Shown: positions 1 through 33,825 of the stretch, in pieces | Layout of the letters: every line of letters starts with the position of its first letter | Numbering within the stretch: the stretch's first letter is position 1 | IMG/VR virus record: IMGVR_UViG_3300045988_128742 | Source of the DNA: a virus | Taxonomy: Duplodnaviria > Heunggongvirae > Uroviricota > Caudoviricetes | DNA length: 33,825 nt | Strand: one strand, 5' to 3' | Made by a program: the position numbers and the translations under genes | The notes under the pieces: generated by a model | Seen by the model: the letters and a program-made list of their open reading frames with translations, nothing else | Told to the model about the DNA's origin: nothing | Database searches by the model: none

Positions 1-11
1 CCTCTTGCAGG

Positions 12-87
12 GCCGATATAGCTCAGTTGGTAGAGCAGCGCATTCGTAATGCGAAGGTCGTAGGTTCGACTCCTATTATCGGCACCA
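12..87 (+). tRNA. thrW: tRNA-Thr, anticodon CGT (reads ACG)
   Basis: 76-nt cloverleaf read by eye: acceptor stem GCCGATA/TATCGGC, D-arm GCTCAGTTGGTAGAGC, anticodon stem GCGCA/TGCGA with loop TTCGTAA, T-arm GGTTCGACTCC, discriminator A and encoded CCA. Confidence 0.9.
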
Positions 88-101
88 TTAAAATCAATAA
101 G

Positions 102-1265
102 TTACACATCATTAGTACCTTCCTTATTTTTTGACTGGGACAAATTTGGGACCGATGGGTTCAGGATCGAGTCTATTTGCCGTGCGTGTTCGGTAAGGTG
201 ATTAGGTGCAAGGTGAGCATATCGACGAACCATTTCGATAGACTCCCAGCCTCCCATTTCCTGTAACACTGACAACGGGACTCCGGCTTGAACCAGCCAA
301 CTTGCCCAGGTGTGTCTCAAGTCGTGAAATCTGAAATCATCAATACCTGCTCGTCTCAGCGCCGCTTTCCAGGCTGTGTTTGCGTCATACCGCATCTTCC
401 TGACCGTTGGCGCTTTCGTTCCGTCTGGTTTGGTACAGCTTTCCTTGTACACAAATACCCAACGGTGATGATTCCCGATTTGTTTTTTCAATACGCGACA
501 TGCAGTATCATTCAGCGCAACGCCAATTGCGCGGTTTGATTTACTCTCTTCCGGGTTTATCCATGCCACCCGGCGCTGCATATCTATTTGTTGCCATTCA
601 AGGTTGATGATGTTCGAGCGTCTTAAGCCTGTTGCCAGTGCAAATTCAACAACAGACTTTAATGGCTCCGGACATTCATCAATCAGCCTTTGTGCTTCAT
701 GGGGCTCCAGCCAGCGGATCCGTTTATTCTTTGGTTGAGGCACTTTAATAATTGGTGCCTTATCCAGCATTTTCCATTCACGCTCTGCGGCTCTTAGTAG
801 GGCCTTTATAAATGAAAGATGCGTAGCCTTCGTTGCAACGGACGCTGGTTTTGGCGTGTATTCTGGAACAGGTTTCCCTTTTTTTCTGCATGCTTCTGCC
901 CTGAGTTTCCAGTTTTCCTCATGACGCCGGTTCGTCATTTTCTGCATTGCTGAATAAATTTTTGATTCAGTAATGTCTCTTAGTTGCATTCCTGCGAAAT
1001 GTTGAAGCCAGAATCCGATCCGGCTTTTGTCATCGTCCAGTGATTTTTTATGTGCTTTCTCTTCAAGCCACCTGACACACGCTTCCTCGAACGTTATATC
1101 AGGTATTTCACCAAGTTTGCTGACCCGCCATGCTTCAGCCTTTAGCTTGTCATGGAGTTCTGTCGCCTGCCTTTTGTCCTTTGTTCCAAGAGACTGTTTA
1201 AATCTTTTACCGTTCGGCAATGTGAAACTGGCGTACCATATTTCACCTCTGCGGAAGAGTGACAT
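102..1265 (-). CDS. int: Tyrosine site-specific integrase, P22-type
   Basis: 387-aa ORF ending 15 bp from the tRNA 3' end. C-terminal catalytic motifs HDLRHTWAS and VRRYAHL; N-terminus [14 protein letters not shown] matches the P22 Int family as I recall it. ATG at 1265 with GAGGAAAG Shine-Dalgarno (SD) upstream. Confidence 0.95.
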
Positions 1266-1492
1266 TTTCTTTCCTCTGTTATGCCATCACCCGCGCTCAC
1301 CTGGACAGTATGCAGCGGAGACTGAAGAGCCGCAATGCAGGCTTGTCGTGTTGTGAGGTAAGGAGATTTATTCTTAGTGGGATCTTTGCGTGTTGCCTGA
1401 AGACGCCCTGTGCGTATCCAGTTAATGGCAGTCGGTCTGGATATCTTGAGAAAATGACAGGCCTCATCGAGTGTGAGGCTGTATGGCTCCAT
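1142..1492 (-). CDS. xis: Excisionase (116 aa from internal [18 protein letters not shown])
   Basis: Small ORF directly upstream of int on the same strand, overlapping the int 5' end by 124 nt; winged-helix-like N-terminus. Start at 1492 forms a TAATG overlap with the stop of the upstream ORF. Size matches P22 Xis from memory. Confidence 0.7.
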
Positions 1493-1797
1493 TATTTCAC
1501 CTCTTGCTGTGACATTGTTGAAAAATGGATACCAGCTCGTTGCTGCCAGACGATCCAACCGAGAGTCATATCCCATGCCATGTATTCGTTATCGCCGTTT
1601 TTTGCTCTCCGACGATCTACTAAGTCACCGAAACGCTTTTCCATGAATAATTCATAAGCTTCGCGTTCATCTGGTTCTACTTCCAGCGATAGGAGTGCGA
1701 TTTCATAAGCACGGCGCTCAATATCGTCTCGCACGTCAAGGCTGCTGATACGCTCTTTAATTTCTTTAATCAGTTCTTTGTCGGTAAAAGTGATCAT
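1492..1797 (-). CDS. Hypothetical early protein (101 aa, acidic)
   Basis: ORF translationally coupled to the upstream gene by TAATG at 1797 and to xis by TAATG at 1492; no recognisable domain. Confidence 0.55.
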   Translation of the reverse strand: MITFTDKELIKEIKERISSLDVRDDIERRAYEIALLSLEVEPDEREAYELFMEKRFGDLVDRRRAKNGDNEYMAWDMTLGWIVWQQRAGIHFSTMSQQEVK

Positions 1798-2153
1798 TAT
1801 GCTCCAGCCTCCGGTGCTTTTGGCATTATTGCCCAGTGAGTGATATTGACGTTTTCAAGGTCCCCGACCTGAAATGTCCACTGCCATTCTCCGGTTTCTT
1901 TTTGTCCCCAGGTGTACCAGAGAGAACGCCAGCCAATTAGCCAGCCTTCTCCGTTAGCATCGAATAACAAAACACTTTCATTTGCTGGTGGCAGTTCAGC
2001 TGACACTGGTATTACTTTGTTTTCCTGTGCTGCACATTTAGCTTCAAGCGCATCGAATTTACGCACCAGGTATTCAGCATCTGTTTCATTTACTTTCAGA
2101 TCTCGCGGTACACATCTCCCACGAAGAAACCCTTCCATTTCGAAAACATTCAT
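1797..2153 (-). CDS. Hypothetical early protein (Trp-rich C-terminus)
   Basis: ORF in the leftward operon; the second ATG (2153) overlaps the HD-gene stop as ATGA, suggesting coupling. Confidence 0.55.
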   Translation of the reverse strand: MNVFEMEGFLRGRCVPRDLKVNETDAEYLVRKFDALEAKCAAQENKVIPVSAELPPANESVLLFDANGEGWLIGWRSLWYTWGQKETGEWQWTFQVGDLENVNITHWAIMPKAPEAGA

Positions 2154-2686
2154 GCGCATTTGCGTAACTCCGATAACTCGTTAAAACGTTCCATAAACAT
2201 CCCGTAGGCATGGCCCGGTGCCTGTGGAATCACTTTGAACATCTCTGTTGCCGGGATACCTTCCAGTACAGGCCAGAAAGAGCCATCATCAAGCCCGAGA
2301 TCGCGGCGTTCGGTTGCCAGCATAATGAGATCGGCATATTTCACTGGCGTGCTCATAACAGGAGGTAACCCGTATTTCTCACGTATTACGGCGTCTATTT
2401 TTTCTTCCATCCGTTTATAGTCAGGAAGAAGTCGTTTCAGTGGTGCGGGGATGTCCTGGCAATATGCTTCTGTTGCATCATGCATTAAAGCTTCAAAAGC
2501 AAATTCCTGTGGCACCAGCTGGCTGCAAAGCACCGCATGTTGGGCGACACTGTAGAAGTGTGAAAGATGTCCTGCAAAGCGACAGATATTTGAAAGGGAA
2601 ACCGCGATATCGTTAATAACGATGTCGTCTTTATTTATCCTGTCATAATAAAAATGCTTCCCGGAAAAAGTTTTAATAAATGACAT
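2150..2686 (-). CDS. HD-domain phosphohydrolase (YfbR-like 5'-deoxynucleotidase family)
   Basis: Translation contains the H...HD metal-binding signature (FAGHLSHF ... ALMHDATEAY). Start assigned to ATG at 2686 (MSFIKTF) with GGAG SD; the track ORF begins at an upstream GTG (2713). Confidence 0.75.
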   Translation of the reverse strand: MSFIKTFSGKHFYYDRINKDDIVINDIAVSLSNICRFAGHLSHFYSVAQHAVLCSQLVPQEFAFEALMHDATEAYCQDIPAPLKRLLPDYKRMEEKIDAVIREKYGLPPVMSTPVKYADLIMLATERRDLGLDDGSFWPVLEGIPATEMFKVIPQAPGHAYGMFMERFNELSELRKCA

Positions 2687-2741
2687 TTTGTTCTCCACGT
2701 ATATGCGCTGCACCGCGCTGAATTCGGGTAAAAGGAAGCCC

Positions 2742-3190
2742 TCACCGTCCGGCGATTATTGAGTCAATTACATTTCCATAAATGCCCCCGTAGGGGCGGT
2801 TAGTTTCTCCACAAAACAGAGAAGAACACCTGCGGTGGCAGCCGCCCGGATGGATTGGGTTATGAGCCCGTCGTCCGGTGATGCTCTTCTCTGTTTTGTA
2901 AAAAGGACGGTACCAGCCGGAAGCAAGGGTACAAGCTGGTACCGCCAAGACTACACACAGCATAAAGTTGTGGTGCCGGGTGCCTCCCGGTGCCTGGCGA
3001 AGGTTGCACACCAGGCGGGTGGGTATCCACAGAAGGTCGACTGTCAGCCTCAACCTTAACCCGCGTGCGCTGAGCCGCATTCACCACAACGCTAAGGATT
3101 CTCTCTGGTTGAAAATACTTAGCTGTTATGTGCCTGTCTTTTCACCACTTCAGGCTCGGTGGTATCCTTTTAAGCCCGTATACATAAAAG
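2742..3190. other. GC-rich, ORF-poor structured region (candidate ncRNA or cis-acting RNA element)
   Basis: No protein-like ORF in any frame. Perfect 15-bp inverted repeat ACAAAACAGAGAAGA (2811-2825) / TCTTCTCTGTTTTGT (2885-2899) around a 59-nt GC-rich spacer; second 9-bp inverted repeat GGTACCAGC (2909-2917) / GCTGGTACC (2935-2943); hairpin GCCCC-CGTA-GGGGC at 2784-2797. Confidence 0.4.
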
Positions 3191-3199
3191 GAAAATCAA

Positions 3200-3445
3200 A
3201 TGACTTTTGATGAAAAAGAACTTGATAATGCAATTAATAAAATCATCGTAACGTCGCTCTTTTCCTGTCTCAGCGACACTCAGCAAAAACAGTTCTACGA
3301 ATCGGCTTTCAACATGATCGAGCGTTGTTGTTTCTGCGATGCCGACGAGTTACCTGAAAAAATCAGGAAACAGTTGGCTGATGCTCTTCGAGTGCGACTT
3401 TCTGACCAATTTTCTGAAATGTACTCTCCGAATTTGGACAAATAG
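3200..3445 (+). CDS. Hypothetical protein (81 aa), AT-rich
   Basis: ORF with AAGGA SD 9 nt upstream of ATG; opposite orientation to the surrounding leftward operon; its 3' end overlaps the convergent ORF 3363-3638. Confidence 0.4.
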   Translation: MTFDEKELDNAINKIIVTSLFSCLSDTQQKQFYESAFNMIERCCFCDADELPEKIRKQLADALRVRLSDQFSEMYSPNLDK

Positions 3446-3638
3446 AAAAAGGCCATTTCCATTCAGGGTCTGATGGAAATACTTCAGCCTGTTCCAAAGC
3501 ACGGCGTAAAGAGAACACAACTCCAGCCATAATCTGATGTTTCCCATTGGTCCAGCTATCGCCGCTCTGATCTACAGGGGCGGCTATGTCGTATGACCAA
3601 ACGACTTCACAGTTATTGTTTAAAATCTGGACTTTCAT
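3363..3638 (-). CDS. Hypothetical protein, first ORF downstream of the predicted PL promoter
   Basis: Track ORF 3363-3680; start assigned to the internal ATG (MKVQILNNN) preceded by AGGTG SD. No arginine-rich N-like motif. Confidence 0.45.
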   Translation of the reverse strand: MKVQILNNNCEVVWSYDIAAPVDQSGDSWTNGKHQIMAGVVFSLRRALEQAEVFPSDPEWKWPFSICPNSESTFQKIGQKVALEEHQPTVS

Positions 3639-3747
3639 TTCATACACCTGCTTTAACATGAGTGCCTGGTGGCACAACATGACTCAACGAATCATCCTGG
3701 ACTTCATATGCCCCAGGCGGCTACTTCGTGGGCGTCCTGCCTGTACG

Positions 3748-3792
3748 TTGTTTCGCTTGGGTACATTATGTATCTCAAAGGTACATTGTCAA
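3748..3792 (-). promoter_or_regulatory. Predicted PL-like leftward promoter with two operator-like sites
   Basis: On the minus strand: -35 TTGACA (3792-3787), 16-bp spacer, -10 CATAAT (3770-3765). Overlapping operator-like sites ATGTATC-N5-GGTACAT (3768-3786) and TTGTTTC-N5-GGTACAT (3748-3766) resemble the OR palindrome. Confidence 0.5.
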
Positions 3793-3795
3793 GTA

Positions 3796-3820
3796 TAAAA
3801 AAACCTGCCGAAGCAGGTTC
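3796..3820 (-). terminator. Intrinsic terminator downstream of cI
   Basis: Minus-strand RNA: stem ACCTGC / GCAGGT with UUCG tetraloop followed by seven U; lies 12 bp past the cI stop. Confidence 0.7.
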
Positions 3821-3831
3821 ATAAACATTGA

Positions 3832-4506
3832 TTAGGCTTTGATTTTGTATCTTCTTGGTTTTCCTGAGAAAATCACTGTACCAATTATAGAGCAATTACC
3901 GTTGATCTTAATGTAAGGCTCAGGCCAGTTTGGGTTTAACGCTTTGAGATAACGCTGTGTCCCATCTTCTATCAACCTTTTGAAGGTGGTTTCGCCTGTA
4001 TCGTGCATCAATGCAATAACGTCGTCACCGTGGCAGGCAGGTACTTCAGGATCGACAAAAATCATGTCTCCCGGGCGGTACTCATCAATCATTGAATCAC
4101 CTATCACCCGCAAGATATAAGTCATTTCCCCACAGGGTACAGGGCAGGGATACGTTTCTGCTGTGCTCAAATCAACCTCAGAATATCCAACTTCTTTCCA
4201 TGCTCCGGCCTGTACCCATGATATGACAGGGACTAATGTGATTTGTTTATTAGTGATTGAAACATCAGGTTTTTTTGTGATGTTCGTTGTCTGGTGTTCT
4301 TGATCGAGCCATCCGACAGGCAGGTCGAAACATTTTTCGATGTGTCGTGCCATGCTGTCACCGATATTTTTAGTAGCACCATCTCCCATAAACCTGCTGG
4401 TCTGGGTTGGCTCGCGATCAATCATAGTGGCAAAGGAAGAATTCCCGCCAACACCATCTCTCAGTTTTCTGGCGTTAGACCGCCGGATGTCATGGATTGT
4501 TTTCAT
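3832..4506 (-). CDS. cI: CI-type prophage repressor (N-terminal HTH, C-terminal S24 LexA-like autopeptidase domain)
   Basis: 224 aa; C-terminal domain has the Ser (GDSM) and Lys (TFKRL) dyad context typical of LexA/CI autocleavage; divergent from cro across an operator-rich intergenic region. No SD upstream of the ATG. Confidence 0.85.
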   Translation of the reverse strand: MKTIHDIRRSNARKLRDGVGGNSSFATMIDREPTQTSRFMGDGATKNIGDSMARHIEKCFDLPVGWLDQEHQTTNITKKPDVSITNKQITLVPVISWVQAGAWKEVGYSEVDLSTAETYPCPVPCGEMTYILRVIGDSMIDEYRPGDMIFVDPEVPACHGDDVIALMHDTGETTFKRLIEDGTQRYLKALNPNWPEPYIKINGNCSIIGTVIFSGKPRRYKIKA

Positions 4507-4596
4507 AACGAAATTAAAACCCTTGTACCGTTAAGGTACAAGTATCTTGAAGGTTCATTTCAATCATGTAATATGTACACCGGAGGTACATATTGT
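4507..4596. promoter_or_regulatory. OR-like region with divergent PR and PRM promoters and palindromic operators
   Basis: 21-bp perfect palindrome CTTGTACCGTTAAGGTACAAG (4522-4542); second site TGTACACCGGAGGTACA (4574-4590). Plus-strand PR: -35 TTGAAG (4547-4552), 16-bp spacer, -10 TAATAT (4569-4574). Minus-strand PRM candidate: -35 TTGTAC (within operator), 17 bp, -10 TTTAAT (4518-4513), 6 nt before the cI ATG. Confidence 0.6.
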
Positions 4597-4797
4597 ATGA
4601 AAGCGTATTGGGACTCTTTAACCAAAGAACAGCAGGGCGAGTTGGCCGGAAAAGTTGGCTCAACACCTGGCTACTTACGGCTGGTTTTCAATGGCTATAA
4701 AAAAGCCAGTTTTGTGCTGGCTAAAAAACTTGAGCAATGCACGTCAGGTGCAATTACGAAATCTGACTTAAGACCGGATATCTATCCGAAAGATTAG
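4597..4797 (+). CDS. cro: Cro-like HTH repressor (66 aa)
   Basis: Small ORF divergent from cI; GGAGG SD 8 nt upstream of ATG 4597; helix-turn-helix-like segment QGELAGKVGSTPGYLRLVFNG. The track ORF 4294-4797 extends upstream in frame with no plausible start. Confidence 0.8.
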   Translation: MKAYWDSLTKEQQGELAGKVGSTPGYLRLVFNGYKKASFVLAKKLEQCTSGAITKSDLRPDIYPKD

Positions 4798-4828
4798 CAG
4801 AACACTTTCAATTTTTAACCACAGAACG

Positions 4829-5392
4829 ATGAGGCTAACCGTGGGTAAGCATCACTGGAAAATAGAAAAACAGCCTGAGTGGTACGTGAAAGCTGTCAGA
4901 AAAACTATCGCGGCGTTGCCGGGTGGTTACGCTGAAGCGGCTGACTGGCTCGATGTAACAGAAAACGCTTTATTCAACCGCCTTCGTGCAGATGGCGATC
5001 AGATTTTCCCGCTGGGATGGGCAATGGTTTTACAGCGTGCTGGTGGCACTCACTTCATTGCTGATGCTGTGGCGCAGTCTGCAAATGGCGTCTTTGTGTC
5101 TCTTCCTGACGTGGAGGATGTGGACAACGCCGATATCAACCAACGCCTGCTGGAAGTCATTGAACAGATCGGCAGTTATTCAAAACAGATTCGTTCAGCA
5201 ATTGAAGACGGTGTAGTGGAACCGCATGAGAAGACAGCAATTAACGATGAGCTGTACCTCTCAATTTCGAAGCTGCAGGAGCATGCAGCACTGGTCTACA
5301 AAATCTTTTGCGTTTCAGAAAGTAGTGACGCCCGCGAGTGTGCAGCTCCGGGCGCCGTGGCGTGTCGTGACTGTGGAGAAACTAACGCATGA
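4829..5392 (+). CDS. CII-like regulatory protein (possible YdaT/CII family)
   Basis: 187-aa ORF immediately after cro, the canonical cII position; family assignment from memory only. Alternative GTG start at 4841 has a better SD (GAGG). Confidence 0.5.
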
Positions 5393-5727
5393 ACAGTTTA
5401 ACAACACACTACCGTCGCTCGCAACTGATTGCGCTTCCTGTACCGGGTGGAAAAGCGAAGGTGGAGTATTGCTATGCAGTAAATGTACCAGGTGACAGGG
5501 AAATTGTAACCCACAGCTTTGCAGAGTGGGCTGTGGGTGATTTCAACCGGCAGAAGGAGACAGTCCTTTGCGACAAGTTAACCGCTGGTTCAAAGATCAC
5601 TACGGAGTGCCCGTCAGAGTCATTCGTTGGGAACCGGAAACACAACGGGTTATCTACCTCCGCGAAGGCTATGAGCATGAGTGCTTCAGTCCGCTCGAAC
5701 AGTTTCGTCGTAAATTCAGGGAAATAG
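5389..5727 (+). CDS. Hypothetical protein (112 aa)
   Basis: ORF whose ATG overlaps the upstream stop as ATGA; ends 10 bp before the replication gene. Low-complexity C-terminus lowers confidence. Confidence 0.4.
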
Positions 5728-5736
5728 AGGTCGGTC

Positions 5737-6678
5737 ATGAGCACTAAATTAACCGGCTATGTATGGGATGGTTGCGCAGCGTCAGGCATGAAATTATCCA
5801 GCGTGGCAATTATGGCCCGCCTGGCTGATTTCAGTAATGACGAAGGTGTGTGCTGGCCATCAATTGAAACCATTGCCCGCCAGATTGGCGCGGGGATGAG
5901 TACCGTCAGAACGGCTATCGCACGGCTGGAAGCAGAAGGCTGGTTAACGCGTAAGGCGCGTCGCCAGGGTAACCGCAATGCGTCGAATGTTTATCAGCTT
6001 AACGTTGCGAAGCTTCAGGCAGCGGCATTTTCTCAACTGTCAGATTCTGACCCGTCAAAATCTGACGCATCAAAATCTGACCCGTCAAAATTTGATGCGT
6101 CGAAATCTGGCAAAAAAGCGGGTTTTCACCCGTCAGAATCTGGCGGGGATCCGTCAGTAAAATCAAAACATGATCCGTCAGATAAAAAACCTTCTCGTCC
6201 GGACGCTTCGCAACCGGACACGCAGACGGCTGAACAGGATTTTTTAACTCGCCATCCTGATGCGGTTGTATTCAGCCCTAAAAAACGCCAGTGGGGGACG
6301 CAGGATGATTTGACCTGCGCACAGTGGCTCTGGAAAAAAATCATCGCCCTGTACGAGCAGGCTGCCGAATGTGACGGCGAGGTGGTTCGTCCCAAAGAAC
6401 CGAACTGGACAGCCTGGGCAAACGAAATTCGCCTGATGTGTGTGCAGGATGGTCGTACTCACAAACAAATCTGCGAGATGTACAGCCGCGTCAGCCGCGA
6501 TCCGTTCTGGTGCCGTAACGTGCTCAGCCCGTCGAAGCTGCGGGAAAAATGGGATGAGCTTTCCCTGCGCTTATCGCCGTCCGTCAGCACATACACAGAA
6601 AAACGTGAAGATCCGTACTTCAAATCCAGTTACGACAACGTGGACTACAGCCAGATCCCGGCAGGATTCAGGGGGTGA
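5737..6678 (+). CDS. Replication initiator protein (lambda O-like role; N-terminal winged-helix DNA-binding domain) with internal origin
   Basis: 313 aa; N-terminal HTH-like region SIETIARQIGAGMSTVRTAIARLEAEGWL; central tandem peptide repeat DPSKS/DASKS encoded by DNA iterons; GAGG SD upstream of ATG. Confidence 0.75.
   Translation: MSTKLTGYVWDGCAASGMKLSSVAIMARLADFSNDEGVCWPSIETIARQIGAGMSTVRTAIARLEAEGWLTRKARRQGNRNASNVYQLNVAKLQAAAFSQLSDSDPSKSDASKSDPSKFDASKSGKKAGFHPSESGGDPSVKSKHDPSDKKPSRPDASQPDTQTAEQDFLTRHPDAVVFSPKKRQWGTQDDLTCAQWLWKKIIALYEQAAECDGEVVRPKEPNWTAWANEIRLMCVQDGRTHKQICEMYSRVSRDPFWCRNVLSPSKLREKWDELSLRLSPSVSTYTEKREDPYFKSSYDNVDYSQIPAGFRG
6037..6190 (+). repeat. Iteron array (candidate phage origin of replication) inside the replication initiator gene
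   Basis: Five abutting 15-bp direct repeats (6037-6111), approximate consensus CCGTCAAAATCTGAC, plus three further spaced copies (6129-6144, 6152-6165, 6175-6190) and an adjacent A-rich tract. Confidence 0.7.
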
Positions 6679-6680
6679 TC

Positions 6681-7169
6681 ATGAGTCTTTTGAATGAAGT
6701 TCAGAAATTCATTGAAGCCCATCCGGGGTGTACTTCCGGAGACATTGCGGATGCTTTTGCAGGTTACTCACGGCAGCGCGTTCTGCAGTCAGCAAGCAAG
6801 TTACGTCAGAGTGGGCGTGTGGCTCACCGTTGTGAAGGAGATACACGCAGACATTTCTCGCGCCTGACTGAGAGAGCGCAGGAGCCGGAACCACAACCAG
6901 TTCGTGAAACCAGACCTGTGCGCAAGTTCTATGTCGGCACTAACGACCCCCGGGTGATTTTGTGCCTGACCCGCCAGGCTGAAGAACTGGAGTCGAGGGG
7001 CTTATACCGTCGTGCTGCAACGGTGTGGATGGCGGCATTCCGTGAAAGCCACTCCCAGCCAGAACGAAACAATTTTCTGGCGCGTCGTGAACGGTGTTTA
7101 CGGAAAAGCAGTAAGCGGGCTGCATCAGGTGAAGAGTGGTATCTCTCAGGGAATTACGTGGGGGCTTAA
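6681..7169 (+). CDS. Putative regulator with PerC-like C-terminal motif
   Basis: Track ORF starts at GTG 6675; ATG at 6681 preferred. C-terminal segment LESRGLYRRAATVWMAAF...ERNNFLARRERCL resembles the PerC/Pch family as recalled; N-terminal half looks winged-helix-like. Confidence 0.45.
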   Translation: MSLLNEVQKFIEAHPGCTSGDIADAFAGYSRQRVLQSASKLRQSGRVAHRCEGDTRRHFSRLTERAQEPEPQPVRETRPVRKFYVGTNDPRVILCLTRQAEELESRGLYRRAATVWMAAFRESHSQPERNNFLARRERCLRKSSKRAASGEEWYLSGNYVGA

Positions 7170-7822
7170 TGAGTAATAAATATTGCCAGGCGCTGGCGGA
7201 ACTGCGGAACAAACCAGCCCATGAACTGAAGGAAGTGGGCGATCAGTGGCGCACGCCGGACAACATTTTCTGGGGAATTAACACCCTGTTTGGCCCGTTT
7301 GTTCTGGATCTGTTCACTGACGGTGATAACGCCAAATGTGCTGCGTATTACACGGCGGAAGACAACGCGCTGGCGCATGACTGGTCAGAACGCCTTGCGG
7401 AGCTTAAAGGTGCTGCCTTTGGTAATCCCCCATACAGCCGCGCCAGTCAGCATGAGGGGCAATACATCACCGGCATGCGTTACATCATGAAGCATGCCAG
7501 TGCCATGCGTGATAAAGGCGGGCGCTATGTTTTCCTGATCAAAGCTGCCACCAGCGAAGTGTGGTGGCCGGAAGATGCAGATCATATTGCTTTTATTCGC
7601 GGGCGTATTGGTTTTGAACTGCCTGCCTGGTTTATCCCGAAGGATGAGAAGCAGGTGCCGACAGGCGCTTTCTTCGCTGGTGCTATTGCTGTTTTCGACA
7701 AGACCTGGAAGGGACCGGCAATCAGCTACATCGGGCGCGATGAACTTGAGGCATGTGGTGAGGCCTTTCTGGCGCAGGTTCGCCAGCAGGCAGAAAAACT
7801 GGTCAGGGAGATGGCGGCATGA
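7169..7822 (+). CDS. Phage N6-adenine DNA methyltransferase (Dam-like orphan MTase)
   Basis: Contains the NPPY catalytic motif (AAFGNPPYSR). ATG at 7169 overlaps the upstream stop as TAATG; the track ORF begins at an upstream GTG (7136). Confidence 0.8.
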   Translation: MSNKYCQALAELRNKPAHELKEVGDQWRTPDNIFWGINTLFGPFVLDLFTDGDNAKCAAYYTAEDNALAHDWSERLAELKGAAFGNPPYSRASQHEGQYITGMRYIMKHASAMRDKGGRYVFLIKAATSEVWWPEDADHIAFIRGRIGFELPAWFIPKDEKQVPTGAFFAGAIAVFDKTWKGPAISYIGRDELEACGEAFLAQVRQQAEKLVREMAA

Positions 7823-8145
7823 CGACGTTAACTCAATGCCAGCAGCAGGTGCTGGATATGCTGATTTCTTATCAGAAAGAACGTGGCTTCCCGCCAACCA
7901 ATCAGGAGGTGGCAACCATGCTGGGATACCGTTCAGTGAATGCAGCGGTGGAGCATCTTCGCGCACTGGAGAAAAAAGGCGTCATCACGATAAAGCGTGG
8001 CGTGGCCCGGGGCATCACGCTTCATACCGCGGTGAAGGACGACGACAGCGAGGCGGTCGGGATTATCCGCGCACTGCTTGCCGGTGAGGCAAACGCCAGG
8101 CTGCGTGCAGCCCACTGGTTACATGAGAGGGGCCTGAAAGTATGA
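7819..8145 (+). CDS. LexA N-terminal DNA-binding-domain-only protein (no S24 peptidase domain)
   Basis: 108 aa. Residues 1-70 align convincingly by eye with the E. coli LexA winged-helix domain (QQQVLDMLISYQKERGFPPTNQEVATMLGYRSVNAAVEHLRALEKKGVI vs LexA [50 protein letters not shown]); the C-terminus has no Ser/Lys dyad. ATGA overlap with the upstream gene. Confidence 0.75.
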   Translation: MTTLTQCQQQVLDMLISYQKERGFPPTNQEVATMLGYRSVNAAVEHLRALEKKGVITIKRGVARGITLHTAVKDDDSEAVGIIRALLAGEANARLRAAHWLHERGLKV

Positions 8146-8531
8146 AGCTAATACTGCCTTTTCCGCCCAGCGTGAACACGTACTGGCGACACCCCAACAA
8201 AGGGGCGCTTGCAGGTAAGAGCCTGATAAGCGCGGCGGGGCGAAAATTCCAGAGCGCAGCGTGTGCAGCCATCATTGAGCAGTTACGTCGTTTGCCGAAA
8301 CCAACGTCGGCACCAGCTTCAGTGGAGATCGTGTTGTTTCCTCCGGATAACCGGCTTCGCGATCTGGACAACTATAACAAGGCGCTGTTTGACGCCCTGA
8401 CCCACGCGGGTGTGTGGGTGGACGACAGTCAGGTGAAAAGAATGCTGGTGGAGTGGGGACCGGTTATCCCGGAAGGGAAGGTCGAGATCACTATCAGTAA
8501 GTACGAGAAAACGGCGGGTGCAGCCGTCTGA
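8142..8531 (+). CDS. rusA: RusA-family Holliday junction resolvase
   Basis: 129 aa; conserved core RLRDLDNYNKALFDALTHAGVWVDDSQV matches the RusA catalytic-Asp region from memory. Confidence 0.8.
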   Translation: MKLILPFPPSVNTYWRHPNKGALAGKSLISAAGRKFQSAACAAIIEQLRRLPKPTSAPASVEIVLFPPDNRLRDLDNYNKALFDALTHAGVWVDDSQVKRMLVEWGPVIPEGKVEITISKYEKTAGAAV

Positions 8532-8550
8532 TTAAGAGGAGAAACGAAGT

Positions 8551-9360
8551 ATGAATAATCTGATGGTCATTGATGGTATTGAAGTTCGTCGTGATGCTTA
8601 TGGGCGTTACAGCCTGAACGATCTGCATCGCGCAGCAGTAGCATCTGGTGCAAATGCCAGAACCAAGGAGCCAGGAAAGTTTCTTTCCAGCCAACAAACT
8701 GTTGAGCTTGTTCATGAATTAACCAACACCCAGAATTTGGGTGTTGACCCGGTGAGTGTGATTCATGGGGGAAATGAACGGGGAACGTATGTCTGTAAGG
8801 AACTGGTGTATGCCTATGCAATGTGGATCAGCCCGTCATTCCATCTGAAGGTGATCCGTACTTTCGATATGGTAACCAGCGCGCCGGAAAAGTTATCCGG
8901 ACAGGCTGCTGACAAGATGCAGGCTGGCGTGATCCTGCTGGACTTTATGCGCCGGGAGTTAAATCTGTCTAACTCTTCAGTGCTTGGTGCCTGTCAGAAA
9001 CTCCAGGAGGCTGTTGGCTTACCGAATCTGGCACCGCGCTATGCCATTGATGCTCCTGCTGACGCGCCTGATGGCTCAAGCCGCCCCACGCTGTCACTGA
9101 GTGCACTGCTGAAGCAGTATGGTATTCGCCTGACAGCTAATCAGGCATATCACCAGATGGCGAAGCTGGGGATCGTTGAACAACGCGAACGATACAGCCG
9201 TACCGCGATTAACAACATCAAAAAATTCTGGTCGCTGACGGCGAAAGGCTGCATGTTCGGCAAGAACATCACCAGTCCTGCAAATCCGCGCGAGACGCAG
9301 CCGCATTTCTTCGAATCCCGATTCCCTGAGCTGTTAAAGCTGCTCGATACCGTTCATTGA
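8551..9360 (+). CDS. KilA-N domain protein
   Basis: 269 aa; N-terminal segment IDGIEVRRDAYGRYSLNDLHRAA resembles the KilA-N DNA-binding domain; strong SD (AAGAGGAGAAA) upstream. Confidence 0.6.
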   Translation: MNNLMVIDGIEVRRDAYGRYSLNDLHRAAVASGANARTKEPGKFLSSQQTVELVHELTNTQNLGVDPVSVIHGGNERGTYVCKELVYAYAMWISPSFHLKVIRTFDMVTSAPEKLSGQAADKMQAGVILLDFMRRELNLSNSSVLGACQKLQEAVGLPNLAPRYAIDAPADAPDGSSRPTLSLSALLKQYGIRLTANQAYHQMAKLGIVEQRERYSRTAINNIKKFWSLTAKGCMFGKNITSPANPRETQPHFFESRFPELLKLLDTVH

Positions 9361-9361
9361 G

Positions 9362-10357
9362 GTGACCGTGAGAGCACTACTGACCCCTGAAATTGCCCCG
9401 CGTATGGGGATCGTATTGTTCAGACCAGGTTCAGAGCTGATGCCCCTGTTTATGCAGGGGCGTGTCCTGCTGGAGCCTGAGCCGGAACGTTATTCATCTT
9501 TCGCCAGTGGTGCCGTTCCGGCGGCATCACAACCGCTGGCGGATGATCCTGCCGTTCAGGCCGTGTTCCGCAATGAGGCAGTGATCCGTCGTGCTGGTGG
9601 CGTGGAATGTCTTGAAAGCTGGTTACTTCGTGAAAAAGGCTGCCAGTGGCCTCATTCCGACTGGCACAGCGAGAACATGACCACAATGCGACACGCTCCG
9701 GGCGCAATCCGTCTGTGCTGGCACTGCGATAACCAGCTGCGCGATCAATTCACGGAACGGCTGGAATCAATGGCAACGGATAACTGTGCCCGCTGGGTGT
9801 TGTCTGTCGTGCGTCGGGATCTCGGTTTTGATGATAGTCACGTTGTGACAATGCCGGAACTGTGCTGGTGGCTGGTTCGTAATGACCTGGCGGATGCCTT
9901 ACCGGAAAGCGCAGCCCGTAAGGCACTGAGATTACCGAAGCCTGTTGTGCCGTCTGTCACCCGGGAAAGTGACCTTGTGCCTTCGGTTCCTGCCACCAGC
10001 ATCATCCAGGATAAAGCGAAAAAGGTGCTGGCGCTGAAAGTGGATCCGGAGTCGCCGGAGTCTTTTATGTTACGTCCCAAACGTCGCCGCTGGGTTAACG
10101 AAAAGTACACGCGCTGGGTTAAGACGCAGCCGTGTGCATGTTGTGGAAAGCCTGCAGATGATCCCCACCACCTGATAGGCCACGGTCAGGGTGGAATGGG
10201 TACAAAAGCGCATGACCTCTTCGTGCTGCCTTTGTGCAGAAAGCATCACGACGAGCTGCATGCGGATACCGTGGTATTTGAAGAAAAGTATGGCTCTCAG
10301 TTGGAGCTGATATTTCGTTTTATCGATCGTGCGCTGGCAATTGGCGTGCTGGCCTGA
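9362..10357 (+). CDS. DUF968-like phage protein with C-terminal HNH/zinc-finger-like motif
   Basis: 331 aa; C-terminus CACCGKPADDPHHL...LCRKHHDELH is an HNH-like Cys/His cluster typical of DUF968 proteins in lambdoid nin regions. GTG start as in the track. Confidence 0.55.
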   Translation: MTVRALLTPEIAPRMGIVLFRPGSELMPLFMQGRVLLEPEPERYSSFASGAVPAASQPLADDPAVQAVFRNEAVIRRAGGVECLESWLLREKGCQWPHSDWHSENMTTMRHAPGAIRLCWHCDNQLRDQFTERLESMATDNCARWVLSVVRRDLGFDDSHVVTMPELCWWLVRNDLADALPESAARKALRLPKPVVPSVTRESDLVPSVPATSIIQDKAKKVLALKVDPESPESFMLRPKRRRWVNEKYTRWVKTQPCACCGKPADDPHHLIGHGQGGMGTKAHDLFVLPLCRKHHDELHADTVVFEEKYGSQLELIFRFIDRALAIGVLA

Positions 10358-10374
10358 TTTTGTGGAGAAAGTTG

Positions 10375-10752
10375 ATGCGTGATATTCAAATGGTTCTGGA
10401 TCGTTGGGGAGCATGGGCGGCGAGTGATAGTTCAGGAGTAGACTATTCTCCTATAGCTGCTGGGTTTAAAGGGCTTCTTCCCTATACAAGCAAAACACGT
10501 CAGGCATGTTCAGATAGTGATGCATTAATTATTGAAGGTTGTCTTGCTCGTCTAAGGCAAAAAAGGCCGGACGAACATTCGCTTCTTGTTGCCCATTACC
10601 TATACGGTATCTCTAAAAGAAAGCTCGCCAAGGCTCGTAAAAAGGATGAGAAACTAATACGCATTGAGATACAGATGGCTGAGGGGTTTATTGATGGCTG
10701 CCTATCGATGCTGGAAATTAGTCTAGAGATGGACCCCGAAATTAAAGATTGA
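10375..10752 (+). CDS. Q: Late-gene antiterminator Q (phage 21-type, Phage_antitermQ family)
   Basis: N-terminus MRDIQMVLDRWGAWAA and C-terminal AEGFIDGCL motif match the Q21-type antiterminator family as recalled. ATG at 10375 with GGAGA SD; the track ORF starts at an upstream TTG. Confidence 0.8.
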   Translation: MRDIQMVLDRWGAWAASDSSGVDYSPIAAGFKGLLPYTSKTRQACSDSDALIIEGCLARLRQKRPDEHSLLVAHYLYGISKRKLAKARKKDEKLIRIEIQMAEGFIDGCLSMLEISLEMDPEIKD

Positions 10753-10759
10753 TTATTGA

Positions 10760-10783
10760 AGCCCGATTACTCGGGCTTTTGTT
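10760..10783 (+). terminator. Intrinsic terminator just downstream of Q
   Basis: Stem AGCCCG / CGGGCT with 6-nt loop followed by TTTGTT on the plus strand; the opposite-strand gene's stop codon lies in the loop. Confidence 0.6.
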
Positions 10784-11436
10784 CCACATCTCGAACATAG
10801 AGAATTACTGCTGACTTAATGTCACCATCGACGTGTTTTGCGTTAATGCTCAAATGTACAGGCTTTCTTTCCCACTCAGCTCGCTGCAATGCTTCTTTGT
10901 TTCCGGATTCATCAAGGAAAACATCCTGAACTACGCAGGTTAGACGTTGGTCGGTATCTACGCGTCGGACCTTAACTTTGAAACTCTCTGGGTCAGTATT
11001 ATTGACTTCTTCAATTCGGTAAATACCATCAATCCTCATTTCTGATGAACGTCTACGAGCATTCGTAACCAACTCTTTCGCCATTTCAGAATCAATAGTA
11101 ACGCCATCAATTTGAGCGTTATCTGAACGCACAAAGGATTTGACCATTTGGGTTTTAGCGTCATACGACATACGGTCCATGTTATCGAGAAGTGGTTTTT
11201 CCGCAATCATTTCTGAAATAACCCGCAGGCGTTTAGTTTCTTGCTCGCTCATGATCTGCATAGTCCGGAGATGTTCTTTCTCTCCATCCTTAGCAATTTC
11301 TGCAAGGCGAATATCTTTACGGTTGTCCAAGAACCGTTTAAATACTGTTACTCCGCCCCAGATGACTGCTGCGCCGAGAACAGTAAACATGATCTCAGTT
11401 GCGTTCATTTTACCAACAAGTTCCTGTGTGAGTTTG

Positions 11437-11445
11437 GTTAAAAAG
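11437..11445. repeat. Target-site duplication (left copy), GTTAAAAAG
   Basis: 9-bp direct repeat identical to 12497-12505, immediately flanking the IS inverted repeats. Confidence 0.85.
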
Positions 11446-12496
11446 GGCGTTGTTGCTCAAATCAGGGAACTATCCCGCAGTTTGGTGATCTGATCTCTTA
11501 GGTTCACCACCGGGAGCGCCAGATGGGCAAGTCCAAGCACAAGATCAGCAACTGGAAACAGTACAACCAAGCCTTGGTGCAACGTGGTTCGTTGACCGTC
11601 TGGATGGATGAGCAAGCCATCCAGCAGTGGCATTGCCAGACCCATCATGGCCGCCGAGGGCGAGGCTTCCATTACAGCGACTCCGCCATTGAAACCGCGC
11701 TGATGCTCAAGGCGGTATTCAAGCTACCGCTGCGTGCCTTGGAAGGCTTCATCAACTCGCTGTTCCAGCTGATGAATGTGCCCTTACAGTCGCCGGACTA
11801 CAGCTGTATCAGCAAGCGCGCCAAGACGGTCGAAATCAAGTACCGCCTACCGAGCCATGGCCCAGTAGCTCACCTGGTCATCGATGCCACCGGACTCAAG
11901 GTCTATGGCGAGGGCGAATGGAAAATTCGCAAGCACGGCAAGGAGAAACGCCGCGTCTGGCGCAAGCTTCACCTGGCCGTAGATGCGGCGACCCATGCCA
12001 TCGTCGCAGCCGAAGTCAGCCTGGAAACGGTGGGCGATAACGAGGTGCTGCCCACGCTGCTCAACCCCTTGCGCCGCAAGATAGAACAAGTCAGCGCCGA
12101 TGGTGCCTATGACACCAAAGCCTGTTATGCCCTACTACAAAAGAAGGGCGCCAAGGCCACCATACCGCCGAGAAAAAATGCGGCATTCTGGAAGACAGGC
12201 CATCCACGCAACGAGGCGGTTGCCGCGCTCAAGGCAGGAGAGCTGGAGCAATGGAAAAAGGACTCTGGCTATCATCAGCGCTCGATAGCTGAGACCGCCA
12301 TGTATCGCTTCAAGCAGCTCATCGGTCCGAAACTGAGTCTGCGGAGCTACAACGCCCAGGTGGGTGAGATCCTGGCTGGGGTAAAAGTCATGAACAAGGT
12401 CATAGGGCTTGGTATGCCCATTCGGCAGGCCGTCAACTAAGCCCGCCCGGCGGGTTGGGGAGCGAGTATCCGACTTTGGATTTGATCAACAAGGCC
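11446..12496 (+). mobile_element. IS903-group (IS5 family) insertion sequence, 1051 bp
   Basis: 18-bp terminal inverted repeats GGCGTTGTTGCTCAAATC (11446-11463) and GGCCTTGTTGATCAAATC (reverse complement of 12479-12496) flank one transposase gene, with a perfect 9-bp target duplication. Confidence 0.9.
11523..12440 (+). CDS. IS903-family transposase
   Basis: 305 aa; N-terminus MGKSKHKISNWKQYNQALVQRGSLT and core GEGEWK.RKHGKE.RR.WRKLHLAVD match IS903/IS102 transposase from memory. Confidence 0.9.
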   Translation: MGKSKHKISNWKQYNQALVQRGSLTVWMDEQAIQQWHCQTHHGRRGRGFHYSDSAIETALMLKAVFKLPLRALEGFINSLFQLMNVPLQSPDYSCISKRAKTVEIKYRLPSHGPVAHLVIDATGLKVYGEGEWKIRKHGKEKRRVWRKLHLAVDAATHAIVAAEVSLETVGDNEVLPTLLNPLRRKIEQVSADGAYDTKACYALLQKKGAKATIPPRKNAAFWKTGHPRNEAVAALKAGELEQWKKDSGYHQRSIAETAMYRFKQLIGPKLSLRSYNAQVGEILAGVKVMNKVIGLGMPIRQAVN

Positions 12497-12505
12497 GTTA
12501 AAAAG
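12497..12505. repeat. Target-site duplication (right copy), GTTAAAAAG
   Basis: Identical to 11437-11445. Confidence 0.85.
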
Positions 12506-13020
12506 CCATCAATGTTGATTTCTACTATTGAAGAACCCTGTTCTACCGTAACTTCTATTTCTAGGGCATCAAGTTCTTCTTTGGTCAGTTTGCGGACGTC
12601 AGGGACACCGTACTTGGCAAGGGCATATGATTTGTTGATTTGAGCTTGCATTTCAACAAATCCCTTCATAACTGAAGGTGTTAGCGATCTGTTGAATTTT
12701 TCACCGGTTAATCTGATGGTAAGGTTTGGCCATCCGTTGAAACTTAAACTGTCAGGTAAACCATAACCATCAAGATAGCTTTCAAGCAAATCGAAGGCTT
12801 GCTGCTCAGATTCAATGTCTACATGAATCTCATCAAACTTATCCAAAAATATGTCCTCATTCTAAGCCAACTGTCACCGTGAGGTTTGGCAACGCCTGCT
12901 TTATTTTTCGTTTTAAGCTGTGTGGCAAAAAAATAATGGAAAAACAGATAAAAATCACTAACGCGGTCCGCATTTTCTAGATTACTGTGTTAAGAGTGGT
13001 TACTTCGCCACACAACTTAA

Positions 13021-13044
13021 ACCCGCCGCTGAGCGGTTTTTTTG
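13021..13044 (+). terminator. Intrinsic terminator in the intergenic region upstream of the late genes
   Basis: GC stem (CCGC...GCGG) followed by seven T on the plus strand, directly after a 14-bp long-range inverted repeat (12913-12926 / 13007-13020). Confidence 0.5.
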
Positions 13045-13165
13045 TACCTGTAAACTTGGTGCAGCACAGTAAACACGCTGGTGGTCGTGAATACTGACTT
13101 TTTATCTTGCTGGCTTTTTAGACAAGAGTTATTGGTATGTCATGTTAACCAGAAGGGAAAAAGAC

Positions 13166-13369
13166 ATGCTAAAACAGCAAGATATGACAGAAACCGCCGC
13201 CGCAGTCCTTCATTTCTTACCTGCTGACAAGTGGGTAACGCCACGCATGATGACGAGAACTACCGGAGTAAGCGAAGCCCGGTGCCAGTTAATACTGACT
13301 CAGTTAGTTCTGGCGGGTCTGGCGAAGGATAACGGCGGGTACGGGAATAAATTCAGACGCTGCCAGTAA
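13166..13369 (+). CDS. Small putative winged-helix DNA-binding protein
   Basis: Track ORF 13142-13369; second ATG (13166) has a better SD (AAGGGA). HTH-like segment TPRMMTRTTGVSEARCQLILTQL. Confidence 0.4.
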   Translation: MLKQQDMTETAAAVLHFLPADKWVTPRMMTRTTGVSEARCQLILTQLVLAGLAKDNGGYGNKFRRCQ

Positions 13370-13519
13370 TGGCGGTTTCCTGCTGTGAAAATGGGCGGCT
13401 GGTGGGTGTTGGTAGCACCTGCCAGCCATTCGCTCATGCCTACTGGTCACAAGCGAACCACGGCCCACTGCTTTAGCGCAAAAGCAGAGTGAGCCTACCA
13501 GAGTTACGCTTACTGATCC

Positions 13520-14572
13520 ATGAAAAATACTGTAAAAATAAACAGTGTTGATTTAATCAACGCTGATTGCCTGCATTTTATTCAGTCCCTGCCTGATGAT
13601 TCCATTGACCTGATTGTTACCGATCCGCCTTACTTCAAGGTGAAACCTAACGGTTGGGACAATCAGTGGAAAGGGGACGAAGATTACCTTAAGTGGCTGG
13701 ACCACTGTCTGGCCCAGTTCTGGCGGGTGTTAAAACCTGCCGGAAGCCTTTACCTGTTCTGTGGACATCGCCTGGCATCTGATATTGAGATCATGATGCG
13801 TGAACGTTTCAACGTGCTTAACCATATCATCTGGGCGAAGCCGTCCGGACGTTGGAATGGGTGTAATAAAGAAAGTCTGCGCGCATATTTTCCTGCCACA
13901 GAGCGCGTTCTGTTTGCTGAACATTACCAGGGGCCATATCGCGGCAAAAGTGACGGCTATGCGGCAAAAGAAAGGGAACTCAAACAGCACATAATGGCAC
14001 CGCTGATATCGTATTTCAGGGATGCTCGTGCCGAACTGGGTATAACGGCAAAACAAATTGCCGAAGCCACAGGTAAGAAAAATATGGTTTCCCACTGGTT
14101 TGGTGCCAGTCAGTGGCAGTTGCCGAATGAGGCTGACTATCGGAAGTTACAGGCACTGTTTTCCCGTATAGCGGCAGAGAAGTTTCAGGAACAACAACTG
14201 GAACAACCACACCACCAGCTGGTGGCATCTTATGATTCACTGAATCGCAAATATTCTGAATTGCTGGATGAGTTTAAATCTCTCCGGCGCTATTTCTCCG
14301 TATCAGTCTCCGTGCCTTATACCGATGTCTGGACGCATAAACCCGTTCAGTTCTACCCGGGTAAACATCCGTGCGAGAAACCGGCGGATATGCTCCGGCA
14401 AATAATCAATGCCAGTAGTCGACCTGGTGATCTGGTTGCTGATTTCTTTATGGGATCCGGTTCCACAATAAAAGCAGCAATGGCGCTGGGGCGTCGGGCG
14501 TTAGGTGTTGAACTTGAGTCAGAGCGGTTTAATCAGACGGTGAAAGAGGTAAGTGAACTGGTGGGGAAATAA
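13520..14572 (+). CDS. Beta-class DNA methyltransferase (N6-adenine or N4-cytosine), orphan
   Basis: 350 aa; catalytic DPPY motif near the N-terminus (LIVTDPPYF) and AdoMet-binding FxGxG motif near the C-terminus (DFFMGSGST), i.e. beta-class motif order. No restriction endonuclease candidate adjacent. Confidence 0.8.
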   Translation: MKNTVKINSVDLINADCLHFIQSLPDDSIDLIVTDPPYFKVKPNGWDNQWKGDEDYLKWLDHCLAQFWRVLKPAGSLYLFCGHRLASDIEIMMRERFNVLNHIIWAKPSGRWNGCNKESLRAYFPATERVLFAEHYQGPYRGKSDGYAAKERELKQHIMAPLISYFRDARAELGITAKQIAEATGKKNMVSHWFGASQWQLPNEADYRKLQALFSRIAAEKFQEQQLEQPHHQLVASYDSLNRKYSELLDEFKSLRRYFSVSVSVPYTDVWTHKPVQFYPGKHPCEKPADMLRQIINASSRPGDLVADFFMGSGSTIKAAMALGRRALGVELESERFNQTVKEVSELVGK

Positions 14573-14648
14573 TTCTGGTGGCCACGTTGCGTGGCCTTTT
14601 TATTTCCAACACAGCACCCGCAAATATCGCGAGGTGAGAGATGACGAA

Positions 14649-14984
14649 ATGCCTCATAACCCAAATACCTGGCCGGACTGGCTGGAGTTGTTTCAGAGCT
14701 GGTGGCGTGGAGACACACCGCTGGGTGCAGTGATTATGTCGATCGTTATGGCTGGTTTGCGCATCGCCTATTTTGGCGGTGGTGGTGGCTGGAAGCGAAA
14801 AACGCTCGAGATTTTGCTATGTGGCGCTCTGACGCTGACCTTTGCATCCGCTCTTGAGTATGTCGGATGGCCTAAATCGCTTTCTGTTGCCATTGGTGGT
14901 GGCGTGGGGCTGATCGGTGTCGATGCTATTCGTGGGGCTGCAATGCGAGTAATCGGTAACAAATTTGGTAGCTCGAAGGAGTAA
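14649..14984 (+). CDS. Holin, lambda S-like class I
   Basis: Three hydrophobic segments and a charged C-terminus; pattern resembles lambda S. The start is uncertain: an in-frame GTG at 14553 with AGAGG SD is an alternative. Confidence 0.7.
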   Translation: MPHNPNTWPDWLELFQSWWRGDTPLGAVIMSIVMAGLRIAYFGGGGGWKRKTLEILLCGALTLTFASALEYVGWPKSLSVAIGGGVGLIGVDAIRGAAMRVIGNKFGSSKE

Positions 14985-14987
14985 TTT

Positions 14988-15464
14988 ATGCAGGCACTAA
15001 ATTCCCAGCGTAAAGCTTTCCTGGATATGGTGGCATGGTCAGAAGGAACGGATAACGGGCGACAACCGACACGTAACCACGGTTATGATGTTATTGTTGG
15101 TGGCGAACTGTTCACTGATTACTCCGATCACCCTCGCAAACTTGTCACGCTAAACCCCAAACTCAAATCAACAGCCGCCGGACGTTACCAGCTTCTTTCA
15201 CGCTGGTGGGATGCTTACCGTAAACAGCTTGGCCTGAAAGATTTTTCTCCAGAAAGCCAGGACGCTGTAGCTCTGCAGCAGATTAAAGAGCGTGGTGCTT
15301 TACCGATGATTGACCGCGGCAGTATTCGTCAGGCAATCGACCGTTGCAGCAATATCTGGGCGTCGTTACCTGGTGCAGGTTACGGTCAGTATGAACATAA
15401 AATCGGTGACCTGATTGCCCGATTTAAAAAAGCTGGTGGGGTAGTAAATGAAGCTGAGATATAA
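14988..15464 (+). CDS. R: Endolysin, lambda R-like lytic transglycosylase
   Basis: 158 aa; near-identity by eye to lambda R over long stretches (NQRKAFLDM.AWSEGTDNGRQ.TRNHGYDVIVGGELFTDYSDHPRKLVTLNPKLKST.AGRYQLLSRWWDAYRKQLGLKDFSP). Confidence 0.9.
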   Translation: MQALNSQRKAFLDMVAWSEGTDNGRQPTRNHGYDVIVGGELFTDYSDHPRKLVTLNPKLKSTAAGRYQLLSRWWDAYRKQLGLKDFSPESQDAVALQQIKERGALPMIDRGSIRQAIDRCSNIWASLPGAGYGQYEHKIGDLIARFKKAGGVVNEAEI

Positions 15465-15840
15465 GCTGGTTATTGTTGCCTTCGTTGTTACCGTCATTGG
15501 TTCCTTCATCTGGTCTGCCGGGCATTACTACAGCAAATATCAGCACGAAAAGGAGCGTGCTGATGAGGCTGTACGAAATGCTGAATCAGCAACTGCTATT
15601 ACCCGTAACGTTCTGCAATCACTGCAAATCATCAATACAGTTATAGAGGCTAACCAGCATGCAAAACAGCAGATCGCACTGGAGTCACAGAGAACCCAGG
15701 AAGATATCAAAGTGGCTGTTGCGGATGATGATTGTGCTTCACGTCATGTGCCTGCTGCCGCTGCTGACCGGTTGCGGAAGTACGCGAACAGTTTACGTAC
15801 CGATTCCGGCGGTACCGTTGCCAGCAAGCCTGACTACTGA
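15448..15840 (+). CDS. Rz: i-spanin (Rz-like)
   Basis: N-terminal TM segment LVIVAFVVTVIGSFIW followed by a charged coiled-coil-like region; start overlaps the endolysin 3' end. Confidence 0.75.
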   Translation: MKLRYKLVIVAFVVTVIGSFIWSAGHYYSKYQHEKERADEAVRNAESATAITRNVLQSLQIINTVIEANQHAKQQIALESQRTQEDIKVAVADDDCASRHVPAAAADRLRKYANSLRTDSGGTVASKPDY

Positions 15841-15997
15841 AACTCCCCAGCCAGTCATTCCCGAGCCGCTGACCTATGGGGCCAGTCTGGATCTGAATGT
15901 GAGCCTGCTTTCGGCGTTGGGACAATGCAATATTGACAAAGCGGGGATTCGAAGTATCGAGATGCGCCGTAACGCTTTGCTGGCAGCAGGCAAATAG
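15725..15997 (+). CDS. Rz1: o-spanin lipoprotein (Rz1-like), overlapped architecture
   Basis: Alternate frame starting inside Rz; signal peptide with lipobox LLTGC; Pro-rich mature region; extends past the Rz stop. Confidence 0.65.
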   Translation: MMIVLHVMCLLPLLTGCGSTRTVYVPIPAVPLPASLTTETPQPVIPEPLTYGASLDLNVSLLSALGQCNIDKAGIRSIEMRRNALLAAGK

Positions 15998-16023
15998 TCC
16001 GGACAAAGAACAGGAATATATTT

Positions 16024-16374
16024 ATGCCCCCTCGAACTCCAAAAGCCTGCCGCGTTCGCGGCTGCCGTAATACCACGACAGACCCGTCAGGCTACTGCGA
16101 AAGCCACAAAAGCGAAGGCTGGAAGCAATACAAGTCAGGACAATCCCGTCATCAGCGCGGTTATGGTTCTAAGTGGGATGTTATCCGTGTGCGTGTGCTG
16201 CAACGTGACAAAGGCCTGTGTCAGTTATGTCTGCGTGCTGGTGTGGCGCGTGAAGCGAAAACCGTTGACCACATCATCCCTAAAGCACATGGCGGCACTG
16301 ATGCCGACAGTAATCTGCAGAGTCTGTGCTGGCCGTGTCATAAGGCGAAGACGGCCCGTGAACGGCTTAAGTGA
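16024..16374 (+). CDS. HNH endonuclease (packaging-associated)
   Basis: 116 aa; Cys-rich N-terminus and HNH core (VDHIIPKAHGGTDADSNLQSLCWPCH); sits directly upstream of the terminase small subunit as in HK97-like phages. Confidence 0.8.
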   Translation: MPPRTPKACRVRGCRNTTTDPSGYCESHKSEGWKQYKSGQSRHQRGYGSKWDVIRVRVLQRDKGLCQLCLRAGVAREAKTVDHIIPKAHGGTDADSNLQSLCWPCHKAKTARERLK

Positions 16375-16499
16375 TAATAACTCTCAACTGTCTGAGGGGA
16401 GGGGCGGGTCAAATCTCTGTGACCTGACGTCTTCCGGACTGCCCGCCCCATCGTTTTTTTATACCCGCGAAAAATGAAATTTAACCAGGAGTGCCGCAT
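16375..16499 (+). other. Candidate packaging (cos-type) region between HNH and terminase genes
   Basis: Contains GC-rich inverted repeat GGGGCGGG...CCCGCCCC with a ~30-nt spacer followed by T7; placement inferred by analogy to HK97-type HNH/terminase arrangement. Confidence 0.35.
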
Positions 16500-16985
16500 A
16501 TGGCTGGAACGGCGGGGCGTTCCGGGCGTCGCCCCAAGCCAACAGCGCGCAAGGCGCTGGCCGGAAACCCCGGCAAGCGAGCCCTGAACAAAGATGAACC
16601 TGTTTTTACGCCCATCAAAGGTGTTGAGCCACCGGAGTGGTTCGCTGAAGAAGATCTCCCTCTCGCCACGATCATGTGGCAACTGACAACCAAAGAACTC
16701 TGCGGTCAGGGCCTGCTGTGCGTGACTGACCTGGCGGTACTTGAGCGGTGGTGTGTGGCCTATGAGTTCTGGCGACGTGCCGTGAAAAATATTGCCAGAC
16801 AGGGTAACACCATCACCGGTGCAATGGGTGGCATGGTCAAAAATCCGGAGCTGACCGCCAAAAAAGAACAGGAGTCCGAGATGAGCAGCACGGGGGCAAT
16901 GCTCGGACTCGACCCCAGCAGCCGACAGCGTCTGATTGGCCTGGCGGGGAAGAAGAAAGCTACTAACCCGTTTCTGACAATCTGA
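16500..16985 (+). CDS. Terminase small subunit (HK97/P27 family)
   Basis: ATG at 16500 with AGGAG SD (track ORF begins at GTG 16491); basic N-terminus and position upstream of the large terminase subunit. Confidence 0.75.
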
Positions 16986-16998
16986 AAATCATCGAATC

Positions 16999-18732
16999 AT
17001 GAGCCGGAAATCTTACCCCAACGTAAATGCAGCCAATCAGTATGCCCGTGATGTCGTGCGCGGAAAGATTGTGGCCTGCCAGTTTGTGATTCAGGCCTGC
17101 CAGCGCCATCTTGATGACCTGATGGCGGAAAAAAGTAAGTCGTTTCGTTACCGCTTCGACAAGGACCTGGCTGAACGGGCCGCCAAATTTATTCAGCTGT
17201 TGCCGCACACCAAGGGTGAGTGGGCATTCAAGAGGATGCCTATCACGCTGGAGCCGTGGCAGCTCTTTGTGATCTGCTGCGCGTTTGGCTGGGTCAATAA
17301 AGGCTCCCGGCTGCGCCGCTTCCGTGAGGTGTATACCGAAATCCCCCGTAAGAACGGCAAATCGGCAATTTCTGCCGGTGTCGCCCTGTATTGTTTTGCC
17401 TGTGATAACGAGTTCGGCGCGGAAGTGTATTCCGGTGCCACGACGGAGAAACAGGCATGGGAAGTCTTTCGTCCGGCAAGACTGATGTGTAAACGCACAC
17501 CCATGCTGACGGAAGCGTTCGGGATTGAGGTTAACGCCTCAAACATGAACCGTCCGGAGGATGGTGCGCGTTTTGAACCGCTGATCGGTAACCCCGGTGA
17601 TGGTTCATCACCCCACTGTGCGGTGGTGGATGAATATCACGAGCACGCCACCGATGCGCTTTACACCACGATGCTTACCGGGATGGGGGCGCGACGTCAG
17701 CCACTGATGTGGGCTATCACTACCGCCGGGTACAACATTGAGGGGCCGTGCTACGACAAGCGGCGGGAAGTCATCGAGATGCTCAACGGCTCGGTGCCTA
17801 ACGATGAACTGTTCGGGATCATCTATACCGTTGATGAAGGTGACGACTGGACCGACCCGCAGGTGCTGGAAAAAGCCAATCCAAATATTGGCGTGTCGGT
17901 TTATCGCGAATTTTTGTTAAGTCAGCAGCAGCGTGCGAAAAATAACGCCCGTCTGGCAAACGTCTTTAAAACAAAACACCTCAATATCTGGGTGTCGGCG
18001 CGTTCGGCGTATTTCAACCTGGTGAGCTGGCAGAGCTGCGAGGATAAATCACTGACTCTTGAGCAATTCGAGGGGCAGCCGTGCATTCTGGCCTTTGACC
18101 TGGCGCGTAAACTGGATATGAACAGCATGGCGCGACTTTATACCCGCGAGATTGACGGTAAAACGCATTACTACAGTGTGGCCCCGCGTTTCTGGGTACC
18201 GTATGACACGGTGTACAGCGTCGAGAAAAATGAAGATCGACGGACAGCCGAACGCTTTCAGAAATGGGTGGAAATGGGCGTTCTGACCGTTACCGATGGT
18301 GCGGAGGTGGATTATCGCTACATCCTCGAGGAGGCCAAAGCGGCGAACAAAATCAGCCCGGTCAGTGAGTCACCCATCGACCCCTTCGGGGCGACCGGGT
18401 TGTCACATGACCTTGCTGATGAAGACCTGAACCCCATCACTATCATTCAGAACTACACCAACATGTCCGACCCGATGAAAGAGCTGGAAGCGGCAATTGA
18501 ATCGGGGCGCTTTCATCATGATGGCAATCCCATCATGACCTGGTGTATCGGTAACGTGGTCGGCAAAACCATTCCGGGTAACGATGATGTGGTGAAGCCC
18601 GTCAAAGAGCAGGCGGAAAACAAAATCGATGGTGCAGTTGCGCTGATTATGGCGGTTGGCAGAGCCATGCTGTACGAGAAAGAAGACACGCTGTCTGACC
18701 ACATTGAGTCCTATGGGATCCGCTCGCTTTAA
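16999..18732 (+). CDS. Terminase large subunit
   Basis: 577 aa; ATPase N-domain and nuclease C-domain pattern; gene order terS-terL-portal. Confidence 0.9.
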
Positions 18733-18743
18733 CTGAGGTAATT

Positions 18744-18926
18744 ATGATCATGCTGATTCTCGCGCCTCTGGTGGGCGTGCTGGGGGCGCTTTTGCTGGCG
18801 TATGGTGCCTGGCTGATTTATCCCCCGGCGGGGTTTGTTGTTGCCGGGGCGTTGTGCCTGTTCTGGTCGTGGCTGGTGGCGCGATATCTCGACCGTACAC
18901 AGTCGTCTGTCGGCGGAGGTAAATAG
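18744..18926 (+). CDS. Small hydrophobic protein (60 aa, two predicted TM segments)
   Basis: GAGG SD upstream of ATG; stop overlaps the portal GTG start (TAGTG). Confidence 0.5.
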
Positions 18927-20167
18927 TGTTCTTTTCGGGATTATTTCAACGAAAAAGTGACGCACCGGTGACCACGCCAGCAGAGCTGGCGGATGCTATC
19001 GGGTTGTCCTACGACACCTATACCGGAAAGCAGATCAGCAGCCAGCGGGCCATGCGACTGACGGCGGTTTTTTCCTGTGTCAGGGTGCTGGCGGAGTCGG
19101 TCGGGATGTTGCCCTGCAACCTGTATCACCTGAACGGCAGCCTGAAGCAGAGAGCCACTGGTGAACGTCTGCATAAGCTGATCTCCACGCATCCCAATGG
19201 CTATATGACGCCGCAGGAGTTCTGGGAGCTGGTGGTCACCTGTCTGTGCCTGCGGGGAAACTTTTACGCCTACAAAGTGAAAGCATTTGGCGAAGTGGCT
19301 GAACTGCTGCCCGTCGATCCCGGCTGTGTGGTACCGAAGCTTAACAGTAGCTGGGAGCCGGTCTATCAGGTCACATTCCCGGATGGCTCCACGGATGTAC
19401 TGAGCCAGGAGGATATCTGGCATGTGCGCACGCTGACGCTGGACGGACTGGTGGGGCTGAATCCCATCGCCTATGCCCGCGAGGCAATATCGCTGGCGGC
19501 AGCGACCGAAGAGCACGGGGCCAGACTGTTCAGCAATGGCGCGGTGACGTCGGGTGTGTTGCGTACAGAGCAGACGCTGTCAGATCAGGCTTATGAGCGC
19601 CTGAAGAAAGATTTTGAGGAGCGTCACACCGGGCTTGGCAATGCTCACCGCCCGATGATCCTTGAGATGGGGCTGGACTGGAAGTCGATGGCGCTGAACG
19701 CCGAGGACAGCCAGTTCCTGGAAACCCGCAAGTTTCAGCTTGAAGAAATCTGTCGTCTGTTCCGGGTGCCATTGCACATGGTGCAGAACACCGATCGCGC
19801 CACCTTCAACAATATCGAAGAGCTGGGGCTGGGATTTATCAACTATTCACTGGTGCCGTATCTGACCCGCATTGAGCAGCGGATCAACACCGGACTGGTA
19901 CGAAAAAGTAAGCAGGGCGTTTATTACGCCAAATTTAACGCCGGGGCGTTACTGCGCGGGGATATGAAGTCCCGTTTTGAAGCCTACGCCACCGGTATCA
20001 ACTGGGGAATTTACTCTCCCAATGACTGCCGCGACCTGGAAGATATGAATCCGCGTCCCGGTGGGGATGTCTATCTCACACCGATGAATATGACCACGAA
20101 ACCCTCCGATGGCAGTAAAGCCGGTAAGCAGAAGGATAACGCCAATGCAGACGAAACAACGTCTTGA
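18926..20167 (+). CDS. Portal protein (HK97 family)
   Basis: 413 aa; GTG start with GGAGG SD; position between terminase and prohead protease. Confidence 0.85.
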   Translation: MFFSGLFQRKSDAPVTTPAELADAIGLSYDTYTGKQISSQRAMRLTAVFSCVRVLAESVGMLPCNLYHLNGSLKQRATGERLHKLISTHPNGYMTPQEFWELVVTCLCLRGNFYAYKVKAFGEVAELLPVDPGCVVPKLNSSWEPVYQVTFPDGSTDVLSQEDIWHVRTLTLDGLVGLNPIAYAREAISLAAATEEHGARLFSNGAVTSGVLRTEQTLSDQAYERLKKDFEERHTGLGNAHRPMILEMGLDWKSMALNAEDSQFLETRKFQLEEICRLFRVPLHMVQNTDRATFNNIEELGLGFINYSLVPYLTRIEQRINTGLVRKSKQGVYYAKFNAGALLRGDMKSRFEAYATGINWGIYSPNDCRDLEDMNPRPGGDVYLTPMNMTTKPSDGSKAGKQKDNANADETTS

Positions 20168-20795
20168 TGTACCGCTGAGTCTGAAATCTGTCAGTGACTC
20201 CGGTGAGTTTGAAGGGTATGGCTCCGTCTTTGGTGTAAAGGACAGCCACGATGATGTGGTGATGTCCGGGGCATTTGCTGCTTCCCTGCGGGCGTGGAGT
20301 GACAGAAAAGCGTTACCTGCGCTGCTCTGGCAGCACCGCATGGATGAGCCCATCGGTGTTTACACCGAAATGAAGGAAGACGATGTCGGGCTTTACGTCA
20401 GGGGGCGATTGCTCATTGATGATGATCCCCTGGCAAAACGCGCACATGCACACATGAAGGCCGGTTCGTTAACCGGCCTTTCTATTGGGTACGTCCTGAA
20501 AGACTGGGAATATGACCGGAGCAAAGAAGCCTTTCTGCTGAAAGAAATCGACCTCTGGGAAGTCAGTCTGGTGACGTTTCCGTCTAACGACGAGGCGCGG
20601 ATCAGCGACGTCAAGAACGCACTGGCCCGCGGGGAAATCCCCGAACAGAAAAAAATCGAAAGAGTCCTGCGTGATGTCGGACTCTCCCGTTCCCAGGCCA
20701 AAGCATTCATGGCCGGGGGCTATGGCGCACTGTCCCTGCGCGACGCTGAGGATGTGGGCTCTGCACTGAATGCACTGAAAAATCTGAATTTCTAA
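20145..20795 (+). CDS. Prohead maturation protease (HK97 family)
   Basis: N-terminal motif GYGSVFGVKDSHDDVVMSGAF typical of HK97-type prohead proteases; ATG at 20145 overlaps the portal 3' end. Confidence 0.85.
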   Translation: MQTKQRLDVPLSLKSVSDSGEFEGYGSVFGVKDSHDDVVMSGAFAASLRAWSDRKALPALLWQHRMDEPIGVYTEMKEDDVGLYVRGRLLIDDDPLAKRAHAHMKAGSLTGLSIGYVLKDWEYDRSKEAFLLKEIDLWEVSLVTFPSNDEARISDVKNALARGEIPEQKKIERVLRDVGLSRSQAKAFMAGGYGALSLRDAEDVGSALNALKNLNF

Positions 20796-20809
20796 TCAGG
20801 AGAAATACG

Positions 20810-22015
20810 ATGGCGGTTGATATTAAAGATGTCGAACAGGTCGCGCAGGAGCTGCAGCAGAAGTTTGACGACTTCAAAGCAAAGAACGACAAGCGCGTGG
20901 ATGCGATTGAGCAGGAAAAAGGCAAGCTTGCCGGGCAGGTGGAAACCCTGAACGGAAAACTCAGCGAGCTGGAAAACCTCAAAAGCGATCTTGAAAAAGA
21001 GCTGCTTGAGCTGAAACGTCCGGCAGGTGGTGCGCAAAATAAACTGACCACCGAGCATAAAGAAGCGTTTGTGGGCTTCCTGCGTAAAGGCCGTGAAGAT
21101 GGTCTGCGCGATCTGGAGCGCAAGGCATTACAGGTGGGCACCGATGAAGACGGCGGCTATGCCGTGCCGGAAGCGCTGGATCGCAACATTCTGACCTTGC
21201 TGAAAGATGAAGTGGTGATGCGTCAGGAAGCCACGGTGATCACCATTGGTGGTTCCGACTACAAAAAACTGGTGAATCTGGGCGGCACGGCTTCCGGATG
21301 GGTTGGCGAGACTGACGCGCGCTCCCAGACTGCCACCTCAAAACTGGGCCTGATTGAACCTTTCATGGGGGAAATCTACGGTAACCCGCAGGCCACCCAG
21401 AAAATGCTGGATGATGCCTTTTTCAACGTGGAAGCATGGATCAACAGCGAGCTGGCAACCGAATTTGCCGAACAGGAAGAAATTGCCTTTACCTCAGGCG
21501 ATGGCACCAAGAAGCCGAAAGGGTTCCTGGCGTATGAATCCACTGATGAAACCGATAAGGTCCGGGCGTTCGGCAAACTTCAGCATATTGTATCCGGCGA
21601 AGCGACGGCGGTGACCGCAGACGCCATTATCAAACTGATTTACACGCTGCGTAAGGCACACCGCACTGGCGCGAAGTTCATGATGAACAACAACAGCCTG
21701 TTTGCCATCCGTCTGCTGAAAGACAGCGAGGGTAACTATCTGTGGCGTCCGGGGCTGGAGCTGGGGCAGCCGTCCTCTCTGGCGGGTTACGGTATCGCTG
21801 AAAACGAACAGATGCCGGATATCGCCGCTGATGCGAAAGCCATTGCATTTGGTAACTTCAAACGGGGTTACACCATCGTTGACCGTATCGGCACCCGCAT
21901 TCTGCGTGACCCGTACACCAATAAACCGTTTGTCGGTTTTTATACCACCAAGCGCACCGGCGGGATGCTGGTCGATTCGCAGGCCATCAAACTGCTGAAG
22001 ATTGCAGCGGCGTAA
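20810..22015 (+). CDS. Major capsid protein (HK97 fold) with N-terminal coiled-coil delta/scaffold domain
   Basis: 401 aa; N-terminal ~100 residues heptad-like and charged, followed by a capsid core; gene order protease-capsid. Confidence 0.9.
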   Translation: MAVDIKDVEQVAQELQQKFDDFKAKNDKRVDAIEQEKGKLAGQVETLNGKLSELENLKSDLEKELLELKRPAGGAQNKLTTEHKEAFVGFLRKGREDGLRDLERKALQVGTDEDGGYAVPEALDRNILTLLKDEVVMRQEATVITIGGSDYKKLVNLGGTASGWVGETDARSQTATSKLGLIEPFMGEIYGNPQATQKMLDDAFFNVEAWINSELATEFAEQEEIAFTSGDGTKKPKGFLAYESTDETDKVRAFGKLQHIVSGEATAVTADAIIKLIYTLRKAHRTGAKFMMNNNSLFAIRLLKDSEGNYLWRPGLELGQPSSLAGYGIAENEQMPDIAADAKAIAFGNFKRGYTIVDRIGTRILRDPYTNKPFVGFYTTKRTGGMLVDSQAIKLLKIAAA

Positions 22016-22022
22016 TCACTCA

Positions 22023-22050
22023 GGGGCGCGGAACCGCGCCCCCTGTTCTG
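22023..22050 (+). terminator. Hairpin terminator after major capsid gene
   Basis: Stem GGGGCGCG / CGCGCCCC with 4-nt loop followed by a U-rich CTGTTCTG. Confidence 0.55.
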
Positions 22051-22064
22051 ATGGGTGAAGAATC

Positions 22065-22265
22065 ATGATCCTGAAACAAGATCTGAAATGGTCACCGGAC
22101 GGTATGCGTGTTGAGGTCATTCGGGCCGGTGAGTATGACGACGGGGCACTTCCTGCCCGGGTGCAGGAGATTGCACTTCAGGCCGGGTTAGCAGAGCGCG
22201 GAATCAGTGCAAAAAGCAGTAAAGCGGCAAAAGAGAAAAAAGCCACGACCAGTAAAGAGGGCTGA
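22065..22265 (+). CDS. Hypothetical small head-region protein (66 aa)
   Basis: ORF between capsid and connector genes; function unknown. Confidence 0.45.
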   Translation: MILKQDLKWSPDGMRVEVIRAGEYDDGALPARVQEIALQAGLAERGISAKSSKAAKEKKATTSKEG

Positions 22266-22267
22266 GT

Positions 22268-22591
22268 ATGCTTCTGACAATGGAAGAGATTAAAGCCCAA
22301 CTCCGGCTGGATGAGGATTTCGATGCTGATGACCGCCATCTGCAACTGCTGGCCTGTGCGGCACAAAAGCGGACGGAAACGTATCTGAACCGGAAGCTCT
22401 ATGCACCGGATGAAACCATTCCGGACAGCGACCCGGACGGGCTACACCTGCCGGATGATATTCGTCTGGGGATGCTGATGCTTATCAGCCATTTTTACGA
22501 AAACCGCTCGTCGGTTACGGAAGTGGAGAAACTCGACATGCCGCAGAGTTTTGGCTGGCTTGTTGGCCCGTACAGGTACTTTCCGCAATGA
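22268..22591 (+). CDS. Head-tail connector protein (gp6-like)
   Basis: 107 aa; N-terminal motif EEIKAQLRLDEDFDADD typical of phage head-tail connector proteins. Confidence 0.75.
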   Translation: MLLTMEEIKAQLRLDEDFDADDRHLQLLACAAQKRTETYLNRKLYAPDETIPDSDPDGLHLPDDIRLGMLMLISHFYENRSSVTEVEKLDMPQSFGWLVGPYRYFPQ

Positions 22592-22998
22592 AAATTCGTC
22601 AGGCGCAGACCAGCGCAACCTACATTCTGCCGGACCCCGGCGAACTGAATAAACGCGTCCTGATCCGCCAGCGGGTGGATATGCCCGCGGATAACTTTGG
22701 CGTGGAGTCTCAATACCCGGTTACGTTCCGGACATGGGCGAAGGTTATCCAGACCAGTGCCACCACCTGGCAGGAAACCGCGCAGACCGGGGACGCCATC
22801 ACCCATTACATCACCATTCGTTACCGCCGGGGGATCACTGCTGATTATGAGGTGGTCTGTGATGACAGTGTGTACCGGGTGAAACGTCAGCGTGATCTGA
22901 ACGGGGCGCGGCGCTTTCTGCTGCTGGAGTGTACGGAGCTGGGCGAATGTAGGCAGAGTCACGGAGGCAGCAATGGCGACTCCCTTTTTTCACGTTGA
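22588..22998 (+). CDS. Head closure / head-tail adaptor protein
   Basis: 136 aa; ATGA overlap with the connector gene; size and position fit. Confidence 0.65.
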   Translation: MKIRQAQTSATYILPDPGELNKRVLIRQRVDMPADNFGVESQYPVTFRTWAKVIQTSATTWQETAQTGDAITHYITIRYRRGITADYEVVCDDSVYRVKRQRDLNGARRFLLLECTELGECRQSHGGSNGDSLFSR

Positions 22999-23479
22999 TG
23001 TTCAGCAGCCCGCCGAGATGCGCTTTAACCGCGCCCGTGTCCGGCGGGCGTTTGTCACGATTGGGCAGCGTCATATGCGTGATGCCCGTCGGCTGGTGAT
23101 GCGCCGTGCGCGGTCGGCACCGGGTGAAAACCCCGGTTATCAGACCGGACGCCTGGCTCGTTCGATTGGTTATATGGTGCCGAGAGCCAGTAAAAAACGA
23201 GCCGGTTTTATGACACGCATTGCCCCTAACCAGCGCAACGGGAAGGGGAACCGGATGATCTCTGGTGACTTCTATCCGGCGTTTCTGTTTTTTGGTGTCC
23301 GGGGAGGAGCAAAACGTCGTCGTAGTCATCATCGTGGTGCATCCGGTGGCAGCGGCTGGCGACTGGCTCCACGTAATAACTTCATGGTGGAAACTCTTGA
23401 AAAGAACCGCAGCTGGACACGCTATTTTCTGGCGCGGGAATTGCGTAAATCACTGAAGCCGGAGCGACGACACAGATGA
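22973..23479 (+). CDS. Neck/tail completion protein (HK97 gp10-like / Mu gp36-like)
   Basis: 168 aa basic protein; position before the Mu-type tail module. Confidence 0.6.
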   Translation: MATPFFHVDVQQPAEMRFNRARVRRAFVTIGQRHMRDARRLVMRRARSAPGENPGYQTGRLARSIGYMVPRASKKRAGFMTRIAPNQRNGKGNRMISGDFYPAFLFFGVRGGAKRRRSHHRGASGGSGWRLAPRNNFMVETLEKNRSWTRYFLARELRKSLKPERRHR

Positions 23480-24036
23480 AACTGACGCCTGTTATTGCTG
23501 CGCTGCGTGCCCGCTGCCCGTATTTTGAAAACCGGGTGGCAGGCGCGGCACAGTTCAAAAATCTGCCGGAGGTCGGAAAGCTGAGACTCCCGGCGGCGTA
23601 TGTGGTACCGGGTGATGACTCTCCGGGAGAAAACAAAAGCCAGACCGACTACTGGCAGGAGCTGAAAGAGGGCTTCTCCGTGGTTGTCATACTGAGTAAC
23701 GGGCGTGATGAGCGCGGTCAGTTTGCCTCGTATGATGTGGTGGACGATGTCCGGCAGATGCTCTTTAAGGCCCTGCTGGGCTGGAACCCGGAAGCGTGCG
23801 GTAACCCGATTACCTATGACGGCGGCACGCTGCTGGATCTGAATCGTCATGAGCTGATTTATCAGTTCGATTTTTCGGTCATCAGCGAGCTGACTGAAGA
23901 CGATACCCGCCAGCAGGATGATCTGAACAGTCTGGATGAACTGCAAACGCTGGCGATTGATGTTGATTATCTCGAGCCCGGTAACGGGCCTGACGGCGAT
24001 ATCGAACATCACACCGAAATAACCCTTCCTTCCTGA
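23476..24036 (+). CDS. Mu gp37-like tail protein (DUF1834-like)
   Basis: 186 aa; ATGA overlap with the upstream gene; position two genes upstream of the sheath as in Mu. Confidence 0.55.
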   Translation: MKLTPVIAALRARCPYFENRVAGAAQFKNLPEVGKLRLPAAYVVPGDDSPGENKSQTDYWQELKEGFSVVVILSNGRDERGQFASYDVVDDVRQMLFKALLGWNPEACGNPITYDGGTLLDLNRHELIYQFDFSVISELTEDDTRQQDDLNSLDELQTLAIDVDYLEPGNGPDGDIEHHTEITLPS

Positions 24037-24044
24037 GGATCCTC

Positions 24045-24215
24045 ATGTTTGTCAAACCTGTTAAAGGGCGGTCAGTTCCTGACCCTGCCCGCGGCGACCT
24101 TTTGCCCGCCGAAGGGCGAAATGTTGACGAGAACAACTACTGGCTGCGCCGTGAAGTAGCGGGTGATATCCGGCGCGTGAATAAAAAGGTGAACACCGAT
24201 GACGATAAGCTTTAA
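24045..24215 (+). CDS. Small Mu gp38-like protein (DUF2635-like), absent from the ORF track
   Basis: 56-codon ORF (MFVKPVKGRSVPDPARGDLLPAEGRNVDENNYWLRREVAGDIRRVNKKVNTDDDKL) translated by hand; below the track's 60-aa cutoff; overlaps the sheath start by 17 nt. Confidence 0.55.
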   Translation: MFVKPVKGRSVPDPARGDLLPAEGRNVDENNYWLRREVAGDIRRVNKKVNTDDDKL

Positions 24216-25695
24216 CACCATTCCGTCGAATACGCTGGTTCCGCTGTTTTATGCGGAAATGGATAACCAGGCGGCGAATACTGCACAGGACAGCGGAGCA
24301 TCGCTGCTGATTGGTCATGCCAATAACGGTGCAGAGATTGTTGCCAACAGTCTGGTACTGATGCCGTCGGCAGACTATGCACGCCAGATTTGTGGTGCGG
24401 GAAGTCAGCTGGCGCGTATGGTCGAGGCTTATCGCCAGACCGACCCGTTTGGTGAACTGTATGTAATTGCCGTTCCTGAATCCACGGGCGCGGCGGCAAC
24501 GGTTACGCTGACGGTGACCGGGGAGGCAACCGAAACCGGCACGGTGAATGTCTATGTGGGACGTACCCGCGTGCAGGCTCCAGTGACCAACGGCGATAAC
24601 GTCACGACGATTGCCAGCAGTATCCAGGATGCCATCAATGCCGTTCCGGCCATGCCGTTTACGGCTTCATCTTCGGCAGGCGTGGTCACACTGACCGCGC
24701 GTCATAAGGGGCTTTGCGGGAATGAAATTCCTGTCAGCCTCAATTACTACGGCTTTGGTGGGGGCGAAGTGCTGCCAGCGGGCGTACAGATTGCCGTGGC
24801 GACGGGGACCGCCGGAACGGGTGCTCCGGTTCTCACCGGCGCGGTGGCTGCAATGGCGGATGAGCCGTTTGATTATATCGGCCTGCCGTTCAACGACACG
24901 GCCTCCGTTAACACGCTGGTGACCGAGATGAACGATACCAGCGGTCGCTGGAGCTATGCGCGTCAGCTGTATGGTCATGTGTATACGGCAAAGATCGGCA
25001 CGCTGTCAGAACTGGTGACCGCAGGTGACCAGTTTAACCAGCAGCACATTACCCTGGCGGGATACGAAAAAGAGACCCAGACGCCTGCCGACGAGCTGGC
25101 GGCAAGCCGTACCGCCCGCGCAGCAGTGTTTATTCGCAACGATCCGGCACGTCCCACGCAGACCGGTGAGCTGGTGGGTATGCTGCCTGCGCCGAAGGGG
25201 AAACGGTTCACGATGACCGAACAACAGACCCTGCTGTCGCATGGCGTGGCAACGGCGTATGTCGAAAGCGGGGTGCTGCGCATTCAGCGTGATGTCACCA
25301 CGTACAGGAAAAATGCTTACGGTGTTGCGGATAACAGCTACCTCGACAGCGAGACGCTGCATACCAGCGCGTATGTGCTGCGCAAACTGAAATCCGTCAT
25401 TACCAGTAAGTACGGGCGTCACAAGCTTGCCAGCGACGGTACCCGCTTTGGTCCCGGTCAGGCGATTGTCACACCGGCGGTGATCAAAGGGGAACTGCTG
25501 ACAACCTACCGTCAGCTTGAGCGTGCGGGGATCGTGGAAAACTACGAACTGTTTAAGCAGTACCTGGTTGTGGAGCGTGATGCCAGCGATCCGAACCGCC
25601 TGAACACGCTGTTCCCGCCTGACTATGTTAACCAGTTGCGTGTCTTTGCCGTGGTTAACCAGTTCCGTCTTCAGTATTCAGAGGAGTCTGCATAA
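24199..25695 (+). CDS. Contractile tail sheath protein (Mu gpL-like)
   Basis: 498 aa; followed directly by the tube gene. Confidence 0.85.
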   Translation: MTISFNTIPSNTLVPLFYAEMDNQAANTAQDSGASLLIGHANNGAEIVANSLVLMPSADYARQICGAGSQLARMVEAYRQTDPFGELYVIAVPESTGAAATVTLTVTGEATETGTVNVYVGRTRVQAPVTNGDNVTTIASSIQDAINAVPAMPFTASSSAGVVTLTARHKGLCGNEIPVSLNYYGFGGGEVLPAGVQIAVATGTAGTGAPVLTGAVAAMADEPFDYIGLPFNDTASVNTLVTEMNDTSGRWSYARQLYGHVYTAKIGTLSELVTAGDQFNQQHITLAGYEKETQTPADELAASRTARAAVFIRNDPARPTQTGELVGMLPAPKGKRFTMTEQQTLLSHGVATAYVESGVLRIQRDVTTYRKNAYGVADNSYLDSETLHTSAYVLRKLKSVITSKYGRHKLASDGTRFGPGQAIVTPAVIKGELLTTYRQLERAGIVENYELFKQYLVVERDASDPNRLNTLFPPDYVNQLRVFAVVNQFRLQYSEESA

Positions 25696-26051
25696 TGGCC
25701 CGTATCGGGGGAACCTGTTATTTCAAAATTGACGGTCAACAGCTATCGCTGACCGGCGGCATTGAGGTGCCCATGAACAGGACGGTCAATGATGACATCA
25801 TCGGCCTGGACGGTTCAGTGGACCGCAAGGAAACTCACCGTGCGCCTTATGTCAAAGGGACCTTCAAGGTACCGAAGAATTTTCCGGTGAGCAAAATCAC
25901 CTCGTCTGATGAGATGACCATCACTGCCGAGCTGGCGAACGGTCAGGTCTATGTATTGTCGTCTGCCTGGCTGCACGGCGAAGCGAACCATAATGCCGAA
26001 GAAGGCACGGTTGATCTTGAGTTCCACGGTGAAGAAGGGGATTACCAGTAA
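25695..26051 (+). CDS. Tail tube protein (Mu gpM-like)
   Basis: 118 aa; ATG overlaps the sheath stop (TAATG). Confidence 0.85.
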   Translation: MARIGGTCYFKIDGQQLSLTGGIEVPMNRTVNDDIIGLDGSVDRKETHRAPYVKGTFKVPKNFPVSKITSSDEMTITAELANGQVYVLSSAWLHGEANHNAEEGTVDLEFHGEEGDYQ

Positions 26052-26320
26052 TGAAAGAGCTTGAGTTAAAGAAACCGATTACTGCTCATGGCGAGACACT
26101 CTCCGTACTGGAGTTTGATGAACCCACCGGGAAGGATGTCCGCGAGCTGGGGTATCCCTACCAGATGAATCAGGATGAGTCAGTCAGACTTCTGGCGCAT
26201 GTGGTGTCGAAATACATTGTGCGGCTGGCGAAAGTGCCGCAAAGCTCTGTCGACCAGATGTCTCCGGCAGACCTGAATGCAGCGGCGTGGCTTGTGGCCG
26301 GTTTTTTCCTCCAGGCCTGA
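26051..26320 (+). CDS. Tail assembly chaperone (short form)
   Basis: 89 aa acidic protein between the tube and tape-measure genes; precedes a -1 frameshift site. Confidence 0.75.
   Translation: MKELELKKPITAHGETLSVLEFDEPTGKDVRELGYPYQMNQDESVRLLAHVVSKYIVRLAKVPQSSVDQMSPADLNAAAWLVAGFFLQA
26302..26308 (+). promoter_or_regulatory. Programmed -1 ribosomal frameshift slippery heptamer T_TTT_TTC
   Basis: X_XXY_YYZ heptamer in the chaperone frame 4 codons before its stop; a -1 shift enters ORF 26287-26475, giving a long-form product ending at 26475. Confidence 0.65.
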
Positions 26321-26461
26321 CGGCTGAATACCTCACTGATCGCTTCTTTGACTGCGCCAGCTACTGGCGCATTAATCCTTTCGAATTGCTGAATATGCCG
26401 ATCAGTGAAATTCCCTTGCTGGTCAGTCAGGCAAACAGGATAGAGCAGGAGAAACGCACAC

Positions 26462-28297
26462 ATGGCGGAATTTGAGCTTAAGGCGTTGATCACCGGTGTC
26501 GACAGGCTTTCTCCCGCGCTGTCGAAAATGCAAAAGAAAATCCGGGGATTTAAACGCCAGGCGGAAGAAGCGTCACAGGGTGGGCTGGCGCTTGGTGGCG
26601 GACTGGCAGCGGGTCTGACGCTTTCCCTGAAATCTTATGCCGATCAGGAAAACGCCGCCACCGGGCTGAAAGTCGCCATGATGGATGCGAACGGCGAGGT
26701 TGGAAAGAGCTTTCAGGACATCAATAAACTGGCTATTGGCCTGGGTAACCAGCTACCCGGTACAACGGCTGATTTCCAGAACATGATGCAGATGCTGGTG
26801 CGTCAGGGGATCCCGGCAGAAAACATTCTTGGCGGTGTGGGTAAAGCGACAGCTTATCTTGCGGTACAACTGAAAAAAACACCGGAAGCGGCTGCTGAGT
26901 TTGCTGCAAAGATGCAGGATGCTACCGGAACGGCGTCAGAAGACATGATGGGGCTGTTCGACACTATCCAGAAGGCGTTTTATCTGGGTGTTGATGATAC
27001 CAACATGTTGTCCTTCTTCACTAAAACCAGCTCTGTTCTGAAGATGGTGAACAAGGACGGTCTTCAGGCTGCACAGAGCCTTGCCCCCATCAGCGTCATG
27101 ATGGATCAGATGGGGATGAACGGGGAGTCGGCAGGTAACGCCCTGCGAAAAGTTATTCAGTCCGGATTAAGCGTTAAGAAAATCAGGGACGTCAATAAAA
27201 TCATGGCCCGCCAGAAACTCGGGGTACAGCTCGATTTTACTGACGGCAAAGGAAGTTTTGGCGGTCTTGATAACATGTTCAGGCAACTGGCAAAGCTGCG
27301 AAAACTGACCGACGTTAAGCGAACAGGTGTACTTAAGGCAATATTTGGTGATGATGCCGAAACCCTTCAGGTGGTCAATGCACTAATCGATAAAGGAAAG
27401 GATGGCTACGATCAGATCCAGCAGAAGATGAATAAACAGGCCAGCCTGAATAAACGTGTTCAGGCCCAGCTTGGTACGCTGTCCAACCTGTGGGAGGCAA
27501 TGACGGGGACCGCAACTAACGGCCTTGTGGCTATTGGCGGAGCATTTTCTGGTGACGCCAAAAATATCACGCAATGGCTGGGGGAGTTAGGGGAAAAATT
27601 CACGAAGTTTGCGGATGAAAATCCCCGGGTTATTCGCGGCGTCGTCGGGCTTGCTGCCGGTCTTGCGATTCTGAAACTGGGATTGATGGGCGTTGGCGGT
27701 GCCATCAGTATTGTCAGCAGGATCATGTCGATGACGCCGATTGGAATGATTGCGACGGCGATAGCCCTGGCTGCGGGATTAATTATCACTAACTGGGATG
27801 TTGTCGGACCTTATTTCAAGAAGCTCTGGGAAACCATTGGTCCTTATTTTGAGGCTGGCTGGGAACTTCTGAAGAAGGTTTTTGCCTGGTCGCCGCTGGG
27901 GATGGTAATCAATAACTGGGGACCGGTTGTTAAGTGGTTTCAGGATATGTGGGACAAACTGAAGCCAATTATTGAGTGGTTTACCGACAGTTCCGGTGAC
28001 ACGGTCGATGCCATTAACTCTGCGCAGTGGGGCGCGGGTGCTTATGATGCTTATGGGACGGGAATACCGGCACGGGGATACACACCTTATCAGGCGGTAG
28101 ATCCGGCTCAGTCAAACAACGCCTCCGGTGCCACAGGCCCGAATCCCTTCATGATTAACAAAGCTTCTGCGCCAAAAGTTGATGGTGAGATCAAGGTCTC
28201 TTTTGTGAATTCGCCTCCGGGTATGCGGGTTATGGAAACGCGATCCAGCGGTTTTGATGTCAGCCATGATGTTGGCTATACGCGCTTTGGCAGGTAA
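26462..28297 (+). CDS. Tail tape measure protein
   Basis: 611 aa; Ala/Gly-rich with long helical and hydrophobic segments; follows the chaperone frameshift pair. Confidence 0.85.
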   Translation: MAEFELKALITGVDRLSPALSKMQKKIRGFKRQAEEASQGGLALGGGLAAGLTLSLKSYADQENAATGLKVAMMDANGEVGKSFQDINKLAIGLGNQLPGTTADFQNMMQMLVRQGIPAENILGGVGKATAYLAVQLKKTPEAAAEFAAKMQDATGTASEDMMGLFDTIQKAFYLGVDDTNMLSFFTKTSSVLKMVNKDGLQAAQSLAPISVMMDQMGMNGESAGNALRKVIQSGLSVKKIRDVNKIMARQKLGVQLDFTDGKGSFGGLDNMFRQLAKLRKLTDVKRTGVLKAIFGDDAETLQVVNALIDKGKDGYDQIQQKMNKQASLNKRVQAQLGTLSNLWEAMTGTATNGLVAIGGAFSGDAKNITQWLGELGEKFTKFADENPRVIRGVVGLAAGLAILKLGLMGVGGAISIVSRIMSMTPIGMIATAIALAAGLIITNWDVVGPYFKKLWETIGPYFEAGWELLKKVFAWSPLGMVINNWGPVVKWFQDMWDKLKPIIEWFTDSSGDTVDAINSAQWGAGAYDAYGTGIPARGYTPYQAVDPAQSNNASGATGPNPFMINKASAPKVDGEIKVSFVNSPPGMRVMETRSSGFDVSHDVGYTRFGR

Positions 28298-28357
28298 TGA
28301 AAAATTAATCTGTTAATGAGTCCCACTCCGGTGGGATTTTTTATGTACGGAGTTTAT

Positions 28358-29686
28358 ATGACGTGGAAAGACAGACTTCAGGACGCGTCATTTCGCGGTG
28401 TGCCGTTTAAGGTTGAAGAAGAAAGTGCGGGAACCGGTCGTCGTGTGGAAACACATGAATACCCGAACCGCGACAAACCCTATACCGAAGACCTGGGGAA
28501 AATCACTTTCCGCCCGTCCATCACGGCTTATGTGGTGGGAGATGACTGCTTTGACCAGCGCGATCGCCTGATTGACGCGCTGAATAAACCCGGTCCCGGC
28601 ACGCTTGTCCACCCGACATATGGTGAGCTGAAAGTCTGTGTTGACGGGGAAGTTCGGGTCAGCACATCGAAAAGTGAAGGGCGTATTGTCCGCTTTGACC
28701 TGAAGTTTGTCGAAGCAGGAGAACTCTCTTACCCCACATCAGGTGCGGCGACGGCGCAGACGCTGATGTCATCCTGTTCTGCACTGGATGACTGCATCAG
28801 TGACAGCTTCAGCGGTTTCAGTATCGATGGTGTGGCGGATTTCGTGCAGAACGACGTTATCGGTAATGCCAGCATAATGCTGGGGTATGTTTCTGATGCG
28901 ATGAAAGTGGTGGATTCTGCCGTATCGGATGCCGCCAGGCTGTTGCAGGGGGATATCTCGGTACTTCTGCCGCCGCCATCGTCAGGCAAAAATTTCGTTG
29001 AGCAGGTGCAGAAAATGTGGCGTACCGGGAAACGCCTTTATGGTAACGCCAGTGACCTGGTCACCATGATCAAAACGCTTTCCGGTGTCAGCCTCGGCAG
29101 CGATCTGCAACCGCGCGGCGTCTGGAAAACGGACAGTAAAACCACCGCCACGGCGACGCAGCAGCGTAACGTGGTTGCCAGCACCCTTCGTACGACCGCA
29201 ATCAGCGAAGCGGCGTATGCCGTCACCCGATTGCCTGCGCCAACAACTTCCGCGGTGATGCAGAATTCCGCATTGGGGCAGGCAACAACACCTGCGCAGA
29301 GCACTGGCTGGCCTTCCGTCACGCATCCGGCACTGAACAATGCACCGGCGGTGAAAAACACGGTTGAACTGCCGACGTGGGAAGAACTGACTGACATTCG
29401 CGACACACTGAATACGGCAATTGATAAGGAGTTGTCCCGTACAACCAGTGATGCGCTGTTTCTGGCGCTGCGCCGGGTGAAAGCAGATCTGAATGCGGAT
29501 ATCAACACGCGCCTTGAACAGTCTGCACGGATCATTCAGCGCACACCGGATGAGGTTTTACCCGCGCTGGTGCTGGCGGCGACCTGGTTTGATAACGCGG
29601 CGCGTGACGCGGACATTATCCGGCGTAATGCCATTACGCATCCCGGCTTTGTGCCGGTGATCCCTCTGAAGGTGCCAGTGCAATGA
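28358..29686 (+). CDS. Mu gpN-like DNA circularization / tail protein
   Basis: ATG at 28358 (MTWKDRLQDASFRGVPF) with GGAG SD; track ORF extends upstream with a hydrophobic false N-terminus. Confidence 0.75.
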   Translation: MTWKDRLQDASFRGVPFKVEEESAGTGRRVETHEYPNRDKPYTEDLGKITFRPSITAYVVGDDCFDQRDRLIDALNKPGPGTLVHPTYGELKVCVDGEVRVSTSKSEGRIVRFDLKFVEAGELSYPTSGAATAQTLMSSCSALDDCISDSFSGFSIDGVADFVQNDVIGNASIMLGYVSDAMKVVDSAVSDAARLLQGDISVLLPPPSSGKNFVEQVQKMWRTGKRLYGNASDLVTMIKTLSGVSLGSDLQPRGVWKTDSKTTATATQQRNVVASTLRTTAISEAAYAVTRLPAPTTSAVMQNSALGQATTPAQSTGWPSVTHPALNNAPAVKNTVELPTWEELTDIRDTLNTAIDKELSRTTSDALFLALRRVKADLNADINTRLEQSARIIQRTPDEVLPALVLAATWFDNAARDADIIRRNAITHPGFVPVIPLKVPVQ

Positions 29687-30762
29687 ACGACAATGTCACG
29701 CTACGGGTAAATGGCCGGGAGTGGAATGGCTGGACATCGGTGCGCATCGGTGCCGGTATTGAACGGCTGGCGCGGGATTTCAGTGTGGAGATCACCCGCC
29801 AGTGGCCGGGAGATGAGGGTATCACCACGCTTCAGCCGCGCATTAAAAATGGTTCAAAAGTGGAAGTGCTGATTGGTGATGAGCTGGTGATCACCGGCTG
29901 GGTGGAGGCGACGCCCGTTCGTTACGATGCCCGTTCGGTCAGCACCGGTATTGCCGGACGCAGTCTGACCGCTGACCTGATTGACTGTGCAGCCGAACCG
30001 ACACAGTTTAACGGACGATCGCTGGTACAGATTGCGCAGGCGCTTGCTGCGCCTTTCGGCATTGAGGTGGTGAACAGCGGTGCGCCGTCGGGTGTTATTC
30101 CTGATGTTCAGCCTGATCACGGTGAAACGGTGATTGAGGTAATCAACAAAATACTCGGTCAGCAGCAGGCACTGGCTTACGACGACCCGCACGGCAGGCT
30201 GGTGATTGGCGGTATTGGCTCAACGCGGGCACATACTGCGCTGGTACTCGGGGAAAACATCCTTTCCTGCGATACGGAGAAGAGTATCCGGGAGCGATTT
30301 TCTGTTTACCAGGTGGCGGGGCAGCGTGCCGGAAACGACGATGATTTCGGTGAGGCCACCACCACCGCGCTGCGGGCCCGCACAGAGGACGCATTTATTG
30401 CCCGTTACCGTCCGATGTATATCAGGCAGACAGGGCAGGCTACGGGGGCAGGCTGTATTGCGCGTGCTGACTTTGAAGCCCGGCAACGGGCGGCGCGGAC
30501 GGATGAAACCACCTATGTGGTGCAGGGCTGGCGACAGGGTAACGGTACGCTGTGGCAGCCCAACCAGCGGGTGATTGTCTTTGATCCGGTCTGTGGTTTC
30601 GACAATACCGAACTGCTTGTTTCGGAAGTCACGTTTACTCAGGACCAGAACGGCACCCTGACGGAAATCCGTGTCGGCCCACCTGATGCTTATCTGCCTG
30701 AACCCGAAGCCCCCGGCGCGCGGAAAAAGAAAAAAGCCAGAGTACAGGAGGACCCGTTCTGA
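29683..30762 (+). CDS. Baseplate hub protein (Mu gpP-like)
   Basis: 359 aa; ATGA-coupled; order N-P-V-W-J-I typical of Mu-like baseplates. Confidence 0.75.
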   Translation: MNDNVTLRVNGREWNGWTSVRIGAGIERLARDFSVEITRQWPGDEGITTLQPRIKNGSKVEVLIGDELVITGWVEATPVRYDARSVSTGIAGRSLTADLIDCAAEPTQFNGRSLVQIAQALAAPFGIEVVNSGAPSGVIPDVQPDHGETVIEVINKILGQQQALAYDDPHGRLVIGGIGSTRAHTALVLGENILSCDTEKSIRERFSVYQVAGQRAGNDDDFGEATTTALRARTEDAFIARYRPMYIRQTGQATGAGCIARADFEARQRAARTDETTYVVQGWRQGNGTLWQPNQRVIVFDPVCGFDNTELLVSEVTFTQDQNGTLTEIRVGPPDAYLPEPEAPGARKKKKARVQEDPF

Positions 30763-31310
30763 TGAGGACGATTGAAGCCATGCAGCGACAACTCCTCGGC
30801 CTGATTGGGCGGGCAGTGGTGAAAAGCATCAGTGCCGCCACGAAATGTCAGACCGTGGATGTGTCCCTGATTGCCGGTGAACCCAAAGCCGGGGTTGAAC
30901 ATCTTGAACCCTACGGTTTTACCGCAAGGGCAAACAGCGGTGCGGAAGCGGTGGTGTTGTTTCCGGATGGCGACCGTTCTCATGCGGTGGTTGTTACGGT
31001 GTCGGACCGGCGCTACCGCCTGAAAGGGCTGCAGACGGGTGAGGTGGCTGTCTATGACGATCAGGGGCAGTCCGTGACGCTGACCCGGGAGGGGATCGTG
31101 GTGGACGGTGCAGGTAAAACGATCACGTTTCGCAATTCACCTAAAGCACGTTTTGAAATGGACCTGGAAGTGACAGGACAGGTGAAAGACCTGTGCGACT
31201 CCAGCGGCACCACCATGTCAGCGATGCGGCTTGCCTATAACGGGCATCGTCACAGAGAGAACGGTCAGGGTAGTAACACCGACAAACCTGATAAAGCGAT
31301 GGAGGCATGA
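30762..31310 (+). CDS. Baseplate spike/assembly protein V (Mu gp45-like)
   Basis: 182 aa; size and position. Confidence 0.75.
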   Translation: MRTIEAMQRQLLGLIGRAVVKSISAATKCQTVDVSLIAGEPKAGVEHLEPYGFTARANSGAEAVVLFPDGDRSHAVVVTVSDRRYRLKGLQTGEVAVYDDQGQSVTLTREGIVVDGAGKTITFRNSPKARFEMDLEVTGQVKDLCDSSGTTMSAMRLAYNGHRHRENGQGSNTDKPDKAMEA

Positions 31311-31735
31311 TGGAACTGTGGCTGACGGTGAACGGTAAACGCACCTGCGCCAGCGCACCGCTGGATCCGCTGACCCGCGCCGTGGTGATTTCCCTGTTTA
31401 CCTGGCGGCGGGCGGAGCCTGATGACAACGCCGACGTCCCGATGGGATGGTGGGGGGATACCTGGCCTGCGGTACAGAATGACCGTTACGGCTCCCGACT
31501 GTGGCTGCTTCAGCGCAGCAAACTGACCAATCAGCTGGTGCAGACGGTAAGGGGGTATATCCGCGAATGCCTGCAATGGATGATTGATGACGGCGTGGTG
31601 TCCCGTATTGATCTGGATATCCGCCGCACCGGGATTAATGAACTGGGTAACAGTATCACTCTCTGGCGTCGTGACGGACCGGTAATGATTTCTTTTGATG
31701 ATCTGTGGAGTGCGATAACGCATGGCGGACAGTGA
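31307..31735 (+). CDS. Baseplate protein (Mu gp46-like, W-type)
   Basis: 142 aa; position. Confidence 0.75.
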   Translation: MMELWLTVNGKRTCASAPLDPLTRAVVISLFTWRRAEPDDNADVPMGWWGDTWPAVQNDRYGSRLWLLQRSKLTNQLVQTVRGYIRECLQWMIDDGVVSRIDLDIRRTGINELGNSITLWRRDGPVMISFDDLWSAITHGGQ

Positions 31736-32780
31736 ATTTCAGCGCCCGACGCTGGCAGAAAATATCAGTATGCTCCGTAACGATTTATTCGCCAGGCTGG
31801 ACGTCAGCGACACGCTCCGGCGCATGGATGAAGACGTGCGGGCAAAGGTGTATGCGGCGGCGCTGCATACGGTTTACGGGTACATCGATTATCTGGCAAT
31901 GAATATGCTTCCTGACCTGTGCGATGAGTCCTGGCTGGCGCGACATGCTGCGATGAAACGGTGTCCGCGCAAGGGGGCCACGGCTGCCAGCGGGTATATG
32001 CGCTGGGAAGGTGTCAGCGATGGCCTGAAGGTGACTGCCGGGAGCGTGATTCAGCGCGATGACCTGGTTCAGTACACGGCAACTGCCGATGCAACCAGCT
32101 CCGGTGGTGTCCTGCGTGTGCCGATCACTTGCTCAACTACAGGCGCGGTCGGTAACGCTGACGACGGTACGGCATTAATCCTGGTCACGCCGGTGAATGG
32201 TCTGCCGTCTTCCGGTGTTGCAGATACCCTGACTGGCGGATTCGATACTGAAGATCTGGAAACGTGGCGCGCCCGCGTCATTGAGCGGTATTACTGGACG
32301 CCGCAGGGCGGGGCTGACGGGGACTATGTCGTCTGGGCTAAAGAAGTGCCCGGCATTACCCGCGCATGGACATACCGTCACTGGATGGGAACGGGAACTG
32401 TCGGTGTGATGATTGCCAGCAGTGACCTGATTAATCCCATTCCGGAAGAATCAACGGAAACGGCGGCAAGACAACATATCGGGCCACTGGCCCCGGTGGC
32501 AGGCTCTGATTTGTATGTGTTCAGGCCGGTGGCGCATAAAGTGGATTTTCATATCCGCGTGACGCCGGACACACCGGAAATACGGGCTGCCATCACCGCC
32601 GAGTTGCGTTCGTTCCTGCTGCGTGATGGTTATCCGCAGGGAGAACTGAAGGTGTCACGTATCAGTGAAGCGATTTCCGGTGCGAACGGGGAATACAGCC
32701 ATCAGTTGCTTGCACCGGCAGACAATATCTCCATTGCAAAAAATGAACTGGCGGTACTGGGGACGATTTCATGGACGTGA
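31722..32780 (+). CDS. Baseplate J-like protein (Mu gp47-like)
   Basis: 352 aa; position and size. Confidence 0.8.
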
Positions 32781-33355
32781 CAAACGATGATTACATCCGT
32801 CTGTTGTCGGCACTGTTGCCCCCCGGTCCGGCGTGGTCAGCCAGCGATCCGTCGATTGCCGGTGCGGCACCGTCATTAACCCGCGTTCATCAGCGTGCGG
32901 ATGCCCTGATGCGGGAGCTGGATCCGCGCACCACCACTGAACTGATAAACCGCTGGGAGCGTCTGTGCGGTCTGCCGGATGAATGTATTCCGGCGGGAAC
33001 GCAGACCCTTCGCCAGCGCCAGCAACGGCTGGATGCGAAGGTTAACCTGGCGGGCGGCATCAACGAGGATTTTTATCTTGCACAGCTTGCTGCCCTGGGC
33101 AGACCAGATGCCACCATCACGCGATACGACAAAAGCACGTTCACCTGCTCATCGGCCTGTACTGACGCGGTGAATGCGCCGGAATGGCGGTATTACTGGC
33201 AGGTCAACATGCCAGCCGCCACCAACACCACCTGGATGACATGTGGCGATCCCTGTGATTCCGCACTGCGTATCTGGGGCGACACCGTTGTCGAGTGCGT
33301 GCTTAACAAACTCTGCCCGCCGCATACCTACGTAATTTTTAAATATCCGGAGTAA
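32771..33355 (+). CDS. Tail protein (Mu gp48-like / YmfQ-like, DUF2313)
   Basis: 194 aa; Cys-rich C-terminus; position before the tail fibre gene. Confidence 0.75.
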
Positions 33356-33358
33356 TCC

Positions 33359-33825
33359 ATGCATCGTATAGACACGAAAACCGCGCAGAAGGATAAGTTC
33401 GGCGCGGGTAAGAACGGTTTTACCCGTGGTAACCCCCAGACCGGCACACCTGCCACCGATCTGGATGATGACTACTTTGACATGTTGCAGGAAGAACTTT
33501 GTAGCGTGGTGGAGGCCTCCGGTGCCAGCCTGGAGAAAGGGCGGCATGACCAGCTGCTTACCGCACTTCGTGCGCTGCTGTTAAGCCGCAAAAATCCGTT
33601 TGGCGATATCAAATCGGATGGCACGGTGAAAACGGCTCTCGAAAACCTTGGTTTGGGAGAAGGCTCTGCATTACCTGTTGGTGTGCCTGTTCCATGGCCT
33701 TCAGCCACACCGCCAACAGGCTGGCTGAAATGTAACGGTGCGGCATTTTCTGCTGAAGAATACCCGGAACTGGCAAAGGCTTATCCAACAAATAAATTAC
33801 CTGATTTACGCGGTGAGTTTATTCG
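33359..33825 (+). CDS. Tail fibre protein, N-terminal part (truncated by window end)
   Basis: ATG at 33359 opens a frame with no stop to the window end (155 codons): [21 protein letters not shown]...; absent from the track because no stop is reached. Confidence 0.7.

What the first reader, a model, noticed from the sequence alone, without database searches (positions are those of the whole stretch)
2742..3190. About 450 bp of GC-rich, ORF-free, hairpin-rich sequence inside the early-left operon
Flanking genes are tightly packed and translationally coupled, yet this stretch has only junk-like ORFs in several frames. It carries a perfect 15-bp inverted repeat (2811-2825 / 2885-2899) around a 59-nt GC-rich spacer, a 9-bp GGTACCAGC/GCTGGTACC inverted repeat, and a GCCCC-CGTA-GGGGC hairpin. 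It lies downstream of the predicted PL promoter. It could be a structured ncRNA, a cis-acting antitermination or terminator cluster, or decayed coding sequence.
Basis: partly seen in the sequence, partly recalled or inferred. Interest (0 to 1): 0.55.

Follow-up and report, generated by a model that had tools for sequence, protein, structure and literature searches.

The report
Structured non-coding leader RNA in prophage
The stretch does not code for protein: on the minus strand it encodes a divergent relative of the prophage small RNA STnc100 that ends in a transcription terminator, followed at once by a conserved tRNA-like RNA fold that matches no Rfam family and whose tip is identical to the anticodon arm of the initiator tRNA.

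Summary
Window 2687-3199 is a 513-bp gene-free gap in an SfV/SfII-like prophage at thrW. It is richer in G+C than its flanks, and its minus-strand RNA folds far better than shuffled sequence (z -5.1 and -7.9). All three inverted repeats exist.

Read on the minus strand, in the direction of PL, the gap is a chain of RNA modules:
- A 5' hairpin and a multi-helix domain matching Rfam STnc100 just below threshold (43.4 bits, cut-off 47, E 9e-8).
- A conserved single-stranded linker.
- An intrinsic terminator. Relatives keep the hairpin and U tract while the stem sequence changes.
- Abutting the U tract, a three-way junction.

The junction covaries across about 20 enterobacterial genera (96% paired, 10 pairs changed on both sides) and has no Rfam match. 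Its tip shares 14 nt with the initiator tRNA anticodon stem-loop. Shorter copies with an NCCA end follow tRNA genes in other phages.

No reading frame is conserved, so decayed coding sequence is rejected.

Likely role, inferred: the terminator makes an sRNA 3' end, and read-through transcripts are processed at the long stem. The function of the tRNA-like core is unknown.

The parts
3129..3163 (.). 35-nt lambdoid boundary element. It sits between the RNA modules and the 5' region of the plus-strand ORF 3200-3445. It is not part of the STnc100-like match.
   Evidence: About 94% identical to lambda 34,394-34,428, P22 and HK620, in the region next to the sieB promoter. It is also present upstream of the same RNA modules in other genera.
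3091..3123 (-). 5' hairpin of the STnc100-like RNA (GCUAAG...CUUAGC).
   Evidence: Inverted repeat I2. Paired in the minimum-energy fold. Covered by Rfam STnc100 model positions 1-30.
2967..3089 (-). Multi-helix domain closed by GUUGUGGUG (3089-3081) and CACCACAAC (2975-2967). It contains the STnc100 core CACCGGGAGGCACCCGGCACCA.
   Evidence: Rfam STnc100 RF02076: 43.4 bits against a gathering score of 47, E 9.4e-8, full model 1-206, minus strand 3120-2897. Fold. The closing helix is kept in 7 of 7 divergent relatives. The hairpin CCGGG-AGGCA-CCCGG becomes GGUGG-AGGCA-CCACC in other genera.
2947..2966 (-). Conserved single-stranded linker UUUAUGCUGUGUGUAGUCUU, a candidate seed for base pairing.
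   Evidence: Unpaired in the fold. GCUGUGUGUAGUCUU is kept in E. coli, phiNP, Citrobacter, Buttiauxella, Enterobacter and Pseudocitrobacter, with one change in ST64B, even where the upstream domain differs or is absent.
2900..2946 (-). Intrinsic terminator: 12-bp stem (2946-2935 / 2917-2906), 17-nt loop, then C and U5 (2904-2900).
   Evidence: In 22 of 23 diverse loci a G+C-rich hairpin ends just before a run of U5 to U7, while the stem sequences differ, for example GUCGGCGUC/GACGCCGAC in ST64B.
2811..2899 (-). tRNA-like three-way junction. P1 is a 20-bp stem (2899-2880 / 2830-2811). P2 is an arm at 2878-2846 with loop CUCAUAA (2866-2860) on a GGG/CCC stem. P3 is a small hairpin at 2845-2832.
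   Evidence: Fold z -7.9. Pair counts: 96.4% of cells paired, 10 pairs with changes on both sides, 0/500 shuffles as good, 38-50% paired when the partners are slid. The covariance model scores 116.8 bits on the minus strand and 41.4 bits on the plus strand. The 14-mer CGGGCUCAUAACCC is identical to the anticodon stem-loop of E. coli metY. No Rfam family and no ARAGORN tRNA call.
2784..2810 (-). Conserved GGAGAAAC (2810-2803), a short spacer, and the G+C hairpin GCCCCUACGGGGGC (2797-2784).
   Evidence: GGAGA(A/U)AC followed by a hairpin of varying sequence precedes the first downstream gene in all diverse loci.
2687..2783 (-). 5' untranslated region of the yfdR-like 5'-deoxynucleotidase gene (ATG at 2686).
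   Evidence: PGAP annotation of a 100% identical genome. phrog_318 match, E 4e-109. Sequence.
3164..3199 (+). 5' untranslated or promoter region of the plus-strand ORF 3200-3445 (phrog_3311).
   Evidence: The promoter itself was not resolved.

Best explanation
The interval is a non-coding, RNA-structured spacer of the early-left (PL) transcription unit. It is read on the minus strand.

Shown:
- It carries a roughly 225-nt module with the anatomy of an Hfq-type prophage sRNA: a 5' hairpin, a multi-helix domain related to STnc100, a conserved single-stranded stretch, and an intrinsic terminator with a U tail.
- With no spacer after the U tract, it carries a conserved three-way-junction RNA. The long arm ends in a copy of the initiator tRNA anticodon stem-loop.

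Inferred:
- After induction, PL transcripts that stop at the terminator give the sRNA its 3' end.
- Polymerases that read through, possibly made terminator-resistant by a conserved structured leader just after PL, also transcribe the junction.
- The long duplex of the junction is then a likely RNase III processing site. Cleavage would separate the sRNA from the downstream yfdR...xis-int mRNA and release the tRNA-like core.

The function of the core and the targets of the sRNA are unknown.
For: Strand and context:
- PL lies at 3792-3765 and all flanking early-left genes are on the minus strand.

STnc100-like module:
- Full-length Rfam match on the minus strand, E 9.4e-8. Homologues in SfV (39.5 bits) and ST64B (35.1 bits) sit in the same place.

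Terminator:
- A hairpin plus U tract is kept in 22 of 23 loci from about 20 genera, although the stem sequences differ.

Three-way junction:
- 34 pairs, 96.4% of cells paired, 10 pairs with changes on both sides, 0/500 shuffles as good. Slid controls give 38-50% paired.
- Invariant G-U pairs, which would be A-C mismatches on the other strand.
- The covariance model scores 117 bits on the minus strand and 41 bits on the plus strand.
- P1 starts directly after the U tract in every aligned sequence.

Conserved position:
- In ST64B and phiNP the 800-1000 bp between cI/PL and the first early-left gene carry no annotated gene and hold the same modules.

Non-coding:
- Indel polymorphisms of 1 nt and 7 nt occur among otherwise 96-100% identical copies.
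- Stops are present in all six frames in L045, and a frame shift separates the window from ST64B.
- 46 polymorphic sites fall 13/15/18 over the three codon phases (hand count).
- No Pfam hit.

Precedent:
- Lambda PreS is an Hfq-dependent sRNA of the early-left operon whose 3' end is the terminator tL2a (bioRxiv 10.1101/2024.10.31.621285).
Against: - The STnc100 match is below Rfam's gathering score and did not appear in the whole-window search at threshold.
- No expression, Hfq-binding or end-mapping data were found for this early-left copy. EDL933, for which RNA-seq exists, lacks this prophage segment.
- No promoter of its own was found for the sRNA. Its 5' end would then need processing from a PL transcript about 850 nt long.
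- RNase III cleavage of P1 is inferred only from stem length.
- No target for the candidate seed was found in the window.
- The STnc100-like domain is absent from some related loci, so it is dispensable for whatever the terminator and junction do.
Confidence: 0.7

Rival explanations
1. A pure terminator and insulator cluster. The hairpins only stop or attenuate transcription between the immunity-proximal genes and the yfdR-xis-int genes. No RNA product has a function of its own.
For: - A clear intrinsic terminator is conserved.
- The STnc100-like domain is optional in relatives.
- No target for the linker was found in the window.
Against: - A terminator needs neither a 120-nt multi-helix domain with a conserved AGGCA loop nor an invariant 15-nt single-stranded stretch.
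- It does not explain a three-way junction downstream of the U tract with nearly invariant unpaired bases and covarying stems.
- The same junction core occurs in tRNA arrays, where no terminator precedes it.
Confidence: 0.15
2. A real or decayed protein-coding gene. The candidates are the minus-strand 112-aa ORF (2742-3080), which PGAP calls a frameshifted hypothetical protein, and the plus-strand ORF 2835-3059, which matches phrog_3651.
For: - PGAP pseudogene call in a 100% identical genome.
- phrog_3651 match, E 3e-49.
- 'Hypothetical protein' features in several phage records.
Against: - Annotators disagree on strand and frame. SfV, ST64B and phiNP annotate no gene here.
- Natural 1-nt and 7-nt indels occur.
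- A 1-nt difference puts a stop after 7 codons of the 112-aa frame in ST64B.
- L045 has stops in all six frames.
- Polymorphisms show no third-position excess: 13/15/18 (hand count).
- No Pfam domain.
- The plus-strand ORF would run antisense through a 20-bp stem whose changes are compensatory at the RNA level.
- PHROGs are built from predicted ORFs, so a family can arise from a conserved non-coding region.
Confidence: 0.04
3. A DNA-level element: a miniature inverted-repeat insertion, a recombination or boundary site, or a protein-binding palindrome.
For: - The region is mosaic, with sharp homology breakpoints at 2786, 2948 and about 3163.
- A lambdoid boundary sequence lies at 3129-3163.
- The STnc100-like domain is flanked by similar CACAAC motifs and is present in some loci and absent in others.
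Against: - The stems contain invariant G-U pairs that are A-C mismatches on the other strand, and the covariance model strongly prefers one strand.
- The junction always sits at the same place relative to a terminator and a downstream gene.
- Its unpaired loops are the most conserved bases, which is typical of RNA rather than of a palindromic DNA site.
Confidence: 0.04
4. The junction is a cis-acting translational or stability control of the first downstream gene. For example, its CAU loop could pair with the start-codon region, or the GGAGAAAC motif could be sequestered, rather than the junction being a processing site.
For: - GGAGAAAC and a hairpin always follow the junction and precede the first gene.
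- Many downstream genes start AUGAG, which is complementary to CUCAU.
- The U tract can pair with GGAGA to extend P1.
Against: - Complementarity to AUG is trivial and cannot be evaluated.
- In this window the next real gene starts about 125 nt further on, with its own GGAG.
- The type C copies in tRNA arrays are not followed by the GGAGAAAC motif; where examined (L007) a further ~100 nt and a terminator-like hairpin come first.
Confidence: 0.07

Closest known systems
STnc100 (Rfam RF02076) and the related PasD sRNAs of lambdoid prophages
   Same: - Full-length alignment to the model.
- Shared closing helix UGGUG...CACCA and core CACCGGGAGGCACCCGGCACCA.
- A 5' hairpin and a 3' intrinsic terminator, about 200-225 nt in all, in a lambdoid prophage.
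- The family is reported as prophage-borne and associated with Hfq. STnc100 copies are expressed in EHEC and one copy was confirmed by Northern blot. The function is still unknown.
   Different: - Scores 43.4 bits, below the 47-bit gathering score.
- The interior helices differ, and the pre-terminator single-stranded stretch has a different sequence.
- It lies in the early-left operon next to int-xis. The published contexts are downstream of stx2, near Q, LpxR and lysis genes (PasD), or next to Fels-1 prophage genes.
- Apart from two early-left type A loci (L139, L217), only weak or partial junction matches (21-31 bits) appeared in the 99 loci recovered with the STnc100 core.
Lambda PreS (LPR1), an sRNA of the early-left operon ending at terminator tL2a
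   Same: An sRNA embedded in the PL operon whose 3' end is an intrinsic terminator of that operon. It is made during lytic growth and processed at its 5' side.
   Different: - No sequence relationship.
- PreS is 68-88 nt and lies between ea10 and ral.
- No tRNA-like element is described after it in the passages read.
Read-through-dependent RNase III sites: lambda sib retroregulation and T7 early mRNA processing sites (from established knowledge)
   Same: A long duplex of 20-25 bp that exists only in transcripts that pass a terminator. It sits between an upstream RNA and downstream genes of an antiterminated phage operon.
   Different: - In sib, the extended stem is formed by the terminator hairpin itself.
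- Here a separate stem starts at the U tract and caps a conserved junction.
- Cleavage was not tested.
tRNA and tRNA-like RNAs processed by RNase P, such as P1/P7 C4 and P4 CI (from established knowledge)
   Same: - The tip of P2 equals the initiator tRNA anticodon stem-loop: 14 of 14 nt including the three G-C pairs.
- Related 71-nt copies lie in phage tRNA arrays. They have a 6-bp acceptor-like stem followed by (A/G)CCA, and a hairpin where the T arm would be.
   Different: - No cloverleaf and no D arm, and the T-loop is atypical.
- Not called by ARAGORN or by the Rfam tRNA model.
- In this window the acceptor is replaced by a 20-bp stem with no CCA.
HK022/HK639 put antiterminator RNAs
   Same: The same kind of phage (HK022-like repressors are noted for ST64B) and the same need to pass terminators in the PL operon. 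A conserved structured 65-nt RNA lies directly after PL, as putL does.
   Different: - The finding's interval itself is about 640 nt from PL and has no likeness to put.
- The PL-proximal leader shares only two short blocks with putL and gave no BLAST match.

Membership tests
STnc100 (RF02076) | Score at or above the curated gathering threshold (47 bits) | tested here: not met
   43.4 bits in the window. SfV scores 39.5 and ST64B 35.1. Absent from the threshold search of the whole window.
STnc100 (RF02076) | Full-length match with the conserved closing helix and the CACCGGGAGGCACCCGGCACCA core | tested here: met
   Model positions 1-206 aligned, E 9.4e-8. The core is identical.
STnc100 (RF02076) | 3' intrinsic terminator | tested here: met
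   12-bp stem plus U5 at 2946-2900, conserved by compensation.
STnc100 (RF02076) | Expressed, Hfq-associated small RNA | not testable with these tools
   Published data concern other copies. EDL933 lacks this segment.
PasD sRNA | Sequence similarity to PasD1/PasD2, and a location near Q and LpxR | not tested
The published context (Q antiterminator, LpxR) differs from this early-left site.
Intrinsic (Rho-independent) terminator | G+C-rich hairpin immediately followed by a U tract on the transcribed strand | tested here: met
Intrinsic (Rho-independent) terminator | Structure conserved while sequence changes | tested here: met
   22 of 23 loci keep the hairpin and a run of U5 to U7, with at least 6 different stem sequences.
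tRNA | Cloverleaf recognised by tRNA models | tested here: not met
   ARAGORN finds only tRNA-Thr at 12-87. There is no Rfam tRNA hit at 2811-2899 at E up to 10.
tRNA | Anticodon stem-loop | tested here: met
   CGGGCUCAUAACCC is identical to metY. CAU is kept in all variants seen.
tRNA | Acceptor stem followed by NCCA | tested here: not met
   In the window P1 is 20 bp and is followed by GGAGAAAC. The feature is met only by the type C relatives in other phages.
HK022-type put antiterminator RNA | About 70-nt two-stem RNA close to the early promoter, similar in sequence to putL/putR | tested here: not met
   The interval is about 640 nt from PL and shows no similarity. For the separate leader at 3746-3681 the position fits, but the similarity is inconclusive.
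RNase III processing or retroregulation site | About 20 bp or more of near-continuous duplex RNA | tested here: met
   P1 is 20 bp and can extend to 25 bp with the U tract.
RNase III processing or retroregulation site | Cleavage by RNase III in vivo or in vitro | not testable with these tools
   No data are available.
Protein-coding gene (phrog_3651, or the PGAP hypothetical protein) | One reading frame kept open across relatives, with codon-patterned substitution | tested here: not met

The most novel reading that the evidence does not exclude
The conserved core of the three-way junction (arms P2 and P3) is a functional small RNA in its own right. It would be a D-arm-less, L-shaped mimic of initiator tRNA that temperate enterobacterial phages produce in two ways:
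- from tRNA arrays in the late operon, with an acceptor stem and a CCA end, presumably cut out by RNase P;
- from read-through PL transcripts, cut out through a 20-bp RNase III stem, as in this window.

Its invariant CAU loop on three G-C pairs would engage a factor that reads the initiator anticodon arm. Candidates are VapC-type nucleases that cleave initiator tRNA, MetRS, or the 30S P site. It would act as a decoy or modulator during phage development.
Probability: 0.12. Interest if true: 0.85.

Novelty: new variant of a known kind. Interest (0 to 1): 0.55.

Why it matters
- It shows that about 500 bp annotated inconsistently as hypothetical proteins, pseudogene or nothing in thousands of E. 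coli, Shigella and Salmonella prophages are RNA-coding. The element matched 2,788 of 5,426 complete E. coli genomes.
- It brings out a strongly covarying tRNA-like motif, absent from Rfam, that sits exactly at the 3' end of an upstream stable RNA in two different phage operons.
- If the core proves to be an initiator-tRNA mimic, it would be a new kind of phage-host interaction. If it is only a processing signal, it still explains how an sRNA 3' end can be made in an operon whose polymerase may ignore terminators.

Tried and rejected
- A second copy in the window: none found by BLAST or by the covariance model.
- pawZ of E. coli K-12 as a possible name for this RNA: a recollection. The literature search gave nothing relevant, and from memory pawZ is an argW fragment at attR.
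- tRNA detection in the window and in relatives: only ordinary tRNAs.
- Similarity of the region or of the PL leader to HK022 or HK639 putL: no BLAST match, only two short shared blocks. The King 2011 paper on put-like RNAs is not held.
- Expression data from EDL933: its thrW prophage remnant lacks this segment, and its 11 annotated STnc100 copies lie elsewhere.
- A target for the conserved linker inside the window: only the linker itself matched. Host targets could not be scanned.
- Rfam matches to DicF, STnc310, MIR1094 and others at E 0.2-6: treated as chance.
- Literature searches for the loop sequence and for tRNA-like elements in lambdoid phages: nothing relevant.
- Pairing of the CAU loop with the linker or with downstream start codons: no convincing covariation on inspection.
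- RNAalifold on seven divergent STnc100-like domains: it supports the closing helix and some hairpins, but the alignment of the interior is poor.

Full report
**Context.** The window starts with tRNA-Thr (12-87). An integrase follows on the minus strand, then xis, yfdT-like and yfdS-like genes, and a yfdR-like 5'-deoxynucleotidase. It is 100% identical over the queried 501 bp to prophages at thrW in several E. coli genomes. It is 98-99% identical to phages SKA5 and SfII and 98% identical to SfV. The cI-like repressor is at 3832-4506 (minus strand). Its terminator is at 3820-3801, and a PL-like promoter (TTGACA-16-CATAAT) is at 3792-3765. PL transcription therefore crosses the finding from right to left, on the minus strand.

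**The observation.**
- G+C is 0.54-0.55 in the region against 0.40-0.50 in the flanks.
- Minus-strand RNA 3125-2890 folds with z = -5.1, and RNA 2905-2775 with z = -7.9. No shuffle in 200 folds as well.
- The true gene-free gap is 2687-3199. ORFs of 74-112 aa exist in it.

**Coding is rejected.**
- Annotators disagree. PGAP calls a frameshifted minus-strand pseudogene. SKA5 has a plus-strand ORF. SfV annotates only a terminator. ST64B and phiNP leave 800-1000 bp unannotated.
- The plus-strand ORF 2835-3059 matches phrog_3651. The 112-aa minus-strand ORF matches nothing, and there is no Pfam hit.
- Among 42 copies that are 96-100% identical there are 1-nt insertions and a 7-nt duplication.
- The 46 substitution sites fall 13/15/18 over the three codon phases (hand count).
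- A 1-nt difference in ST64B puts a stop after 7 codons of the 112-aa frame. L045 has stops in all six frames.

**Module 1: an STnc100-like RNA.** A sensitive Rfam search gives STnc100 (RF02076) on the minus strand at 3120-2897.
- The score is 43.4 bits against a gathering score of 47, with E 9.4e-8. The full model aligns, and the core CACCGGGAGGCACCCGGCACCA is identical.
- At the gathering threshold, nothing but the tRNA is reported in the window.
- SfV and ST64B homologues score 39.5 and 35.1 bits.
- The fold has a 5' hairpin (3123-3091), a multi-branched domain closed by GUUGUGGUG/CACCACAAC (3089-2967), and an unpaired linker (2966-2947). A 12-bp hairpin and then C and U5 follow (2946-2900).

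Across about 20 enterobacterial genera several features are kept:
- The closing helix is kept.
- The hairpin with loop AGGCA covaries (CCGGG/CCCGG against GGUGG/CCACC).
- The linker GCUGUGUGUAGUCUU is nearly invariant.
- The terminator keeps its hairpin and U tract although the stem sequence is replaced.
- The interior domain is variable, and it is absent in two loci.

The papers read describe STnc100 and the related PasD as prophage sRNAs of unknown function. PasD was found on Hfq by RIL-seq. They were found near Q, stx and lysis genes, and one STnc100 copy was confirmed by Northern blot in EHEC. The copy here is a divergent relative in a new position, the early-left operon. A precedent for an sRNA that ends at a terminator of the PL operon is lambda PreS.

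**Module 2: a tRNA-like three-way junction.** P1 starts at the base after the U tract. It encloses a long arm, P2 (2878-2846), and a small hairpin, P3.

I collected relatives with exact-pattern scans of viral contigs and of one genome per species. An alignment of 30 distinct sequences gives these counts (a first set is):
- 96.4% of pair cells form standard pairs.
- 10 of 34 pairs show changes on both sides, in 53 cells.
- No shuffle in 500 does as well.
- Only 38-50% of cells pair when the partners are slid.

G-U pairs that never vary fix the strand. So does the covariance model, which scores 116.8 bits on the minus strand and 41.4 bits on the plus strand.

The tip of P2, CGGGCUCAUAACCC, is identical to the anticodon stem-loop of E. 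coli initiator tRNA metY, including its three G-C pairs. CAU is kept in every variant seen. No Rfam family and no tRNA finder reports the element.

The model was built only from early-left copies. It also finds a shorter form at 31-43 bits (E 1e-8 to 6e-5).
- This form is 71 nt long. It has a 6-bp acceptor-like stem, usually followed by (A/G)CCA.
- Where a neighbour could be identified, it lies 6 nt after a tRNA gene. In RCIP0098 these tRNA genes lie just downstream of Q.
- One contig carries both forms.

Apart from two early-left type A loci, the 99 contigs recovered with the STnc100 core gave only weak or partial junction matches.

**Downstream and upstream pieces.** The 5' UTR of the next gene follows. 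At the right edge, 3129-3163 is a 35-nt sequence shared with lambda, P22 and HK620 next to the sieB promoter region. It is a module boundary rather than part of the RNA.

**How it probably works.**

Shown:
- The region is non-coding.
- The RNA strand is the minus strand.
- The terminator is conserved.
- The junction is conserved and abuts the U tract.

Inferred:
- PL transcripts that terminate at 2900-2905 yield an RNA with a hairpin and U tail, as Hfq-dependent sRNAs have.
- Read-through transcripts contain P1. A duplex of this length is a plausible RNase III substrate. Cleavage would free the sRNA 3' region, release the junction core, and give the downstream mRNA a new 5' end.
- In both genomic contexts the element lies 0-6 nt after the mature 3' end of an upstream stable RNA, either a terminator tail or a tRNA CCA end. 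This fits a processing role.

Read-through may be promoted by a conserved structured RNA of about 65 nt directly after PL (3746-3681).
- It has a covarying closing stem and hairpin.
- It occupies the place of HK022 putL.
- It shows only two short shared blocks with putL of HK022 or HK639.

I could not test what the junction core does.

**Verdict.** A cis-acting antiterminator, if there is one, lies elsewhere. The region combines a divergent member-like relative of a known sRNA family with a conserved tRNA-like motif that I could not find in Rfam or in the papers held.

Noticed in passing
window 3681-3746 (minus strand): A conserved structured RNA of about 65 nt lies directly after PL. It occurs downstream of several different promoter-proximal (operator) sequences and in many genera. 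Its closing stem and a hairpin covary: 5 pairs show changes on both sides. It occupies the position of HK022 putL and is about the same size, but it has no clear sequence similarity to putL and no Rfam match. It is a candidate antiterminator RNA.
   Followed up: partly
window 3129-3163: A 35-nt sequence, about 94% identical to lambda 34,394-34,428, P22 and HK620, where it lies beside the sieB promoter region. Here it precedes a different plus-strand ORF (3200-3445, phrog_3311) that sits at the sieB position. It looks like a lambdoid module-boundary sequence.
   Followed up: partly
L007 1503-1575; L105 6041-6144 and 14615-14681; L223 756-822: 71-nt relatives of the junction lie a few bases after tRNA genes (downstream of Q where the context was annotated) in phages of Klebsiella and related hosts. 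They have an acceptor-like stem, usually followed by (A/G)CCA, and a CAU loop. tRNA finders do not call them. One contig carries both this form and the early-left form.
   Followed up: partly
L001 (SfV) 5964-6152: SfV carries isrK-like and C4 antisense RNA genes downstream of cro (64 and 82 bits). This otherwise similar window has neither at Rfam threshold.
   Followed up: no
L239 and L247 (upstream of the junction): In two genomes the STnc100-like domain is missing. The 35-nt element runs straight into the conserved linker, the terminator and the junction. Where the domain is present it is flanked by similar CACAAC motifs, which suggests insertion or loss of a module, or alternative pairing with GUUGUG.
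   Followed up: no
window 3200-3445 (+) and 3363-3680 (-): Two small conserved ORFs of unknown function (phrog_3311 and phrog_3195) converge and overlap by 83 bp between PL and the RNA modules. No N-like protein is evident at the N position.
   Followed up: no
L261 (HK639) 9911-9970: The HK639 record annotates an 'M3-like RNA' after cII and a 'putL-like antiterminator RNA' after PL. Neither resembles the elements of this window.
   Followed up: partly

Follow-up and report, generated by a model that had tools for sequence, protein, structure and literature searches.

Does the short gap between two divergent genes of a tailed-phage genome act as a lambda-like switch, and through which operators and promoters? 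The stretch analysed here, which we call the window, comprises 33,825 nucleotides of Caudoviricetes DNA, and its positions 4507–4596 are exactly the 90-bp intergenic gap between a leftward open reading frame (3832–4506) and a rightward one (4597–4797). A preliminary description read this gap as an OR-like switch with two operators, a rightward promoter for cro and a leaderless cI transcript. Our analysis makes it very likely that 4507–4596 serves as the right operator/promoter region (OR) in a lambdoid immunity module of the e14/SfV type, which is also the best explanation of the region as a whole. The region is already known: it is annotated in SfV and occurs verbatim in Escherichia coli K-12, where a leaderless repressor mRNA has been documented. 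We regard it as ordinary, because of this earlier annotation and because the leaderless mRNA was shown experimentally on the identical K-12 sequence.

Identity of the flanking genes and layout of the operators

The leftward gene encodes a protein with an N-terminal helix-turn-helix domain and a C-terminal S24 autopeptidase domain (Pfam Peptidase_S24, E 1.5e-26). An alignment of its C-terminal half with lambda CI gives 35% identity, and residues A100-G101, S138 and K176 align with the cleavage site and the catalytic Ser and Lys of lambda CI, while the N-terminal 76 residues match a Salmonella phage repressor weakly (PDB 5d50, E 0.0018). At the DNA level, the gene is ~99% identical to K-12 ymfK. 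The product of the rightward, cro-like gene has weak Pfam matches to YdaS_toxin and HTH_3, and its PDB hits, also weak, are to ‘phage antirepressor protein Cro’; alignment to lambda Cro showed no sequence similarity. RefSeq E. coli genomes name these two genes and the following CII-like gene ymfK, ymfT and ymfL, the names of the e14 immunity genes, of which ymfK and ymfT also go by cohE and croE.

The locus thus has the parts of a lambdoid switch: an S24-type cI gene diverging from a small helix-turn-helix cro-like gene, several partially symmetric operators of one consensus that overlap both divergent promoters, and the recurrence of that consensus at a further early promoter, directed leftward (OL/pL). 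The proposed OR-like switch between cI and cro is supported by the gene identities, by the recurring motif at OL and by the conservation of the operator arms described below. Coordinates of all features are collected in Table 1.

Table 1 Features of the immunity region, in window coordinates. Conservation values refer to 19 sequences.
Feature	Position	Strand	Sequence, basis or conservation
OL2-like weak operator	3749–3765		TGTTTC-GCTTG-GGTACA; 2 mismatches; covers predicted pL start (near 3758)
pL-like leftward promoter	3765–3792	−	TTGACA-16-CATAAT; 11/12 consensus; promoter scan
OL1-like operator	3769–3785		TGTATC-TCAAA-GGTACA; motif match, between pL −35 and −10
Terminator-like hairpin 3′ of cI stop codon	3801–3820	−	Terminator scan
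cI repressor gene, homologue of e14 ymfK/cohE	3832–4506	−	224 aa; ORF call, Pfam, lambda CI alignment
cI maintenance promoter (pRM equivalent)	4506–4541	−	TTGTAC (4541–4536), 17 bp, TTTAAT (4518–4513), start 4506
6 nt between cI −10 and ATG	4507–4512		0.27 bits per column
OR3-position operator	4524–4540		TGTACC-GTTAA-GGTACA; 0 mismatches; core of the 4522–4542 palindrome
OR3 left arm	4524–4529		1.87 bits per column
OR3 spacer	4530–4534		0.46 bits per column
OR3 right arm	4535–4540		2.0 bits per column
Probable weak OR2-position operator	4541–4557		AGTATC-TTGAA-GGTTCA; 3 mismatches; repeat family D1
Predicted rightward promoter pR of cro	4547–4574	+	TTGAAG (4547–4552), 16 bp, TAATAT (4569–4574)
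OR1-position operator	4574–4590		TGTACA-CCGGA-GGTACA; 1 mismatch
OR1 left arm	4574–4579		1.67 bits per column
OR1 right arm	4585–4590		2.0 bits per column
cro Shine-Dalgarno GGAGG	4582–4586	+	Within OR1 spacer, 10 nt before ATG
cro-like gene, homologue of e14 ymfT/croE	4597–4797	+	66 aa, helix-turn-helix
CII-like regulator, Phage_CP76 family, homologue of e14 ymfL	4829–5392	+	PF06892, E 1.4e-13; next in rightward operon

The perfect 21-bp palindromic operator sequence of the preliminary description, CTTGTACC-GTTAA-GGTACAAG, is present at 4522–4542 on direct reading, with 8-bp arms and a 5-bp spacer. Its second site, TGTAC-N7-GTACA, is likewise present at the OR1 position and extends to ATATGTAC-N7-GTACATAT at 4571–4593. 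A lone perfect palindrome with 8-bp arms is not rare in the window, where we counted 15 (nested ones included) against 5.2 ± 3.0 in dinucleotide shuffles, but the motif shared by the sites is rare: TGTACC-N5-GGTACA with at most one mismatch was found three times in the whole window against 0.05 expected, and none of 100 shuffles reached three. All three matches lie in the two intergenic regions flanking cI.

Both of the originally described operators are therefore real motif matches; a likely third, suggested by the comparison with relatives, had been missed between them. We propose that 4541–4557 is a probable weak OR2, a predicted binding site which differs from the consensus at three positions in the window, at two in most relatives and at two to four overall. 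Its right arm, GGTTCA (4552–4557), is invariant in 19 of 19 sequences, and its left arm is AGTACC in most relatives, although this conservation could partly stem from the two −35 elements that the site overlaps. By analogy with OL1 and OL2, we also looked for a fourth site 20 bp to the left of OR1; no relative has a further 17-mer with three or fewer mismatches anywhere else in the region. A match with two mismatches inside cI, at 4125–4141, was treated as chance.

Relative to the cI start, the OR3, OR2 and OR1 sites occupy −18 to −34, −35 to −51 and −68 to −84, respectively. OR3 covers the −35 element and the spacer of the cI promoter. OR2, at −40 to −24 of the predicted cro start, covers the −35 element of the cro promoter, and OR1, at −7 to +10, covers the last base of the pR −10 element together with the predicted cro start, its spacer containing the cro ribosome-binding site. 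OR3 and OR2 abut, with a centre-to-centre distance of 17 bp, and OR2 and OR1 are 33 bp apart. The statement that the described sites overlap the cro promoter thus holds for one of them: OR1 touches pR, whereas the palindrome lies over the cI −35 element and ends 4 bp upstream of the cro −35, clear of both pR hexamers.

On the other side of cI, the same arrangement recurs around a leftward promoter whose hexamers are invariant in relatives. Every relative has the sequence GGTACA-TTA-TGTAyC-N5-GGTACA-TTGTCAAG at OL, with an OL1 that is perfect or nearly so within the pL spacer and a weaker OL2 next to it. The OL1-like site has zero mismatches in most relatives and a variable spacer, while the OL2-like site keeps its right arm GGTACA and has a degenerate left arm. 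The terminator-like hairpin beyond the cI stop codon coincides with a putative rho-independent terminator annotated at the same place in SfV and Ayreon.

Transcription of cI and cro

The cI promoter was described as a weak minus-strand −35/−10 pair that stops 6 nt short of the cI ATG and is followed by no Shine-Dalgarno sequence, and direct reading confirms this as TTGTAC-17-TTTAAT, with the −10 hexamer ending 6 nt before the ATG at 4506. That the resulting mRNA is leaderless, as in lambda, agrees with published data. Romero et al. (2014) mapped the primary 5′ ends of MG1655 by differential RNA-seq (PMC4681348) and found only five mRNAs with a leader of less than 10 nt, three of which encode prophage regulators, e14 ymfK among them. 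The ymfK start is a class I site with a leader length of 0 in their Table S3 and is placed one nucleotide off in Table S2, meaning a leader of 0 or at most 1 nt (PMC4681348). This start was measured in K-12 e14, on sequence identical to that of the window, which is why we place the cI start at 4506; TTTAAT consequently becomes the −12 to −7 hexamer. The start thus falls at the ATG itself.

Several further observations agree with a leaderless cI. A Shine-Dalgarno-like tetramer 3–11 nt upstream of the ATG is absent in the window and in 18 of 19 relatives, ORF analysis showed that no alternative in-frame start exists upstream of 4506, and from Met1 onwards the amino-acid sequence is conserved although third codon positions drift. 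In 18 of 19 relatives, the motif nnnAAT is separated from the ATG by exactly 6 nt, and in the remaining one by 7 nt. We also considered whether another promoter on the minus strand might provide cI with a leader; inspection by eye found no acceptable −35/−10 pair, and the mapped start is decisive here. The text of Cappable-seq supplements, consulted for a second confirmation of the cI start and for the cro start, had no entry at the locus. The gene thus falls into the leaderless class of mobile-element repressors, along with lambda cI, Tn1721 tetR, racR, dicA and ymfK.

Two side observations concern this promoter and its start codon. The cI −10 element (4513–4518, minus strand) has the form TnTAAT, with T, C or G, but not A, at −11 in 17 of 19 relatives; the non-A base may keep the promoter weak or activator-dependent. 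In Hafnia phage yong2 (locus 1338–2012), the deposited cI starts at an internal Met (558 nt), whereas the reading frame conserved with the relatives begins 117 nt further upstream, at a leaderless-type ATG. Its N-terminal helix-turn-helix was probably cut off in annotation because there is no ribosome-binding site.

The rightward promoter, TTGAAG-16-TAATAT, is present as described, and its key positions are conserved: in relatives, the −35 keeps its TTG and the −10 its A2 and T6, the latter element appearing as TAATAT, CATAAT, TAGAAT or TATCCT. Calling it ‘good’ was, however, an overstatement, since only 8 of its 12 hexamer positions agree with the consensus and the promoter scan did not pick it up. 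The predicted cro start, at about 4581, gives a 16-nt leader that carries the GGAGG sequence, invariant in 19 relatives, where it lies 6–10 nt from the ATG. The MG1655 lysogen data contain no forward ymfT start site (PMC4681348), as expected if pR is repressed.

Downstream of cro, the operon controlled by pR includes, at 5389–5727 (plus strand), a homologue of e14 YmfM with 96% identity, which RefSeq annotates as a cell division inhibitor. The SOS-inducible division inhibitor sfiC has been reported to lie within the ymfN–ymfK region of e14 (PMC6206680). Ishihama's group describes YmfK as the “SOS-sensitive repressor” of e14 and lists CroE, for which the croE operon is given as target (PMC8249747).

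Other features of the early operon were noted in passing. Two reverse-strand start sites have been mapped at the e14 ymfL/ymfM junction, at K-12 v2 positions 1203046 and 1203132 (PMC4681348, Table S2). They correspond approximately to window positions 5396 and 5482 (minus strand), antisense to the CII-like gene and directed toward cro and cI, and could be an establishment (pRE-like) or an antisense promoter. A 14-nt direct repeat, TTTAACCA(A/C)AGAAC, occurs at 4617–4630 and 4814–4827 (plus strand; family D7, copies 93% identical), with one copy early in cro and the other in the cro–cII spacer, and may be due to chance. The rest of the early operon (5737–9360, plus strand) encodes an HTH_36 protein, a PerC-family activator, a Dam methyltransferase, RusA and a KilA-N protein. 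It also holds a 108-aa reading frame at 7819–8145 (plus strand) with the LexA DNA-binding domain only (PF01726, E 2.9e-19); since the S24 cleavage domain is missing from it, this could be a phage-borne, non-cleavable LexA look-alike.

Comparative footprint and alternative readings

For a comparative footprint of the intergenic region, one scan of species-representative genomes yielded 16 further loci with a cI that is 73–88% identical, to which Hafnia phage yong2 was added. The loci come from Pseudocitrobacter, Klebsiella, Atlantibacter, Leclercia, Phytobacter, Enterobacter, Pantoea, Trabulsiella, Kluyvera, Limnobaculum, Rahnella and Edwardsiella, among others, and the complete set comprises 19 distinct sequences (18 of them relatives from other Enterobacterales) from at least 14 genera. 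Their intergenic regions align without gaps. Operator arms are nearly invariant (1.6–2.0 bits), while spacers drift like synonymous sites, the four-fold synonymous positions of the cI N-terminal domain having 0.42 bits. Fixed arms among otherwise essentially saturated, unconstrained positions are the signature of an inverted repeat that is recognised by a protein. The N-terminal domain of cI is conserved in all relatives, including a REPTQ-x-SR segment that we assign as the likely recognition helix; its conservation is consistent with an unchanged operator half-site.

These data fit a switch in which a dimeric CI of the SOS-cleavable S24 autopeptidase type would recognise 17-bp sites through its N-terminal helix-turn-helix. 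The three sites at OR would be placed on the −10 edge and start of pR (OR1), on the pR −35 (the weak OR2) and on the −35 and spacer of the cI promoter (OR3). CI bound at OR1 and OR2, together with CI at the OL1 and OL2 sites on the far side of its gene, would turn off the lytic promoters, and CI at OR3 would limit its own synthesis. Because OR2 lies within 1 bp of the lambda OR2 position, CI bound there may also stimulate the weak cI promoter, a geometry compatible with lambda-like activation and, by that analogy, with positive autoregulation. In lytic growth, Cro would bind the same sites. Our search of the open literature turned up no footprinting, EMSA, ChIP or reporter experiments on the CI, Cro or operators of this immunity type.

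The most serious competitor to this model, though in our judgement an unlikely one, keeps only the strong sites (4524–4540, 4574–4590 and OL1) as true operators, so that CI would repress its own gene through the perfect palindrome on the cI −35 and cro through the operator at the cro start, with no positive autoregulation, and the conserved GGTTCAT/AGTAcC block would have another role. It draws on the perfect site at −18 to −34 of the mapped cI start, which is a repressing position, on the two to four mismatches that OR2 carries in every relative, and on centre spacings of 17 and 33 bp, unlike the 23 and 24 bp of lambda; moreover, OR2 partly overlaps the TTG of both −35 elements, which would be conserved anyway. 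Against it, promoter contacts do not account for the invariance of the GGTTCA arm in 19 of 19 sequences, since this arm falls within the pR spacer; the OR2 17-mer has only two mismatches in most relatives, at a fixed position, and no other 17-mer in the region comes within three. The coincidence of its distance from the cI start with that of lambda OR2, to within 1 bp, and the analogous pairing of a strong with a weak site at OL also favour the three-operator reading. A related, tentative idea, to which we give no greater weight, is that the e14/SfV switch is wired unlike lambda, with tight negative autoregulation and either obligatory help from an activator or looping between OL and OR in place of the lambda order of site filling. 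Such wiring could follow from a best operator that sits on the cI promoter and abuts a weak, ‘spoiled’ site (GGTTCA in 19 of 19), and from a cro start-site operator three helical turns away and a cI −10 that avoids A at −11.

Two readings that deny the palindromes any operator function fare far worse. The 21-bp palindrome could be a minus-strand RNA hairpin or intrinsic terminator upstream of cI that stops leftward transcripts coming through cro: the terminator scan flags an 8-bp stem followed by GGTTTTAATT, and the RNA fold has −13.1 kcal/mol with a z-score of −3.5. Yet the palindrome lies upstream of both the mapped cI start and the predicted cro start and is in neither primary transcript, and its T-rich tail is not kept in relatives, where the 8 nt that follow contain one to five T but no run of them. 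It is therefore not a hairpin with a conserved U-run inside a transcript, and on these two grounds we reject the terminator reading as very improbable. The same arms moreover occur at 4574–4590 and 3769–3785 without terminator context, and establishment transcripts would serve no purpose if they ended just before cI. Least credible of all is the notion that the palindromes arose by chance in an intergenic region rich in AT. About five perfect palindromes with 8-bp arms are indeed expected in a window of this size, but chance does not account for three copies of one motif where 0.05 are expected, for their placement at the promoters flanking cI, or for arms that stay nearly invariant in 19 sequences while the spacers are free, and the comparative data refute it. 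The three-operator switch therefore remains our preferred reading.

Relationship to e14, SfV and lambda

Along its full length, the intergenic region 4507–4596 is 100% identical to the ymfK(cohE)–ymfT(croE) gap of the e14 prophage in K-12 MG1655. Identity to MG1655 over 3722–4830 is about 99%; over 3700–4900 it is 98–99% to Shigella phages SfIV and SfV and 96% to phage cdtI and to further phages, a set of Stx2c-converting ones among them, while the intergenic region itself is 95–100% identical to SfV, SfIV, cdtI and Stx2c phages. Near-identical cI, cro and operator DNA assign the window to the e14/SfV immunity group and imply the same immunity specificity across it. The SfV GenBank record (U82619.2) already marks a ‘putative operator region’ between cI and cro, at the equivalent of 4523–4591, and labels both genes as repressors. 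The genes are called cI and Cro in the SfIV paper, which reports no N, cII or cIII homologues in SfV and SfIV (PMC3851460). SfV and SfIV differ from the window by a few substitutions within the operator sites. In SfV, the palindrome reads TTTGTACC-GATAG-GGTACAAG, with the outermost pair of the 21-bp palindrome broken, and OR1 is TGTATA-TCGGA-GGTACA in place of TGTACA-CCGGA-GGTACA. Mehta, Casjens and Krishnaswamy reportedly predicted the binding sites of the e14 repressor and Cro in silico in 2004.

The window phage is nevertheless not e14 itself but a mosaic relative that carries the e14/SfV immunity cassette. An IntE-like integrase was ruled out by comparison, the window integrase being unrelated to the e14 enzyme, and a full set of head and tail genes, like those of phages vB_EcoM-689R6 and SfII, sets the window apart from the 15-kb remnant that is e14. 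The mosaic structure was also observed over a wider scale (102–1265, minus strand, and 5000–29000), combining e14/SfV immunity and early genes with that unrelated integrase. Its head, sheath, tape-measure and tail region is complete, with 97% identity to vB_EcoM-689R6 and SfII, and the prophage looks intact, unlike e14.

The immunity type is very common, which limits the significance of this particular copy. Matches to the immunity region occur in 2507 of 5426 complete E. coli genomes, and in 1323 of these 5426 a match covers at least 80% of the 1.2-kb query. The type is present in Stx2c-converting, cdtI and Shigella serotype-converting phages, so the switch controls the induction of medically relevant prophages; with a ymfM homologue in the pR operon, it also controls the SOS-inducible division inhibitor YmfM.

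Like lambda, the window has cI and cro in a divergent arrangement and repeats 17-bp operators of partial symmetry at both OR and OL. In both, the cI mRNA starts at the AUG, with a −10 element ending 6 nt upstream, and the CI C-terminal domains are homologous, with cleavage site and catalytic residues in common. The operator sequence is unrelated, the CI N-terminal domain and Cro have no sequence similarity to those of lambda, and CII belongs to the CP76 family, unlike that of lambda. Measured from the annotated operators and cI start of lambda, OR3, OR2 and OR1 there lie at −11 to −27, −34 to −50 and −58 to −74, so that OR2 is the one site that the two switches place within 1 bp of each other. 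With centre spacings of 17 and 33 bp, where lambda has 23 and 24 bp, lambda-style pairwise cooperativity cannot be assumed for the window. Finally, the site with the best consensus is at the OR3 position, over the cI promoter, the reverse of the order of intrinsic affinities in lambda.

Follow-up and report, generated by a model that had tools for sequence, protein, structure and literature searches.

In bacteriophage lambda, the replication origin lies inside the initiator gene O, where four 18-bp iterons with internal dyad symmetry, spaced 20-24 bp, occupy the gene's middle part (codons ~117-145) and precede an A-rich tract and, after it, a palindrome. The O protein comprises an N-terminal domain that binds DNA and belongs to the Phage_rep_O family, an origin-encoded linker, and a C-terminal domain, and the P gene follows O. 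In phage phi80, the origin inside gene 15 contains four annotated gp15-binding sites of 15-16 bp, spaced 20-21 bp, and then an A-rich tract and a palindrome; gp15 also has a Phage_rep_O N-domain (Pfam match), and the gene for the P-like gp14 adjoins gene 15. Iteron origins of plasmids (pSC101, R6K, RK2 class) differ in having DnaA boxes beside the iterons and in having the latter outside the rep coding sequence. 'O-only' lambdoid replication modules, e.g. that of phage LLS, have been reported for 34 of 314 lambdoid phages (Genome Res 2025, PMC12315714), and loader-less lambdoid replication 'is not yet understood' (Casjens, Smith and co-workers, PMC12315714). These modules have a single O-like gene and neither helicase nor loader, and iterons, DnaT and an origin are unmentioned in the part of that account considered here.

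In the present study, we analysed a stretch of 33,825 nucleotides (the window) from a virus of the class Caudoviricetes (IMG/VR record IMGVR_UViG_3300045988_128742). We found an array of 15-bp repeats that, judged from sequence comparison, is very likely a phage replication origin lying within the gene for its own initiator, according to the 'ori inside O' design of lambda; our verdict is a putative lambda-style origin of a loader-less variant. This reading is based on selection at the DNA level, the co-variation of the repeats with the N-domain, the mosaic module that the two form, and a layout like that of lambda and phi80, together with C-domain homology to both. The non-random nature of the array, unmatched in the window by any other multi-copy local repeat, and the combination of a disordered array peptide with a winged helix-turn-helix (wHTH) domain of dimeric type also point to an origin.

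The initiator ORF on the ORF list (positions 5737-6678, plus strand; 313 aa), which holds the candidate origin, matched phrog_391 ('replication initiation O-like') over residues 1-313 (E 8e-136). At the protein level, identity is 100% with 'DNA replication protein O' of Escherichia phage vB_EcoM-720R4 and 98.9% with SfIV gp41. As in lambda O, a DNA-binding domain at the N-terminus and a C-terminal domain are joined by a linker encoded by the array. The N-domain (aa 1-98; 5737-6030, plus strand), the presumed reader of the iterons, matched Pfam HTH_36 (PF13730, E 4e-11, aa 23-70), and the Pfam search gave no match of this domain to Phage_rep_O (PF04492), the family of the lambda and phi80 initiators. 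The preliminary description had called the arrangement lambda O/ori-style; every sequence-level prediction with a clear outcome here supported that claim, with the correction that the N-domain is not of the lambda O family. In an AlphaFold2 model, the N-domain is a wHTH (block-mean pLDDT 63-88), and its best Foldseek matches were dimeric wHTH proteins of the MarR/ArsR type; a sequence search of the PDB gave weak MarR matches to the wHTH domain and nothing else. A MarR-like dimeric N-domain, as modelled, would suit palindromic sites. Residues 102-160, encoded by the array, are predicted to be disordered (pLDDT <50). The C-domain (aa 169-278; 6241-6570, plus strand) is modelled as helical (block-mean pLDDT about 67-91) and is homologous to the C-domains of lambda O (BLASTP E 7e-26) and phi80 gp15 (36% identity, BLASTP E 4e-25). 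No Pfam family was found in aa 157-313, even at E<=10, and an NCBIfam search of the C-terminal half was likewise empty.

Five abutting iterons, I1-I5, occupy positions 6037-6111 (no strand is assigned to the DNA elements described here and below), with a core, GTCAnAATCTGAC, that forms an imperfect palindrome of 13 bp. When set in codon register, the five units read CTGTCAGATTCTGAC (6037), CCGTCAAAATCTGAC (6052), GCATCAAAATCTGAC (6067), CCGTCAAAATTTGAT (6082), and GCGTCGAAATCTGGC (6097). A sixth, isolated full copy, CCGTCAGAATCTGGC (6130-6144), is located 33 bp after I5; it has two mismatches to the consensus and is almost invariant among 63 loci, and its 33-bp spacing was seen again in 47 loci. 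The iterons correspond to codons 101-136 of 313, between the DNA-binding N-domain and the C-domain, and the encoded peptide is LSDSD PSKSD ASKSD PSKFD ASKSG ... PSESG. Thus, the five abutting direct repeats inside the initiator ORF and the tandem peptide DPSKS/DASKS, both given in the preliminary description, were borne out, the former by the sequence, Tandem Repeats Finder and shuffling, and the latter by translation in codon register. Three additional spaced copies had also been claimed; the one at 6130-6144 is indeed a full copy, whereas the other two are only half-units, GATCCGTCAG, at 6148-6157 and 6172-6181, within an A-rich block that is shared by relatives with different iterons.

Tandem Repeats Finder reported 6046-6109 as 4.3 copies of period 15 or 2.1 copies of period 30, and a direct-repeat search gave in-register copies at 6025, 6040, 6055, 6070, 6085, and 6118, as well as GATCCGTCAG at 6148 and 6172. 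When CCGTCAAAATCTGA was searched with up to 3 mismatches, 10 matches were found in the window, 8 of them within 6037-6146, versus 3.3 +/- 1.8 expected; none of 100 shuffles reached 10. No other family of local direct repeats exceeds two copies anywhere in the window; the window spans 33.8 kb of a roughly 35-kb phage, and this defines the scope of the repeat survey. The 13-bp cores are self-complementary at 6-12 of 13 positions, the best being 6039-6051 (12/13) and 6132-6144 (10/13). A position matrix built from 413 units of 63 loci reads nnnTCA(A/G)AATCTGAn; each locus has 5-11 copies, with 15-bp spacing in 280 of 350 intervals. In lambda and phi80, by comparison, the iterons are fewer and are spaced, not abutting.

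To the right of I5, a variable spacer is followed by a conserved TTTT(C/G)AC motif (6112-6129, defined by cross-species conservation); across species, 6112-6121 are variable, and conservation reaches at least 95% at 6122-6126 (TTTT). A weak hairpin resembling a terminator, at 6132-6119 of the minus strand (5 bp plus a T-run), was considered and rejected, as the hairpin is not conserved. Next to the repeats, on the promoter-distal side, is an A-rich block of low GC (6145-6192), the candidate unwinding region, that contains the two half-iterons and two GATC sites. The GC content at 6150-6199 is 0.325-0.35, with a positive AT skew and an A-rich top strand. The A-rich tract that had been noted after the repeats is real but modest: 6150-6189 is 67.5% A+T, which is the 98th percentile of 40-bp windows across the whole window, and the tract of lambda is stronger. 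Conservation of at least 95% is seen at 41 of the 78 positions of the ungapped block 6112-6189, with variable positions interleaved. The window holds 136 GATC sites where 131 are expected, and closely spaced pairs are nothing unusual; what stands out about the pair at 6148/6172 is solely its cross-species conservation.

At the right edge of the conserved DNA lies an imperfect palindrome, GTCCGGACGC-TTC-GCAACCGGAC (6197-6219), the arms of which match at 8 of 10 positions by direct reading. It is degenerate in the window, and the repeat finder gave no report of it; in relatives, it reads GTCCGGTTGC-nnn-GCAACCCGAC with 9/10 matches (locus L106, 2961-2983). A palindrome is found in the same relative place in lambda (L166, 563-590) and phi80 (L165, 8779-8800). 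With the degenerate palindrome counted, the order of iterons, A-rich tract, and palindrome corresponds to that of the lambda and phi80 origins. Unlike in the plasmid origins, the repeats lie inside the ORF, and the DnaA box sequence TTWTNCACA has no match anywhere in the window.

If the array is an origin, dimers of the N-domain would bind the palindromic units and form a nucleoprotein complex similar to the O-some. This complex may strain and open the adjoining A-rich block, at about 6145-6192, presumably helped by rightward transcription through the initiator gene, and the protein segment encoded by the array would be a mere disordered linker. As neither a helicase gene nor a loader gene is present in the phage, it would in this scheme have to be the C-domain and the DnaT-like tail of the initiator that recruit host DnaB-DnaC, or the host primosome, to the opened DNA. 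Several points count against an origin. The A+T content of the A-rich block is less extreme than that in lambda. Abutting sites at intervals of 15 bp (1.43 helical turns) are atypical of iterons, and the packing of dimers on such sites is hard to picture. In addition, there are neither DnaA boxes in the window nor a loader gene for the step from an open complex to a loaded helicase. As the window falls somewhat short of the roughly 35 kb of the phage, a second origin might also lie in the remainder.

The repeat sequence follows the type of N-domain: we found seven consensus sequences for seven N-domain types or subtypes. The repeats are GTCAnAATCTGAC for the N1 type, CCyCAAnnnTTGAC (unit CCCTCAAATATTGAC) for the N2 type, TTCAGATTCTGAA for locus L101, GGCTCACnnnGTGAC for the N3 type, CATCGGGTCAAAATG for the mEp460 type, TTCCCGAAAACGGGAA for phi80, and ATCCCTCAAAACGAGGGA for lambda. 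In the mEp460 type, the spacing is 23-24 bp, and thus the repeats fall in more than one reading frame. Two loci (L086 and L087) with the same array and no N-domain were rejected as counter-examples, since they match the N-terminally truncated pseudogene remnant of the CPS-53 region. What the comparative tests reveal is a cis-acting DNA element that co-varies with a DNA-binding domain, not a start of replication per se. A first alternative is that the repeats are regulatory binding sites of the initiator or of another protein, which might act through a roadblock to autoregulate the pR operon, in incompatibility or handcuffing, or in controlling downstream genes; the RefSeq name of the initiator family, merely 'helix-turn-helix domain-containing protein', is compatible with such a role. 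However, the position, the order of the elements (the palindrome being degenerate here), and the C-domain homology correspond to lambda and phi80, in which the equivalent arrays are origins. In the scan of the window with CCGTCAAAATCTGA (up to 3 mismatches), the motif did not turn up again near promoters, nor did the repeat survey find a second origin-like array there. The phage must have an origin, and the initiator is its only replication gene. We regard a regulatory role in place of an origin as improbable.

The N-domain and the array move together as a single mosaic unit, as supported by two sets of combinations. The module of N-domain plus array was found with at least two unrelated C-domains, and the C-domain of the window type was found with six or more types of N-domain, every one of them paired with an array of its own. 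Recombination joints are located just to the right of the array, at about 6179-6243, around the palindrome, i.e. at the right end of the conserved block. The right-hand part, GATCCGTCAG...TGTCCGG...GCAACC, is common to initiators with differing iterons and C-domains, and the A-rich block with its half-iterons is likewise common to N-domain types that have different iterons. These joints and the shared right-hand part would fit a second alternative, in which the conserved DNA is a recombination 'linker' for the exchange of lambdoid modules and has no function of its own. As the iterons differ by N-domain type, a universal linker is impossible for the array. Pairwise identity overall is just 0.78 in the block versus 0.71 in the N-domain, and conserved and variable nucleotides are interleaved; this position-specific pattern indicates site-specific constraint instead of recent transfer and is unlike that of repeated homogenisation. 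A linker without any other function is thus quite improbable, more so than a regulatory role, but for 6145-6222 a linker role could be partly true alongside the origin role.

Constraint on the DNA was also seen in the codons. Between the window and Citrobacter phage phiNP, the N-domain (100 codons) has 41 synonymous and 13 non-synonymous differences, whereas the array (52 codons) has 2 synonymous and 9 non-synonymous differences. Among 63 related loci from different species, the normalised codon entropy was 0.79 for the 87 columns of the N-domain, compared with 0.21 for the 51 columns of the array and A-rich block (Mann-Whitney p=1.3e-18). Synonymous sites of the N-domain codons vary freely, whereas the array has frozen codons, such as TCA for S107 (62/62) and TCT for S109 (53/53). 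The array is under purifying selection as DNA, not as peptide alone. These data bear on a third alternative, that the repeats are a slippage-prone, low-complexity peptide linker (DPSKS/DASKS) with no role in cis. The disorder predicted for the encoded segment would suit this explanation, as would the copy number, which differs by 5-aa steps among relatives, and the tandem spacings, almost all of which are multiples of 3 bp (15, 33, 48) in the N-domain type of the window. Because of this near-universal spacing, the reading-frame argument against a pure peptide repeat rests on the mEp460-type relatives, in which the motif recurs in different frames. A peptide linker is nevertheless already contradicted by the codon data, since synonymous sites are frozen while amino acids change, and the repeat sequence follows the N-domain type; we find this explanation hardly credible. 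A structured RNA, or a gene that overlaps in antisense or in another frame, is an equally implausible source of the constraint, as the one antisense frame that is stop-free for at least 45 codons in 63/63 loci and the good single-stranded folding of both strands (z -4.3 and -4.0) follow automatically from a palindromic tandem repeat, there is no conserved ATG start (minimum ATG-initiated length 0) and no sigma-70 promoter-like site in 5600-6800, the sole Rfam match in 5500-6900 was a spurious miRNA hit to which the palindromic repeats gave rise (30.7 bits; gathering score 97), and the co-variation with the N-domain would be left unexplained.

With the array taken as a candidate origin, the absence of a dedicated helicase loader distinguishes the module from those of lambda and phi80. 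In tblastn searches of the window, lambda P, phi80 gp14, and DnaC had no match, and in the whole record of the phage with the 100%-identical initiator no helicase, loader, or primase gene is annotated. The genes downstream of the initiator are a PerC-like gene (Pfam PF06069, E 7e-9), Dam, a LexA-N-like gene, and RusA; in the window, no loader gene stands directly downstream of the initiator as in the lambda O-P module. The preliminary description was thus correct in that no P-like loader or DnaB/DnaC-like gene follows and that the next gene is PerC-like. Like the O-only modules, the window has a single O-like gene.

At its C-terminus, the initiator ends with SQIPAGFRG (6649-6675, plus strand), of which 8 of 9 residues are identical to residues 171-179 of E. 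coli DnaT (SQIPPGFRG), and the motif is C-terminal in both proteins. E. coli DnaT shares the terminal motif ..(S/T)xIPxGFRG-COOH and differs in being without a sequence-specific DNA-binding domain; IPxGFRG-COOH is conserved across 35 DnaT orthologues. In contrast, lambda O ends with ..NTDWIYGVDL (read from the alignment end), and phi80 gp15 is without a DnaT-like tail. The tail is predicted to be disordered in the AlphaFold2 model. Among 53 loci with GFR-tailed initiators, none has a loader gene downstream. When the window initiator was compared with DnaT by hhalign (E 1.2e-4), only the last 20 columns aligned; consequently, we rejected the idea that the whole C-domain is a relative of the DnaT C-terminal domain, and a profile search of aa 157-313 did not detect the three-helix-bundle ssDNA-binding domain DnaT_DNA_bind (Pfam PF17948). 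In relatives with a C-domain of the Phg_2220_C type, a match to DnaT 122-179 covers the final ~47 aligned positions (prob 93%, E 3.7e-7).

The DnaT C-terminal motif (DnaT_C) was already noted in the O-like DopC, a domesticated protein with an HTH_36 N-domain (Brezellec 2017, PMC5509034). In the papers on the structure of DnaT considered here, the last ~20 residues are described only as a flexible tail, for which none of these papers names a partner. We tentatively raise the possibility, which we consider doubtful at this stage, that in loader-less initiators the P-binding C-terminal tail gave way to a copied version of host DnaT's flexible tail (..IPxGFRG), and that the copied tail plugs the opened-origin complex directly into the DnaB-DnaC or PriA-PriB-DnaT loading machinery. 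If so, the DnaT-like tail would be a portable short motif that decides the helicase-loading route of an origin, and it would point to the partner of DnaT's own tail.

An origin role would explain why a large protein family carries a repeat-bearing linker with frozen codons. Prophage annotation would gain a signature for ori, namely the N-domain type together with its cognate 15-bp palindromic array. For the study of host-helicase recruitment in loader-less modules, the locus would offer a defined cis element, one trans factor, and a candidate DnaT-like motif. In previous publications, the SfIV genome paper mentions the replication module and not an origin, the 'Eru' paper by Llarena mentions neither iterons nor this initiator, and we found no account of an origin in the literature on yfdO/CPS-53. 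The paper by Kozlowska on the O proteins of P27/933W was considered as a precedent and set aside, as its subject is O and iterons of the lambda type rather than the phiP27 protein with HTH_36.

The in-gene design of an origin is known from lambda, and its putative loader-less HTH_36 version is very widespread among E. coli prophages: 1946 of 5426 complete E. coli genomes contain at least 80% of the segment 6000-6250. It also occurs in the cryptic CPS-53 prophage of the K-12-derived strain MG-phbCAB-3-6, as an N-terminally truncated pseudogene adjoining yfdN. Upstream, a small ORF of 59 aa (5568-5747, plus strand; DUF4222, Pfam PF13973, E 8.6e-19), the end of which overlaps the start of the initiator, is a conserved companion of the gene; of 82 other loci searched, 65 have a homologue at this place.

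We consider it likely that the array of 15-bp iterons inside the initiator gene is the replication origin of the phage. Five abutting 15-bp units are present, as the preliminary description had stated; they start at 6037, 6052, 6067, 6082, and 6097 and encode SD(P/A)SK repeats. Of the three spaced copies that it had also claimed, a full sixth copy is present at 6130, and the other two, GATCCGTCAG at 6148 and 6172, are half-unit matches only. The A-rich tract to the right of the repeats was observed as described: the region 6150-6189 is 67.5% A+T (98th percentile for the window) and is A-rich on the top strand. With the 14-mer consensus and up to three mismatches, 10 matches were found in the window, compared with 3.3 ± 1.8 expected, and 8 of the 10 fall within 6037-6146; elsewhere in the 33.8-kb window, local repeats in three or more copies were not found. 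An imperfect palindrome of 13 bp, GTCAnAATCTGAC, lies within each unit and is self-complementary at 12 of 13 and 10 of 13 positions in the best copies. As single-stranded DNA, 6025-6225 folds far better than shuffled controls on both strands (z = -4.3 and -4.0), because the half-sites switch orientation every 7-8 bp.

The window comes from an E. coli/Shigella lambdoid phage of the SfII/SfIV/SfV type. The array lies in the initiator gene (313 codons, 5737-6678, + strand), which shares 100% identity with its counterpart in Escherichia phage vB_EcoM-720R4 and 98.9% with gp41 of Shigella phage SfIV. Its product belongs to the PHROGs class 'replication initiation O-like' (phrog_391, E = 8e-136) and has a Pfam HTH_36 winged helix at the N-terminus (E = 4e-11). 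The surroundings are those of a typical early-right operon, with an S24 repressor on the strand opposite to the initiator, a CII-like gene on the upstream side of a 59-aa DUF4222 ORF (5568-5747, + strand; Pfam E = 8.6e-19), and, after the initiator, PerC-like, Dam methyltransferase, LexA-N-like, and RusA genes in this order. The DUF4222 ORF overlaps both the ORF at 5389-5727 and the start of the initiator ORF, inside which it stops after 11 nt. The PerC-like ORF (6675-7169) overlaps the initiator stop codon in an ATGA-type overlap (6675-6678), and its end shares 34 nt with the Dam-type methyltransferase ORF (7136-7822), two genes downstream of the initiator. This tight packing suggests translational coupling. 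A DUF4222 homologue occupies the same position in 65 of 82 other loci, irrespective of the type of the initiator N-domain or of helicase-loader status, and its product may be an accessory replication factor; the ORF is unannotated in the SfIV and vB_EcoM-720R4 records, where an overlapping YmfM-like ORF is called.

For comparison, we gathered 80 related loci from Enterobacterales, with each species represented by a single genome, as well as Citrobacter phage phiNP and phage mEp460. The type of DNA-binding N-domain found in the window (N1) and its array are present in 63 loci. The repeat sequence varies along with the N-domain type. The N1 arrays consist of nnnTCA(A/G)AATCTGAn (413 units, 5-11 per locus), with 15-bp spacing in 280 of 350 intervals; the spacing is also 15 bp in the N2 type (MSSKLHGLVWEG...), with CCyCAAnnnTTGAC, in the L101 subtype, with TTCAGATTCTGAA, and in the N3 type (locus L139), with GGCTCACnnnGTGAC. 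The mEp460 type, which has an unrelated N-domain, carries CATCGGGTCAAAATG at 23-24-bp spacing, and thus its copies lie in different reading frames. The C-terminal half of the mEp460 initiator is 96% identical to that of the window from query position 443 on, and its N-domain and array are different. In the case of phiNP, the N-domain and array are common with the window (query positions 2-479, 83% identity), and the C-domain is different (Phg_2220_C-type). Many genome loci match over residues 1 to ~165 only and then continue into another C-domain, and the domain types of the initiators assort independently. Thus, the N-domain and its own array travel as one unit, the joint of which sits just right of the array. 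Two loci with the array but without the N-domain (L086 and L087) were rejected as a counter-example; they match an N-terminally truncated pseudogene of the CPS-53 cryptic prophage. In the K-12-derived E. coli strain MG-phbCAB-3-6 (L168, 3472-4179, CPS-53/KpLE1), the array and the C-domain are kept in an N-terminally truncated initiator pseudogene adjoining yfdN (PerC-like); this strain therefore carries an orphan copy of the candidate origin without the binding domain.

That an origin can lie within the gene for its initiator is a textbook principle. In the lambda record, codons ~117-145 of O carry four annotated iterons, 20-24 bp apart, after which come an A-rich tract and then a 28-bp palindrome; in the phi80 record, four gp15-binding sites are annotated mid-gene, and these likewise precede an A-rich tract and a palindrome. 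The initiator family of the window has the same order of elements. The palindrome reads GTCCGGTTGC-nnn-GCAACCCGAC in the relatives; the window has a degenerate form at 6197-6219, whose arms match at 8 of 10 positions. A block, GATCCGTCAGTAAAnTCAA....GATCCaTCAGATAAAAAACC, is common to the N1, N2, and N3 types despite their differing iterons, and thus the two half copies belong to a common element and not to the specificity iterons. Possible roles of this element are those of a candidate region for unwinding, a target of Dam/SeqA, or a recombination linker. The last may contribute to the conservation of 6145-6222, but it cannot account for the type-specific iterons. The A-rich block contains two GATC sites (6148-6151 and 6172-6175) at a distance of 24 bp, and both are retained in different species, with GAT codons in 63/63 and 56/56 cases. 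A second DNA adenine methylase is annotated near the lysis genes in the phage record, and methylation of the origin might conceivably be connected with SeqA.

The initiator's C-terminal domain is homologous to the ones in phi80 gp15 (36% identity, E = 4e-25) and lambda O (E = 7e-26); thus, the initiator is an O-type protein whose DNA-binding head has been swapped, along with iterons to match. This homology and the layout shared with lambda and phi80 disfavour a regulatory binding array in place of an origin, as does the fact that other origin-like features were not found in the window. An overlapping gene or RNA is unlikely, as the antisense frames are left open by the repeat itself and have no conserved starts, a promoter-like site was not found, and the sole Rfam match is spurious.

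In the codon alignment, conserved residues in the N-domain are encoded by 2-6 synonymous codons (majority codon, ~55% on average), and the codon choice is nearly fixed from about codon 99 to codon 155 (for example, S107 TCA 62/62, S109 TCT 53/53, D138 GAT 63/63, V141 GTA 63/63, and S143 TCA 58/58). The normalised codon entropy is 0.21 in 51 array columns, compared with 0.79 in 87 N-domain columns (Mann-Whitney p = 1.3e-18). Between the window and phiNP, 41 of 100 N-domain codons differ synonymously and 13 non-synonymously; in the array, the corresponding figures are 2 and 9 of 52 codons. Over the 78 positions of the ungapped block 6112-6189, conservation reaches at least 95% at 41 and falls below 60% at 8, the two classes interleaved, and the overall pairwise identity is 0.78, compared with 0.71 in the N-domain. 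Because the conservation is position-specific and the overall identity is only 0.78, site-by-site purifying selection acts on the DNA, and the recent spread of one copy does not account for the conservation. The array-encoded peptide (residues 102-160) is predicted to be disordered (pLDDT below 50), as would suit a linker with little demand on its amino-acid sequence; the codon data contradict the view that the stretch is purely a peptide linker.

In the most likely mechanism, by analogy with lambda, the wHTH N-domain (MarR/ArsR-like in the model) would bind the palindromic units as dimers and form an O-some-like complex; this complex would destabilise the adjoining A-rich block, and pR transcription would run through the origin site. 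The step after origin opening would differ from that of lambda, as the window has no loader gene: consistent with the preliminary description, relatives of P, gp14 (the loaders of lambda and phi80), and DnaC were not found in the window. No helicase, loader, or primase is annotated in the 35-kb phage record. According to a 2025 survey (PMC12315714), 'O-only' modules occur in 34 of 314 lambdoid phages, and their replication is there called 'not yet understood'.

The last nine codons of the initiator (6649-6675) encode SQIPAGFRG, identical at 8 of 9 residues to the C-terminus of the E. coli primosomal protein DnaT (SQIPPGFRG). In profile comparisons, the window-type C-region matches DnaT over the last 20 columns only (E = 1.2e-4), and the commoner Phg_2220_C-type relatives match DnaT 122-179 over 47 columns (43% identity, probability 93%, E = 3.7e-7). 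Among 83 loci, the window included, 53 initiators (for example, L118, L121, and L148) have the GFR tail; their C-domains are of two unrelated kinds and their N-domains of at least four types, and in no case does a P, gp14, or DnaC-like gene follow. A P-like gene follows all 8 initiators ending W..W..L; lambda O (..TDWIYGVDL) and phi80 gp15 (..TDWAYGVIR) both work with P-type partners. One initiator, from an uncultured Serratia sp. (L154), ends ..TDDDFI and is followed by a DnaC-like gene. It has the N-domain and array of the window and ends at ~3403; the next gene (3408-4130) is 45% identical to DnaC, and the tail, which recalls that of SSB, makes a third tail-partner pairing. A third loader-less group (335-374 aa, ending ..IWKxxAQRxxxGxxAA; L095-L104, L120, L135, L138, L144, L145, L151, and L155-L162), from Providencia, Yersinia, Rahnella, and others, has no GFR tail and no P or DnaC-like gene within 2.5 kb. 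A DnaT C-terminal motif was noted earlier in the domesticated DopC, an O-like protein with an HTH_36 N-domain (PMC5509034). The DnaT-like tail might recruit the host loading machinery, a hypothesis that we keep tentative because the consulted papers on DnaT describe its last ~20 residues only as a flexible tail and name no partner.

The HTH_36 head with abutting 15-bp palindromic iterons, the lack of a loader gene, and the DnaT-like tail distinguish this candidate origin, and a description of such a variant was not found in the searchable literature. The element is very common: of 5426 complete E. coli genomes, 1946 contain at least 80% of 6000-6250, and the gene is labelled merely as an HTH protein in those genomes.

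Follow-up and report, generated by a model that had tools for sequence, protein, structure and literature searches.

A LexA-type winged-helix protein lacking the S24 autopeptidase domain, encoded by an accessory gene upstream of rusA in an SfV-type lambdoid prophage

The window analysed here, the whole stretch of 33,825 nucleotides, is a lambdoid prophage of the SfV type, integrated next to tRNA-Thr. Between its genes for a Dam-type methyltransferase and the RusA resolvase it carries a gene whose product joins a LexA-type DNA-binding domain to a two-helix C-terminal tail and ends there. Our data show that this is an intact accessory gene under purifying selection. As to its function, we tentatively favour a non-cleavable LexA-type regulator, dimerised by its tail, which would act on CTGT-type (SOS-box-like) operators in lytic growth and close LexA-controlled promoters again.

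The left part of the prophage holds integrase (102-1265, minus strand), the CI repressor gene, cro, a CII-like gene and DUF4222. The middle part runs through an O-like replication protein, PerC, the Dam methylase, the LexA-like gene, RusA, KilA-N and DUF968 to the Q antiterminator (Pfam Phage_antitermQ, E=2e-52), and the right part through an unclassified reverse-strand ORF (10767-11408), an inserted IS transposase, an N6_N4 DNA methylase and a holin to the late genes, which are positioned behind Q. The features needed for what follows are:

3832 to 4506, minus strand: prophage CI repressor (Pfam Peptidase_S24, E=1.5e-26)
7136 to 7822, plus strand: upstream gene for a phage Dam-type N6-adenine methyltransferase (Pfam PF05869, E=1.2e-45; RefSeq annotation)
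7806 to 7810, plus strand: Shine-Dalgarno-like GGGAG, 8 nt 5' of the ATG and within the 3' end of the Dam gene (read from the sequence)
7819 to 8145 with the stop codon, plus strand: complete gene of 108 aa for a protein with the LexA DNA-binding domain only, an ATG-to-TGA reading frame (read from the ORF list and the sequence)
8142 to 8531, plus strand: downstream gene rusA, Holliday-junction resolvase (Pfam PF05866, E=1.1e-14)

The gene is tightly packed between its neighbours. The stop codon of the Dam gene (7820-7822), whose RefSeq-equivalent start lies at 7169 (an identical region is annotated in strain HH107), shares ATGA with the start of the LexA-like gene (gcATGAcg), and the stop of the latter shares ATGA with the rusA start at 8142 (gtATGAag). 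Translation of the LexA-like gene is coupled to that of Dam and RusA, with which it shares the rightward early (nin-region) operon, a membership that we infer from gene order, from the start/stop overlaps and from the flanks, since no consensus promoter or terminator was found beside the gene. A search with the PADLOC defence-system models gave one weak, irrelevant match only. The preliminary description took the prophage's own CI to be RecA-cleavable, and the Peptidase_S24 match bears this out together with the translation, which has an A-G site in VQAGAW, the GDSM serine motif and the FKRL lysine motif; palindromic operators can be read next to CI at 4520-4590. The LexA-like gene would accordingly be a delayed-early member of a CI-controlled rightward operon, made after CI inactivation. 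Such early-operon timing, suggested by the ATGA overlaps, the flanks free of promoter and terminator and the S24-type CI upstream, speaks for the non-cleavable regulator.

The relation to LexA is clear in the first two thirds of the protein.

7819 to 8022, plus strand: LexA-type winged helix-turn-helix, residues 1-68 (PF01726, AF2, Foldseek match to 3jso, pN/pS 0.03)

The Pfam LexA_DNA_bind profile (PF01726) matches residues 1-65 along its full length (1-65 of 65) with E=2.9e-19 and 69 bits against a cutoff of 23.7, and sequence matches in the PDB are exclusively to LexA (1lea, 1jhh, 3jso; E about 1e-15). In the AF2 model (pLDDT 77) a winged helix spans residues 1-68, with H1 at 6-22, H2 at 28-35, H3 at 40-52 and a beta-wing at 56-59 and 65-68; it is followed by a disordered, low-confidence linker (71-75) and two helices (75-87 and 93-103). 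The best Foldseek match of the model is chain B of the LexA-DNA complex 3jso (3jso_B; rmsd 1.5 A over 68 columns, 50% identity). The likeness stops where the protease of LexA should begin. The equivalog model for lexA (NCBIfam TIGR00498) is matched over positions 1-91 of 203 only, its score of 70.7 staying below the cutoff of 110.95, and a tblastn search of the whole window with E. coli LexA aligns residues 1-86 alone, at 7819-8088. Neither an S24 domain nor a remnant of one is present in the protein (Pfam), downstream of it or in another frame there; no remnant lies 3' of the gene because rusA begins at the stop codon, and the 390 bases after the LexA-like gene are a complete RusA gene (Pfam). 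A frameshifted LexA or CI remnant is thereby ruled out: tblastn recovers residues 1-86 only, and it is rusA, not an S24-like frame, that fills the downstream DNA. The earlier claim of a LexA winged-helix domain without the S24 autopeptidase therefore holds on both of its sides, the domain being significant over the full profile of the LexA N-terminal domain and the protein ending at residue 108. Having no autopeptidase or catalytic domain in cis, the protein is incapable of self-cleavage.

Compared with E. coli LexA, the N-terminal domain has the same fold and is 43% identical over 90 aligned residues (about 50% over 68 structural ones). The differences are that the phage protein is without the S24 protease/dimerisation domain and hence without the Ser119/Lys156 dyad, falls below the lexA equivalog cutoff, bears an unrelated two-helix tail and is encoded in an early operon, whereas genuine lexA genes stand at autoregulated two-box promoters in our own scan. 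The residues that make the specific contacts lie in the following region.

7933 to 7974, plus strand: recognition helix region, residues 39-52, SVNAAVEHLRALEK (alignments to E. coli LexA)

Helix 3 of E. coli LexA contacts DNA through Ser39, Asn41, Ala42, Glu44 and Glu45 (PMC3091678). The phage protein reads S39-V-N41-A42-A-V44-E45 and so retains four of these five residues, with E44 replaced by V; the R64-G65 pair of LexA is also kept, so that S39, N41, A42, E45, R64 and G65 are common to both proteins. Judged from these residues, a CTGT-type half-site is plausible for the protein, and its occupancy of SOS boxes is plausible as well. Retention of the LexA contacts is an argument for the non-cleavable regulator, and the change of E44 to V is one against it. 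In a distant subfamily of homologues, described below, L, T or S is frequent at position 45, which also counts against the proposal, and since this position varies there, LexA-like specificity should not be extended to the whole family.

Behind the linker the protein has a part of its own.

8041 to 8127, plus strand: two-helix C-terminal tail, residues 75-87 and 93-103 (AF2 pLDDT about 83 in this part)

No Pfam family matches the tail, while homologues of 40-49% identity keep it with the motif EA..hhR.Lh....AR.RA...L. Amphipathic and conserved, it is a candidate homodimerisation element, and the same layout of a winged helix-turn-helix followed by C-terminal helices is found in the dimeric regulators MntR, DtxR, NsrR and CymR, which appear among the lower-ranked Foldseek matches. 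LexA dimerises via its C-terminal domain. This bears on a suggestion of the preliminary description, that the protein might form inactive heterodimers with LexA; it would then be a dominant-negative poison of the host repressor. Homology of the N-terminal domain is all that favours this. The LexA C-terminal domain, named the dimerization domain (PMC3091678), is wholly missing from the phage protein, and the tail is unlike it, BLASTP giving chance matches of 6-8 residues only; with the dimer interface of LexA lying in the missing domain, the heterodimer idea loses its structural basis, and we consider it extremely unlikely.

The tail also contains a short likeness to the LexA cleavage region.

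8080 to 8085, plus strand: A88-G89, aligned with the A84-G85 cleavage site of LexA (HMMER and BLAST alignments reach LLAGE versus VAAGE)

As the LexA alignments run through A88-G89, the protein could be imagined as a decoy of the LexA linker/cleavage region that competes for RecA*-activated S24 sites or for ClpXP and thereby alters LexA or CI turnover, instead of binding DNA. But the A-G pair is not conserved, homologues having LLANEE or LLVGEE at this place; in the AF2 model it sits in the turn between two helices, a predicted hairpin and not the extended strand of LexA; and the most constrained part of the protein is the DNA-binding domain. A function as decoy is very unlikely for these reasons, and A88-G89 is unlikely to be a cleavage site at all, being unconserved in homologues and placed in a predicted helical hairpin.

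Selection on the gene can be read from its natural variation. Of the variant sites in 45 distinct alleles (82 loci), 49 are synonymous and 9 non-synonymous; pN/pS over these alleles comes to 0.06 for the whole gene, to 0.03 in the DNA-binding domain and to 0.11 in the tail. Full-length homologues in which domain and two-helix tail are both present were recovered at 40-49% identity by an exhaustive profile search, with Cronobacter, Enterobacter, Cedecea, Klebsiella and Salmonella as source names. A length about half that of LexA might suggest that a captured lexA or cI is decaying here without function. Selection and conservation leave practically no room for such a reading: the excess of synonymous sites and the architecture kept at full length in these homologues contradict it, as do the intact start/stop overlaps with both neighbours and the lack of any S24 remnant. 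A tail that is conserved and under purifying selection also speaks for the non-cleavable regulator.

The position of the gene is no less conserved. In all contexts examined it lies immediately 5' of rusA with at most one small or inserted ORF between them, and synteny with rusA was seen in loci L002, L003, L007, L009, L010, L011 and L013; DUF968 and then the Q antiterminator follow rusA, usually preceded by a KilA-N or ANT gene, and a DNA methyltransferase is often found upstream. The corresponding place in Klebsiella phage Kp4866-6 is occupied by a fusion of a LexA domain with an unrelated C-terminal domain of about 90 aa. The gene itself is optional. It is missing from 9 of the 78 IMG/VR loci with a DUF968 neighbour of 98-99% identity, and in locus L378 the Dam stop/ATGA is joined straight to rusA, which defines a clean presence/absence cassette of 324 bp. 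The preliminary description supposed that the protein could alter the way in which the prophage senses DNA damage; such precise absence from near-identical relatives points to an accessory modulator rather than a core component of the switch, and a dispensable cassette is more in keeping with an accessory modulator directed at the host than with an essential switch of the phage.

SOS boxes were searched with a position weight matrix (PWM) derived from 24 E. coli LexA operators; its scores are approximate. The positive control was the pairs of autoregulatory boxes in front of genuine lexA genes in Vibrio, Photobacterium and Edwardsiella, which the matrix finds. A profile search of contigs with the subfamily alignment returned mostly genuine lexA genes (of Halomonas and others), which served as the control set for the matrix. 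In the window, pattern and PWM scans agree on a sole strong site.

13528 to 13547, strand not assigned: LexA (SOS) box, TACTGTAAAAATAAACAGTG (PWM 22.3 bits; pattern and PWM scans)

None of 200 shuffles of the window reaches 22.3 bits, the top shuffle having 19.4. The box lies over codons 3-9 of the gene for the N6_N4 DNA methylase, directly ahead of the holin in the gene order, and is a candidate target, for host LexA certainly and for the phage protein possibly. The same scans found no SOS box near the LexA-like gene itself in the window. All 27 near-identical phage records with the methylase box also have the LexA-like gene, but a specific pairing of the two had to be rejected: the box is kept in relatives that include phiNP, which has it without the gene, and DUF968-type loci have boxes at a similar density whether the gene is present (0.48 per 10 kb) or, in nine of them, absent (0.35 per 10 kb). 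Counted over larger sets, boxes of at least 20 bits are distributed as follows.

E. coli-type loci with the gene: 62 boxes in 1.10 Mb, 50 of 80 loci having a box
Distant-subfamily loci: 91 boxes in 0.78 Mb, 74 of 80 loci having a box
Lambda-NinG-type control loci without the gene: 1 box in 1.06 Mb, 1 of 80 loci having a box

The excess in E. coli-type loci over these controls speaks for a regulator that acts on SOS boxes. It should be noted, on the other side, that the phiNP box and the similar densities with and without the gene make the enrichment a property of the lineage and not of the gene; boxes that are independent of the gene, and lacking near it in the window, count against the proposal. 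We therefore see the boxes primarily as host-LexA sites, and the phage protein as an optional addition to an SOS-wired lineage. Recurrent places of the boxes in E. coli-type loci are the methylase start, the rusA/KilA-N promoter (14 loci; an example of the intergenic box is TACTGTATTTATGAACAGTG at 8765-8784 of locus L100) and the inside of the cI ORF.

Such wiring is also seen in the distant subfamily (P0132, P0133, P0138, P0147), whose members have an N-terminal extension. Their operon consists of a terminator, a sigma-70 promoter overlapped by a strong LexA box, a dinI or RecA_C-like ORF, then a short ORF of PHROG 1813 that starts with GTG, and last the LexA-like gene. Among 80 distant-subfamily loci in IMG/VR, 75 have an SOS box upstream (PWM at least 17 bits, range 17-30, most 25-30), mostly 440-700 bp and in some cases 1.1-2.8 kb upstream of the gene, and this SOS wiring of relatives supports the non-cleavable regulator. 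A LexA-controlled dinI-antirepressor operon has been described in Gifsy prophages (PMC3121763), and the distant subfamily resembles it in being the third gene of the same layout, followed by a resolvase and Q. From this synteny the subfamily might have been taken for the homologue of Gifsy irsA, but the possibility is ruled out: the third gene of the Gifsy-2 operon, STM1020 (the irsA homologue), is a DUF1367 protein (E=4e-98), dissimilar to the LexA-like subfamily and unrelated to LexA, so that the published irsA deletion result is inapplicable to the LexA-like family. A further difference from the Gifsy arrangement is that the copy in the window stands outside any dinI-type operon.

The sole characterised analogue is gp6 of the Bacillus tectivirus GIL01, a 'truncated LexA homologue' that binds GaCACAnnTGTGaC over the -35 of the late promoter P3 and activates it (PMC6182141). 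Both are small LexA DNA-binding domains without the protease, made by temperate phages and encoded after the replication genes. The differences are considerable: gp6 has 66 aa and is tail-less, whereas the protein described here has 108 aa with a tail; BLASTP yields no alignment, identity in a MAFFT alignment being 35%; the gp6 helix reads SHKTAHRY with a critical K38, to which N41 is aligned here, as in LexA; and the tectivirus has no CI repressor, late-promoter activation having been demonstrated for gp6 alone. On this precedent, the phage protein might instead be a transcription factor specific to the phage, with an operator of its own and not SOS boxes, which would activate or repress a phage promoter in the early-to-late transition. 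The only characterised truncated LexA homologue works in this manner, through activation of P3; the gene is here likewise located after the replication genes and before Q; and position 44 in this protein, like position 45 in its relatives, departs from LexA. Late transcription in the window, however, has its own Q antiterminator, and its precise absence from 9 of the 78 near-identical relatives shows that the gene encodes no essential regulator. When palindromes that accompany the gene were sought de novo across 60 mosaic loci, all that came up lay inside conserved coding blocks, such as CCAGCA-N5-TGCTGG inside the LexA-like gene, and the recognition helix retains the LexA contacts, unlike that of gp6. 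We find such a phage-specific factor doubtful, and at the same time nearly as likely as a non-cleavable regulator on LexA-type sites. What gp6 shows, namely that a truncated LexA homologue can use a different palindrome and activate, is an argument against the latter, while the LexA contacts kept here, and absent from gp6 with its non-LexA site, are an argument for it.

If the phage protein is the non-cleavable LexA-type regulator that we tentatively prefer, its action could be pictured in the following way. It would be made only after CI inactivation, that is, following SOS induction or on infection, and would dimerise via the C-terminal helical hairpin. The dimer would bind palindromes of CTGT-type half-sites, which might be SOS boxes or close variants of them. 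RecA* would be unable to inactivate it, and because of this it would replace LexA in a manner insensitive to damage. During lytic development, when the host runs short of LexA, it might then close the host SOS genes again, together with the LexA boxes that are frequent in its own lineage.

The gene is far from rare. Its protein and DNA are 100% identical to RefSeq WP_000210152.1, 'LexA family transcriptional regulator'. At an identity of 95% or more, copies are present in 2233 of 5426 complete E. coli genomes (about 41%), with up to four per genome. Fifty phage records contain it, among them SfV (orf42), SfII, SfIV, mEp460, cdtI and the Stx2a and Stx2c converting phages, labelled 'LexA-like protein', 'LexA DNA binding domain protein' (mEp460) or 'repressor, lexA family' (Stx2a/Stx2c). 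PHROG 362 ('transcriptional repressor') matches over the full length (residues 1-108 versus profile 1-106 of 106, E=4.2e-59). These database names rest on homology, and in the literature searched we found no functional study of the LexA-like/PHROG 362 family. The finding as it stands thus concerns a very common gene, already catalogued and annotated, and the concept of a phage protein with the LexA domain only is published (gp6). What is added here is the conserved tail, the retained LexA contacts, the constant place ahead of rusA, the presence/absence polymorphism of the cassette and the dinI-operon context of the sister subfamily. A specialist will not be surprised by these additions, which together make a simple hypothesis directly testable, and since isogenic phages with and without the cassette occur naturally, the test is cheap.

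Phages with this gene include Shiga-toxin converting ones, and SOS-inducing antibiotics drive toxin production in Shiga-toxin phage lysogens. A further-reaching version of our proposal, which we consider rather unlikely, is that prophages in some 40% of E. coli genomes bring along, as an optional cassette, a surrogate of LexA to which RecA does nothing, and that after induction this surrogate closes SOS boxes again and silences the host SOS regulon along with LexA-controlled prophage promoters. Its targets, if this is true, would include the antirepressor, dinI, kilA-N and methylase promoters of its own and of co-resident prophages. A phage-encoded brake on SOS would then be present in a large part of E. 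coli strains, Shiga-toxin phage lysogens among them. Such an 'SOS off-switch' would partly set how phages compete with each other, how long SOS mutagenesis lasts and how toxin phages are induced after antibiotics, and would add an extra layer to prophage cross-talk through LexA-controlled antirepressors.

The LexA-like gene corresponds to a precise 324-bp cassette that is either present or absent, as is seen when the related locus L378 (6742-6812) is compared with the window (7780-7840 plus 8105-8175). In L378 rusA is joined directly to the Dam stop/ATGA, with no LexA-like gene between them, so translational coupling is preserved; the gene is missing from 9 of 78 DUF968-type IMG/VR loci. The same slot before rusA is occupied in Klebsiella phage Kp4866-6 (L007 4287-4763) by a protein in which the LexA DNA-binding domain is followed by an unrelated C-terminal domain of ~90 aa, fused to it in place of the two-helix tail; this suggests that the oligomerisation or effector part is swapped as a module. 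Four other proteins (P0127, P0129, P0136 and P0140; 141-222 aa) carry two LexA DNA-binding domains in tandem per chain and would be single-chain pseudo-dimers lacking a protease domain.

Among distant relatives of the protein, which form a sister subfamily, the operon is driven by a sigma-70 promoter, and a strong predicted LexA box, seen in 75 of the 80 loci, overlaps that promoter. The operon begins with dinI or, alternatively, a RecA_C-like ORF; next come a small ORF starting with GTG (PHROG 1813; possibly an antirepressor), the LexA-like gene and PHROG 1212, after which RusA, DUF968 and Q usually follow. The loci of the subfamily include L017-L096; the stretches in other loci, together with one ORF, are:

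L009 4531-4580, sister operon stretch
L010 4533-4579, sister operon stretch
L013 4242-4277, sister operon stretch
L015 490-532, sister operon stretch
L013 4310-4597, ORF of 95 aa, Pfam RecA_C match (precomputed)

The L013 ORF lies directly 3' of a double predicted LexA box and 5' of the LexA-like gene, and its product may mimic the C-terminal domain of RecA as a phage-encoded, fragment-like protein.

Predicted LexA boxes are found at two further genes of related prophages:

L100 8765-8784, box TACTGTATTTATGAACAGTG of the KilA-N gene; seen in 14 of 80 related loci
L100 3546-3565, strong box TACTGTTTTTA(C/T)ATACAGTA inside the S24-type cI coding sequence; also in about 22 other related loci

The KilA-N gene, whose product is antirepressor-like, lies downstream of rusA and in some relatives has its own terminator and promoter along with the box. 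In the window the gap between rusA and KilA-N is just 20 bp (8531-8551), and a LexA box is absent there.

Other features of the window are as follows:

12-87, +, tRNA-Thr (anticodon CGT)
102-1265, -, prophage integrase, directly adjoining tRNA-Thr
4520-4590, two palindromes in the cI-cro intergenic region, of TTGTACC-N5-GGTACAA and ATGTAC-N9-GTACAT types
10767-11408, -, 213-aa ORF adjoining the transposase gene
11523-12440, +, DDE transposase gene, 305 aa (Pfam DDE_Tnp_1_5 and DDE_Tnp_1)
13528-13547, near-consensus predicted LexA box TACTGTAAAAATAAACAGTG in the N6_N4 DNA methylase gene, over its codons 3-9

The tRNA-Thr is the likely attachment site of the prophage. The palindromes are presumably CI operators, and they bear no relation to LexA boxes. 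The transposase insertion separates the Q antiterminator from the late region and may uncouple the late operon from Q; its reverse-strand neighbour has no match in Pfam or PADLOC.

The methylase gene heads the lysis/late region, and its box, preceded by a conserved hairpin CCCACTGCTTTAGCGCAAAAGCAGAGTG, has matches in related loci (L001 15920, L006 9084, L007 9084 and L009 7739). Phage phiNP, which has no LexA-like gene, still keeps this box. The arrangement suggests either that host LexA acts here directly or that the box serves as a roadblock where the late operon begins.

Follow-up and report, generated by a model that had tools for sequence, protein, structure and literature searches.

The window, a stretch of 33,825 nucleotides from a Caudoviricetes virus (IMG/VR record IMGVR_UViG_3300045988_128742), carries, within a lambda-like prophage, an accessory gene that has been inactivated by an ordinary insertion of the element ISEc35. 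The intact gene encodes a protein of 339 amino acids, WP_000357056.1, which is uncharacterised, common in prophages and among the commoner uncharacterised cargo genes of enterobacterial prophages. DefensePredictor, a computational method, predicts that the intact gene protects bacteria from other phages. The copy in the window is most likely an IS-inactivated version of an inner-membrane protein that acts in anti-phage exclusion or abortive infection.

Insertion sequence and rebuilt gene

The inserted element is a 1,051-bp member of the IS5 family on the plus strand (11446..12496), with 100% identity to annotated ISEc35 copies. Its 18-bp terminal inverted repeats, GGCGTTGTTGCTCAAATC / GGCCTTGTTGATCAAATC (11446-11463 and 12479-12496), match at 15 of 18 positions and enclose a plus-strand DDE transposase ORF at 11523-12440 (DDE_Tnp_1_5, E 2e-37; DDE_Tnp_1, E 9e-31). 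The element is flanked by a 9-bp target-site duplication, GTTAAAAAG, the left copy (11437-11445) being identical to the right (12497-12505). It is an exact copy of ISEc35 in identity, inverted repeats, transposase and 9-bp duplication, with no difference from the known element. The entry point, GTTAAAAAG, falls within codons 117-119 of the 339-codon minus-strand gene, and the insertion leaves the N-terminal domain on one side and the hydrophobic helix with the C-terminal half on the other. The initial annotation had described an IS and a 9-bp duplication splitting one gene, and the element with its identical 9-bp flanking repeats bears this out.

The 5′ part of the gene (codons 1-116 and 2 nt) occupies 12497..12846 on the minus strand and starts with TTG at 12846-12844. 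The 3′ part, from the last nucleotide of codon 117 to codon 339, occupies 10767..11436 on the same strand and ends in a TAA stop at 10769-10767. Removal of ISEc35 joins them (12846..12497 + 11436..10767) into an ORF of 1,020 nt, comprising 339 codons and the stop. Rebuilding this ORF in silico gave a single frame with the junction ...NIDGFLT/KLTQELVGKMNATEIMF..., just as had been quoted. The proposed TTG start is preceded by a GAGGA Shine–Dalgarno sequence (12854..12858, minus strand) with a 7-nt spacer, and RefSeq picks the same start; the GAGGA is kept in two Enterobacter loci (L024 and L025). The gene is AT-rich, as noted earlier, with a GC content of 42.0% vs 52.7% for the window. Its orientation also agrees with the earlier description, since it lies on the minus strand between Q and the late promoter, against the late operon.

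Of 5,426 complete E. coli genomes, 86 carry a single annotated CDS that matches the rebuilt DNA at 1020/1020 bases and encodes WP_000357056.1 (“hypothetical protein”). At least 1,000 public contigs encode a sequence (P0249) identical to the rebuilt protein. Uninterrupted alleles, which the initial annotation proposed to look for in related prophages, exist in each case as one gene and not two.

As it stands, the 5′ part runs into ISEc35 and reaches a stop at 12435-12433. This yields a truncated protein of 137 amino acids, composed of the N-domain and a 20-amino acid IS-derived tail, and an identical product (P0252) is present on at least 24 public contigs. Gene callers represent the 3′ part as a 213-amino acid ORF starting at Met127 (11408). 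The window copy is a pseudogene; from the native start it can give at most the 137-amino acid N-domain fragment, and the system is off here. The IS-split allele occurs in many samples, gut and wastewater among them. As it persists there, the gene is dispensable for the prophage.

The annotation of 137- and 213-amino acid ORFs on the split allele, and the retention of Met127 in 91% of the family, would fit two separate genes or a joined ORF that is open by chance. The probability of this is negligible. The base-for-base identity of the rebuilt DNA to one CDS in 86 complete genomes argues against it, as does the full-length match to PHROG 6191 described below, together with hundreds of full-length homologues whose identity extends down to about 25%. 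Across nine diverse loci no ribosome-binding site consistently precedes Met127, a residue missing from the Salmonella homologue. On these sequence comparisons the separate-gene reading is already refuted. A dual product from an internal start at Met127, of a sieB/esc-like or holin/antiholin-like kind, was rejected on the same absence of a consistent Shine–Dalgarno sequence in the nine loci and of the methionine in Salmonella.

Borders of the locus

The left border of the cargo slot is formed by the antiterminator Q gene (10360..10752, plus strand; Phage_antitermQ, E 2e-52), which is convergent with the split gene. A hairpin common to both genes, AAGCCCGA-TTAC-TCGGGCTT (10759..10778), begins 7 nt past the Q stop and is followed on the plus strand by TTTTGTT. 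Its calculated folding energy is -15.8 kcal/mol on the plus strand and -16.6 on the minus strand, with a z-score of about -3.7. The stop codon of the split gene sits in the loop, in agreement with the claim that the gene ends in the Q terminator hairpin.

At the right border lies a terminator-like hairpin with a T-run (13025..13043, plus strand), preceded by the conserved late-promoter region. Enterobacter shares the block 12950-13010, whose conservation probably stems from the late-promoter/Q-utilisation region that overlaps it. Upstream of the split gene, the search for a sigma-70 promoter yielded no convincing or conserved match; the one weak candidate, TTGCCA-17-AATAAA (12928-12900), lacks conservation in Enterobacter.

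Cargo slots and family

In relatives, the same flanks enclose the gene (83 genomes), a different minus-strand gene of 148 amino acids (L018) or nothing at all (L019). The Q-convergent position of the family gene is found in E. coli and Enterobacter. Homologues lie directly downstream of cI in Salmonella, Morganella, Acinetobacter, Moraxella phage Mcat17 and E. coli phage phi458; in lambda this position is taken by rexAB. The P. aeruginosa homologue is situated between tail genes I and J, and one member of the family resides in a Mu-like phage. Altogether the family occupies four different prophage slots, of which the cI-downstream slot is the most frequent, and has no conserved partner.

The intact gene is an autonomous, single-gene accessory (“moron”) cargo of prophages. 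Its accessory nature follows from the low GC content, from the empty slot or other cargo in close relatives and from its presence in four slots with no conserved partner. Presence and absence among collinear relatives, deviant GC and a terminator of its own are all found for this gene. The locus had been described as a classic slot for lysogenic-conversion, exclusion or defence cargo, and this reading gains backing from the relatives with an empty or swapped slot, the cI-adjacent homologues and the DefensePredictor listing discussed below.

Database searches were run with the single protein, an alignment of 44 members, three phage homologues and ten longer homologues. The E. coli protein matched PHROG 6191, a family of unknown function, over residues 3-337 against profile positions 2-337 of 338 (E 1.6e-152). 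It gave nothing significant against Pfam, NCBIfam, PADLOC or PDB sequences. In PADLOC-DB v2, the E. coli protein had zero matches, and the 44 members with the three phage homologues gave only scattered matches to unrelated models, at E 2e-4 or weaker. The RexA, RexB and SieB families were absent from the Pfam scans at E up to 1. Sub-threshold matches to DUF7947, FNIII-A_GpJ and PDC-S22 were dismissed as noise. A profile of 115 sequences, searched against a collection of 5.8 billion proteins, recovered only further unannotated “hypothetical” proteins. At 50% identity the family falls into about 1,500 clusters, almost all with lengths of 320-350 amino acids, and is spread through the Gamma-, Beta- and some Deltaproteobacteria. 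The protein family had gone unrecognised in the initial annotation, and it matches no well-characterised family here, PHROG 6191 being the sole match. Neither a confident match to a characterised family nor a pair of separate genes in relatives, the two results that would have told against that annotation, was found.

Predicted architecture

The AlphaFold2 model of the 339-amino acid protein (pLDDT 86) has four parts: an acidic N-domain, a glycine-rich hydrophobic helix, a helical segment and a C-terminal OB-fold. The layout proposed from the sequence, with an N-domain of about 120 residues, a hydrophobic helix and a C-terminal part of about 190 residues, agrees with this model. The N-domain has no solved structural analogue. 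Conserved residues in the protein include G104/S105, W305 and the glycines of the helix.

The predicted transmembrane segment, IMFTVLGAAVIWGGVTVFK, covers residues 132-150 (11337..11393, minus strand), and the model places helices around it at residues 129-144 and 146-163. The hydrophobic helix is conserved across the family. Its mean Kyte–Doolittle hydropathy is 1.75 in E. coli and ranges from 0.8 to 2.3 in the family, being marginal (0.8-1.3) in distant members. The K+R bias of the flanks is weak, at 2.2 on the N-side vs 3.7 on the C-side. The protein is probably membrane-anchored, as predicted from this segment; the marginal hydropathy in distant members and the weak K+R bias make insertion and topology uncertain.

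The OB-fold domain spans residues 248-333 (10788..11045, minus strand). It is modelled as a five-stranded closed beta-barrel with a helix between strands 3 and 4 and resembles known OB folds, the best analogues including the periplasmic or secreted OB proteins SilF and the B subunits of AB5 toxins. Unlike the usual ssDNA binders, the domain has a slightly acidic character (family median -1), and an ssDNA-binding role is not favoured on that account. No hypervariable “sensor” domain is seen, the N-domain, helix and OB-fold being about equally conserved. The protein has no signal peptide, lipobox or enzyme domain.

Possible function

In Table S10 of DefensePredictor (Science 2026, PMC13092281), WP_000357056.1 carries the label “Predicted novel defense gene” and the values 6.55/1.82/4.51/9.74. 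The protein is absent from the tables of tested and validated systems (S6-S8). By our own count of Table S6, 15 of the 29 tested units with log-odds of 4.55-8.55 were protective. The score is not fully independent of the reading from gene context, because it partly uses the same context signal. The chance that the intact protein has an anti-phage function is judged to be about even.

In the preferred scheme, the lysogen would produce the intact protein, whose central helix would fix it in the inner membrane; there it would guard the lysogen against other phages, with abortive infection as the favoured mechanism. One of the soluble domains would recognise a phage component. Packing of small residues in the helix (G139, A141, G145, G146) may then drive oligomerisation, and the oligomerised helix could permeabilise or depolarise the membrane. 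As a specific mechanism, abortive infection through phage recognition and helix oligomerisation is tentative and, taken with all its particulars, rather improbable. Several observations weigh against this scheme. In sequence the protein is linked to no known defence protein. Its hydrophobic segment is of marginal hydropathy among distant members, the flanks of the segment carry a weak K+R bias, and the OB domain is slightly acidic. Nor is any domain hypervariable as a fast-evolving sensor might be. The lack of a convincing or conserved sigma-70 promoter and the persistence of the IS-split allele in many samples point the same way.

Two other functions have to be weighed against abortive infection. 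The protein might act in superinfection exclusion, blocking genome entry at the inner membrane without killing the infected cell; a tape-measure protein, an ejection protein or an entry factor could, for example, be what it binds. This would suit the predicted single-pass architecture with a folded domain on either side of the membrane, and the periplasmic or secreted proteins among the top OB-fold analogues. It would also suit the P. aeruginosa homologue within the tail module, a position comparable to the places occupied by the exclusion genes cor, llp and HK97 gene 15. However, most homologues adjoin cI and not tail genes, and the positive-inside bias, though weak, places the OB domain in the cytoplasm; exclusion of this kind is considered unlikely.

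The protein may instead serve outside defence, as a membrane protein of lysogenic conversion or a phage accessory that modulates, for example, the envelope, the stress response or the timing of lysis, to the benefit of host or phage in another way. This is the less expected outcome, with some weight nonetheless: about half of the DefensePredictor candidates at a similar score were unprotective when tested, homology to any defence family is lacking, the lysis cassette adjoins the gene in E. coli and Enterobacter, and the IS-split allele is kept in several populations. However, its orientation opposite to the late operon and its absence from close relatives show that it is not a core lysis or morphogenesis gene. 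Lysis accessory genes remain beside the lysis cassette, whereas the slot of this gene changes from lineage to lineage, and surface modification is argued against by the absence of a signal peptide, lipobox or enzyme domain.

For the window itself the significance is modest, as it holds an accessory gene inactivated by an ordinary IS insertion. The repressor-adjacent slot that is usual for the family has repeatedly yielded defence systems. Should the intact protein prove protective, it would represent a new single-gene defence family whose N-domain fold has no solved analogue, and PHROG 6191, along with hundreds of “hypothetical” annotations, would gain a function. The IS-split allele is a natural loss-of-function counterpart of the intact gene. 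It is a possible but doubtful proposition that the gene is the founding member of a new, very widespread family of single anti-phage proteins, mostly repressor-adjacent, in which the N-domain and OB-fold lie on opposite sides of the inner membrane and are linked by the glycine-rich helix. If so, one polypeptide would form a transmembrane sensor-effector, detecting the incoming phage on one side and acting on the other.

Comparison with known systems

DUF6575 is reported to be a new defence domain, with one such protein among the validated PD systems of Vassallo et al. 2022 (PMC9519451). The second-best BFVD match of the full model is a 370-amino acid phage DUF6575 protein, aligned over about 336 columns with a Foldseek E of 2e-5 and low TM-scores of 0.26-0.28. 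Another predicted E. coli defence protein combines weak DUF6575 and OB-fold matches. Neither the Pfam DUF6575 model nor the PADLOC PD-system models matched any of the 47 family members scanned. Membership of DUF6575 is unsupported, and the Foldseek match with its low TM-score, the sole basis for it, serves as a lead only.

The inner-membrane superinfection-exclusion proteins P22 SieA, HK97 gp15 and T4 Imm (PMC10883804) are likewise single-gene morons encoded by phages or prophages, membrane-located and partner-free, the location of the present protein being predicted. The position of HK97 gene 15 in the tail cluster is matched by one homologue of the family. These proteins differ in being small or multi-pass, without large folded soluble domains flanking a membrane segment, and no sequence similarity to them was detected with the libraries used.

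DS-34, composed of CI and an AbiZ-like DUF6161 protein, has had its protection validated in DefensePredictor (PMC13092281). As in most of the family, a single effector gene lies immediately 3′ of a phage CI repressor. The effector has about 320 amino acids with a coiled coil and transmembrane segments, and the same predictor flags WP_000357056.1. However, the DS-34 effector is unrelated in sequence and fold (DUF6161/AbiZ-like), with its transmembrane region at 184-237, whereas WP_000357056.1 has an OB-fold and an N-domain without solved analogue; its defence role is predicted, that of DS-34 proven.

The RexA/RexB exclusion proteins of lambda are prophage cargo expressed with the repressor and include a membrane component, the proposed outcome of their action being depolarisation of the membrane and an aborted infection. 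Most homologues of the present family occupy the equivalent slot directly downstream of cI.

Disruption of the gene by ISEc35

The minus-strand accessory gene between Q and the late promoter is interrupted by an IS5-like element, ISEc35 (11446-12496; 1,051 bp). The element has 18-bp terminal inverted repeats (GGCGTTGTTGCTCAAATC and GGCCTTGTTGATCAAATC), contains a 305-aa DDE transposase ORF (11523-12440, + strand) and is flanked by identical 9-bp direct repeats, GTTAAAAAG (11437-11445 and 12497-12505). Many E. coli genomes carry copies annotated as “IS5-like element ISEc35” to which it is 100% identical, with the ends of the match coinciding exactly with boundaries 11446 and 12496. The initial annotation had proposed that one gene was split by this insertion, and a reading of 10400-13300 bears out its description. 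When ISEc35 and one of the 9-bp repeats are deleted in silico, 12846..12497 and 11436..10767 join into an ORF of 1,020 nt (339 codons) with the junction as originally quoted. The signals described for the gene were also recovered: GAGGA lies 7 nt upstream of the TTG start, the GC content is 42.0% vs 52.7% in the window, and a stable hairpin (10759-10778; dG ~-16 kcal/mol on either strand, z ~-3.7) has the TAA stop in its loop. This hairpin starts 7 nt past the Q stop codon; Q is convergent with the gene, and its product matches Phage_antitermQ (E 2e-52).

A check for uninterrupted alleles, as the initial annotation had advised, covered 5,426 complete E. coli genomes. In 86 of them the rebuilt ORF matches a single annotated CDS at 1020/1020 bases, and it is always chromosomal and single-copy. 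In NZ_CP018948.1 this CDS is WP_000357056.1, a “hypothetical protein”, and the neighbourhood is that of the window: DUF968, Q, the gene on the opposite strand, a small ORF, a DNA methyltransferase and the essD/rrrD lysis genes. The rebuilt protein is identical to the intact 339-aa protein P0249, found on at least 1,000 contigs as “MULTISPECIES: hypothetical protein [Enterobacteriaceae]”, and aligns with PHROG 6191 over its full length (E 1.6e-152). The single intact CDS, the full-length homologues and the PHROG match together refute the alternative of two separate genes.

ISEc35 was found inside the gene in none of the complete E. coli genomes (n=5,426). In the window, the N-terminal fragment ORF (12433-12846, - strand) encodes 137 aa, comprising the N-domain and 20 IS-encoded residues, and is identical to the truncated product P0252. 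At least 24 public contigs (including L026-L029) share the order 137-aa ORF, ISEc35 transposase, 213-aa ORF and Q; some come from wastewater metagenomes, and one is a 33.8-kb scaffold from a human-gut metagenome. The disrupted allele is therefore a circulating lineage and not an assembly artefact. The window copy is a pseudogene, and loss of the gene is evidently tolerated by the prophage; an ordinary ISEc35 insertion has inactivated a real, widespread and autonomous prophage cargo gene.

The prophage itself is a hybrid: its early region is lambdoid (integrase, S24 repressor and Q), and the tail that follows is contractile, not lambda-type (features at 102-1265, 3832-4506 and 24199-25695; tail sheath protein identified by PF04984/PF17482). 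A small conserved ORF (13142-13369, +; RefSeq WP_000917724.1) and an N6/N4 DNA methyltransferase (13520-14572, +; PF01555, E 1e-42) separate the late-promoter/terminator region from the holin; the methyltransferase is an orphan methylase embedded at the late-operon head.

Family and predicted structure

The homologues, 320-350 aa long, are spread across Enterobacterales, Pseudomonas, Acinetobacter, Moraxella and Burkholderiales, and a few come from Deltaproteobacteria. An exhaustive profile search returned 1,515 clusters (50% identity) at E <=1e-3 and 590 at E <=1e-30, nearly all spanning the entire profile. The description of the family as unrecognised holds: Pfam, NCBIfam and PADLOC gave no significant match for the rebuilt protein, 44 diverse members, three phage homologues or ten longer relatives, and the family profile found nothing among all PDB sequences.

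An alignment of 44 sequences yielded a confident AlphaFold2 model (mean pLDDT 85.8, pTM 0.68). In order, the model has an alpha/beta N-domain spanning residues 8-123, a long helix with the hydrophobic stretch IMFTVLGAAVIWGGVTVFK (residues 132-150), additional helices up to about residue 218, then a small hairpin and helix, and a beta-barrel with one inserted helix (the OB-fold, residues 248-333). The top BFVD structural matches are uncharacterised phage proteins, including one DUF6575 protein, at low TM-score. The hydrophobic helix is kept across the family (mean hydropathy 1.75 in E. coli, 0.8-2.3 elsewhere) and has a recurrent motif, L-G-x-A-x-I-W-G-G, whose small-residue spacing resembles helix-helix packing motifs and may serve similarly. 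Flanking K+R residues show a weak bias (3.7 on the C-terminal side vs 2.2 on the N-terminal side).

The net charge of the N-domain is strongly negative (-11 in E. coli; median across the family, -7). That of the OB-fold is close to zero or mildly negative, which sets this domain apart from classical ssDNA binders, and a basic DNA-binding role for it was dropped. Conservation is roughly equal among all domains, which likewise removed the idea of a hypervariable sensor domain. Met127 (codon 11406-11408, -), just ahead of the hydrophobic helix, is conserved in ~91% of the family and is where gene callers start the 213-aa ORF of the split allele. An internal start here was rejected, as nine diverse loci had no consistent ribosome-binding site before it. 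A conserved promoter upstream of the gene was also sought and dropped.

Genomic context

The intact gene is cargo, and the slot had been described as one for such genes. Where close relatives share these flanks, the content of the slot varies: this gene (83 genomes), a different opposite-strand gene encoding a hypothetical 148-aa protein (WP_001038608.1; locus L018 2166-2612, NZ_CP062901.1 3995678-3996124), or nothing (locus L019). The Q/late-promoter slot behaves as a cargo hotspot. The empty slot of L019 lies alongside a different, 250-aa Q.

An Enterobacter homologue (86% identity) keeps the Q-convergent position with a different downstream lysis cassette. More distant homologues, in Salmonella (63% identity), Morganella, Acinetobacter, Moraxella phage Mcat17 and E. 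coli phage phi458, lie directly downstream of a cI-type repressor, on the same strand and divergent from cro; in Mcat17 the upstream gene encodes an S24-peptidase repressor. This is the position of rexAB in lambda; in lysogens, such genes share a transcript with the repressor. In P. aeruginosa, tail genes I and J flank a homologue (44% identity), and one further homologue is carried by a Mu-like phage. No neighbour is conserved across the E. coli, Enterobacter, repressor-adjacent, tail-gene and Mu-like contexts, so the protein acts on its own.

Acinetobacter-type loci have a conserved 100-aa ORF ~140 nt upstream of the homologue (L013 4560-4862; L016 4550-4852; L017 148-450), followed in two loci by a GGDEF-domain gene (L013 6246-7193; L016 6753-7700). 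L013 also has an HSDR_N-domain gene between repressor and homologue. These genes could be partners specific to the clade, or just additional cargo.

Predicted function

A full-text literature search for WP_000357056.1 found no paper. The family is already in a published list of computational predictions: Table S10 of DefensePredictor (DeWeirdt, Mahoney & Laub, Science 2026; PMC13092281) includes WP_000357056.1 (values 6.55/1.82/4.51/9.74), one of 1,041 clusters of E. coli proteins labelled “Predicted novel defense gene”. It is missing from the tables of 94 tested and 42 validated units, and the family's conserved motif is in none of the validated proteins (PMC13092281). By our own count, Table S6 has 29 tested units with log-odds of 4.55-8.55, and 15 of these were protective, which sets a defence prior of about one half.

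The original observation is confirmed and its interpretation supported, with the gene assigned to a known kind, prophage defence/exclusion cargo, as an uncharacterised member of predicted function. There is an even chance that the intact protein serves as an anti-phage factor, expressed in the lysogen and anchored in the inner membrane. The mechanism tentatively favoured is abortive infection, in which phage recognition by a soluble domain would trigger helix-driven oligomerisation and the oligomer would permeabilise the membrane. Its main mechanistic rival, a putative block of genome entry, is somewhat less probable still, and a non-defence accessory role is about as doubtful as abortive infection. 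The intact allele is a well-defined candidate for phage challenge.

A further E. coli candidate labelled “predicted novel defense gene”, WP_001288169.1 (310 aa; Table S5, PMC13092281), gives weak matches to DUF6575 (62-161) and an OB-fold (235-293); its layout resembles that of the family and it may be a structural cousin. Among validated systems, DS-34 (PMC13092281) pairs a CI repressor with a coiled-coil/TM AbiZ-like protein and, although unrelated to the family in sequence, occupies the repressor-adjacent slot and is of the same gross type.

Follow-up and report, generated by a model that had tools for sequence, protein, structure and literature searches.

The closest described relatives of the insertion sequence examined here are IS903 and IS903B. 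These two are the founding members of the IS903 group. A copy of IS903 carried by a Klebsiella plasmid is 1057 bp long, ends in perfect 18-bp repeats (GGCTTTGTTGAATAAATC) and is flanked by a 9-bp duplication (ACTTTGAAC). The present element is assigned to ISEc35, for which a literature search yielded only resistance-plasmid surveys, where it is described as an IS5-family element. Like IS903 and IS903B, ISEc35 encodes one DDE transposase of about 305-307 aa, with aligned D, D, E and Y-R-E-K residues; its 18-bp repeats likewise start with GGC-TTGTTG and end with AAATC, its insertion is accompanied by a 9-bp duplication, and its length is similar (1051 bp, versus 1057 bp for IS903). In contrast, its protein shares only about 54% identity with that of IS903, and its repeats are imperfect (16/18) and depart from those of IS903 at 3 to 4 of the 18 positions. 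Given this level of protein identity and the differing repeats, the possibility that the element is an isoform of IS903 was rejected and the two were considered distinct IS species.

The DNA analysed, hereafter the window, is a stretch of 33,825 nucleotides corresponding to an SfV-like E. coli prophage, whose integrase gene (102-1265, minus strand) adjoins a tRNA-Thr(CGU) gene (12-87), the only feature found by Rfam and the tRNA scan. The open reading frame in the integrase position is on the reverse strand and encodes 387 aa, and the overall organization as well as the late-region modules resemble those of phage SfV. The insertion sequence and its borders consist of the following features:

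11437-11445, no strand: left copy of the target-site duplication, GTTAAAAAG, read from the sequence and present as a single copy in the empty site of E. coli ECONIH1
11446-12496, plus strand: complete ISEc35 (IS5 family, IS903 group), 1051 bp
11446-11463, plus strand: left terminal inverted repeat, GGCGTTGTTGCTCAAATC, 14/18 identical to the IS903 repeat GGCTTTGTTGAATAAATC
11523-12440, plus strand: transposase gene, 305 aa, unbroken, with D121, D193 and E257 and with Y250/R253/E257/K264
12479-12496, minus strand: right terminal inverted repeat, reverse complement of GGCCTTGTTGATCAAATC, 16/18 identical to the left repeat
12497-12505, no strand: right copy of the target-site duplication, GTTAAAAAG, read from the sequence

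The duplicated 9 bp are absent from the rest of the window on both strands, and the probability of a 9-bp match occurring by chance at two fixed positions is 4^-9, or about 4e-6. The 1051 bp that separate the two copies constitute the element, which begins with GGCGTTGTTGCTCAAATC and finishes with the reverse complement of GGCCTTGTTGATCAAATC; 16 of the 18 positions agree between these terminal inverted repeats, and there is no further matching beyond them. The 305-aa open reading frame is the sole long one within the element, and the G+C content reaches 57% inside the element versus 47-49% in the flanking 2 kb. Re-inspection thus reproduced, at the same positions, the perfect 9-bp duplication and the 1051-bp element with imperfect 18-bp terminal inverted repeats described by an initial annotation made from the sequence alone; the 305-aa transposase that it reported was also recovered, and its length equals that of WP_072657383.1, the transposase of the 100%-identical copies described below.

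Comparison with profile databases placed the transposase well above the cut-offs of NCBIfam NF033579 (IS5 family; 384.1 bits, cut-off 140), Pfam PF13737 (DDE_Tnp_1_5; 128.5 bits, cut-off 28.1) and Pfam PF01609 (DDE_Tnp_1; 107.6 bits, cut-off 23). The protein shares 53-54% identity with the products of loci annotated as IS903 or IS903B over residues 1-299, i.e. 98% of its length (E about 1e-98). In a pairwise alignment, D121, D193 and E257 are opposite D121, D193 and E259 of IS903, and Y250, R253, E257 and K264 are opposite Y252, R255, E259 and K266, which reproduces the Y-(2)-R-(3)-E-(6)-K signature; in IS903, the aligned residues are catalytic. The two ends of the element match the IS903 repeat GGCTTTGTTGAATAAATC at 14 and 15 of 18 positions. 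Transposase homology, repeats and a 9-bp duplication like those of IS903 therefore identify, at the sequence level, a complete member of the IS903 group, as had been claimed from the letters alone, and more precisely ISEc35. This name is taken from the annotation of identical copies: annotated copies with 100% identity over all 1051 bp are present in 20 complete E. coli genomes and on a Leclercia plasmid, and their transposase is labelled by PGAP as 'IS5-like element ISEc35 family transposase' (WP_072657383.1, 305 aa). Among the identified matches of a megablast search with the element, none was to a copy labelled IS903; a further band of matches was at 80-90% identity. ISEc35 is already catalogued, the present element shows no difference from its annotated copies, and only the site of insertion is particular to the present allele.

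Additional copies of ISEc35 provided a control of the boundaries. Two identical copies, one in a fimbrial gene of E. coli MIN6 and the other on the Leclercia plasmid, are inserted at unrelated sites, terminate at the same bases as the copy in the window and are flanked by 9-bp duplications of their own (GTTGTTACC and CGAGCCCGA). Independent copies with the same ends and differing duplications support the boundaries and, indirectly, the activity of the element, which is probably active; a further indirect sign is the number of matching places per E. coli genome, which reaches 16. A different situation was observed in E. coli H2, HUE1 and 19-5, whose 100%-identical copies have a common right junction beside a gene encoding a DUF262-domain protein and differing left flanks (IS903B in two cases and an ABC-transporter gene in one). 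Since these three copies have no target duplication they look rearranged, which suggests an older resident copy affected by IS-mediated rearrangement.

To reconstruct the site prior to insertion, the element and one copy of GTTAAAAAG were removed from positions 10400-13500 of the window, leaving 2041 bp. This rebuilt sequence was found exactly, with a single GTTAAAAAG, in the genome of E. coli ECONIH1, and at least 25 further complete genomes match it at 100.0%; the empty site that the initial annotation had suggested looking for in related strains does exist. In ECONIH1 the target is an intact minus-strand gene of 1020 bp encoding a 339-aa 'hypothetical protein' (WP_000357056.1), hereafter the cargo gene, and the duplicated 9 bp correspond to its nucleotides 342-350, i.e. 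codons 114-117. In the window this gene is divided as follows:

10767-11445, minus strand: 3' part of the cargo gene, from codon 114 to the stop, containing a 213-aa open reading frame that starts at Met127 (11408)
12497-12846, minus strand: 5' part of the cargo gene, codons 1-117 of 339, TTG start at 12846, defined from the list of open reading frames and WP_000357056.1 of ECONIH1
12433-12846, minus strand: chimeric 137-aa open reading frame made of 117 host codons and 20 codons from the right end of the IS, an exact marker of the occupied allele

The full-length 339-aa protein can no longer be made, and the claim that the insertion had inactivated an accessory gene is therefore correct, the gene being split at codons 114-117. 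We considered whether the 213-aa C-terminal open reading frame could be driven from the left end of the IS; inspection by eye revealed no convincing outward-reading promoter there, and this idea was dropped.

Within PHROGs, the interrupted gene matches only phrog_6191, a family of unknown function; the Pfam search gave only a sub-threshold match, and searches of NCBIfam and PADLOC returned nothing. We found 101 homologues, all named 'hypothetical' and about 335 aa long, in Enterobacterales, Pseudomonas, Acinetobacter and Burkholderiales. The AlphaFold model of the cargo protein (mean pLDDT 82.7) comprises four parts: an N-terminal alpha/beta domain (residues 1-125), a hydrophobic helix (about 129-150), long helices extending to about residue 220, and a C-terminal beta-barrel. 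In E. coli PD7 (NZ_CP074047.1), the same 339-aa gene is interrupted by IS1B, leaving a 280-aa C-terminal open reading frame; compared with the ISEc35 insertion, this one involves another IS family and another position in the gene and is an independent event. The 90% protein cluster of the cargo gene also holds truncated versions of 274, 190 and 164 aa. The IS1 interruption and these truncated forms would fit either relaxed selection on the cargo gene or selection for its loss.

The position of the cargo gene between the antiterminator gene Q and the late genes raised the question of whether the insertion affects late expression. The relevant features are:

10372-10752, plus strand: antiterminator Q gene (Pfam Phage_antitermQ), directly upstream of the cargo slot
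10759-10784, plus strand: hairpin and T-run just past the Q stop, overlapping the stop codon of the cargo gene; putative terminator
12945-13021, plus strand: segment shared by phage cdtI only, whose Q is of the same type; predicted late promoter and Q-loading region
13022-13044, plus strand: terminator-like hairpin and T-run, at the left edge of the late module common to SfV, Ayreon, mEp460 and Stx2c phages

The Q protein of the window is a distant relative of the Q of phage 21, whose structure is solved, and the Q gene of the window is followed by the lysis and contractile-tail genes, the latter including a 498-aa open reading frame at 24199-25695. Phage cdtI possesses the same type of Q, with 94% nucleotide identity, but a different hairpin right after it; the homology between cdtI and the window ends at the Q stop codon and picks up again at about 12945, some 75 bp before the hairpin at 13022-13044. 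The intervening slot of cdtI (1867-3460) contains two unrelated reverse-strand genes, orf53 and orf54, whereas that of the window contains one, the 339-aa gene. In contrast, SfV, Ayreon, mEp460 and the Stx2c phages, which have other Q types, are homologous to the window only from the hairpin at about 13022-13044; in SfV the same hairpin is located 107 bp past Q. On this comparison, the region from about 10753 to 12945, between the Q stop and the late-promoter segment, is a cargo slot prone to swapping. The homology breaks with cdtI on one side and with the phages of other Q types on the other place, as we infer, a Q-specific late promoter and Q-loading segment beyond the right side of the cargo gene, at about 12945-13021. 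Its position was deduced from these module boundaries because a scan of the plus strand for the sigma-70 consensus between 12850 and 13020 found no site. The IS is thus probably flanked by Q and the late promoter and would not belong to the late transcript; in that case, since Q acts on RNA polymerase at the late promoter, late expression would not be expected to be disturbed. The extra kilobase that the initial annotation had noted between Q and the late genes is physically real, but an effect on late expression is unlikely according to the module comparison with cdtI, SfV and Ayreon.

We then assessed how widespread the empty and occupied alleles are. A 200-bp probe spanning the empty-site junction, used at a threshold of at least 99% identity, detected the empty site in 86 of 5426 complete E. 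coli genomes, while none of the 5426 displayed the occupied arrangement. A 34-mer crossing the left junction was likewise absent from the GTDB species representatives, the JGI metagenome contigs and IMG/VR. The occupied allele was detected only through exact look-up of the chimeric 137-aa open reading frame, which can arise only from the present insertion: it is encoded by 26 contigs, compared with 30 for the 213-aa fragment and at least 1000 for the exact intact protein. The sources of the occupied allele include E. coli drafts at NCBI (MCA7635178.1/MCA7635176.1 and ELL9071010.1), a scaffold from the metagenome of a human gut (QINJ12-1, SAMN00791934), a metagenome from wastewater (ERR2607567, PRJEB27054) and a number of Logan assemblies under DRR and SRR accessions. 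The 213-aa fragment was also listed with a JGI/IMG source, although the 34-mer scan of the JGI contigs was negative; evidently, the scanned contigs and the records behind the look-up do not have the same coverage.

Both junctions were present in nine of ten occupied loci that were fetched, at the same position and in the same orientation in all nine. Three of the fetched loci show 100% identity with the window across 2.7-6.4 kb; among the others, nearly all differences fall within the IS, with 0-4 outside it. In five metagenome contigs the IS departs from that of the window at 8-12 positions between 11766 and 12431, combining a small, recurrent set of variant positions in mosaic fashion. These differences are probably due to the collapse of co-occurring ISEc35 variants during short-read assembly, and gene conversion or separate insertions of different variants may also be their source. 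The contig from ERR2607567 (1-3378) includes the right junction of the window and the IS followed by a different left flank, which points either to a chimeric join through the repeat or to an IS-mediated rearrangement between two ISEc35 copies.

We consider it highly probable (about 0.9) that a single transposition brought a complete, probably active ISEc35 into a 339-aa gene, at its codons 114-117, in the slot between Q and the late-promoter region of an SfV-like prophage. The DDE transposase would have cut the target with a 9-bp stagger, whose repair would have duplicated GTTAAAAAG; the insertion would leave an N-terminal fragment fused to 20 residues of the IS and a C-terminal open reading frame without promoter and, most likely being outside the late transcript, would not affect the lysis and morphogenesis genes. 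The simplest reading of the sequences is one insertion event, inherited in one E. coli or prophage lineage that makes up a small minority of the carriers of this prophage. Repeated independent insertion of ISEc35 into the same 9 bp and in the same orientation would explain the different ISEc35 variants inside identical junctions on some occupied contigs, and IS1 has also hit this gene in E. coli PD7. However, a hot spot is hard to reconcile with an identical position and orientation in all nine loci that have both junctions, with flanks carrying 0-4 differences and with other ISEc35 copies lodged in unrelated target sequences; moreover, mosaics of few variant positions are what repeat collapse yields. 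We hold recurrent insertion to be very unlikely.

Even less probable is a private event, i.e. a de novo insertion in the sampled cell line that would be unique to the present genome. The perfect duplication, the 100% identity of the IS to other copies and the lack of an occupied site in the 5426 complete E. coli genomes, the GTDB representatives, the JGI contigs and IMG/VR are what such an event would produce, but the exact chimeric open reading frame occurs on 26 contigs, including the E. coli draft MCA7635178.1 and human gut and wastewater records, and these records carry both junctions with virtually identical flanks. The same recurrence in independent assemblies, obtained with different assemblers and in different studies, makes an assembly artefact the least credible of these explanations: insertion sequences are a classic source of mis-joins, as the discordant left flank of the ERR2607567 wastewater contig recalls, but an IS copy wrongly joined into a prophage contig would not yield a 9-bp duplication that collapses to the exact empty site.

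The insertion is thus a young, low-frequency allele inherited in a lineage and not a private one. It is considered young because neither the IS nor the flanks have any substitution, and inherited because several studies yielded assemblies, albeit a minority, with the same allele. The description of the transposition as recent, given in the initial annotation, stands insofar as no differences exist in the IS or the flanks, and has to be amended insofar as about 26-30 other contigs share its junctions. These junctions are not fixed across many unrelated genomes, a situation that would have spoken against the initial annotation: the allele is shared, yet far from fixed. Some 3 kb without substitutions do not resolve the age any further than 'young', and a stretch of this length with no change would, at the clock rates usually quoted for E. 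coli, fit an age of up to centuries or more.

As such, the finding is an ordinary one: the IS is catalogued, insertion polymorphisms in prophage accessory genes are routine, and the case has little import beyond annotation. The allele could nevertheless mark the lineage of one E. coli or prophage clone present in gut and wastewater samples. The insertion also marks a widely conserved, uncharacterised cargo gene of the phrog_6191 family as dispensable for prophage carriage, and this gene, located in a swap-prone slot, may deserve study more than the IS itself. A more far-reaching scenario, which we find unlikely, is that the prophage may still be inducible and ferry ISEc35 between E. coli hosts, with a burst of transposition coupled to induction. 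The transposase gene is co-oriented with Q and starts about 770 bp downstream of it, so that antiterminated early transcription could enter the IS at induction. In an equally unlikely alternative, the loss of the cargo gene is what is selected, as may be proposed because IS1 has independently inserted into the same gene.

The window contains a further gene between the predicted late promoter and the holin gene, at 13520-14572. It encodes a 350-aa N6/N4 DNA methyltransferase that scores 506 bits against the PADLOC model of type II methyltransferases, and no restriction partner is present nearby. SfV, cdtI and Ayreon have the same methyltransferase gene at the same position.

Follow-up and report, generated by a model that had tools for sequence, protein, structure and literature searches.

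In phage lambda, late transcription is controlled by the PR'-qut-6S RNA-tR' unit, in which a constitutive promoter adjoining gene Q is followed by an early pause, a short terminated RNA of 194 nt is made in lysogens, and Q-dependent read-through carries transcription into the lysis and morphogenesis genes. Lambda Q belongs to Pfam family PF03589, and related arrangements are served by Q proteins of other families. Phage 21 Q defines a second family, PF06530 (Yin et al. 2019, bioRxiv 651190), and binds two TGAGCA direct repeats centred near -21 and -13 (PMC6606751; bioRxiv 651190). Phage 82 Q is of a third family, PF06323 (Yin et al., bioRxiv 651190), and the pause at its pR' is described as a -10-like element, a GCC discriminator at +15-17, an AT-rich stretch, and pausing at U+25/26 (PMC5001585). 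In the Stx2a prophage Sp5, whose Q is again of the PF06530 family, PR' has been mapped by dRNA-seq 258 nt upstream of the 3' end of tR', and RNase E cleaves the transcript at +173 within GU/AUU to give the 74-nt StxS-S, the 3' part of the 258-nt RNA (Sy, Lan & Tree 2020, PMC7547250).

Here we describe a related locus within a 33,825-nt stretch of phage DNA, the whole of which was analysed and which we refer to as the window. The segment from 12941 to 13043 is probably the late-gene regulatory unit, comprising PR', a Q-loading or pause region, and the first terminator, of a lambdoid prophage with a Q of the phage 21/933W family. The evidence consists of sequence features, a pattern of conservation, the family of Q, synteny, and homology to a unit whose RNA ends have been mapped, and from these we infer promoter activity in this allele together with the exact start, the pause site, the Q-binding site, and the efficiency of termination. 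The regulatory logic proposed is that of lambda, although the Q family differs and the predicted RNA, at about 46-49 nt, is much shorter.

Organization of the Q to late-gene region

An antiterminator Q gene of a recognised family lies upstream of the unit on the same strand (10372..10752, plus). Its product matches PF06530 (Phage_antitermQ, E=2.1e-52) and PHROG 79 (anti-termination protein Q-like), is a homologue of a protein annotated 'antiterminator Q family protein' in E. coli PCN061, and is 46-47% identical to Q933W; Sp5/933W and Sp15, with their PR'-StxS-tR' units, have a Q of this same Pfam family. So does phage 21 (Shi et al. 2019, PMC6606751; Yin et al.), although the direct match to the Q21 structures 6JNX/6P18 is distant (E=7e-4) and the chains differ in length, with 162 aa in Q21 and 126 aa here as annotated in RefSeq relatives (ATG at 10375; elsewhere given as 125-126 aa). 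HK97 had been considered as a comparison for the 82-type Q, was judged lambda-type by its 207-aa length, and was left out.

Eight nucleotides past the Q stop there is a hairpin, AGCCCGA-TTAC-TCGGGCT followed by TTTG (10760..10780, read directly from the sequence), that overlaps the stop codon of a minus-strand cargo (moron) gene of unknown function. Its ORF terminates at 10767, only 14 nt from the Q stop, and because the hairpin fills this gap there is no room for a promoter adjoining Q. The cargo gene occupies 10767..12846 and is split into two ORFs (10767-11408 and 12433-12846) by a plus-strand IS5-family insertion sequence of 1051 bp (11446..12496), which encodes a 305-aa DDE transposase (11523-12440; Pfam DDE_Tnp_1_5 and DDE_Tnp_1). 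The gene is intact in PCN061, where it encodes 339 aa (L001:3981-5000) and corresponds to PHROG 6191, of unknown function (E=1.6e-152), with no match to any Pfam or PADLOC family. The IS is absent from PCN061 and is flanked in the window by a 9-bp duplication, as the blastn alignment of L001 to the window is interrupted at 11445/12497, where its two segments overlap by 9 nt in L001.

The distance from the Q stop (10752) to position 12988 is thus 2235 nt, or 1175 nt without the IS. This agrees with the earlier note, which had placed Q 2.2 kb upstream, displaced by an accessory gene and an IS, and had seen no plus-strand gene upstream of the unit; the nearest neighbour is indeed the minus-strand gene starting at 12846. 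The transcription unit therefore does not adjoin Q in the window. Adjacency is seen in cargo-free relatives, in which the gap is 26-37 nt, and we conclude that the unit has been displaced by insertion and is not missing.

On the downstream side, an untranslated stretch (13045..13165) that is 97-98% identical in phages with other Q families leads to a small plus-strand ORF of 67 aa (13166..13369; PHROG 331), with which the late transcript would begin. This is followed on the same strand by a DNA methyltransferase gene (13520..14572), by a second and stronger terminator in the gap between methylase and holin (14580..14605; GGCCACG-TTG-CGTGGCC and TTTTTATTT), and by the holin gene (14649..14984). 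The PCN061 homologue has annotated lysozyme, Rz, and terminase genes, such that lysis and packaging genes lie downstream on the same strand.

A probable promoter and its leader, shared by prophages with one Q family

We compared 127 related loci. The sequence from 12988 to the T-run is common to prophages with one Q family (PF06530, the phage 21/933W family), and at least part of the region is present in 1411 of 5426 complete E. coli genomes. Phage 1720a-02 and 16 other loci have no cargo, and in them the Q stop lies 26-37 nt before the block beginning TGTTAAGAG, while 97 further loci carry 0.5-3.7 kb of cargo between Q and the leader. The identical region occurs, for example, in E. coli PCN061, APEC O78, and ECONIH1. 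Among the matches listed, none of 20 identical E. coli records has an annotated feature in this stretch, and a full-text literature search with the leader sequence returned only unrelated papers.

The left edge of the module common to the cargo-free phages is an A-rich, UP-element-like tract (12941..12957), with homology beginning at 12941 for phage 1720a-02 and the Stx2 yecE phages and at 12950 for cdtI. Positions -38 to -31, counted from 12988, are enriched in A in a set of 43 distinct upstream sequences, 38/43 of which, for instance, have A at -34. The same 43 sequences fall into five types that cannot be aligned with one another, and within them T at -5 (41/43) and A at -4 (43/43) are retained as neighbouring positions vary; T at position 0 is also present in 43/43, a value fixed by the search pattern. 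These positions define a conserved -10 hexamer of the pattern TAnnnT, TACTGT in the window (12983..12988), which aligns with TATCAT of Sp5, located 7 nt before the mapped start, and so occupies the position of the -10 element of a mapped PR'. An alternative -10, TAGATT at 12978-12983, is not conserved.

Within this allele alone the promoter is not conspicuous. A consensus sigma-70 scan detected no plus-strand promoter here, and the pairing of TACTGT with the -35-like CTAACG (12958..12963, plus), 19 bp apart, has a negative weight-matrix score, so that a -35 and spacer of consensus quality are lacking in this allele. The best local alternative, ATCACT-18-TAGATT, scores only 4.7. Since neither scan nor matrix singled out a promoter in this allele, the call rests on the comparative data. 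Alleles of palindrome types C, D, and E, as well as Sp5, have a -35-like hexamer (TTTACG/TTTACA, TTGCGG, TTGTGT) 16-17 bp from the -10, which either overlaps the 5' part of the palindrome or immediately precedes it; these promoters score 6.3-9.2, whereas about 1 in 1000 window positions scores 5 or more. The corresponding palindrome in the window, GCGGTCCGC (12963..12971, plus), overlaps CTAACG and has no other exact copy in the window.

The start can be placed by reference to Sp5. Only position L128:1046 fits the published data, with +173/+174 falling at the U and A of a unique GUAUU and +258 at the last U of tR', and this position aligns with A12995. We therefore place the PR' start at about A12995 from this alignment, with an uncertainty of 12989-12996. 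The two promoter regions have a homologous layout consisting of palindrome, A-tract, TAnnnT, TGnTAAGAG, and GTGGTTAC..GCCAC, followed by AACCCGCC...GGGTTTTTTT, and 24 of the first 28 bases of the Sp5 leader are the same as in the window. They differ in that the Sp5 unit abuts Q, with its palindrome overlapping the Q stop codon, whereas the window unit is removed from Q by the cargo and IS. The Sp5 RNA also continues for 258 nt to a second terminator, whereas in the window no second terminator precedes the first late ORFs, and beyond about +55 nothing resembles the Sp5 sequence.

The earlier note proposed a PR'-qut-tR'-like unit that makes a short RNA read through by Q. The core of that proposal is supported by the position of leader and terminator directly after Q in cargo-free relatives, the conserved -10, a palindrome characteristic of each Q clade, and the mapped Sp5 start. 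Some details differ: the note suggested looking for the promoter signature in 12880-12960, and we place it at about 12941-12995, not mainly in that interval; the long inverted repeat is considered below.

The leader as a candidate pause region

The leader block (12988..13021, plus) is common to the Q clades, being identical or nearly so in 6/7 aligned phages. It begins with TGTTAAGAG, is unique in the window, and includes TGnTAAGAG, a GTGGT/GCCAC hairpin (12996-13000 / 13007-13011), a GCC at 13007-13009, and ACACAACTT at 13010-18. The block is a candidate sigma-dependent pause region. Two kinds of pause element could be present. One, TGnTAAGAG(T), overlaps the start in the manner of phage 21, and the other, TTACTT/TACTTC, stands before GCC in the manner of phage 82; on inspection none of the -10-like candidates matches well in this allele, and Sp5 has TACATT. 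The segment TGGTTACTTCG of the leader also resembles +7..+17 of the lambda PR' transcript, GGGTTAATTCG. By comparison with its published description, the phage 82 layout fits the window, with GCC at +13..15, then ACACAACTT, then TT at 13017/18 (+23/24); the 82 transcript itself opens with AAA, and its -10-like element is near consensus and accompanied by an extended -10 (Bird, Strobel & Roberts 2016, PMC5001585).

The predicted leader RNA (12995..13043, plus), with a 5' end assigned by homology to L128:1046 and a 3' end in the T-run, folds into two hairpins (-12.6 kcal/mol, z=-1.85). StxS is an example of a short PR' RNA with a function in trans (PMC7547250), and the predicted RNA ends in a hairpin and U7 and has a sequence common to many prophages, including those of the E. 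coli genomes counted above. It could be a trans-acting sRNA like StxS, in line with the independent sRNA that the earlier note gave as its alternative, constitutive in lysogens and bound by Hfq via its 3' hairpin and U-tail, with antitermination secondary. This proposal is compatible with a late-gene unit but we consider it unlikely, because promoter escape, pausing, and termination explain the shared sequence equally well, the fold z-score is modest, and there is neither similarity to the functional 74-nt StxS-S nor an Rfam family. When Sp5 +1..+258 was compared with the window by blastn-short, the one match above chance level (12 nt or less) was of 14 nt at the end of the first terminator (Sp5 +41..+54), and the 74-nt StxS-S likewise had no homologue in the window. 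At Rfam gathering thresholds only a tRNA (12-84) passes; the best sub-threshold match in 12700-13300, a minus-strand match to STnc130, reached 25.2 bits where the threshold is 55 (E=0.16) and was rejected.

The first terminator

The first intrinsic terminator after PR' (13019..13043, plus) consists of AAA, a hairpin at 13025-13037 (GCCGC-TGA-GCGGT, with 5 pairs of which 4 are G-C), and seven T at 13037-13043, with G at 13044; the GC hairpin and T-run described in the earlier note are therefore present, and an intrinsic terminator lies between the promoter and the late genes. A terminator scan also reports this site, but as it gave 12 sites in 4.5 kb with 4.8 expected, a scan match counts for little by itself, and it is the conservation and position in relatives that make the terminator credible. 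The hairpin and T-run are present in 38/39 leader variants, the exception (L115) having unrelated sequence there. The window allele has lost one stem G, leaving 4-5 pairs, and its whole RNA has a folding energy of -12.6 kcal/mol, compared with -18 in most alleles. When 21 variants were examined for covariation in the leader hairpin and the terminator, 92.6% of cells were paired, with zero compensatory changes and no excess over shuffles; L062 and L070, with stems of the CCTC...GAGG type, were left out of the count as they are shifted in the alignment.

The published tR' of Sp5 is the second terminator, at +258, and for the Stx phages of this Q family neither the homologous first hairpin with its U7 (+27..+51) nor the clade-specific palindrome appears in that description (PMC7547250). 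Absence of the first hairpin from the published account suggests that it leaks in Sp5 or that its product escaped detection.

The same terminator is found in phages with other promoters, and it could be simply a module-boundary or insulating terminator, stopping transcripts that run on from the early operon or cross the cargo in antisense, with the real late promoter elsewhere, for example in 13045-13141 or at the Q 3' end. Ayreon, mEp460, and Stx2c phages are homologous to the window only from 13020, the homologous copy in Ayreon comes after two small ORFs, as a second terminator, and the block 13045-13141 is 97-98% conserved. However, Ayreon, which has a lambda-family Q, carries its first copy of the cassette directly after a lambda-type PR' (AACGATGGG...), as the first terminator of that unit, where it is annotated 'terminator'. 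Weak plus-strand promoter candidates are present at 13029-13056 (6.3) and 13119-13146 (5.8) and equal any near 12980, but they are no better than chance level. The Q 3' end contains no copy of the promoter module, and palindrome and leader are not duplicated elsewhere in the window. Moreover, the Sp5 start maps to the TGnTAAGAG block and not past the first hairpin, and an insulating terminator leaves the conservation of TAnnnT and the Q-linked palindrome unexplained. We regard this explanation as improbable.

Returning to the late-gene unit, we envisage that the host sigma-70 polymerase would start at about A12995, using the -10 TACTGT, the weak -35-like CTAACG, and the upstream A-tract, and would transcribe the leader AGUGGUUACUUCGCCACACAACUUAAA; without Q it would stop at the hairpin and U7 (13025-13043) to release an RNA of about 46-49 nt. 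After induction, Q would bind near the promoter, perhaps at GCGGTCCGC, and load onto polymerase paused in the leader, permitting read-through of the terminator at 13043 and of the one at 14580 and expression of the small ORF, methylase, holin, lysozyme, Rz, and terminase. The unit would normally abut the Q stop, and its separation from Q here may be attributed to acquisition of the minus-strand cargo gene, later hit by the IS. Such a placement of PR' and the first terminator indicates which genes would be silent in a lysogen (the small ORF, methylase, and lysis genes, as well as stx2 in relatives), and which would be expressed independently, namely the leftward cargo.

Palindrome type, Q clade, and the cargo slot

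The palindrome type matches the Q cluster in 113/113 loci scored, across 30 cargo classes, and the clade-specific palindrome is therefore a candidate Q-binding site. When cargo class was cross-tabulated against palindrome type, zero classes were shared between types, so that the association could reflect tight linkage rather than selection. As in phage 21, the candidate element lies upstream of the start and within the promoter. The window differs in having no TGAGCA repeats; its palindrome is 9 bp long, spans about -32 to -24 when counted from A12995, and so lies about 8 bp upstream of the place taken by the Q-binding element in phage 21 (PMC6606751).

These observations can be joined in a broader reading, which we offer tentatively as a possibility somewhat short of an even chance. 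The junction between the Q stop and PR' may be a dedicated cargo hot spot in prophages with 933W/21-family Q proteins, the palindrome may be a Q-binding element that keeps the promoter matched to its Q, and the leader RNA of about 50 nt may be constitutive in lysogens, possibly with a StxS-like function in trans. If so, leftward cargo, including anti-phage defence genes, would be swapped in and out, the palindrome would be the so far undefined Q-binding element of a large Q subfamily, and the leader RNA would be one shared by over a thousand E. coli genomes. Elements like the PR'/terminator unit are already known, and the greater novelty lies in the cargo hot spot between Q and PR'. Known defence families are among the contents of the variable slot, making it a practical place to seek new prophage defence genes.

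The long inverted repeat

The earlier note drew attention to a 14-nt inverted repeat (12913-12926 / 13007-13020, 13/14 complementary) and linked it to a candidate short terminated transcript. The repeat is real, and falls within longer arms of 18 nt at 12912-12929 (TTTAAGCTGTGTGGCAAA) and 13004-13021 (TTCGCCACACAACTTAAA), which are complementary at 16/18 positions (89%) and 74 nt apart; the right arm lies inside the leader block. When the 60-nt leader was set against the 245 nt that precede it, complementarity of this quality arose in 1/2000 mononucleotide shuffles, and the 15-mer GCCACACARCTTAAA has two sites only in the window, corresponding to both arms, with 0.12 expected. The left arm precedes the inferred PR' start by 66-83 nt. 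It overlaps the predicted start of the leftward cargo transcript (about 12923), for which a minus-strand promoter candidate, GTGATT(12958)-17-TATTTT(12935), has a weight-matrix score of 6.5; both hexamers are retained (GTGCTT, TATTTT; alignment read by eye) in L110, a diverged cargo homologue.

The left arm is cargo-specific, occurring with one cargo class out of 30 and missing from the others, and in L110 it has decayed, such that 13/18 positions pair. As the repeat is not conserved across cargo classes or in L110, and its left arm is upstream of the start, we reject it as a part of the RNA, and it is probably not an element of the short transcript. The left arm is most likely incidental or part of the cargo's own promoter or leader, and the right arm is probably conserved for its role in the leader, the repeat then pairing cargo-side sequence with the leader pause region.

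A functional repeat would require that the arms pair in a transcript begun upstream of 12912, such as one reading through from Q over the cargo, or in the region of the leftward cargo mRNA, to regulate termination at 13043 or cargo expression, or alternatively that both GCCACACARCTTAAA copies bind one factor. The low frequency in shuffles is in keeping with this, as is the coincidence of the left arm with the predicted cargo transcript start, and in the predicted fold of a 140-nt plus-strand RNA (12905-13044) the two arms pair with each other (-36.5 kcal/mol, z=-2.85). The related locus L030 has the alternative R base in both copies, so that the motif GCCACACA(A/G)CTTAAA is kept in each, but the resulting combinations, C.A in the window and U.G in L030, are non-complementary, the opposite of compensation, and single-base deletions in the two arms of L110 do not restore pairing. 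With the left arm confined to a single cargo class and excluded from the predicted PR' RNA, and with the right arm shared by phages that have no left arm, we consider a function for the repeat very unlikely. A further inverted repeat, complementary at 10/10 positions (13103-13112 / 13175-13184), brackets the start codon of the small ORF at 13166, with one arm inside the conserved untranslated stretch.

A probable late promoter, leader and first terminator

Matches to the 295-nt region 12847-13141 are found in 229 phage records and in 1411 of 5426 complete E. coli genomes, and the complete region is present in just 82 of these genomes. Homology to the window takes the form of nested blocks with different left edges: 12941 for phage 1720a-02 and the yecE-type Stx2 phages, 12950 for cdtI and mEp460_4F5, 12988 for PhiR40_1 and P27, and 13020 for mEp460, Ayreon and the Stx2c phages. 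The block in phage 1720a-02 begins right at the stop codon of Q, the antiterminator gene, and the small ORF and methylase are within 183 nt of Q. A seven-phage alignment delimits a leader block that starts exactly at TGTTAAGAG (12988), continues through GTGGTTACTTCGCCACACA(A/G)CTTAAA, and is identical or near-identical in six of the seven phages; the ensuing hairpin loop and T-run vary.

The segment 12941-13043 is likely to comprise the late promoter PR', its leader and the first terminator; confidence is lower for where exactly transcription starts and pauses, for the candidate Q-binding element and for the predicted termination efficiency. The earlier note had proposed a PR'-qut-tR' unit that included a long inverted repeat. 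The relatives and a mapped start in the Stx2a prophage Sp5 favor the promoter, leader and first terminator of that proposal; the left arm of the repeat lies outside the predicted RNA. The unit would work like a classical Q-dependent cassette, an already known class of late control, and has its homologue in the PR' region of Stx phages of the 933W type.

The Q gene of this lambdoid prophage (10372/10375-10752) matches PF06530 (Pfam, E=2.1e-52), which is the phage 21 Q family according to Yin et al., and matches the solved Q21 structures weakly (E=7e-4). Eight nucleotides after its stop codon, a hairpin (AGCCCGA-TTAC-TCGGGCT, 10760-10780) overlaps the stop codon of a convergent cargo gene; it probably acts as a terminator, either shared or bidirectional. 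The cargo ORF (PHROG 6191, unknown function) starts at 12846 on the minus strand and is the neighbor of the repeat and terminator, upstream of which there is, as originally described, no plus-strand gene. E. coli PCN061 carries the unbroken 339-aa gene, for which Pfam and PADLOC searches gave no family. In the window the gene is split by an IS5-family element of 1051 bp (11446-12496), which encodes a 305-aa DDE transposase and is accompanied by a 9-bp target duplication. The displacement of Q noted earlier is evident, with cargo gene and IS both lying between the Q stop codon (10752) and the leader (12988), and it is because of insertion that the textbook adjacency of Q fails here.

Predicted promoter elements and transcription start

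An exact search of viral contigs with TGTTAAGAGTGGTTACTTCGCC reported 120 stretches; with further related loci, 127 usable loci were compared. The 60 nt upstream of the leader block comprise 45 distinct sequences of five mutually unalignable types, in each of which an A/T tract comes after a short palindrome: GCGGTCCGC (type A), GCGTACGC (type B), TTTAC(A/G)ATCGTAAA (type C), GGAATTCC (type D) and TGTTATAACA (type E). Within this variable DNA, and numbering from 12988 as position 0, T is present at -5 (12983) in 41 and A at -4 (12984) in all of the 43 distinct sequences over -45..+8 used for position counts, with neighboring positions free; T at 0 was fixed by the search pattern. The retained positions correspond to a putative TAnnnT -10 hexamer, TACTGT in the window (12983-12988). 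Types C, D and E have -35-like hexamers (TTTACG/TTTACA, TTGCGG and TTGTGT, respectively) 16-17 bp from the -10, which lie immediately 5' of the palindrome or extend into its 5' portion; the resulting -35/-10 pairs score 6.3-8.9. The equivalent (C/T)TAACG of types A and B is poor, at 18-19 bp; the window allele has no consensus-quality -35 and its combined -35/-10 score is negative. Across independent cargo junctions, the upstream DNA also retains an A-rich stretch, from -38 to -31.

Sp5, in E. coli Sakai, shows this architecture too, immediately downstream of its Q933W gene (also PF06530), and reads TTTACGATCGTAAAAATCTGCATATCA-TGATAAGAGTGGTTACATTGCCACGCAGTCGAACCCGCCGATGCGCGGGTTTTTTTG at the unit. 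Its primary PR' start was mapped by dRNA-seq (Sy et al., PMC7547250), the tR' 3' end is 258 nt downstream, and RNase E cuts the RNA at +173, within GU|AUU (PMC7547250). In the current Sakai record, position 1046 of the Sp5 locus (L128) is the sole position compatible with both values: +173|+174 is then the U|A of a single GTATT and +258 the final T of a T-run. It falls on the bracketed A of TGATAAG[A]G, the last base but one, 7 nt beyond TATCAT, and aligns with A12995. The PR' start of the window is predicted at about A12995, with 12989-12996 allowed because type A promoters combine an awkward spacer with an alternative -10, the non-conserved TAGATT (12978-12983).

A Q-linked palindrome and a variable cargo slot

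In 97 loci the junction between Q and PR' (10753-12987 in the window; related loci L004-L127) is occupied by 0.5-3.7 kb of cargo, which falls into 30 sequence classes; the minus strand carries the main ORF in 28 of the 30. A further 17 loci are cargo-free, with a gap of 26-37 nt. Nine cargo proteins, each from a different class, were compared with PADLOC, and two of them hit defense models: PDC-S20/KAP-NTPase-like (E=2e-176) and an ATPase of the OLD/HEC-04 type (E=2e-36). No account of a Q-PR' cargo slot turned up in a brief literature search, and this slot, a by-product of the analysis, is the genuinely less familiar point.

The nearest upstream Q was located in 113 loci and the proteins were clustered at 68% identity. 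The cluster containing the window's Q has GCGGTCCGC in 44/44 loci, as does a truncated singleton, and a second cluster has GCGTACGC in 38/38; the third cluster has types C and E, and type D is found in P27 alone. Distances from Q stop codon to leader range from 26-37 nt in cargo-free loci to 3.7 kb, with 18-23 different values inside one Q cluster. Palindrome and Q thus remain paired across these 113 loci while the intervening DNA changes, behavior expected of a Q-binding element, for which the palindrome is a candidate with the caveat of linkage; the palindrome types have no cargo class in common. Its position would be about 8 bp farther upstream than that of the direct repeats that form the phage 21 element (PMC6606751).

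Predicted leader RNA, pause region and terminators

The GC hairpin and seven T described from the sequence are indeed present on the plus strand, as a terminator-like stem GCCGC-TGA-GCGGT (13025-13037) and a T-run at 13037-13043. RNA from 12995 to the T-run would be 46-49 nt, with a predicted fold (-12.6 kcal/mol, z=-1.85) containing this hairpin and GUGGU/GCCAC (12996-13000 / 13007-13011). The terminator is stronger in most alleles (AAACCCGC...GCGGGUUU, about -18 kcal/mol); the window allele, the commonest of the sample, has lost one G. Over 21 variants, hairpin pairing holds in 92.6% of cells and there are no compensatory changes; what argues for the hairpins is their form and position, not covariation.

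The shared leader is similar to known pause regions in two respects. Its sequence TGGTTACTTCG resembles GGGTTAATTCG, which constitutes +7..+17 of lambda PR'. The phage 82 pause has GCC at +15-17, an AT-rich +18-25 and U at +25/26, a description that the window's GCC (13007-13009), A/T-rich run and TT (13017/18) fit (PMC5001585). The pause element of phage 21 overlaps the start site, with pause capture at an 11-nt RNA, and TGnTAAGAG in the window would fit an element of this style. The candidate pause could follow either the phage 82-like or the phage 21-like model.

Phage Ayreon has a lambda-family Q (PF03589) and a lambda-like PR' (TTGCAT-17-TAAGAT, then AACGATGGG), and at about +45..+65 it has AACCCGCCACTGAGCGGGTTTTTTTG, the terminator cassette of the window, annotated 'terminator'. 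The cassette is therefore the first post-PR' terminator in two Q families. Two Ayreon copies (L003:1813-1856 and L003:2492-2530) flank two small ORFs, the downstream copy being the homologue of the window's terminator, which suggests that the cassette also acts as a recombination joint at a second cargo position.

The Sp5 PR' transcript has a homologous hairpin and seven U at +27..+51 (CCCGC-CGATGC-GCGGG TTTTTTT; L128:1066-1096, NC_002695.2 ~1,266,365-1,266,395), upstream of the published tR' (+258), which is then a second terminator; the StxS paper does not mention the first hairpin (PMC7547250). Either this hairpin leaks or its ~50-nt product escaped capture. Identity of the window unit with StxS, the PR'-derived Sp5 RNA, was rejected because similarity to Sp5 stops at ~+55, and an Rfam search of the unit matched no family.

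No second terminator precedes the small ORF (67 aa, 13166-13369) and the DNA methyltransferase (13520-14572) in the window, the next being a strong one at 14580-14605 (7-bp stem with six G-C pairs, then TTTTTATTT), between methylase and holin (14649-14984; then lysozyme, Rz and terminase). Any leak would therefore express the small ORF and methylase, not the lysis genes, ahead of which the 14580 terminator is a second barrier. From the first terminator to the small ORF (13045-13184), phages whose Q genes are unrelated are 97-98% identical. The Shine-Dalgarno and ATG (13166) of the small ORF lie between the arms of a perfect inverted repeat of 10 nt, 13103-13112 (TATCTTGCTG) and 13175-13184 (CAGCAAGATA), which might control translation of this ORF.

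The long inverted repeat

The inverted repeat of the earlier note is real, its 13/14 core falling within 18-nt arms at 12912-12929 (TTTAAGCTGTGTGGCAAA) and 13004-13021 (TTCGCCACACAACTTAAA), which a repeat search found 16/18 complementary with a spacing of 74 nt. It is unlikely to be due to chance: just 1 of 2000 shuffles gave the 60-nt leader an equally good match in the 245 nt upstream, and the 15-mer GCCACACARCTTAAA has two sites in the whole window, both of them repeat arms, with 0.12 expected.

A plus-strand RNA spanning both arms would pair them (z=-2.85). The left arm is 66-83 nt upstream of the predicted PR' start, is confined to the window's cargo class among the related loci compared, and has no counterpart in phages of the seven-phage alignment with other cargo or none. 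Where the copies vary between the window and L030, a related locus with both arms, the opposed bases are C.A and U.G; whether A or G stands in GCCACACA(A/G)CTTAAA is independent in the two copies, which is not compensation. In L110, a diverged cargo homologue, pairing is down to 13/18 positions. Nothing suggests that a transcript with both arms is important.

A weak minus-strand promoter candidate (GTGATT from 12958, 17 bp, TATTTT from 12935; score 6.5) has both hexamers retained in L110, as read from the alignment, and would start the cargo mRNA at ~12923, within the left arm. Our conclusion is that the right arm owes its conservation to leader function, its place within the functional leader accounting for its strong conservation under either pause model, and that the left arm is part of the cargo's own control region or a scar of cargo acquisition.

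Possible integration site and mosaicism

A tRNA-Thr(CGT) gene at the very start of the window (12-87) is consistent with prophage integration beside it. The segment after the Rz-type lysis gene (15439-16023) is another mosaic joint, and differs from L001:7584-8916 of the PCN061 locus, which holds the iss (increased serum survival) lipoprotein gene.

Follow-up and report, generated by a model that had tools for sequence, protein, structure and literature searches.

A DNA methyltransferase gene that sits just upstream of the lysis genes of a prophage raises two questions: what the enzyme does to DNA, and how a phage controls such a gene. We addressed both for the window, a 33,825-nt stretch of DNA that is an SfV-like Escherichia coli prophage, in which the methyltransferase gene is preceded by a small ORF; the two form a real gene pair and are not chance ORFs.

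Identity of the methyltransferase

The gene at 13520–14572 (+ strand) encodes a 350-aa beta-class methyltransferase of the M.EcoGII family, assigned by PF01555 and by homology to M.EcoGII. In a profile search, the protein matches Pfam PF01555 (N6_N4_Mtase) over residues 29–341 (E=1.3e-42; 146.6 bits against a cut-off of 26.7). The DPPY motif occupies residues 35–38 (nt 13622–13633, + strand) and the FxGxG motif, here F-M-G-S-G, residues 310–314 (nt 14447–14461, + strand), while homology places an HTH-type recognition domain at about nt 13997–14230 (+ strand). Motif IV lies N-terminal to motif I with the recognition domain between them, which is the beta-class order. The Pfam match and the motif positions confirm the initial annotation, which had described a 350-aa beta-class enzyme with DPPY followed by FxGxG, and careful alignment with seven relatives, down to 53% identity, showed neither catalytic motif to be lost: both DPPY and FMGSG are invariant among the eight sequences.

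The enzyme is 99–100% identical to those encoded by phages SfV, mEp460, cdtI, Ayreon and vB_EcoM-720R4, and similar DNA was found in 1708 of 5426 complete E. coli genomes. Compared with M.EcoGII/M.EcoGI of E. coli O104:H4 C227-11, the protein is of nearly equal length (350 aa against 349 aa for M.EcoGII) and 81% identical end to end, over 349 aligned positions that include the recognition domain and a charged linker. The two enzymes also share the DPPY–recognition domain–FxGxG order, the HTH type of the recognition domain and a prophage location, whereas about 19% of the residues differ in the window allele, whose activity is a prediction. The window methyltransferase is 89% identical to the reconstructed ancestor Anc291 and 70% identical to SUPREM/Anc284, percentages that carry small errors, both sequences having been read from a machine-extracted supplement. 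Anc291, a reconstructed ancestor, has also been tested for activity (PMC11551740). The gene is, in short, already known: an ordinary, widespread prophage copy of the M.EcoGII family.

The window offers a complete prophage context, and the methyltransferase has no cognate endonuclease nearby. Its neighbors are the winged-helix ORF, the holin gene and a gene without recognizable domain that is disrupted by an IS element. Pfam and PADLOC scans of these neighbors found no restriction endonuclease, and the intact form of the IS-disrupted upstream gene, scanned in the same way, received no endonuclease assignment, in agreement with the view that this is an orphan methyltransferase. An HNH gene at 16024–16374 adjoins the P27-type small terminase and, for that reason, appears to be packaging-associated. 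The same prophage carries a separate Dam-family methyltransferase gene at 7136–7822.

Predicted specificity and role

M.EcoGII is a characterized non-specific adenine methyltransferase of DNA and RNA (Murray et al. 2018, PMC5778455). Because the window protein is bracketed by tested non-specific enzymes (M.EcoGII, Anc291 and SUPREM), it most likely turns adenine into N6-methyladenine with little or no sequence preference; the identity of 81% to M.EcoGII does not prove that the specificity of the window allele is identical. The defined target motif that had been assumed for this enzyme is thus not expected, since the M.EcoGII clade methylates adenine in any context. Taking the lack of a phage-specific motif in methylome data as grounds for rejection would therefore wrongly dismiss a true function, and annotators and methylome analysts should expect no motif from this gene: "no motif" is the outcome that a non-specific enzyme produces.

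The M.EcoGII gene belongs to a prophage, stays silent in the lysogen and does harm once it is expressed (PMC5778455, PMC12707154), and the M.EcoGII authors propose that the enzyme protects progeny DNA from restriction (PMC5778455). The putative anti-restriction role put forward in the initial annotation is the same proposal.

The probable late transcription unit

A Q antiterminator gene of the short type (10372–10752, + strand; 126–130 aa) is identified by PF06530 (Phage_antitermQ, E=2.1e-52) and by a match to phrog_79, "anti-termination protein Q-like"; RefSeq annotates an "antiterminator Q family protein" in a prophage with 100% identical DNA around the Q region. From phage comparison we place a candidate late promoter (pR') and Q-utilisation block at 12950–13019 (+ strand). 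The block CGCGGTCCGCA...TGTTAAGAGTGGTTACTTCGCCACACA is common to the DETEC-P61 prophage, cdtI, mEp460_4F5 and 1720a-02, all with a PF06530-type Q, and is missing from SfV and Ayreon, both with another Q type; this co-occurrence covers four phages or prophages with the block and two without it, most fetched loci being too short upstream. In 1720a-02, the block begins directly after the Q stop codon. A consensus sigma-70 scan found no promoter at the expected site (12950–13019), and the placement of the putative late promoter therefore derives only from the comparison of these few phages.

Two intrinsic terminators flank the unit. The upstream terminator, t1 (tR'-like; 13023–13044, + strand), consists of a GC stem and seven T and its hairpin is weak (-6.3 kcal/mol, z=-1.2); SfV and Ayreon carry an annotated rho-independent terminator at the homologous site, and homology between phages of different Q types starts exactly at t1. 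The downstream terminator, t2 (14580–14606, + strand), lies between the methyltransferase and the holin and combines a 7-bp GC-rich stem with TTTTTATTT (-12.5 kcal/mol, z=-3.0); a terminator is annotated at its position in SfV, Ayreon and N15. Comparison of phages also reveals a conserved untranslated leader of the small ORF (13045–13165, + strand), which is nearly invariant among E. coli phages and retains a core, CTTGCTG...CAGAGTTAYNTGTRT, and an AAGG Shine-Dalgarno across genera. A long-range stem (CUUGCUG/CAGCAAG) enclosing the start codon of the small ORF was considered and dropped, as it is not kept in Hafnia, Providencia and Proteus.

The lysis cassette opens with the holin gene S (about 14649–14984, + strand; PF05106, E=5.9e-27), which also bounds the module on its downstream side; RefSeq lists a "phage holin, lambda family" in the corresponding position. 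The holin is followed by the endolysin, Rz/Rz1, the HNH protein and the terminase subunits. The methyltransferase indeed lies just upstream of the holin, as first described. The accompanying statement that it heads the late operon holds in part: the gene belongs to a putatively Q-dependent unit upstream of the holin, but the small ORF is the first gene of that unit and the methyltransferase the second.

This placement recurs. The methyltransferase immediately precedes the lysis cassette in SfV, Ayreon, cdtI, mEp460, Hafnia yong2, N15, PY54, Serratia OS31, Eeyore, LLS and an Aeromonas phage, and most of the compared phages that carry it have an annotated Q antiterminator gene upstream. SfV orf47/orf48 and the corresponding genes of mEp460, cdtI, Ayreon and vB_EcoM-720R4 match the window in terminators, spacing and downstream holin. 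The window differs from SfV-type loci by an IS element located ~0.5 kb upstream, inside the neighboring gene, and SfV differs by its Q type and by a small-ORF allele that is 51% identical, in otherwise 98%-identical DNA. Phage 1720a-02, which carries an enzyme very similar to M.EcoGII (PMC5778455), has the same small ORF–leader–methyltransferase arrangement. In the Stx phages P27 and 1720a-02, however, the unit lies between Q and stx, with the stx genes following the methyltransferase, whereas the window gene is followed by the lysis cassette of an SfV-like myovirus. The position, between the Q-antiterminated promoter and the lysis genes, is that of the lambdoid moron slot downstream of pR', known for stx genes and anti-sRNAs (Tree et al. 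2014, PMC4104026).

As the unit lies downstream of the Q gene and between two intrinsic terminators, we infer that methyltransferase expression should need late, Q-modified transcription. Q-dependent late expression fits a toxic enzyme that is kept silent in lysogens.

The small winged-helix ORF

The small ORF (13166–13369, + strand) encodes a 67-aa winged-helix protein of the SfV orf47 family (phrog_331), as judged by AlphaFold2 and Foldseek. Its start codon at 13166 is ATG; every homologue opens with MLKQQDM, and RefSeq annotates the same start in a near-identical prophage. The AlphaFold2 model (mean pLDDT 87.1, pTM 0.75) contains helices 4–17, 26–33 and 37–49 and a beta hairpin, 53–55/63–65, so that the predicted topology, H1-H2-H3-wing, is that of a bare winged helix and agrees with the initial assignment. 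Foldseek aligns the model with TM up to 0.8 to TrmBL2, IclR N-terminal domains, Z-alpha and SelB winged helices (0.77–0.82 for IclR N-terminal domains and Z-alpha), and a Foldseek search against viral models returned generic winged-helix matches only. For the Pfam families TrmB, DprA_WH and MarR_2, the window protein scores 12–14 bits against cut-offs of 25–27, all sub-threshold, and matches to these families occur in 12–17 of 20 homologues. The predicted model supports a winged-helix fold, and the Pfam scores do not support placing the protein in a named family.

The small ORF is kept in 29 species, and in 29 of 29 it lies upstream of the methyltransferase across a gap of 134–153 nt, the set being the full-length copies found by searching with the small ORF alone. 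Conversely, 85 of 239 related loci have the methyltransferase without the small ORF, and the 67-aa winged-helix gene is an optional accessory of the methyltransferase cassette.

The controller (C) proteins of restriction-modification systems are Xre-type all-helical HTH dimers of about five helices that bind C-boxes and time endonuclease expression. The window ORF resembles them in encoding a small protein of DNA-binding type just upstream of a modification gene, but differs in its three helices and beta-hairpin wing, in the lack of an endonuclease and in being dispensable in many relatives; the 67-aa protein has no match to HTH_3 in Pfam.

A structured RNA leader

A structured RNA leader of ~135 nt, recognized by its fold and by a covariance model, occupies 13387–13519 (+ strand) and ends at the methyltransferase start codon. 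In this fold (MFE z-score -4.5), P1 closes a three-way junction with the long hairpin P2 and with P3, followed by hairpins P4 and P5 and TGATCCATG. The covariance model, R1, finds a single match in each locus; every match is on the + strand and stops at an ATG. This ATG starts the methyltransferase in every lineage checked apart from the Aeromonas phages, in which it starts a Com-like ORF. Most of the relatives examined, ranging from Escherichia to Aeromonas phage, have the leader in this position. In an alignment of 85 distinct sequences, pairing reaches 83% of cells, compared with 71% after shuffling and 32–42% with slid partners, and 32 of 36 pairs change on both sides; as this structural alignment had been fitted to the model, its pairing counts are inflated. 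RNAalifold on a plain MAFFT alignment, in which the hairpins were misaligned, gave no more than 16 pairs, belonging to P1, a portion of P2 and fragments, and its covariation term was small; a hand-set structure with a covariance model was needed.

Rfam 15, searched with a limit of E<=1, yielded nothing in the window region or at the leader position in eight diverse relatives, and neither riboswitches nor prophage sRNAs among known RNA families match the leader. A literature search returned no RNA motif described at the leader, nor any natural expression or phenotype of the family beyond the M.EcoGII papers. The anti-sRNAs of the moron slot, which are 51–60 nt, Hfq-bound and encoded 3' of the cargo gene (PMC4104026), were ruled out as the identity of the leader by their different size and position: the leader, about 135 nt long, acts as a cis element on the 5' side of its gene by position, and its architecture is another. 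Pairing of the P3 loop (UCAC) with the 5' strand of P5 (GUGA) to form a pseudoknot was also dropped, as it is not kept in PY54, N15 and Aeromonas.

No good Shine-Dalgarno precedes the methyltransferase, and in the computed fold the region from -14 to -1 is mostly base-paired, with the A-rich P5 loop and the AUG open. Judging from sequence and computed structure, the leader probably tunes methyltransferase expression further at the RNA level, and we infer translational control. The Aeromonas leader, which precedes the Com-like ORF rather than the methyltransferase, means that the leader may not act directly on methyltransferase translation. The leader is possibly new, and is the only feature of the locus to be so. 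Our tentative reading, to which we give slightly less than an even chance, is that it is an undescribed cis-regulatory RNA, dedicated to the M.EcoGII family, that could determine when or how strongly a toxic, SAM-hungry enzyme is translated, the winged-helix ORF being a later insertion between the late terminator and the leader. Such an RNA could work (i) through structure around the ribosome-binding region or (ii) by sensing SAM/SAH, the enzyme or the winged-helix protein.

Alternative explanations

A site-specific orphan methyltransferase of the Dam or CcrM kind would have a defined motif and regulate phage expression, replication or packaging instead of giving broad protection. All solved relatives found by sequence are site-specific (including RsrI, MboIIA, CcrM and PvuII), but identity to them is limited to the catalytic core, and these core-domain matches are uninformative on specificity. 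The recognition domain is an HTH four-helix bundle, a kind able to read sequence, and the nearest characterized outgroup, M.PflMI, is site-specific with a similar overall predicted fold (PMC11551740); M.PflMI, however, lacks the charged linker (PMC11551740), whereas the window enzyme retains 81–89% whole-length identity to M.EcoGII and Anc291, recognition domain and charged linker included. With a separate Dam-family enzyme (7136–7822) already present in the prophage, we consider site specificity very unlikely. The natural substrate could also be chiefly RNA or host DNA, the enzyme serving host takeover or transcript modification and not progeny phage DNA: both RNA and DNA are substrates of M.EcoGII and its reconstructed ancestors (PMC5778455, PMC11551740), and M.EcoGII expression harms the cell (PMC5778455). 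Initial rates of M.EcoGII are nevertheless roughly 100-fold higher on DNA than on RNA (PMC11551740, supplementary Table S3), and the position just before the lysis and packaging genes fits DNA protection. The evidence on both sides is indirect, and we regard a main role on RNA or host DNA as highly improbable.

Similar weighing applies to the two elements upstream of the gene. The initial annotation had speculated that the small ORF encodes a controller-type regulator, and a dedicated transcriptional controller that, like a C protein, delays or limits methyltransferase expression would account for the linkage in 29 of 29 species at 134–153 nt, for the invariant recognition helix RCQLILTQL, for the basic residue count of the 67-aa protein and for the name TrmB family regulator that NCBI gives some homologues. 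We regard it as unlikely, and do not retain it, given the winged-helix fold in place of the Xre-type HTH of C proteins, the absence of an endonuclease to control and the sub-threshold level of every Pfam match. Moreover, 85 of the 239 related loci have methyltransferase and leader without the small ORF, among them Eeyore and LLS, whose leaders are almost identical, and the linkage could arise from an ORF sitting between two conserved recombination anchors, as suggested by the 51%-identical SfV allele within 98%-identical flanks. The two terminators and the leader RNA are better candidates for expression control than the small ORF. The leader might itself be no functional RNA, its conservation being due to a site in the DNA or to recent horizontal spread together with hitch-hiking alongside the methyltransferase; the loci include many close relatives, the fitted alignment inflates pairing, the plain-MAFFT analysis yielded few pairs, and P5 is paired in only 63% of cells. 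This we judge quite improbable, since compensatory changes in P2 are visible in unfitted alignments, with GGCTGGTGGGTG/CACCTGCCAGCC in E. coli against GACTGTAAAAGTG/CACCTTTACAGTC in Proteus and further stems GCGGGACGAG/CTCATCCCGC in N15 and GCTGCAACCACG/CGTGGTCACAGC in PY54. G-U pairs, which are strand-specific, are frequent, slid partners lower the pairing, the spacer stays at 147–153 nt across Enterobacteriaceae while loop sequences drift, and the leader persists down to about 50% methyltransferase identity.

Comparison with Mu com–mom

In phage Mu, mom comes last in late expression and depends on post-transcriptional control via a structured region at its start; Mom makes an N6-carbamoylmethyl adenine modification and is not a beta-class SAM methyltransferase. 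The com–mom locus resembles ours in that its DNA-modification gene is toxic, acts broadly and stays silent in the lysogen (PMC12707154). It differs in that the window's upstream ORF encodes a winged helix and the window leader is a different, much larger structure, and no Com-like zinc-finger gene was found among the window's ORFs. In Aeromonas phage phiARM81ld relatives, a Mu Com-like zinc-finger ORF overlaps the methyltransferase start, which suggests post-transcriptional control elsewhere in the methyltransferase family.

Proposed mechanism and significance

Taken as a whole, we consider it likely that the locus encodes an M.EcoGII-family enzyme with Q-dependent lytic expression that protects progeny DNA, tuned by its leader and accompanied by an optional winged-helix gene. 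The methyltransferase would occupy a cargo slot just downstream of the putative Q-dependent late promoter, and the terminators before and after the unit would block transcription, so that only Q-modified, terminator-resistant polymerase would reach the gene, during lytic growth. The toxic enzyme would then be silent in the lysogen and made while progeny DNA is produced and packaged, and heavily methylated progeny DNA may resist many adenine-sensitive restriction systems in the next host. The conserved, covarying leader, with its mostly paired ribosome-binding region, would tune expression at the RNA level.

The biochemistry of the M.EcoGII family is already published and its members are used as laboratory tools, and the window gene itself adds nothing new in this respect. 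What bears on the biology is the layout of the locus, with its terminators, leader, winged-helix ORF and, in one lineage, a Com-like ORF, as it concerns how a harmful enzyme is kept off in lysogens and dosed in lytic growth. Should the leader turn out to have a regulatory function, a widely used enzyme family would be linked to a new RNA element of phages.

Identity of the methyltransferase

The interval 13166–14572 extends exactly from the ATG of a small ORF (67 aa, 13166–13369) to the stop codon of a 350-aa ORF (13520–14572). The latter matches the N6/N4 methyltransferase family PF01555 at 146.6 bits (cut-off 26.7), and its catalytic motifs, DPPY (residues 35–38) and FMGSG (residues 310–314), follow the beta-class order assigned in the initial annotation. 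Loss of these motifs upon alignment had been named there as a refuting observation; both are unchanged in aligned relatives down to 53% identity. A scan of neighbouring genes also bore out the claim that no endonuclease partner is present. The DNA at 12800–14700 is 97–99% identical to mEp460, cdtI, SfV, Ayreon and vB_EcoM-720R4, with matching DNA in 1708 of 5426 complete E. coli genomes, and the protein shares 99–100% identity with SfV orf48 and the equivalent phage proteins. The observation is thus real and was correctly described, but it is ordinary: the gene is an already known, common and database-annotated member of the M.EcoGII family, located where the late operon typically carries its cargo.

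Using the M.EcoGII sequence from the supplement of PMC11551740, the window protein is 81% identical to M.EcoGII over its full length, 89% to the reconstructed ancestor Anc291, and 70% to Anc284 (SUPREM), values that derive from machine-read text and may carry small errors. M.EcoGII methylates adenine in any DNA context and also accepts RNA; its gene is prophage-borne and not expressed in the lysogen, and its expression slows growth (PMC5778455; PMC12707154). The reconstructed ancestors are all active on DNA and RNA, Anc291 and SUPREM methylate RNA without a visible sequence motif, and in this family a charged linker joins the core to the recognition domain, an HTH four-helix bundle (PMC11551740). 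This region is retained in the window protein. Because the assayed enzymes that bracket this protein are non-specific, its probable activity is adenine methylation irrespective of sequence. For such an enzyme, the absence of a methylation motif, proposed earlier as a refutation, would be misleading; the accompanying anti-restriction reading agrees with a proposal in the literature.

Prophage context

The window represents an SfV-type prophage of E. coli that looks complete. The integrase gene (102–1265, minus strand) immediately adjoins a tRNA-Thr gene (anticodon CGU; 12–87, plus strand), which suggests that the latter is the attachment site, a layout that presumably corresponds to the thrW insertion of SfV-type phages. 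The early region encodes a Dam-family methyltransferase (7136–7822, plus strand; PF05869, E=1.2e-45; TIGR01712, phage N-6-adenine-methyltransferase), and the prophage therefore has an early Dam-type and a late M.EcoGII-type enzyme. The early region is followed by the Q antiterminator gene (PF06530, E=2.1e-52) and, further downstream, by lysis genes, an HNH gene, a P27-type small terminase, the large terminase, portal, head genes and more long ORFs. The HNH endonuclease gene (16024–16374, plus strand; PF01844) lies directly 5' of the P27-family small terminase and gives only weak, generic HNH matches in PADLOC; we read it as a packaging-associated arrangement, not a restriction enzyme.

An IS5-family element of the IS903 group (11446–12496; 1051 bp, 305-aa DDE transposase), with imperfect 18-bp inverted repeats and a 9-bp target duplication (GTTAAAAAG, at 11437–11445 and 12497–12505), splits a minus-strand phrog_6191 gene of unassigned function into halves at 10767–11408 and 12433–12846. 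This gene is uninterrupted (339 aa) in E. coli DETEC-P61, which matches the flanking DNA at 100% identity. Q lies on one side of the insertion and the inferred late promoter on the other, both unaffected.

Probable late transcription of the unit

Two terminator-like hairpins flank the unit: one, with seven consecutive T, at 13023–13044, and a stronger one at 14580–14606, in the gap separating the methyltransferase gene from the holin gene. The SfV and Ayreon annotations list terminators at both places, and an equivalent pair flanks gene 52 of N15. The methyltransferase is directly 5' of the lysis cassette in phages of Escherichia, Shigella, Hafnia, Serratia, Yersinia and Aeromonas; in the Stx phages P27 and 1720a-02 it is followed by stx. 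Most of the compared phages have an annotated Q antiterminator gene upstream. Given the terminators and this position, the small ORF/methyltransferase unit would be the leading cargo of a late transcript, enclosed by both terminators, which suits an enzyme that needs to be silent in the lysogen.

A block of ~70 nt (12950–13019), 5' of the first terminator, is common to the DETEC-P61 prophage, cdtI, mEp460_4F5 and 1720a-02, all four with the same short Q type, and is missing from SfV and Ayreon, whose Q is of another type. The block immediately follows the stop codon of Q in 1720a-02; in cdtI and the window, minus-strand cargo genes lie between Q and the block. A consensus promoter scan detected no promoter in the block, which we infer may constitute the late promoter and Q loading site. 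The untranslated stretch from the terminator to the small ORF (13045–13165) is nearly invariant among E. coli phages and better conserved than the small ORF itself, and its core, CTTGCTG...CAGAGTTAYNTGTRT, is kept in Providencia, Proteus, Hafnia and Plesiomonas; neither a convincing promoter nor a conserved fold was found in it.

The predicted winged-helix ORF

None of 150 database homologues of the small ORF has an attached function, although a few are named TrmB-family regulators, and Pfam gives only sub-threshold winged-helix matches. An AlphaFold2 model built with 20 homologues (mean pLDDT 87.1) predicts, with good confidence, three helices and a beta-hairpin wing, the closest structural matches being TrmBL2, IclR N-terminal domains, Z-alpha and SelB winged helices (TM up to 0.8), which supports the earlier assignment as a probable winged helix. 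The suggestion that it is a controller-type regulator fared less well. When the small ORF alone was searched, with one genome per species, 32 loci were retrieved, and all 29 full-length copies have the methyltransferase 134–153 nt 3' of them. C proteins, however, have a fold other than the winged helix and serve an endonuclease gene; no endonuclease is present here, and the methyltransferase occurs without the small ORF in 85 of 239 related loci, including Eeyore, LLS, N15, PY54 and Serratia OS31. We therefore reject a C-type controller.

The SfV allele (4144–4338 of that locus) is only 51% identical to the window ORF within flanks that are 98% identical, and at least two alleles of ~50% identity, together with recombinants between them, occur within near-identical flanks. 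The 21 aligned sequences share an unchanging N terminus (MLKQQDMTETA) and recognition helix (RCQLILTQL) and differ in helices 1–2 and the wing. Because the late terminator abuts the methyltransferase leader directly in N15 and PY54, the small ORF has the look of a cassette that entered between these two elements.

A covarying leader RNA

The spacer between the two ORFs is 147–153 nt in Enterobacteriaceae and 134–143 nt in Providencia and Proteus, and folds far better than shuffled sequence (z=-4.5). Compensatory changes in its long P2 hairpin are visible already in plain alignments: the stem reads GGCTGGTGGGTG/CACCTGCCAGCC in E. coli, GACTGTAAAAGTG/CACCTTTACAGTC in Proteus and GCGGGACGAG/CTCATCCCGC in N15. 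A covariance model (136 positions, 36 pairs) matched 74 of 80 IMG/VR loci retrieved with the N15 methyltransferase, 41 of 53 loci comprising those retrieved with an Aeromonas phage methyltransferase and six reference phage loci, and every searched locus with a full-length winged-helix ORF. Each matching locus has exactly one match, always on the plus strand (in the window, 13387–13522), and in every checked lineage except the Aeromonas phages it terminates at the methyltransferase ATG. Across 85 distinct sequences, many of them related and in an alignment fitted to the model, 83% of cells are paired, vs 71% in column shuffles and 32–42% with partners slid by 1–3 columns, and 32 of the 36 pairs show changes on both sides. 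The frequent G-U pairs point to RNA of the sense strand.

Stems P1, P2 and P3 meet in a three-way junction, closed by P1; hairpins P4 and P5 (the latter weak, 63% paired) come next, and then TGATC(C/T)ATG. No good Shine-Dalgarno sequence is present; in the predicted fold, positions -14 to -1 are mostly paired, leaving the A-rich P5 loop and the AUG open. A GATC (Dam) site lies 4–7 nt 5' of the methyltransferase ATG (13512–13522; TGATCCATG or TGATCTATG) and is retained in most lineages, N15 and PY54 excepted; Dam sites matter at the DNA level for Mu mom.

In Aeromonas phage phiARM81ld (2234–2577 of its locus), the leader terminates at the ATG of a 71-aa ORF resembling the Mu Com zinc finger. 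In the Aeromonas phages this ORF overlaps the methyltransferase start, and in phiARM81ld a hairpin, CUCCGAG/CUCGGAG, directly precedes the methyltransferase ATG, an arrangement that resembles the Mu com-mom translational switch. The Enterobacteriaceae bacterium MGYG-HGUT-00110 locus (2962–3284) is a decayed prophage copy in which the leader (97.9 bits) and a winged-helix ORF truncated at its N terminus persist; the methyltransferase is gone, and short unrelated ORFs precede the holin.

Neither the window leader nor those of eight diverse relatives matched an Rfam 15 family, and our literature searches found no description of it. Our leading guess is that it doses translation of a toxic enzyme. 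The covarying leader RNA may be the only new part of this locus, and merits reporter and probing work.
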